From the IMG/VR virus record IMGVR_UViG_2690316148_000006: a stretch of 5,372 bases of DNA, one strand, 5' to 3'. Below the pieces are notes generated by a model. It saw only the letters and a program-made list of their open reading frames with translations, ran no database searches and was not told where the DNA came from. The translations under genes and the position numbers were made by a program. Within the stretch, counting starts at the first letter, position 1; every line of letters begins with the position of its first letter. The stretch is from a virus (lineage: Duplodnaviria > Heunggongvirae > Uroviricota > Caudoviricetes). This document shows positions 1 through 5,372 of this stretch, one piece after another.

Positions 1-83
1 TGGTAGTGTCCGCTATTGCCAGTACACCTCACTCTGACGGAGAGTTTGTGGCAGTGGCTGCGGTGACCGTCAGCGCACCATAA
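1..83 (+). CDS. 3' end of an upstream tail gene, probably the major tail protein (lambda V-like); 5'-truncated by the window
   Basis: Open frame from codon 3..5 to TAA at 81..83, translating ...VVSAIASTPHSDGEFVAVAAVTVSAP*. It sits immediately upstream of a G/GT chaperone pair, which is where the major tail protein gene lies in lambda-like phages. Only 26 codons are visible, so the identity is by synteny rather than by sequence. Confidence 0.45.
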   Translation, partial: VVSAIASTPHSDGEFVAVAAVTVSAP

Positions 84-102
84 CAGGACGATACTCATCA
101 TT

Positions 103-125
103 GCCCCGGTTATCCGGGGCTTTTT
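103..125 (+). terminator. Intrinsic-terminator-like hairpin between the V-like gene and G
   Basis: Perfect 7-bp GC-rich inverted repeat GCCCCGG (103..109) / CCGGGGC (114..120) with a 4-nt loop TTAT, followed directly by TTTTT (121..125). It lies in the 58-nt gap between the upstream stop (81..83) and the G start (142). Confidence 0.5.
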
Positions 126-141
126 GCATCCGGAGAACATG

Positions 142-528
142 ATGTTTCTGAAACAGGATACGTTTAATTATGAAAAACAGTCCGTGGTGCTCAGTGAGCT
201 GTCCGGGCTGCAGAGAATTGAATATCTGACGTTTGTTCAGCAGCGAACGGCAAAGTTTGATGCACAGGAGGGAGAACTGCCGGAGGCTGAACGACAGATT
301 GCTTTTCTGCGTATGGGAATGGATATCAATGCCTGGCTGGTTTCCCGCTCACTGTGGAATGCTGAGCAGTCTCAGGATGTTGAGACGCTTTGCGCATCCA
401 TTATGACAACATGGTCGTATGATGCGCTGGGCGCGGGGGCGGAGAGGGTTCTGTCGCTGAGCGGTATGGGGACCATTGAGAATGCCGGGGATGATGATCA
501 TGAGGCGCTGACGCCGGAAAAGTCCTGA
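142..528 (+). CDS. G: Tail assembly chaperone (lambda gpG-like)
   Basis: ORF ending at TGA 526..528. The protein begins MFLKQDTFNYEKQSVVLSELSGLQRIEYL, resembling lambda gpG (MFLK...TLSELSALQRIEHL, from memory). GGAG at 132..135 gives a 6-nt spacer to the ATG at 142. The ATG at 139 and the TTG at 124 used by the ORF track are less likely starts; TTG 124 overlaps the terminator T-run. Confidence 0.85.
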   Translation: MFLKQDTFNYEKQSVVLSELSGLQRIEYLTFVQQRTAKFDAQEGELPEAERQIAFLRMGMDINAWLVSRSLWNAEQSQDVETLCASIMTTWSYDALGAGAERVLSLSGMGTIENAGDDDHEALTPEKS

Positions 529-866
529 CGCGGGAAATGCAGTTTGTCATGCGGCTTGCCCGGGAGTTCCGGCGGGCAGACTGGCGGCGGATGCTGTCGG
601 ATATGTCGGCCACTGAGCTTGGTGAGTGGGGCGATTATTTCCGGATGCAGAGCTTCAGTGATGTGTGGATGGATGCGCAGTTTGCCTCGCTGAAGGCATT
701 GATCGTGAGAATGGTGTCCGGCAGCAGCGATGCTGCGGTGGCTGATTTCAGCCTTTTACCGGAAGAGAACGGGATACCGGAGCGAACGGACGAAGAACTG
801 ATGCATCTTGGGGAAGGTATTTCCGGAGGTGTGCGTTATGGACCAGATAGCCAACCTGGTCATTGA
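142..866 (+). CDS. T: Tail assembly chaperone GT fusion made by a programmed -1 ribosomal frameshift near the 3' end of G (lambda gpGT-like)
   Basis: The -1 frame relative to G is closed by TGA at 501..503, opens at 504 and runs to TGA at 864..866. The only window for the shift is therefore 504..526, and it contains the A-rich heptamer GGAAAAG at 516..522. The arrangement matches the conserved G/GT frameshift of lambda-like tail gene clusters. The T-frame portion alone has no plausible independent start; ATG 537 is downstream of the slip site. Confidence 0.7.
516..522 (+). promoter_or_regulatory. Candidate -1 frameshift slippery heptamer G_GAA_AAG (G to GT)
   Basis: Zero-frame codons GAA(517..519) AAG(520..522); -1 codons GGA(516..518) AAA(519..521). 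This is a one-base variant of the lambda heptamer G_GGA_AAG and the only slippery-looking site in the 504..526 window where both frames are open. Confidence 0.55.
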
Positions 867-2839
867 TTTGGGGATTGATGCGGCAGAGTTTAAAAATGAA
901 ATTCCCCGTATCAAAAACCTTCTGAATGGTGCAGCCAGCGATGCAGAACGGTCTTCTGCCCGTATGCAGCGTTTTATGGAGCGTCAGACTCAGGCGGCCC
1001 GGCAGACAATGCAGGCGGCTTCTTCGGCTGCAACAGCAGCATCAGCCCATGCGCAGACGGGTTTGTTCCACCTCACGGGCCATGCGTTCATGAGCCNNNN
1101 NNNNNNNNNNNNNNNNNNNNNNNNNNNNNNNNNNNNNNNNNNNNNNNNNNNNNNNNNNNNNNNNNNNNNNNNNNNNNNNNNNNNNNNNNNNNNNNNNNNN
1201 NNNNNNNNNNNNNNNNNNNNNNNNNNNNNNNNNNNNNNNNNNNNNNNNNNNNNNNNNNNNNNNNNNNNNNNNNNNNNNNNNNNNNNNNNNNNNNNNNNNN
1301 NNNNNNNNNNNNNNNNNNNNNNNNNNNNNNNNNNNNNNNNNNNNNNNNNNNNNNNNNNNNNNNNNNNNNNNNNNNNNNNNNNNNNNNNNNNNNNNNNNNN
1401 NNNNNNNNNNNNNNNNNNNNNNNNGAGGAACAGGCCACCCGGCAGAAAGCGGCGTTTATCCGCCAGCTTAAAGAGCAGGCAACCCGCCAGAATCTGTCGT
1501 CTTCTGAGTTGCTTCGCGCCAGGGCGGCTCAGCTGGGGGTAAGCAGTGCTGCAGAAGTGTATATCCGCAAAATGGAGCGGGCAGGAAAAGCCACACATTC
1601 GCTGGGGCTGAAAAGTGCGGCAGCCCGGCGGGAGCTGGGGGTGTTAATCAGTCAGATGGCGCGCGGCAATTTTGGTGCGCTGAGGGGATCCGGGATAACG
1701 CTGGCTAACCGTGCCGGATGGACAGGCGCACTGATGTCGCCGAAAGGCATGATGACTGGCGGCGTTATTGGCGGACTTGTCGCGGCGGTCCTGGGTCTGG
1801 GTAAAGCCTGGCATGACGGCCGGAAGGAGGGCGAGGAATTTAACCGTCAGCTGGCGCTGACGGGACATTATGCCGGTGTCACTGTCGGGCAGTTGTGGAA
1901 ACTCAGCCGGGCCATATCCGGGAATGGTATCACGCAACATGCGGCAGCCGGTGCGCTGGCACAGGTGGTGGGCAGTGGGGCATTTCATGGAAACGATATT
2001 GGTATGGTGGCGAAAGCTGCCGCACAGATGGAGCGATCGGTTGGCCAGTCGGTCAGCGATACCATAAATCAGTTTAAGCGGCTGAAGGATGATCCTGTAA
2101 ATGCCGCGAAGGCGCTGGACAATGCGCTGCATTTTTTGACTGCCACTCAGCTTGAGCAGATACGCGTCCTTGGGGAGCAGGGGCGGTCCAGTGATGCGGC
2201 CCGGATCGCCATGTCTGCGCTGGCAGAGGAAACCGGTAAACGCACATCTGATATTGATAATAATCTCAATGCGCTGGGTAGTACGCTGCAAACCTTGTCT
2301 GACTGGTGGAAGCAGTTCTGGGATGCGGCCATGAATATTGGTCGTGAAGACTCGCTGGATGCGCAGATTGATGCGTTACAGGAAAAAATTCAGCGCGCGA
2401 AAAAATATCCGTGGACAAACGCCTCCACACAGGTGGAGTACGATCAGCAGCGTCTTAACGATCTTCAGGAGAAAAAACGCCGGAAGGATTTGCAGGATGC
2501 AAAAGCGCAGGCAGAACGGAATTACCAGGAGCAACAGAAACGCCGGAATGCTGAAAATGCCGCGCTGAACCGGATGAATGAAACGGAANNNNNNNNNNNN
2601 NNNNNNNNNNNNNNNNNNNNNNNNNNNNNNNNNNNNNNNNNNNNNNNNNNCAGAAACGCCGGAATGCTGAAAATGCCGCGCTGAACCGGATGAATGAAAC
2701 GGAAGCTGCACGACATCAGCGTGAAAATGAACGTTACGAAAAAGCCATTAAGAAAAATACACGGGCAACCCGTAATGATGAGGCCACCCGGTTATTGCTG
2801 CTGCCAGACAGTCAGCAGGCATTGCCACTGAAAGGATGA
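838..2839 (+). CDS. H: Tail length tape measure protein (lambda gpH-like), N-terminal and central part; interrupted by two N runs and ending at a frame break
   Basis: ATG at 838 with GGAGGT at 826..831 (6-nt spacer). The N-terminus MDQIANLVIDLGIDAAEF resembles lambda gpH (MAEPVGDLVVDLSLDAARF, from memory). After the first N run the protein continues in the +0 phase from 1425 with a Gly/Ala-rich hydrophobic segment (GALRGSGITLANRAGWTGALMSPKGMMTGGVIGGLVAAVLGLG) and coiled-coil-like K/R/E/Q-rich sequence typical of tape measure proteins. After the second N run it continues in phase 2 to TGA at 2837..2839. Phase changes coincide with the N runs. Confidence 0.7.
1097..1424. other. Run of 328 N (assembly gap or masked sequence) inside the tape measure gene
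   Basis: Contiguous N characters. The tape measure frame is phase 1 before the run and phase 0 after it, so either the length is not exact or the hidden sequence contains a frame-changing feature. Confidence 0.95.
2535..2704 (+). repeat. Exact 54-bp direct repeat (2535..2588 and 2651..2704) immediately flanking the second N run
   Basis: CAGAAACGCCGGAATGCTGAAAATGCCGCGCTGAACCGGATGAATGAAACGGAA occurs identically on both sides of the N run. Copy 1 ends at the last base before the Ns and copy 2 starts at the first base after them. Both copies encode QKRRNAENAALNRMNETE in the tape measure reading frame. Confidence 0.8.
2589..2650. other. Run of 62 N (assembly gap or masked sequence) inside the tape measure gene, flanked by identical 54-bp sequences
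   Basis: Contiguous N characters. The frame goes from phase 0 before to phase 2 after; it becomes consistent if the Ns plus one repeat copy (116 nt) are removed. Confidence 0.95.
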
Positions 2840-3936
2840 CTGAAGCGCATAAACAGCTTCTGGCCCTGCAGCAGCGCATCAGCGACCTGGACGGGAAAAA
2901 GCTGACGGCAGATGAAAAGAGTGTGCTGACCCGTAAGAATGAGCTGATTCAGGCGCTGACGCTGCTGGATGTGAAACAGCAGGAGCTGCAGAAACAGACA
3001 GCGCTTAACGACCTGAGAAAAAAAACGGTTCAGCTGACCAGCCAGCTGGCAGACAAAGAACGTGCACTGCGTGAGCAGCACAATCTGGATATTGCCACTG
3101 CAGGTATGGGGGATAAGCAGCGGCAGCGCTACCAGGCACAGTTGCGCATCCGGCAGGAATACCGGCAACAGTTGCAACAGCTTGAGAATGACAGTCGCCA
3201 GAAAGGCACTTACGGGACGGAGGACTACCGGAGGGCTGAGGAGGTGCTGAAGGGGAGCCTGAAGCGACAACTGAATGAAAACAAACGCTACTGGCAGGAA
3301 CTGGAAGTGGCGCAGGGCGACTGGAAAAACGGTGCCATGCGGGCGTTTCAGCATTTTACGGCGGATGCGGATAATGCGGCGGGAACGGCAGAACAGATGT
3401 TTACAGTGGCATTCAGCAGTGCCGGTAATGCACTGGCGACATTCTGTACCACCGGTAAGCTGAATTTTAAATCCTTCACCTCTTCCCTGTTGTCAGATAT
3501 GGCCAGAATTATGGCACAGATGGCCATGATGCAGGCGGTAAAGGGCGTCGGTTCTTTATTCGGCTTCACGACTAATGCTGATGGCGGTGTTTACCAGTCT
3601 GCTGATTTGAGTCGCTACAGTGGCACGGTGGTTAACCGTCCGACGTTTTTTGCTTTTGCAAAAGGCGCGGGTGTGATGGGGGAAGCGGGACCTGAAGCCA
3701 TTCTGCCACTGCGTCGCGGTGCTGATGGTAAGCTGGGGGGTGTGGCGGATACTGGTGGTTCAGGCATGGTGATGTTTGCCCCGCAGTACAACATTGAGAT
3801 CAATAACGATGGCACGAACGGGCAGATAGGTCCGGCTGCCCTGAAGGTGGTTTATGACCTCGGGAAAAAAGCGGCCGCGGACTTTATGCAACAGCAGGCC
3901 CGTGATGGTGGCCGGTTAAGTGGAGCATACCGGTAA
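2836..3936 (+). CDS. H: Tail length tape measure protein (lambda gpH-like), C-terminal part; same gene as 838..2839, either a separate cistron joined by an ATGA overlap or the downstream half of a frameshifted gene
   Basis: A 366-aa ORF whose C-terminus, ...NIEINNDGTNGQIGPAALKVVYDLGKKAAADFMQQQARDGGRLSGAYR*, matches the conserved lambda gpH C-terminus (INNDGTNGQIGPAALKAVYDMARKGARDEIQTQMRDGG, from memory). Its frame is open from 2782. The ATG at 2836..2838 overlaps the upstream TGA at 2837..2839. The stop TAA at 3934..3936 overlaps the M start at 3936. Confidence 0.8.
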   Translation: MTEAHKQLLALQQRISDLDGKKLTADEKSVLTRKNELIQALTLLDVKQQELQKQTALNDLRKKTVQLTSQLADKERALREQHNLDIATAGMGDKQRQRYQAQLRIRQEYRQQLQQLENDSRQKGTYGTEDYRRAEEVLKGSLKRQLNENKRYWQELEVAQGDWKNGAMRAFQHFTADADNAAGTAEQMFTVAFSSAGNALATFCTTGKLNFKSFTSSLLSDMARIMAQMAMMQAVKGVGSLFGFTTNADGGVYQSADLSRYSGTVVNRPTFFAFAKGAGVMGEAGPEAILPLRRGADGKLGGVADTGGSGMVMFAPQYNIEINNDGTNGQIGPAALKVVYDLGKKAAADFMQQQARDGGRLSGAYR

Positions 3937-4265
3937 TGGAGACGTTTCACTGGAAAGTGCGCCCGGATATGAATGTGGTATCAGAGCCGAAAGTGGTGAC
4001 AGTGAAGCTGGGCGATGGTTATGAACAGCGTCGTGCGGCGGGACTGAATAACCAGTTGTCGACTTACAGCGTGACGATACGTGTTCGTAAAGGTGAACAC
4101 CCATTTTTAAAAGCCTTTCTGGAACGGCACGGTGGCGTCCGCGCATTTCAGTGGACGCCACCTTATGACTGGAAGCCGATCAGGGTGGTTTGTCGTAAAT
4201 GGTCGGCAAGCGTGGGGGCGTTGTGGGTAACCATAACGGCAGATTTTGAACAGGTCGTGGCATAG
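3936..4265 (+). CDS. M: Minor tail protein M (lambda gpM-like)
   Basis: A 109-aa ORF, METFHWKVRPDMNVVSEPKVVTVKLGDGYEQR...FQWTPPYDW...ADFEQVVA, closely resembling lambda gpM (MKTFRWKVKPGM...FGDGYSQR...WTPPYEW...AEFEQVVN, from memory). Same size and same position between H and L. The start overlaps the H stop as TAATG. Confidence 0.9.
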   Translation: METFHWKVRPDMNVVSEPKVVTVKLGDGYEQRRAAGLNNQLSTYSVTIRVRKGEHPFLKAFLERHGGVRAFQWTPPYDWKPIRVVCRKWSASVGALWVTITADFEQVVA

Positions 4266-4274
4266 GAGGCTCTG

Positions 4275-4973
4275 ATGCAGGATATTCCACAGGAAACACA
4301 TCATGAGACGACACGCCTCACTCAGTCAGCCCAGGTGGTGCTCTGGGAAATCGATCTGACAGAGGTCGGTGGTGAACGTTATTTTTTCTGTAATGAGCAG
4401 AACGAAAAAGGTGAGCCGGTTACCTGGCAGGGGCGGCAGTATCAGGCATACCCCATTCAGGGGACGGGATTTGAACTGAACGGCAAGGGCAGTGCTGCCC
4501 GTCCGACACTGACGGTTTCTAACCTGCACGGAATGGTCACCGGGATGGCGGAAGACCTGCAGAGTCTGGTCGGCGGAACGGTGGTCAGGCGTAAGGTTTA
4601 CGCCCGTTTTCTGGATGCGGTGAACTTCGTCAACGGAAACAGCGACGCCGATCCGGAACAGGAGGTGATCAGCCGCTGGCGCATCGAGCAGTGCAGCGAA
4701 CTGAGCGCGGTCAGTGCCTCTTTTGTGCTGGCCACACCAACGGAGACGGATGGCGCGGTTTTCCCGGGGCGTATCATGCTGGCGAATACCTGTATGTGGA
4801 CTTACCGTTCTGATGAGTGTGGTTACACGGGCAGGGCAGTGGCTGACGAGTTCGACAAACCAACGACGGATATCCGGAAGGACAAATGCAGCAAGTGTAT
4901 GCGCGGGTGTGAGTTGCGCAACAATACCGGTAATTTCGGCGGTTTCCTTTCCATCAATAAACTTTCTCAGTAA
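4275..4973 (+). CDS. L: Minor tail protein L (lambda gpL-like); C-terminal Cys cluster consistent with an Fe-S binding domain
   Basis: A 232-aa ORF with AGGAGG at 4264..4269 and a 5-nt spacer to the ATG at 4275. It begins MQDI and contains VVLWEIDLTEVGGERYFFCNEQNEKGEPVTWQGRQYQ and ...FGGFLSINKLSQ, matching lambda gpL over nearly its whole length as I recall it. Conserved cysteines lie in ...LANTCMWTYRSDECGYTG...KDKCSKCMRGC... Confidence 0.92.
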   Translation: MQDIPQETHHETTRLTQSAQVVLWEIDLTEVGGERYFFCNEQNEKGEPVTWQGRQYQAYPIQGTGFELNGKGSAARPTLTVSNLHGMVTGMAEDLQSLVGGTVVRRKVYARFLDAVNFVNGNSDADPEQEVISRWRIEQCSELSAVSASFVLATPTETDGAVFPGRIMLANTCMWTYRSDECGYTGRAVADEFDKPTTDIRKDKCSKCMRGCELRNNTGNFGGFLSINKLSQ

Positions 4974-4977
4974 ATCC

Positions 4978-5372
4978 ATGACACAGACAGAATCAGCGAT
5001 TCTGGCGCACGCCCGGCGATGTGCGCCAGCGGAGTCGTGTGGCTTCGTGGTGAGAACGCCGGAGGGAGACAGGTATCTTCCCAGCGAGAATATCTCCGGT
5101 GAGCCGGAGGAACGGTTCCGGATGGCTCCGGAGGACTGGCTGCGGGCACAAATGCAGGGTGAGATTGTGGCGCTGGTCCACAGTCATCCCGGTGGTCTGC
5201 CCTGGCTGAGTGAGGCTGACCGGCGGCTGCAGGTGCAGAGTGATTTGCCGTGGTGGCTGGTCTGCCGGGGGGCGATTCACAAGTTCCGCTGTGTGCCACA
5301 TCTTACCGGGCGGCGCTTTGAGCACGGGGTGACGGACTGTTACACGCTGTTCCGGGATGCTTATCATCTGGC
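4978..5372 (+). CDS. K: Tail assembly protein K (lambda gpK-like), N-terminal MPN/JAMM domain; 3'-truncated by the window
   Basis: ATG at 4978, 4 nt after the L stop (4971..4973), open to the window end. Translation MTQTESAILAHARRCAPAESCGFVV...EIVALVHSHPGGLPWLSEADRRLQVQSDLPWWLVC...RRFEHGVTDCYTLFRDAYHL closely resembles lambda gpK. It contains a JAMM-type H-x-H-x7-S-x2-D motif (HSHPGGLPWLSEAD, nt 5179..5220). The ORF is absent from the supplied track, presumably because it has no stop inside the window. Confidence 0.9.
   Translation, partial: MTQTESAILAHARRCAPAESCGFVVRTPEGDRYLPSENISGEPEERFRMAPEDWLRAQMQGEIVALVHSHPGGLPWLSEADRRLQVQSDLPWWLVCRGAIHKFRCVPHLTGRRFEHGVTDCYTLFRDAYHL

What the first reader, a model, noticed from the sequence alone, without database searches (positions are those of the whole stretch)
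504..528. G to GT programmed -1 frameshift appears to use a non-canonical heptamer GGAAAAG instead of lambda's GGGAAAG
The T frame is closed by TGA at 501..503 and G ends at TGA 526..528, so a -1 shift must occur within 504..526. The only slippery candidate there is G_GAA_AAG at 516..522. The A-site Lys tRNA can re-pair AAG to AAA as in lambda, but the P-site codon is GAA (Glu) rather than GGA (Gly), so re-pairing to GGA would need a G:U-type mismatch at the middle position. Frameshift efficiency, and hence the G:GT ratio that matters for tail assembly, could differ from lambda, or the shift could be a single-tRNA slip on the A run. The predicted fusion junction is ...EALTP-(G/E)-K-VLTREMQFVMRLAREF...
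Basis: partly seen in the sequence, partly recalled or inferred. Interest (0 to 1): 0.5.

Follow-up and report, generated by a model that had tools for sequence, protein, structure and literature searches.

The report
Common GGAAAAG tail-chaperone frameshift site
This is the ordinary G/GT tail-assembly-chaperone frameshift site of a widespread E. coli lambdoid prophage; its "odd" slippery heptamer GGAAAAG is real, is the commonest form in this phage protein family, and is already annotated as the shift site in phage phi80.

Summary
The T frame is closed by TGA 501-503 and G ends at TGA 526-528. The only slippery candidate in the 22-nt overlap is G_GAA_AAG at 516-522, in G phase.

It is not a base-call error. 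The same G-T segment (>=95% identity) occurs in 1848 of 5426 complete E. coli genomes. All 80 close IMG/VR relatives fetched keep the heptamer, as do phages mEp460, Tritos and Ayreon.

It is not unusual either. Among 39 non-redundant G/T loci from Enterobacterales, 29 carry G_GAA_AAG at the homologous position and only 3 carry lambda's G_GGA_AAG. The phi80 GenBank record already labels GGAAAAG "slippery sequence for -1 translational frameshift".

Base 1 of the heptamer is G in 37 of 39 loci, although the codon it ends varies (CCG, GCG, CTG, TTG, ACG, GTG). Base 7 is G in 36 of 39. This nucleotide-level selection favours a two-tRNA slip: tRNA-Glu GAA to GGA with a central G.U pair, and tRNA-Lys AAG to AAA.

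I found no conserved downstream RNA structure. An upstream Shine-Dalgarno-like GAGG is weak support at best.

The predicted junction is ...EALTPEK-VLTREMQF, with Glu rather than Gly. The frameshift efficiency is unmeasured. Verdict: real, already known, modest interest.

The parts
142..528 (+). Gene G, the tail assembly chaperone (lambda gpG homologue). An alternative start is ATG 139. The stop is TGA 526-528.
   Evidence: Pfam PF06894 Phage_TAC_2, E = 2.7e-40. RefSeq annotates the 99.9%-identical copy as 'phage tail assembly chaperone G'. Translation.
501..503 (+). TGA that closes the -1 (T) frame upstream. It sets the 5' limit of the window in which the shift must occur.
502..505 (+). Weak Shine-Dalgarno-like GAGG, 10 nt 5' of the heptamer. 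It is only a candidate stimulator and is not established.
   Evidence: Anti-SD duplex energy is -5.6 kcal/mol, at the 19th percentile of control positions in the same gene. Across 39 loci the mean is -4.5 against -3.2 kcal/mol, Wilcoxon p = 0.024.
516..522 (+). Slippery heptamer G_GAA_AAG, in G phase. This is the inferred site of the -1 shift.
   Evidence: It is in phase and is the only candidate in the overlap. It is conserved in 29 of 39 non-redundant homologous loci and in all 80 close relatives. The identical heptamer is annotated as the slippery sequence in phi80.
522..866 (+). T segment read in the -1 frame after the shift. The first codon is GTC 522-524 and the stop is 864-866. It is the C-terminal half of the GT fusion (...PEK-VLTREMQF...).
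   Evidence: Pfam PF06223 Phage_tail_T, E = 2.1e-14 on the conceptual fusion. Protein conservation in this frame begins right at the heptamer.
838..1096 (+). Start of gene H (tape measure protein), which overlaps the end of T. It gives context for the V-G-T-H order.
   Evidence: Annotation of the 99.9%-identical E. coli prophage and of mEp460.

Best explanation
The window carries the V-G-T-H tail region of a lambdoid E. coli prophage of the mEp460/cdtI type. Most ribosomes translate G to its stop at 526-528.

A minority slip back one base on G_GAA_AAG (516-522). At that point peptidyl-tRNA-Glu sits on GAA in the P site and Lys-tRNA sits on AAG in the A site. After the slip, tRNA-Lys (anticodon UUU) pairs fully with AAA. 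tRNA-Glu (anticodon UUC) pairs with GGA through C36-G and U34-A, with a central U35.G wobble. Translation then continues in the T frame from GTC 522. The product is a roughly 241-aa G-T fusion with the junction ...EALTPEK-VLTREMQF...

By analogy with lambda, G and GT coat the tape measure protein, and the T part recruits the major tail protein.

What is shown here: the ORF geometry, the homology, and the conservation and phase of the heptamer. What is inferred: that the shift happens, that it is a two-tRNA slip, and that it needs no strong RNA stimulator.
For: - Geometry and phase of the two frames and the heptamer.
- G matches PF06894 and T matches PF06223. The gene order V-G-T-H-M-L matches lambda.
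- Homologous loci in phi80, Gifsy-1, Gifsy-2, Fels-1 and mEp043 share G_GAA_AAG at the same place, although their T proteins are only 43-65% identical to this one.
- The phi80 record annotates the heptamer and a joined G-T CDS.
- In 39 clusters the heptamers are GGAAAAG 29, GGGAAAG 3 and other G/A_GNA_AAR forms 7. A_AAA_AAG, G_GGA_AAG and G_GAA_AAG occupy the same slot in otherwise alike junctions.
- Nucleotide-level selection is visible. Base 1 is G in 37 of 39 loci across six different preceding codons, whereas nearby third-codon positions have no base above about 40%. Base 7 is G in 36 of 39 loci, against 36.5% AAG among Lys codons in the same genes.
- The ATG at 537 is not conserved in relatives, where Leu replaces Met, and its GGGA lies only 1 nt upstream. 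Independent initiation of T is therefore not the conserved route.
- GAA to GGA re-pairing through G:U has been proposed for tail-chaperone shift motifs in actinophages (PMC10885494).
Against: - There is no direct evidence of a GT protein from this heptamer, neither in my searches of the held (open-access) library nor in this work.
- In a reconstituted E. coli system AUG_GAA_AAG was called unfavourable for slippage and gave mainly 0-frame product (PMC6924986).
- The A_AAG tetramer without a stimulator is barely above background in vivo, 0.147% against 0.112% (PMC4066793).
- I found no conserved downstream stimulator.
- The survey was seeded with peptide patterns from an alignment in which 5 of 6 sequences were GGAAAAG-type. 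The 29-of-39 share may therefore overstate its frequency in the family at large.
Confidence: 0.8

Rival explanations
1. The shift is a single-tRNA slip. Only the A-site tRNA-Lys re-pairs (A_AAG to AAA). The P-site tRNA-Glu contributes nothing specific, so the functional element is the tetramer A_AAG and not a heptamer.
For: - A_AAG is the shiftiest tetramer in E. coli, because the single tRNA-Lys pairs poorly with AAG (PMC4066793).
- The family tolerates several P-site codons: GAA, GGA, GCA, GUA and AAA.
Against: - Heptamer base 1 is G in 37 of 39 loci although the codon it ends changes between five amino acids. Base 2 is G in 39 of 39. This is unexplained if P-site re-pairing is irrelevant.
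- A_AAG alone needs a strong pseudoknot to reach a few per cent, and no such structure is conserved here.
Confidence: 0.15
2. There is no programmed frameshift in this phage. T is made on its own from ATG 537, as RefSeq and GenBank annotate it (a 109-aa 'tail assembly protein T'). This could perhaps happen by reinitiation after the G stop, 8 nt upstream.
For: An ATG at 537 opens a 109-aa ORF. The mEp460, Tritos and RefSeq records annotate T as a separate CDS.
Against: - The ATG is absent from Gifsy-1, Gifsy-2, Fels-1, phi80 and lambda, where that codon is Leu.
- The only purine-rich stretch, GGGA, lies 1 nt from the ATG.
- The T frame is conserved as protein from the heptamer onward, upstream of the ATG (KVLxRE...).
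- The -1 overlap and heptamer are conserved in all 39 clusters.
- Separate T annotation is also used for lambda itself, where GT is known to be the product (PMC5009743).
Confidence: 0.04
3. It is an artefact. Position 517 is a sequencing or assembly error and the true site is the canonical GGGAAAG.
For: None found. GGAAAAG and GGGAAAG do differ by a single transition.
Against: The same heptamer is present in independent phage isolates, in 80 of 80 IMG/VR relatives and in 29 diverged clusters. The same G-T segment occurs at >=95% identity in 1848 complete E. coli genomes.
Confidence: 0.005

Closest known systems
Phage lambda G/GT programmed -1 frameshift (G_GGA_AAG; Levin, Hendrix and Casjens 1993; Xu, Hendrix and Duda 2004, 2013, 2014, as summarised in PMC5009743)
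   Same: - The proteins are homologous (PF06894 and PF06223).
- The gene order is the same, V-G-T-H.
- T has the same -1 overlap at the 3' end of G.
- The A-site codon is AAG and the heptamer starts with G_G.
- The shift site lies a few codons before the G stop.
- No conserved downstream structure was found.
   Different: Heptamer base 3 is A, not G. The P-site tRNA is therefore tRNA-Glu re-pairing to GGA with a central G.U, rather than tRNA-Gly re-pairing to GGG. The overlap is 22 nt rather than 61 nt. The G stop lies 3 nt after the heptamer rather than 15 nt. T is 37% identical to lambda T over the aligned segment.
Phage phi80 gene G-T (GenBank FN582354; joined CDS and misc_feature 'slippery sequence for -1 translational frameshift')
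   Same: The heptamer GGAAAAG is identical, in the same phase and at the homologous position.
   Different: The T protein is only 43% identical. The G stop lies 15 nt downstream, not 3 nt. There is no SD-like element within 6-17 nt upstream.
Phages mEp460, cdtI, Tritos and Ayreon, and the E. coli CFSAN029787 prophage
   Same: The DNA is 96-99.9% identical over G-T and the junction sequence is identical.
   Different: Essentially nothing. None of the four records whose annotation I inspected (mEp460, Tritos, Ayreon, the CFSAN029787 prophage) annotates the frameshift: T is either given as a separate CDS from ATG 537 or truncated.
E. coli dnaX and IS3/IS911-type -1 frameshift signals (A_AAA_AAG or A_AAG plus an upstream SD and a downstream hairpin or pseudoknot)
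   Same: They use the shifty AAG Lys codon read by the single E. coli tRNA-Lys. A weak GAGG sits 10 nt upstream, at dnaX-like spacing.
   Different: There is no conserved downstream hairpin or pseudoknot, and the SD-like element is weak and not general. The expected efficiency is a few per cent or less, not about 50%.
Red clover necrotic mosaic virus G_GAU_UUU shift site (recalled from memory, not checked here)
   Same: It is a non-canonical G_GAN heptamer in which the P-site tRNA must re-pair to GGA with a central G.U.
   Different: It is a eukaryotic plant RNA virus with a different A-site codon, and it depends on a downstream stimulatory structure.

Membership tests
Lambda-type G/GT tail assembly chaperone with programmed -1 frameshift | A gpG-family chaperone gene lies between the major tail gene and the tape measure gene. 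| tested here: met
   PF06894, E = 2.7e-40. The V-G-T-H order is seen in the near-identical annotated prophage and in mEp460.
Lambda-type G/GT tail assembly chaperone with programmed -1 frameshift | A T-domain ORF lies in the -1 frame, overlaps the 3' end of G, and has no conserved start of its own. | tested here: met
   PF06223, E = 2.1e-14. The -1 frame is open from 504. ATG 537 is not conserved in relatives.
Lambda-type G/GT tail assembly chaperone with programmed -1 frameshift | A conserved slippery sequence lies in G phase within the overlap. | tested here: met
   G_GAA_AAG at 516-522 is conserved in 29 of 39 clusters, and all 39 carry a G/A_GNA_AAR heptamer.
Lambda-type G/GT tail assembly chaperone with programmed -1 frameshift | A GT fusion protein is made at a few per cent of G and is required for tail assembly. 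| not testable with these tools
   This needs a Western blot, mass spectrometry or genetics. My searches of the held library found no paper reporting it for a GGAAAAG-type phage.
Canonical X_XXY_YYZ tandem-slippage heptamer | Bases 1-3 are identical, so the P-site tRNA re-pairs with at most a third-position mismatch. | tested here: not met
   Bases 1-3 are G, G, A. Re-pairing GAA to GGA puts a G.U pair at the middle position (PMC6924986).
Canonical X_XXY_YYZ tandem-slippage heptamer | Bases 4-6 are identical, so the A-site tRNA can re-pair (AAG to AAA). | tested here: met
   A_AAG at 519-522.
Stimulator-dependent A_AAG sites (IS3, dnaX type) | A downstream hairpin or pseudoknot lies 5-9 nt from the site. 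| tested here: not met
   - Fold of 523-620: z = -1.0.
- Per-locus folds are not exceptional.
- RNAalifold finds no consensus helix in the first ~60 nt after the heptamer; its only helix is 4 invariant pairs at alignment columns 68-80.
- The candidate helix is 64.5% paired against 63.8% in shuffles.
- There is no Rfam match.
Stimulator-dependent A_AAG sites (IS3, dnaX type) | An upstream Shine-Dalgarno-like element lies about 10-14 nt 5' of the site. | tested here: inconclusive
   GAGG at 502-505 has 10-nt spacing but is weak (19th percentile of controls). The family-wide enrichment is marginal, p = 0.024.

The most novel reading that the evidence does not exclude
G_GAA_AAG is not just a tolerated degenerate copy of lambda's site. 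It is a tuned variant in which both slipping tRNAs (tRNA-Glu and tRNA-Lys) carry mnm5s2U34. The G:GT ratio of this very large prophage family would then be set lower than lambda's, and would be more sensitive to the host's tRNA-thiolation and sulfur status. That pathway is the one already shown to modulate lambda's G:GT ratio (PMC3296357). The site's dominance over GGGAAAG in Enterobacterales would then reflect selection for that set-point or that host coupling.
Probability: 0.2. Interest if true: 0.45.

Novelty: already known. Interest (0 to 1): 0.25.

Why it matters
In practice this is an annotation issue. None of the four records of this phage type whose annotation I inspected (mEp460, Tritos, Ayreon and the RefSeq copy in E. 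coli CFSAN029787) annotates the frameshift: T is called as a separate or truncated gene. Frameshift finders restricted to X_XXY_YYZ will miss the site, although it is the commonest form in this family.

Scientifically there is a modest puzzle. A heptamer that reconstituted-system work used as its "unfavourable" sequence is strongly conserved as a natural shift site with no evident stimulator. Measuring its in vivo efficiency would test how much P-site mispairing (a central G.U) a bacterial ribosome tolerates. It would also show whether these phages run at a different G:GT ratio from lambda's roughly 30:1.

Tried and rejected
- Downstream stimulatory structure. A single-sequence fold, 39 per-locus folds with shuffles, RNAalifold and pair counting on the recurrent GCCAGNG/CUGGCG helix gave no support.
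- Rfam scan of 1-1096 at E <= 1. It returned only a chance snoRNA hit.
- Upstream SD-like stimulator. The effect is marginal across the family and not significant for this window, so I kept it only as a candidate.
- Transcriptional slippage. I rejected this on established knowledge, because a run of four A is far shorter than the runs that RNA polymerase slips on.
- Sequencing error. Rejected.
- Second GGAAAAG at 1584-1590. It is phased GGA_AAA_G inside the tape-measure ORF and is not relevant.
- Literature. Searches for GGAAAAG or 'G GAA AAG' with frameshift, slippery or tail found no paper on this heptamer in phage tail genes. They found only the in vitro study PMC6924986. Xu et al. 2004 and 2013 are not held, so I could not check whether they list this heptamer. 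The PRFect supplement has no relevant entry.
- First IMG/VR scan with the single T protein. It returned only near-identical copies. They were useful for checking invariance but not for sampling diversity.

Full report
**1. What is in the window**

The sequence and ORF list show a lambda-like tail gene block.
- A terminator-like hairpin lies at 103-120.
- It is followed by a 128-129-codon ORF from ATG 139/142 to TGA 526-528.
- An ORF in the -1 frame is open from 504, after TGA 501-503, to the stop at 864-866.
- A long ORF starts at 838.

Pfam assigns the first ORF to PF06894 (lambda tail assembly chaperone G, E = 2.7e-40). It assigns the -1 frame segment to PF06223 (minor tail protein T, E = 2.1e-14).

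The region is 99.9% identical to a prophage of E. coli CFSAN029787. That prophage is annotated portal ... major capsid ... tail tube - chaperone G - protein T - tape measure - M - L - K - I - J. The region is also about 96.6% identical to phages mEp460, cdtI, Tritos and Ayreon.

**2. The observation**

In G phase the end of G reads GAG GCG CTG ACG CCG GAA AAG TCC TGA. The overlap in which a -1 shift must occur is 22 nt (504-525). The only heptamer there with a re-pairable A-site codon is G_GAA_AAG at 516-522.

The heptamer as a bare word is not improbable: there are 2 copies in the window against 0.7 expected. The other copy, at 1584, is phased GGA_AAA_G inside the tape-measure ORF. The evidence that the site at 516-522 is meaningful comes from its placement and conservation.

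**3. It is not an error**

The junction is identical in mEp460, Tritos and Ayreon and in 80 of 80 close relatives from IMG/VR. A >=95%-identical G-T segment is present in 1848 of 5426 complete E. coli genomes.

**4. It recurs in distant relatives and is already annotated**

Gifsy-1, Gifsy-2 and Fels-1 of Salmonella, and phi80, all carry G_GAA_AAG in G phase at the homologous position. Their T proteins are only 43-65% identical to this one. Phage mEp043 carries it too.

The phi80 record FN582354 carries a joined 'gpG-T' CDS and a misc_feature, 'slippery sequence for -1 translational frameshift'. Its coordinates are exactly GGAAAAG. The Gifsy records describe T as made 'by translational frameshifting'.

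**5. Survey**

I scanned one genome per bacterial species with a T-domain alignment. This gave 79 loci. Together with the phage loci they reduce to 39 clusters at >=90% nucleotide identity.

Heptamers at the G/T overlap:

| Heptamer | Clusters | Where |
|---|---|---|
| GGAAAAG | 29 | Escherichia/Shigella, Citrobacter, Kosakonia, Leclercia, Serratia, Kluyvera, Proteus, Providencia, Atlantibacter, Klebsiella, Enterobacter, Yokenella, Trabulsiella, Phytobacter, Sodalis, Pluralibacter and others |
| GGGAAAG | 3 | lambda group, E. albertii, Edwardsiella |
| AGAAAAG | 2 | Morganella |
| GGTAAAG | 2 | Pantoea |
| GGCAAAA | 2 | Kluyvera genomosp. 1, Ewingella |
| GGGAAAA | 1 | Providencia rustigianii |

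Named phages add two more points. VT1-Sakai and Stx1 phages carry A_AAA_AAG. Phage 21, PhiR12_1 and an Stx2a phage carry G_GGA_AAG.

In junctions of the same architecture (heptamer, five codons...AGC TGA), three different heptamers occupy the same slot: G_GAA_AAG, G_GGA_AAG and A_AAA_AAG. They therefore behave as interchangeable solutions.

One caveat applies. The scan patterns came from an alignment dominated by GGAAAAG-type sequences, so the 29-of-39 share may be inflated. The qualitative conclusion that the heptamer is common and widespread does not depend on the exact share.

**6. Selection acts on the nucleotides**

The tail of G around the site is poorly conserved, but the heptamer is sharply conserved.
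- Base 1 is G in 37 of 39 clusters, base 2 is G in 39 of 39, and base 3 is A in 31 of 39.
- Base 7 is G in 36 of 39. Bases 4-6 were part of my search criterion and do not count as evidence.
- The third-codon positions at -3, -6 and -9 show no base above about 40%.

Base 1 is the third base of a codon that varies among CCG, GCG, CTG, TTG, ACG and GTG, which encode five different amino acids. It stays G although the background use of these G-ending codons in the same genes is only 29-57%. AAG makes up 36.5% of Lys codons in these genes but is used in 36 of 39 sites.

These counts are not corrected for phylogeny. The repeated replacement of the preceding amino acid while G is kept is hard to explain other than by selection on the mRNA.

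**7. Mechanism**

The constraint on base 1 is what a tandem slip predicts. After the shift, C36 of the P-site tRNA still needs a G. For GAA to GGA the remaining contacts are U34-A and a central U35.G. A central G.U is the mildest possible mismatch, and the P site is not proof-read as the A site is (established knowledge).

A pure A-site slip does not explain base 1. In E. coli the A_AAG tetramer alone is barely above background without a strong stimulator, 0.147% against 0.112%. It reaches 5.6% only with the IS3 pseudoknot (PMC4066793).

PRFect's authors independently noted that the tRNA reading GAA can re-pair with GGA if G:U is allowed. They saw this in tail-chaperone shift motifs of actinophages (PMC10885494).

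Against high efficiency: Peng et al. used AUG_GAA_AAG as the 'unfavourable', 'less slippery' mRNA and obtained mainly 0-frame product (PMC6924986). My inference is therefore that the efficiency is lower than, or at most similar to, lambda's roughly 4% (G:GT about 30:1; PMC5009743; PMC3296357). It has not been measured.

**8. Stimulators**

Downstream I found nothing.
- The fold of 523-620 is unremarkable, z = -1.0.
- The per-locus folds are not exceptional.
- RNAalifold on 39 aligned junctions finds no helix in the first ~60 nt after the heptamer; the only predicted helix is 4 invariant pairs at columns 68-80, with no covariation.
- The one recurrent hairpin (GCCAGNG/CUGGCG) is paired in 64.5% of cells against 63.8% in shuffles.
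- There is no Rfam match.

Upstream, the window has GAGG at 502-505, 10 nt from the heptamer. That is the spacing at which an SD-like element stimulates dnaX frameshifting. However, its predicted anti-SD duplex (-5.6 kcal/mol) sits only at the 19th percentile of control positions in the same gene. Across the family the enrichment is marginal: -4.5 against -3.2 kcal/mol, Wilcoxon p = 0.024. The phi80 clade has none.

The strongest SD-like elements accompany the poorest P-site re-pairing. Pantoea G_GUA_AAG has GGGGAGGA 9 nt upstream. This hints at compensation but does not prove it.

**9. Rivals**

- Independent translation of T from ATG 537, as annotated in RefSeq and most phage records, is not the conserved route. 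That codon is Leu in Gifsy, Fels-1, phi80 and lambda. The nearest purine-rich stretch is 1 nt from the ATG. T-frame protein conservation (KVLxRE...) starts upstream of it, at the heptamer. Some free T by reinitiation cannot be excluded for this particular phage.
- Sequencing error is excluded (section 3).
- Transcriptional slippage on four A is implausible.

**10. Product**

GAA and AAG are decoded in frame 0 in every plausible model, so the junction is ...E-A-L-T-P-E-K-V-L-T-R-E-M-Q-F... The residue is Glu, not Gly. The fusion is about 241 aa: 127 from G starting at ATG 142, plus 114 from T.

**11. Comparison and novelty**

Functionally and by homology this is a member of the lambda G/GT programmed-frameshift family. 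It meets all the sequence-level criteria except the strict X_XXY_YYZ pattern.

The heptamer variant itself is already annotated in phi80. It is implicit in the Gifsy annotations. It is present in about a third of complete E. coli genomes.

My literature searches of the held (open-access) library found no measurement of its efficiency and no explicit discussion of its dominance. Xu et al. 2004 could not be read.

I rate the finding as already known and of modest interest. The residual question is how a heptamer treated as poorly slippery in vitro serves as the preferred natural site. A related possibility is an inference only. Both tRNAs at this site are MnmA/MnmE substrates. tRNA-thiolation status, which is known to shift lambda's G:GT ratio, could therefore matter even more here.

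Noticed in passing
window 103-125 (+): A GC-rich hairpin (GCCCCGG-TTAT-CCGGGGC) followed by TTTTT lies between the end of the major tail gene V and the start of G. mEp460 and Ayreon annotate it as a rho-independent terminator. A partial terminator here would lower G/T/H expression relative to the major tail protein.
   Followed up: partly
window 1097-1424 and about 2620-2680: Runs of N mask parts of the tape-measure gene H. The reading frame of H differs between the unmasked segments (838 is in frame 1, 1509 in frame 0, 2836 in frame 1). The window is also 57 nt longer between G and M than the 99.9%-identical prophage in L004. The masks therefore may not preserve length, or H differs in length.
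   Followed up: no
L136, L137, L138, L155 (Pantoea prophages), heptamer at 786-792 of each locus: The G/T junction uses G_GUA_AAG, where the P-site tRNA-Val would re-pair very poorly. A strong Shine-Dalgarno-like GGGGAGGA lies 9 nt upstream (-10.9 kcal/mol, stronger than every control window in the same gene). This may be compensation by an rRNA-mRNA stimulator. Sodalis (L135) has GGAGGTGG 13 nt upstream of G_GAA_AAG.
   Followed up: partly
L098, L100, L102-L104, L109, L112-L114, L124, L156, L157 (heptamer at 795-801): In Morganella, Proteus, Providencia, Ewingella and one Kluyvera prophage the G stop codon (TAG or TAA) follows the heptamer directly. This group includes the weakest-looking heptamers (A_GAA_AAG, G_GCA_AAA, G_GGA_AAA). 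Elsewhere the stop lies 3 or 15 nt away. An adjacent stop might act as a pause element.
   Followed up: no
Offsets -14 to -12 relative to the heptamer; window 502-504: A GAR (Glu) codon five codons upstream of the GAA is nearly invariant across the family, including lambda: G in 36 of 39 loci and A in 35 of 39. The rest of the G tail is variable. Whether this reflects a protein constraint or a contribution to frameshifting is unknown.
   Followed up: no
L141-L147, L149-L153, L161, L163-L166: Identical lambda G-T sequence turns up on short, low-coverage contigs of unrelated genomes, including Pseudomonas, Shewanella, Oceanobacillus, Kitasatospora, Chromatium, Paenibacillus and Enterococcus. This is almost certainly lambda DNA contamination of those assemblies.
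   Followed up: no
L169 and L174 (VT1-Sakai and Stx1 phages): These lambda-like G/T junctions carry the dnaX-type heptamer A_AAA_AAG (TCA AAA AAG) at the position homologous to G_GGA_AAG and G_GAA_AAG. The family therefore has at least three interchangeable strong or moderate heptamers.
   Followed up: partly
window 537-866; L001, L002, L003, L004 annotations: Public records of this phage type annotate T inconsistently: as a separate CDS from ATG 537 (mEp460, Tritos, RefSeq) or as a shorter 264-nt CDS (Ayreon). None gives a joined G-T product. This looks like a systematic annotation gap for GGAAAAG-type sites.
   Followed up: partly

Follow-up and report, generated by a model that had tools for sequence, protein, structure and literature searches.

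The break in the tape-measure gene

If the tape-measure gene of a lambda-like prophage changes reading frame at an ATGA, is it a functional gene that is split into two cistrons, a pseudogene, or an assembly error? We considered this question for a stretch of DNA of 5,372 nucleotides (hereafter, the window), which is contig CXDF01000214.1 of a draft genome of Shigella sonnei (NCBI assembly GCA_001253095.1). Genes in the window are arranged as in a lambda-like tail module (gpG-like, gpT-like, tape-measure, gpM-like, gpL-like, and gpK-like genes). The tape-measure gene follows the G/T chaperone genes and precedes gpM/gpL, which is where a tape-measure gene of the lambda family should be. The window contains these features:

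1..31, + strand: 3' end of an IS600 (its last 31 nt); window position 1 is position 6232 of L017, which is this locus in the complete chromosome CP180280.1
32..83, + strand: 3' remnant of the tail-tube gene V, 52 nt (17 codons and TAA); aligns to locus L001 from 1048, within the tail tube CDS at 359-1099
142..528, + strand: intact gene for a gpG-like tail assembly chaperone (Pfam Phage_TAC_2, E=2.7e-40)
537..866, + strand: gpT-like gene, in a frame that is open from 504 by direct reading (Pfam Phage_tail_T, E=3.9e-15)
838..2839, + strand: N-terminal fragment of the probable tape-measure pseudogene, from the ATG at 838 (Pfam TMP_2, E=1.9e-46)
2836..3936, + strand: C-terminal fragment of the probable tape-measure pseudogene, 366 codons (Pfam Tape_meas_lam_C, E=5.4e-25; only positions 29-72 of 77 of TMP_4)
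3936..4265, + strand: gpM-like minor tail gene (Pfam Phage_min_tail, precomputed)
4275..4973, + strand: gpL-like minor tail gene (Pfam Phage_tail_L, precomputed)
4978..5372, + strand: gpK-like gene, truncated by the end of the contig (Pfam Prok-JAB, precomputed)

In the zone where G and T overlap (504-528), lambda's slip heptamer GGGAAAG is absent, and the sequence reads CCG GAA AAG TCC TGA. GGGAAAT is present at 531-537, directly past the stop codon of G.

Direct reading and translation confirmed the codon positions that a preliminary description of the window had given for the break. The upstream frame (phase 2) ends with ...NDEATRLLLLPDSQQALPLKG*, and its stop codon is the TGA at 2837-2839. 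Phase 1 is open from 2782, just after a TGA at 2779-2781, and translates as GHPVIAAARQSAGIATERMTEAHKQLLALQQRISDLDGKK... (also given as GHPVIAAARQSAGIATERMTEAHKQ...). Between 2782 and 2836, phase 1 contains no ATG, GTG, or TTG. The ATG at 2836-2838 overlaps the stop codon of the other frame, to give ATGA at 2836-2839. The preliminary description was also right that AAGGA (2831-2835) abuts this ATG, with a spacing of zero. We considered an internal promoter that would drive the C-terminal open reading frame and rejected it, as we found no promoter-like site in 2651-4000.

We estimate a probability of roughly 90% that the split gene is an ordinary frameshift pseudogene in a decaying lambda-like prophage of S. 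sonnei, and that it arose by a 43-bp deletion between direct repeats.

Assembly artefacts and the reality of the break

The window contains two runs of N (1097-1424 and 2589-2650). By comparing the window to the complete chromosome, we found that the other frame changes in the window are scaffolding artefacts at these two runs:

1061..1424, no strand: 36-nt fold-back and 328 N, in place of 314 nt of real sequence (comparison with L017)
2589..2704, no strand: 62 N and a 54-nt duplicate of 2535-2588, which is a spurious insertion of 116 nt (comparison with L017)

At the first artefact, window 1047-1096 is the reverse complement of L017 7308-7357 and should lie just downstream. The sequence folds back at a 14-nt inverted repeat, and between the flanks (window 1060 is L017 7291, and window 1425 is L017 7606), the gap region exceeds the true 314 nt by 50 nt, and a false frame change results. 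At the second artefact, 2535-2588 and 2651-2704 are identical; these are overlapping contig ends that were not merged, and they create a second false frame change. Consistent with this, the flanks of the second gap overlap (window 2588 is L017 8769, and window 2651 is L017 8716), and gap-free contigs read straight through. The N-terminal fragment is unbroken at 611 codons in the gap-free copies (for example, it is one open reading frame at 838-2673 of contig L003). The idea that the N runs are masks over real sequence was rejected: the deposited record of this contig (L013) has identical N runs, and the gap-free contigs show the true content.

The break at the ATGA is independent of the N runs, as had been claimed, and is also present in five gap-free loci (L003, L009, L015, L016, and L017). 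A lambda-family tape-measure gene should be a single uninterrupted frame, and all of the gap-free copies have open reading frames of 611 and 366 codons instead.

Could the break still be a sequencing or assembly error, as the preliminary description allowed? The true gene would then be uninterrupted, and the low-quality scaffold would have made the break. The contig is a poor draft, with artefacts flanking both N runs (the fold-back at 1047-1096 and the duplication of 2535-2588 at 2651-2704), and the second gap ends only about 150 nt before the break. However, the identical junction is present in four N-free contigs (L003, L009, L015, and L016), as well as in PGAP-annotated contigs, in the Logan assemblies of ERR1009120 and ERR5975928, which were built independently from raw reads, and in the complete 4.92-Mb chromosome CP180280.1. 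Indeed, every other assembly that we checked and that spans the site has this junction, and these assemblies are from several sequencing centres and assemblers. Overall, we found the DNA junction in 16 of the loci that we fetched, from at least 12 distinct assemblies. The 31-mer across the junction is in 4 IMG/VR contigs, and the exact 366-aa and 611-aa products are each encoded by 17 contigs, all of which are labelled as Shigella sonnei. Furthermore, a repeat of only 8 bp could not make a de Bruijn graph collapse. A base-call error in a homopolymer was rejected as well, as there is no run of 4 or more bases in 2760-2845. An error at this site is extremely unlikely.

The exact junction had no match in a collection of genome contigs, perhaps because GTDB has no separate representative genome for S. 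sonnei, and it had no match in a collection of metagenome contigs. We searched the literature for this specific break in the tape-measure gene of S. sonnei and found nothing specific.

A 43-bp deletion between direct repeats

To identify the lesion, we compared the window to intact alleles. The nearest relative among complete genomes is a prophage of E. coli CFSAN029787, whose 1013-aa tape-measure protein (WP_046881168.1) is encoded by a single open reading frame of 1013 codons. The window is 99.8-100% identical to this allele upstream of the break and 99.3% identical downstream. The intact allele has two copies of the 8-bp sequence ATTGCTGC, whose starts are exactly 43 nt apart, and its 43 extra nucleotides lie exactly between the two copies. 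In the window, the junction is inside ATTGCTGC at 2794-2801, which is 35-42 nt upstream of the ATG at 2836, and the sequence that spans the junction is CGGTTATTGCTGCTGCCAGACAG. The alignments place two deletions and their consequence as follows:

2717..2721, + strand: junction of a 66-bp in-frame deletion (22 codons), with CAGCG microhomology (alignments; the repeat offsets are 66 nt apart)
2794..2801, + strand: junction of the frameshifting 43-bp deletion, in the 8-bp direct repeat ATTGCTGC (alignments to intact alleles)
2801..2839, + strand: twelve out-of-frame codons (LPDSQQALPLKG) and then TGA (translation, versus RLLLQYSQQQAQVEGQIAAARQSAGIATERM in the intact protein)

The preliminary description suggested a comparison with intact relatives, and this comparison was informative: phages cdtI, mEp460, and PhiR40_1 and E. 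coli IAI39 all retain the 43 nt and read through in one frame. Among 5,426 complete genomes of E. coli, the close matches did not include the allele with the 43-bp deletion; every top match had the extra bases.

Why would a deletion at this site break the gene? The two copies of ATTGCTGC in the intact gene are read in different frames (LLLQYSQQQA versus IAAARQSAGI), so any deletion between them must shift the frame. The likely route for the loss of 43 bp between the two 8-bp repeats would be replication slippage or illegitimate recombination. With the frame shifted, translation would add 12 wrong codons and then end at the first out-of-frame stop, which would happen to overlap an ordinary internal methionine codon as ATGA. 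One reading in the preliminary description was a defective tape-measure gene in a decaying prophage, caused by a 1-bp indel. The defective gene and the decaying prophage agree with our reading; the 1-bp indel does not, as the lesion is a 43-bp deletion between 8-bp direct repeats.

The effect of the deletion on the protein can be seen from its domains. The intact allele has TMP_2, TMP_4, and Tape_meas_lam_C (Pfam). After the split, the N-terminal fragment carries TMP_2, the C-terminal fragment carries Tape_meas_lam_C, and TMP_4 is truncated: the 43-bp deletion cuts through this domain, which is at residues 613-690 of the intact protein. The split also drops 26 residues relative to the intact protein.

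The 66-bp segment is missing from the window relative to all intact alleles, and it is polymorphic in S. sonnei. In particular, contig L014 has the 43-bp deletion and retains the 66 bp, so the 66-bp deletion was probably a later or separate event.

The prophage is decaying

Next to the split gene, the prophage has lost much of its structural module. In the complete chromosome CP180280.1, the order of genes is antiterminator Q, IS600, holin, lysozyme, Rz, DUF1441, a stub of the large terminase subunit, and another IS600. This is followed by the last 52 nt of V, then G, T, 2.9 kb without any gene calls, M, L, K, I, J, Lom, and IS21. The IS600 at 4999-6262 of this locus (TGAGGTAGCC...CACCTCA) joins the terminase stub (121 aa, matching positions 2-80 of 247 of GpA_ATPase) to the remnant of V. 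The other IS600 is near the lysis genes, and the IS21 is downstream of the tail genes. The window is homologous to the intact prophage L001 only from position 32 on. Positions 1-31 are the end of the IS600, and this accounts for the shared first base of many draft contigs.

About ten head and tail genes (~10 kb) are gone at the IS600 junction. A related head-to-tail module (L007) shows what would fill the missing interval: portal, protease, decoration protein, capsid, FI, FII, Z, U, and V. With the terminase, head, connector, and tail-tube genes lost, neither a tail tube nor a head can be produced from this locus. Erosion has not been heavy further downstream: in the complete chromosome, the genes M, L, K, I, J (1159 aa), and Lom remain intact. 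The frameshift would then lie in a prophage that also lacks its terminase, head, connector, and tail-tube genes, due to the IS600-associated deletion, and no tail could be built from the locus.

Two other loci bear on this history. L015 (positions 1-1244, from the Logan assembly of ERR1009120) has U, V, G, T, and the split tape-measure gene with both deletions, and it lacks IS600 and Ns. Some isolates may lack the IS600 deletion, so that the broken gene is in a more complete prophage, or else this contig may be a path through a paralogous prophage. This ambiguity bears only on the order of events and not on whether the gene is a pseudogene. In L007 (positions 1-9761), the full head module leads into G, T, and the tape-measure gene, and an allele of the intact type is chained to the deleted allele across a run of N. 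This suggests that a second related prophage is present in S. sonnei, and that the contigs broke where it caused the assembly graph to branch.

Other drafts of S. sonnei show additional differences. There is a further IS600 inside gpM in L014 (3137-4400). In L010 and L003 (4807-6243) and in L008 (1-7400), there are tandem second copies of the M-L-K-I tail genes, which are about 12% diverged. The additional IS600 and the tandem copies may reflect genuine rearrangements among several lambdoid remnants, or the scaffolds may be chimeric.

Overall, we found that the orthologues have a single frame at this site, that the lesion is reproducible across independent assemblies, and that other essential phage genes are missing or disrupted, all of which are characteristic of a frameshifted pseudogene in a defective prophage.

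Is the ATGA a functional junction?

The preliminary description's remaining reading was a genuinely split gene, expressed either as two coupled cistrons or by a -1 slip. We found no support for either version: the intact relatives have a single frame that contains the ATGA, there is no heptamer of the form X XXY YYZ, and TMP_4 is cut. We consider the two versions in turn.

Translationally coupled genes in bacteria often overlap as ATGA. If ribosomes terminated at the TGA (2837-2839) and reinitiated at the ATG (2836), then products of 611 and 366 amino acids might serve in tail assembly, together or separately. Besides the familiar arrangement, three observations fit this idea: the 366-aa open reading frame is intact and retains Tape_meas_lam_C, the neighbouring genes G, T, M, L, K, I, and J are intact, and a second allele with an independent deletion ends at the same ATGA. 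This second allele is the tape-measure gene of E. coli O121 201805972 (PWR57_RS13040), which PGAP labels as "frameshifted." It has a 46-bp deletion between 11-bp repeats (ACAGTCAGCAG), at about 3705-3760 of L002 (NZ_CP119441.1) and within the same region of roughly 50 nt. The 46-bp junction is also found in an IMG/VR contig (L030, 5531-5555).

However, the coincidence is mechanical. The deletions of 43 bp and 46 bp are both 1 mod 3, so both alleles run into the same first TGA, and their agreement is not evidence of a conserved split. Also, GGATGAC is invariant in all of the intact homologues that we aligned, including phages cdtI, mEp460, and PhiR40_1 and E. coli IAI39, and the ATG at 2836 is an internal methionine codon of the intact gene (within ...IATERMTEAHKQ...). 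Since the ATGA already exists in every intact allele, it did not evolve for coupling; the overlap is incidental, and the TGA is simply where the shifted frame first meets a stop. Among the sequenced phages that we compared (cdtI, mEp460, and PhiR40_1), none has a split homologue, so the two-cistron form is not conserved in functional relatives. The Shine-Dalgarno-like AAGGA has no spacing from the ATG, a Pfam domain is cut and 26 residues are dropped, and the locus has no tail-tube, head, or terminase genes. Infectivity of phage TP901-1 depends on both the N-terminal and the C-terminal region of its tape-measure protein (PMC5099701); here the two regions would be on separate chains, and presumably they need to be on one. 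We consider a functional two-cistron gene to be very unlikely, although some reinitiation at the ATG at 2836 may occur.

As for the -1 slip, a programmed ribosomal frameshift within 2782-2839 could restore a nearly full-length tape-measure protein. The two frames overlap by 58 nt, and the shift that would be required is -1. Lambda-like phages shift in this direction, too, at the nearby upstream G/T site (reviewed in PMC5009743). But there is no zero-frame X XXY YYZ heptamer in 2760-2840 and no homopolymer run, and the two-frame arrangement is absent from all of the intact relatives. We give a programmed frameshift almost no credence.

Implications

If the gene is a frameshift pseudogene, then its two halves should be annotated as one pseudogene. 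This fits with the lack of any gene call there in the complete chromosome. In contrast, the halves appear as two different "tail length tape measure proteins" in Prokka-style annotations of S. sonnei drafts. Beyond annotation, the pseudogene is of little importance. It does illustrate how an ATGA "junction" can form passively: the shifted frame meets a pre-existing out-of-frame stop beside an internal methionine codon. Similarly, an imperfect direct repeat that is read in two frames may be a small, recurrent hot spot for deletions.

More speculatively, a reinitiated 366-aa fragment, along with the G, T, M, L, K, I, and J genes that remain intact, might provide components of the tail tip to a lambdoid phage that shares the cell or superinfects it. 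Or, the out-of-frame repeat might be a recurrent hot spot that disables this family of tape-measure genes in different hosts. We consider these possibilities to be very unlikely.

Comparison with known systems

Lambda's tape-measure protein, gpH (NP_040595.1), is encoded at the equivalent place in the gene order, with G/T ahead of it and M, L, K, I, and J behind it. Like the intact allele, it has Tape_meas_lam_C, and it aligns to residues 277-1013 of the intact protein at 25% identity (E=5e-46). The intact allele is longer (1013 aa, versus 853 aa for gpH). The copy in the window is interrupted centrally, at about residues 470-485 of gpH.

The intact 1013-aa tape-measure genes of lambdoid prophages from E. 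coli and Shigella are much closer. The window has 99-100% nucleotide identity to the allele from CFSAN029787 and has the same flanking genes. Unlike the intact genes, the allele in the window lacks 66 bp (in frame) and 43 bp (shifting the frame).

The pseudogene in E. coli O121 201805972 is in the same type of prophage, at the same hot spot, with the same consequence for the frame and the same terminal ATGA. It differs in being a separate event, with 46 bp lost and the 66-bp segment retained.

More broadly, IS600 is among the five insertion sequences that have expanded in all Shigella (PMC7373316), and complete genomes of S. sonnei contain roughly 660-710 pseudogenes as annotated by PGAP (PMC12795559). 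This locus resembles the cryptic lambdoid prophages of Shigella and E. coli that have been eroded by insertion sequences. Its insertions of IS600 and IS21, a large deletion of structural genes, and pseudogenes due to point mutations or indels all accord with what has been published on the spread of insertion sequences and the burden of pseudogenes in Shigella (PMC7373316, PMC12795559). We see no substantive difference between those prophages and this locus. The split tape-measure gene is of an already-known kind, and it adds one example to the documented decay of Shigella prophages that is driven by insertion sequences.

What the first reader, a model, noticed from the sequence alone, without database searches (positions are those of the whole stretch)
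2535..2704. Identical 54-bp sequences on both sides of the 62-N run: probable contig-overlap artifact, alternatively a true tandem duplication in the tape measure
The 54-bp match ends exactly at the N boundary on the left and begins exactly at it on the right. This is the signature of two de Bruijn-graph contigs sharing a k-1 overlap (k=55) that a scaffolder joined with a gap instead of merging. Deleting the Ns plus one copy (116 nt) restores a single continuous tape measure frame, which supports that reading. If the duplication is real, it adds a repeat block to the tape measure, and tape measure length is known to set tail length in lambda-like phages.
Basis: partly seen in the sequence, partly recalled or inferred. 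Interest (0 to 1): 0.45.

Follow-up and report, generated by a model that had tools for sequence, protein, structure and literature searches.

The report
Scaffold-gap artefact in a prophage gene
The identical 54-base sequences on either side of the run of Ns are almost certainly two overlapping contig ends that a scaffolder joined with a gap. They are not a real duplication in the phage tail tape measure gene, so the finding is an ordinary assembly artefact.

Summary
An exact 54-nt sequence lies at 2535..2588 and again at 2651..2704, touching both edges of the 62-N run at 2589..2650. The window is the whole deposited draft scaffold CXDF01000214.1 (GCA_001253095.1), so the Ns belong to the public record.

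The gene is a lambda-type tail tape measure gene, in the order G-T-H-M-L-K. Seven independent contiguous assemblies of the same allele, from at least three pipelines including unscaffolded Logan contigs, carry the 54-mer once. Deleting 2589..2704 (116 nt) makes the window colinear with them: 3832 nt, no gaps, 1-3 mismatches. Four complete-genome loci and 24 IMG/VR contigs never show two copies. As scaffolded, the repeat period of 116 breaks the reading frame.

So the artefact reading holds (about 0.9). The k=55 detail cannot be tested.

One correction: merging restores the frame only locally. The gene is a real pseudogene. This lineage has a 66-bp in-frame deletion and a 43-bp frameshifting deletion, which puts a stop at 2837..2839. 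A second gap (1097..1424) also interrupts the gene. Interest is low.

The parts
2535..2588 (+). Left copy of the 54-mer; the 3' end of the left contig piece (1425..2588)
   Evidence: 1425..2588 is 100% identical to sister contigs L005/L006/L007 and to complete genome L001
2589..2650 (.). 62-N scaffold gap that stands for no real sequence (true distance about -54 nt)
   Evidence: the Ns are in the deposited record (L014 is identical to the window)
2651..2704 (+). Right copy of the 54-mer; the 5' end of the right contig piece (2651..5372)
   Evidence: 2651..5372 is 99.9-100% identical to sister contigs
838..2839 (+). N-terminal part of the lambda-type tape measure gene (gpH-like) as scaffolded. 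It is interrupted by both N runs and ends at a premature stop, TGA 2837..2839. The contiguous sister version encodes 611 aa.
   Evidence: Pfam TMP_2, E 1.9e-46; annotation in complete genomes
2836..3936 (+). C-terminal part of the tape measure gene as a separate 366-aa ORF. Its ATG overlaps the premature stop (ATGA).
   Evidence: (Tape_meas_lam_C, TMP_4)
2717..2722 (+). Junction (2721|2722) of a real 66-bp in-frame deletion relative to the full-length 3042-bp alleles; microhomology CAGCG
   Evidence: the same junction is found in 4 IMG/VR contigs and in several NCBI and Logan contigs
2794..2802 (+). Junction (2801|2802) of a real 43-bp frameshifting deletion; microhomology ATTGCTGC
1097..1424 (.). 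Second scaffold gap (328 N) in the same gene. With the 36-nt fold-back it occupies 364 nt, where sister contigs have 314 nt.
1061..1096 (+). Fold-back at a contig end: the reverse complement of the sequence lying 16-52 nt further on in sister contigs. The turn is at an imperfect 14-nt inverted repeat (1047..1060).
142..528 (+). Tail assembly chaperone G
537..866 (+). Tail assembly protein T reading frame
3936..4265 (+). Minor tail protein M
4275..4973 (+). Minor tail protein L
4978..5372 (+). Start of the K-like (JAB/NlpC) tail protein, cut by the scaffold end

Best explanation
The two 54-nt copies are the same stretch of genome written twice. The left piece (1425..2588) and the right piece (2651..5372) of this short-read draft scaffold (CXDF01000214.1) overlap by 54 nt. 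A scaffolder that relied on read-pair distances placed them 62 nt apart, filled the space with Ns, and the overlap was never merged. The true sequence is the window with 2589..2704 removed.

Shown: the flanks are identical, and the merged sequence is perfectly colinear with independent assemblies.

Inferred: how the artefact arose. One route is graph-adjacent contigs sharing k-1 = 54 nt (k = 55). The other is extension from both gap edges by a gap filler such as GapFiller, which closes a gap only if the inserted length is within 50 nt of the estimate. Here the estimate was 116 nt too long.

The locus is hard to assemble because this lineage carries at least two nearly identical lambdoid tail modules. 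Their tape measure genes are identical upstream of this point and differ just downstream of it.
For:: exact 54-nt suffix/prefix identity abutting the N run.

seven independent contiguous assemblies carry the same allele (both lineage-specific deletions, 99.8-100% identity) with the 54-mer once. They are CXDB01000145.1, CXAQ01000042.1, CXDG01000205.1, AAURZM010000134.1, IMG 2671180603, and Logan ERR1009120 and ERR5975928; the Logan contigs are unscaffolded. The merged window aligns to L005 as one block of 3832 nt with 0 gaps and 1 mismatch.

four loci from complete E. coli genomes and 24 IMG/VR contigs containing the core of the 54-mer never have two copies; no IMG/VR contig has the end and the start of the 54-mer 45-75 nt apart; the full-length allele has no native tandem repeat of this size.

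as scaffolded, the period is 116 nt, which is not a multiple of 3 and puts the right copy out of frame. Merging keeps the frame.

sister scaffold FTXS01000033.1 shows the same kind of error at the same place. It has the full-length allele, then 14 N, then the deletion allele restarting 40 nt before the 54-mer. This proves that two paralogous alleles exist in the lineage.

the other gap in the window is also mis-sized (+50 nt) and has a fold-back end, so the scaffold is unreliable in this gene.

a published high-throughput pipeline (Velvet, SSPACE, GapFiller) creates N gaps from read pairs. GapFiller extends both edges and refuses closure when the size deviates by more than 50 nt.
Against: There is no read-level or assembly-graph evidence for this isolate.

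A gap estimate of +62 where the true value would be -54 is an error of 116 nt. That is larger than the roughly 40-50 nt errors seen at the other gaps.

I could not explain why the break lies exactly at this 54-mer. The fork between the two known alleles lies 17 nt further 3'. No relative diverges exactly at the 54-mer's edges.

I could not verify which assembler produced the record (one search found no paper).

The region is prone to slippage, with four different deletions at short direct repeats among relatives. A private duplication is therefore not mechanistically absurd.
Confidence: 0.9

Rival explanations
1. This isolate has a real, private tandem duplication of about 116 nt in the tape measure pseudogene. 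The Ns stand for the first copy of the 62 nt or so that follow the 54-mer.
For: The scaffolder's gap estimate is positive (+62) rather than zero or negative. A de Bruijn graph with k=55 would end the upstream contig at the first shared 54-nt vertex. The region is slippage-prone, with deletions of 63, 66, 43 and 46 bp at short direct repeats in relatives. The gene is already a pseudogene, so an out-of-frame duplication would not be selected against.
Against: None of seven near-identical sister assemblies, four complete-genome loci or 24 IMG/VR contigs has the duplication. With a true tandem repeat, the right contig should break about 62 nt after the 54-mer, where the repeat exits. Instead it runs on unbroken for 2.7 kb (my own inference from graph logic). 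I saw no short direct repeat at the end points a 116-nt unit would need (my reading of the sequence; no dedicated test).
Confidence: 0.06
2. Both copies are real but lie in two different prophages. The left piece is a collapsed repeat shared by two paralogous tail modules, and the scaffold links pieces that may belong to different chromosomal loci. This is a variant of the artefact reading, not exclusive of it: there is still no tandem duplication.
For:: sister scaffold L009 joins a full-length allele and a deletion allele across a 14-N gap, and all three of its gaps have duplicated flanks; close complete genomes carry 3-6 related tape measure loci. The left piece is 100% identical both to full-length alleles (L001) and to deletion-allele contigs. 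The right piece matches no single complete-genome prophage better than 97.7%, while the left matches at 100%.
Against: In the sister assemblies the deletion allele has exactly this upstream sequence on the same contig. The join as merged therefore exists in the lineage whether or not the left piece is collapsed. The other contigs of this assembly and the read depth could not be inspected.
Confidence: 0.25
3. Real foreign sequence, such as an insertion, lies between the two copies, and the 54 nt is a target duplication.
For: In another isolate (CXCY01000183.1, L008/L017) an IS600 end abuts position 40 of the 54-mer, so this spot can take an insertion.
Against: From established knowledge of insertion sequences, target duplications are a few bases long (3 bp for the IS3 family), not 54. 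IS600 is about 1.3 kb, not about 62 nt. Contigs broken by an insertion sequence would end in insertion-sequence DNA, not in the full 54-mer on both sides.
Confidence: 0.02

Closest known systems
Unmerged overlapping contig ends around a scaffold gap ('negative gap') in short-read drafts built with a paired-end scaffolder and gap filler such as SSPACE and GapFiller
   Same: Identical sequence abuts both edges of an N run whose length is an estimate. Removing the Ns plus one copy reproduces the sequence of independent assemblies. GapFiller's published rule, that a gap is not closed when the size deviates by more than 50 nt (PMC3446322), fits the 116-nt discrepancy. Sister records carry single-N and variable-length N runs, which are typical of estimated gaps.
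   Different: The software used for this record is not known to me. The overlap length of 54 would also fit a plain k-1 overlap at k=55. Why the contigs broke at exactly this point is unexplained.
Bacteriophage lambda gpH tail tape measure gene in a lambdoid prophage tail module (G, T, H, M, L, K)
   Same: Pfam TMP_2, TMP_4 and Tape_meas_lam_C hits, flanked by Phage_TAC_2 (G), Phage_tail_T, Phage_min_tail (M) and Phage_tail_L. The left part is 100% identical at the DNA level to annotated tape measure genes of complete E. coli genomes.
   Different: The gene is not intact. Compared with the 3042-bp (1013-aa) alleles it has a 66-bp in-frame deletion and a 43-bp frameshifting deletion, which split it into 611-aa and 366-aa ORFs in the contiguous sister contigs.
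Natural length variants of tape measure proteins (internal duplications or deletions that change tail length; established for lambda gpH from the literature, as I recall it)
   Same: The relatives do show in-frame length variants in this coiled-coil stretch: the 66-bp deletion here and a 63-bp deletion in IMG/VR contig L029.
   Different: The feature reported, a duplication, is not one of these variants. It is an assembly artefact, and the gene here is frameshifted, so no tail length can be inferred.

Membership tests
Scaffold-gap artefact (overlapping contig ends) | The same sequence ends exactly at the left edge of the N run and starts exactly at its right edge | tested here: met
   54-nt exact suffix/prefix identity at 2535..2588 and 2651..2704
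Scaffold-gap artefact (overlapping contig ends) | Removing the Ns plus one copy gives a sequence colinear with independent assemblies of the same allele | tested here: met
   3832-nt gap-free alignment with 1-3 mismatches to three of the seven independent assemblies (CXDB, CXAQ, AAURZM), and with 9 mismatches to a fourth (CXDG); the other three cover only part of that span.
Scaffold-gap artefact (overlapping contig ends) | The N run is part of a deposited scaffold, not a mask applied later | tested here: met
   NCBI record CXDF01000214.1 (L014) is identical to the window, Ns included. N-run lengths do not match the lengths of the homologous sequence.
Scaffold-gap artefact (overlapping contig ends) | Reads or the assembly graph of this isolate show one continuous path through the 54-mer | not testable with these tools
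   Reads and the graph are not available.
True tandem duplication in a tape measure gene | Two copies on one molecule with real sequence between them | not testable with these tools
   The spacer is only Ns.
True tandem duplication in a tape measure gene | The duplication is present in related genomes, or a repeat of this period exists in the family | tested here: not met
   one copy at most everywhere, and no tandem repeat of this size in the full-length allele
True tandem duplication in a tape measure gene | The period keeps the reading frame | tested here: not met
   the period of 116 nt puts the right copy out of frame, with a stop after 10 codons. This test is weak, because the gap length is an estimate and the gene is a pseudogene anyway.
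Lambda-type tail tape measure gene (gpH) | Family domains and the position between the G/T chaperones and M/L | tested here: met
Lambda-type tail tape measure gene (gpH) | One intact reading frame | tested here: not met
   a 43-bp deletion shifts the frame and gives a stop at 2837..2839. The same is seen in the contiguous sister contigs.

The most novel reading that the evidence does not exclude
The duplication is real. In this reading the isolate carries a private tandem duplication of about 116 nt in a slippage-prone coiled-coil stretch of an already frameshifted prophage tape measure gene. That would add a duplication to the four microhomology-flanked deletions seen among relatives.
Probability: 0.06. 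Interest if true: 0.12.

Novelty: not a real feature. Interest (0 to 1): 0.04.

Why it matters
The biological importance is small. The practical point is that CXDF01000214.1 should not be read as evidence for a tape measure duplication or an altered tail length, and 2589..2704 should be collapsed before annotation. The real biology at the locus is modest. It is a decaying lambdoid prophage whose tape measure gene lost 66 bp and 43 bp at short direct repeats. It sits in a lineage that carries at least two near-identical tail modules, which is why short-read assemblies repeatedly fail here.

Tried and rejected
(1) I tested whether the Ns are a mask applied by the data provider. They are not: the NCBI record is identical including the Ns, and the N-run lengths do not equal the homologous lengths.

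(2) I looked for the window's allele in RefSeq complete E. coli genomes and in GTDB species representatives. No complete genome has the deletion allele, and genome contigs had no hit for the deletion junction. The allele was found only in IMG/VR, NCBI drafts and Logan.

(3) I searched IMG/VR for any contig with the end and the start of the 54-mer 45-75 nt apart, and for the window's own fold-back junction. Both gave no hits.

(4) I tried to explain the break point by a fork between paralogs. The full-length/deletion fork lies 17 nt 3' of the 54-mer. The L029-type 63-bp deletion ends 3 nt inside it. A G variant at position 53 of the 54-mer is 2 nt off. None fits exactly.

(5) The scaffold spacing differs by only 7 nt from the full-length paralog (116 minus 109). 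I considered whether the gap estimate came from read pairs of that paralog. It is numerically suggestive, but I could not make it mechanistically consistent, so it is left unexplained (note 2).

(6) I tried to identify the project and pipeline from the accessions in the literature and found nothing. Attribution to a Velvet/SSPACE/GapFiller pipeline rests only on my memory of similar batch submissions and on the style of the N runs.

(7) An IS600 target duplication was rejected on size.

Full report
**Observation**

The window has two N runs: 1097..1424 (328 N) and 2589..2650 (62 N). For the second run, the longest suffix of the left flank that equals the prefix of the right flank is exactly 54 nt. 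The sequence is CAGAAACGCCGGAATGCTGAAAATGCCGCGCTGAACCGGATGAATGAAACGGAA, at 2535..2588 and 2651..2704. It occurs nowhere else in the window.

**What the region is**

The window is a lambdoid tail module.
- Chaperone G lies at 142..528 and the T frame at 537..866.
- A tape measure gene starts at 838.
- M lies at 3936..4265, L at 4275..4973, and the start of a K-like protein at 4978.
- Pfam hits: Phage_TAC_2, Phage_tail_T, TMP_2, TMP_4, Tape_meas_lam_C, Phage_min_tail and Phage_tail_L.
- The same order is annotated in complete E. coli genomes that are 100% identical over 1425..2588.

An exact protein look-up showed that the window is the entire NCBI draft scaffold CXDF01000214.1 of assembly GCA_001253095.1. 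It is identical base for base, including the Ns. The Ns are therefore scaffold gaps in a deposited short-read draft, not a mask.

**Comparison with complete genomes**

Four tape measure loci come from complete genomes: CFSAN029787 (two loci), O121 201805972 and FDAARGOS_944. Each has the 54-mer once, followed directly by GCTGCACGACATCAGCG.

These comparisons also showed that the window's right piece differs from the full-length 3042-bp allele by two deletions.
- A 66-bp in-frame deletion has its junction at 2721|2722 and is flanked by CAGCG.
- A 43-bp frameshifting deletion has its junction at 2801|2802 and is flanked by ATTGCTGC.

**Comparison with the same allele elsewhere**

I searched for the 66-bp deletion junction and then for the exact 366-aa C-terminal ORF. 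This found the same double-deletion allele in other assemblies. Seven of them are independent and contiguous across the site:
- CXDB01000145.1
- CXAQ01000042.1
- CXDG01000205.1
- AAURZM010000134.1
- an IMG genome (2671180603)
- two unscaffolded Logan assemblies (ERR1009120, ERR5975928)

All seven have the 54-mer once. When 2589..2704 is deleted from the window, positions 1425 to the end align to these contigs as a single block. That block is 3832 nt with no gaps and 1-3 mismatches to three of them (CXDB, CXAQ, AAURZM) and 9 to a fourth (CXDG); the shorter Logan pieces are 99.97-100% identical.

Both deletions are therefore real features of the lineage. The 116 extra bases are peculiar to this one scaffold.

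Further checks agree.
- Twenty-four IMG/VR contigs that contain the core of the 54-mer have it once at most.
- No IMG/VR contig has the end and the start of the 54-mer 45-75 nt apart.
- The full-length allele has no native tandem repeat of this size.
- As scaffolded, the period of 116 puts the second copy out of frame.

**Why the locus misassembles**

Close complete genomes carry three to six related tape measure loci. The sister scaffold FTXS01000033.1 (L009) shows both alleles directly. It runs through the 54-mer into the full-length allele, has 14 Ns, and then restarts 40 nt before the 54-mer and continues into the deletion allele. Its other gaps also have duplicated flanks.

The lineage therefore holds at least two tail modules. 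They are identical for more than 1 kb upstream of this point and diverge 17 nt after the 54-mer.

The window's other gap is also unreliable. Positions 1061..1096 are a fold-back, the reverse complement of the sequence that lies just ahead in the sister contigs. The turn is at an imperfect 14-nt inverted repeat. The gap is 50 nt too long.

**Mechanism**

What is shown: the two flanks are the same genomic stretch.

What is inferred: how the artefact arose.
- It fits equally well the behaviour of an edge-extending gap filler. GapFiller extends both edges and closes a gap only if the extensions overlap and the inserted length is within 50 nt of the estimate (PMC3446322).
- A published high-throughput pipeline uses Velvet, SSPACE and GapFiller in this way and discards contigs shorter than the fragment size (PMC5320598). 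I could not verify that it produced this record.

Two points remain unexplained. The first is why the break lies exactly at this 54-mer rather than at the allele fork 17 nt downstream. The second is why the gap was overestimated by 116 nt. The resulting scaffold spacing differs by only 7 nt from that of the full-length paralog (116 minus 109), which may or may not be a coincidence.

**Rivals**

A private tandem duplication cannot be excluded without reads. The positive gap estimate and the slippage-prone context speak for it: deletions of 63, 66, 43 and 46 bp at short direct repeats occur among relatives. Against it are its absence from every relative and the unbroken right contig. I give it about 0.06.

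A variant of the artefact reading is that the left piece is a collapsed repeat shared by two prophages. This is likely in part (about 0.25) and does not change the conclusion.

An insertion with a 54-nt target duplication is rejected on size. Another isolate does have an IS600 end inside the 54-mer.

Merging restores the frame only across the junction. The gene remains split by the 43-bp deletion, with a stop at 2837..2839 and a downstream ORF at 2836..3936. It is also interrupted by gap 1. It is a prophage pseudogene, so the tail-length consequence does not arise.

**Verdict**

This is an assembly artefact in a public draft scaffold. It is not a real feature, and its interest is very low.

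Noticed in passing
window 1047..1424: Just left of the 328-N gap, 1061..1096 is the reverse complement of the sequence that sister contig L005 has at 1077..1112. The turn is at an imperfect 14-nt inverted repeat (CCATGCGCAGACGG). It is either a fold-back contig end or a 52-nt flip. The fold-back plus the gap occupies 364 nt where sister contigs have 314 nt.
   Followed up: partly
window 2717..2722 and 2794..2802; L001 5182..5247 and 5328..5370: The tape measure gene of this lineage carries two real deletions at short direct repeats: 66 bp in frame (CAGCG) and 43 bp frameshifting (ATTGCTGC). The premature TGA at 2837..2839 overlaps the ATG of the downstream 366-aa ORF (ATGA). At least eight assemblies share this allele.
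   Followed up: yes
L002 about 5331..5341 (E. coli O121 201805972); L029 (IMGVR_UViG_2526164651_000008); window 2475 and 2538: The same coiled-coil stretch has independent deletions in other genomes. One is 46 bp between ACAGTCAGCAG repeats (annotated as frameshifted). Another is 63 bp between AAACGCCGGAA repeats, whose second copy lies inside the 54-mer. This looks like a slippage hot spot.
   Followed up: partly
L009 2349..2886, 5122, 6166..6209 (FTXS01000033.1): This sister scaffold interleaves two paralogous tail modules. It runs from the full-length tape measure allele, through 14 N, to the deletion allele restarting 111 nt before the allele fork. Its other two gaps also have duplicated flanks.
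   Followed up: partly
L008 end / L017 1..47 (CXCY01000183.1): The terminal 32 nt of an IS600 (IS3-family) element abut position 40 of the 54-mer, so another isolate has an insertion sequence inside this stretch. The 32-mer occurs up to 43 times per E. coli genome. At the one locus inspected (E. coli SK1144) it lies just upstream of a truncated transposase gene, which an IS30 separates from a partial IS600-family transposase. The deletion allele is absent from all complete E. coli genomes searched. I suspect a Shigella-like host, but this is not verified.
   Followed up: partly
window 4256..4320: The M/L gene junction is locally very different from the closest complete-genome prophages, with clustered mismatches and small indels, while the flanks are 97-98% identical. 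This looks like a mosaic boundary.
   Followed up: no
L005/L011 5207..7341: In sister contig CXDB01000145.1 the sequence beyond the window's end leads into a second, 88%-identical copy of the M-L region. This suggests tandem or nested tail-module remnants.
   Followed up: no
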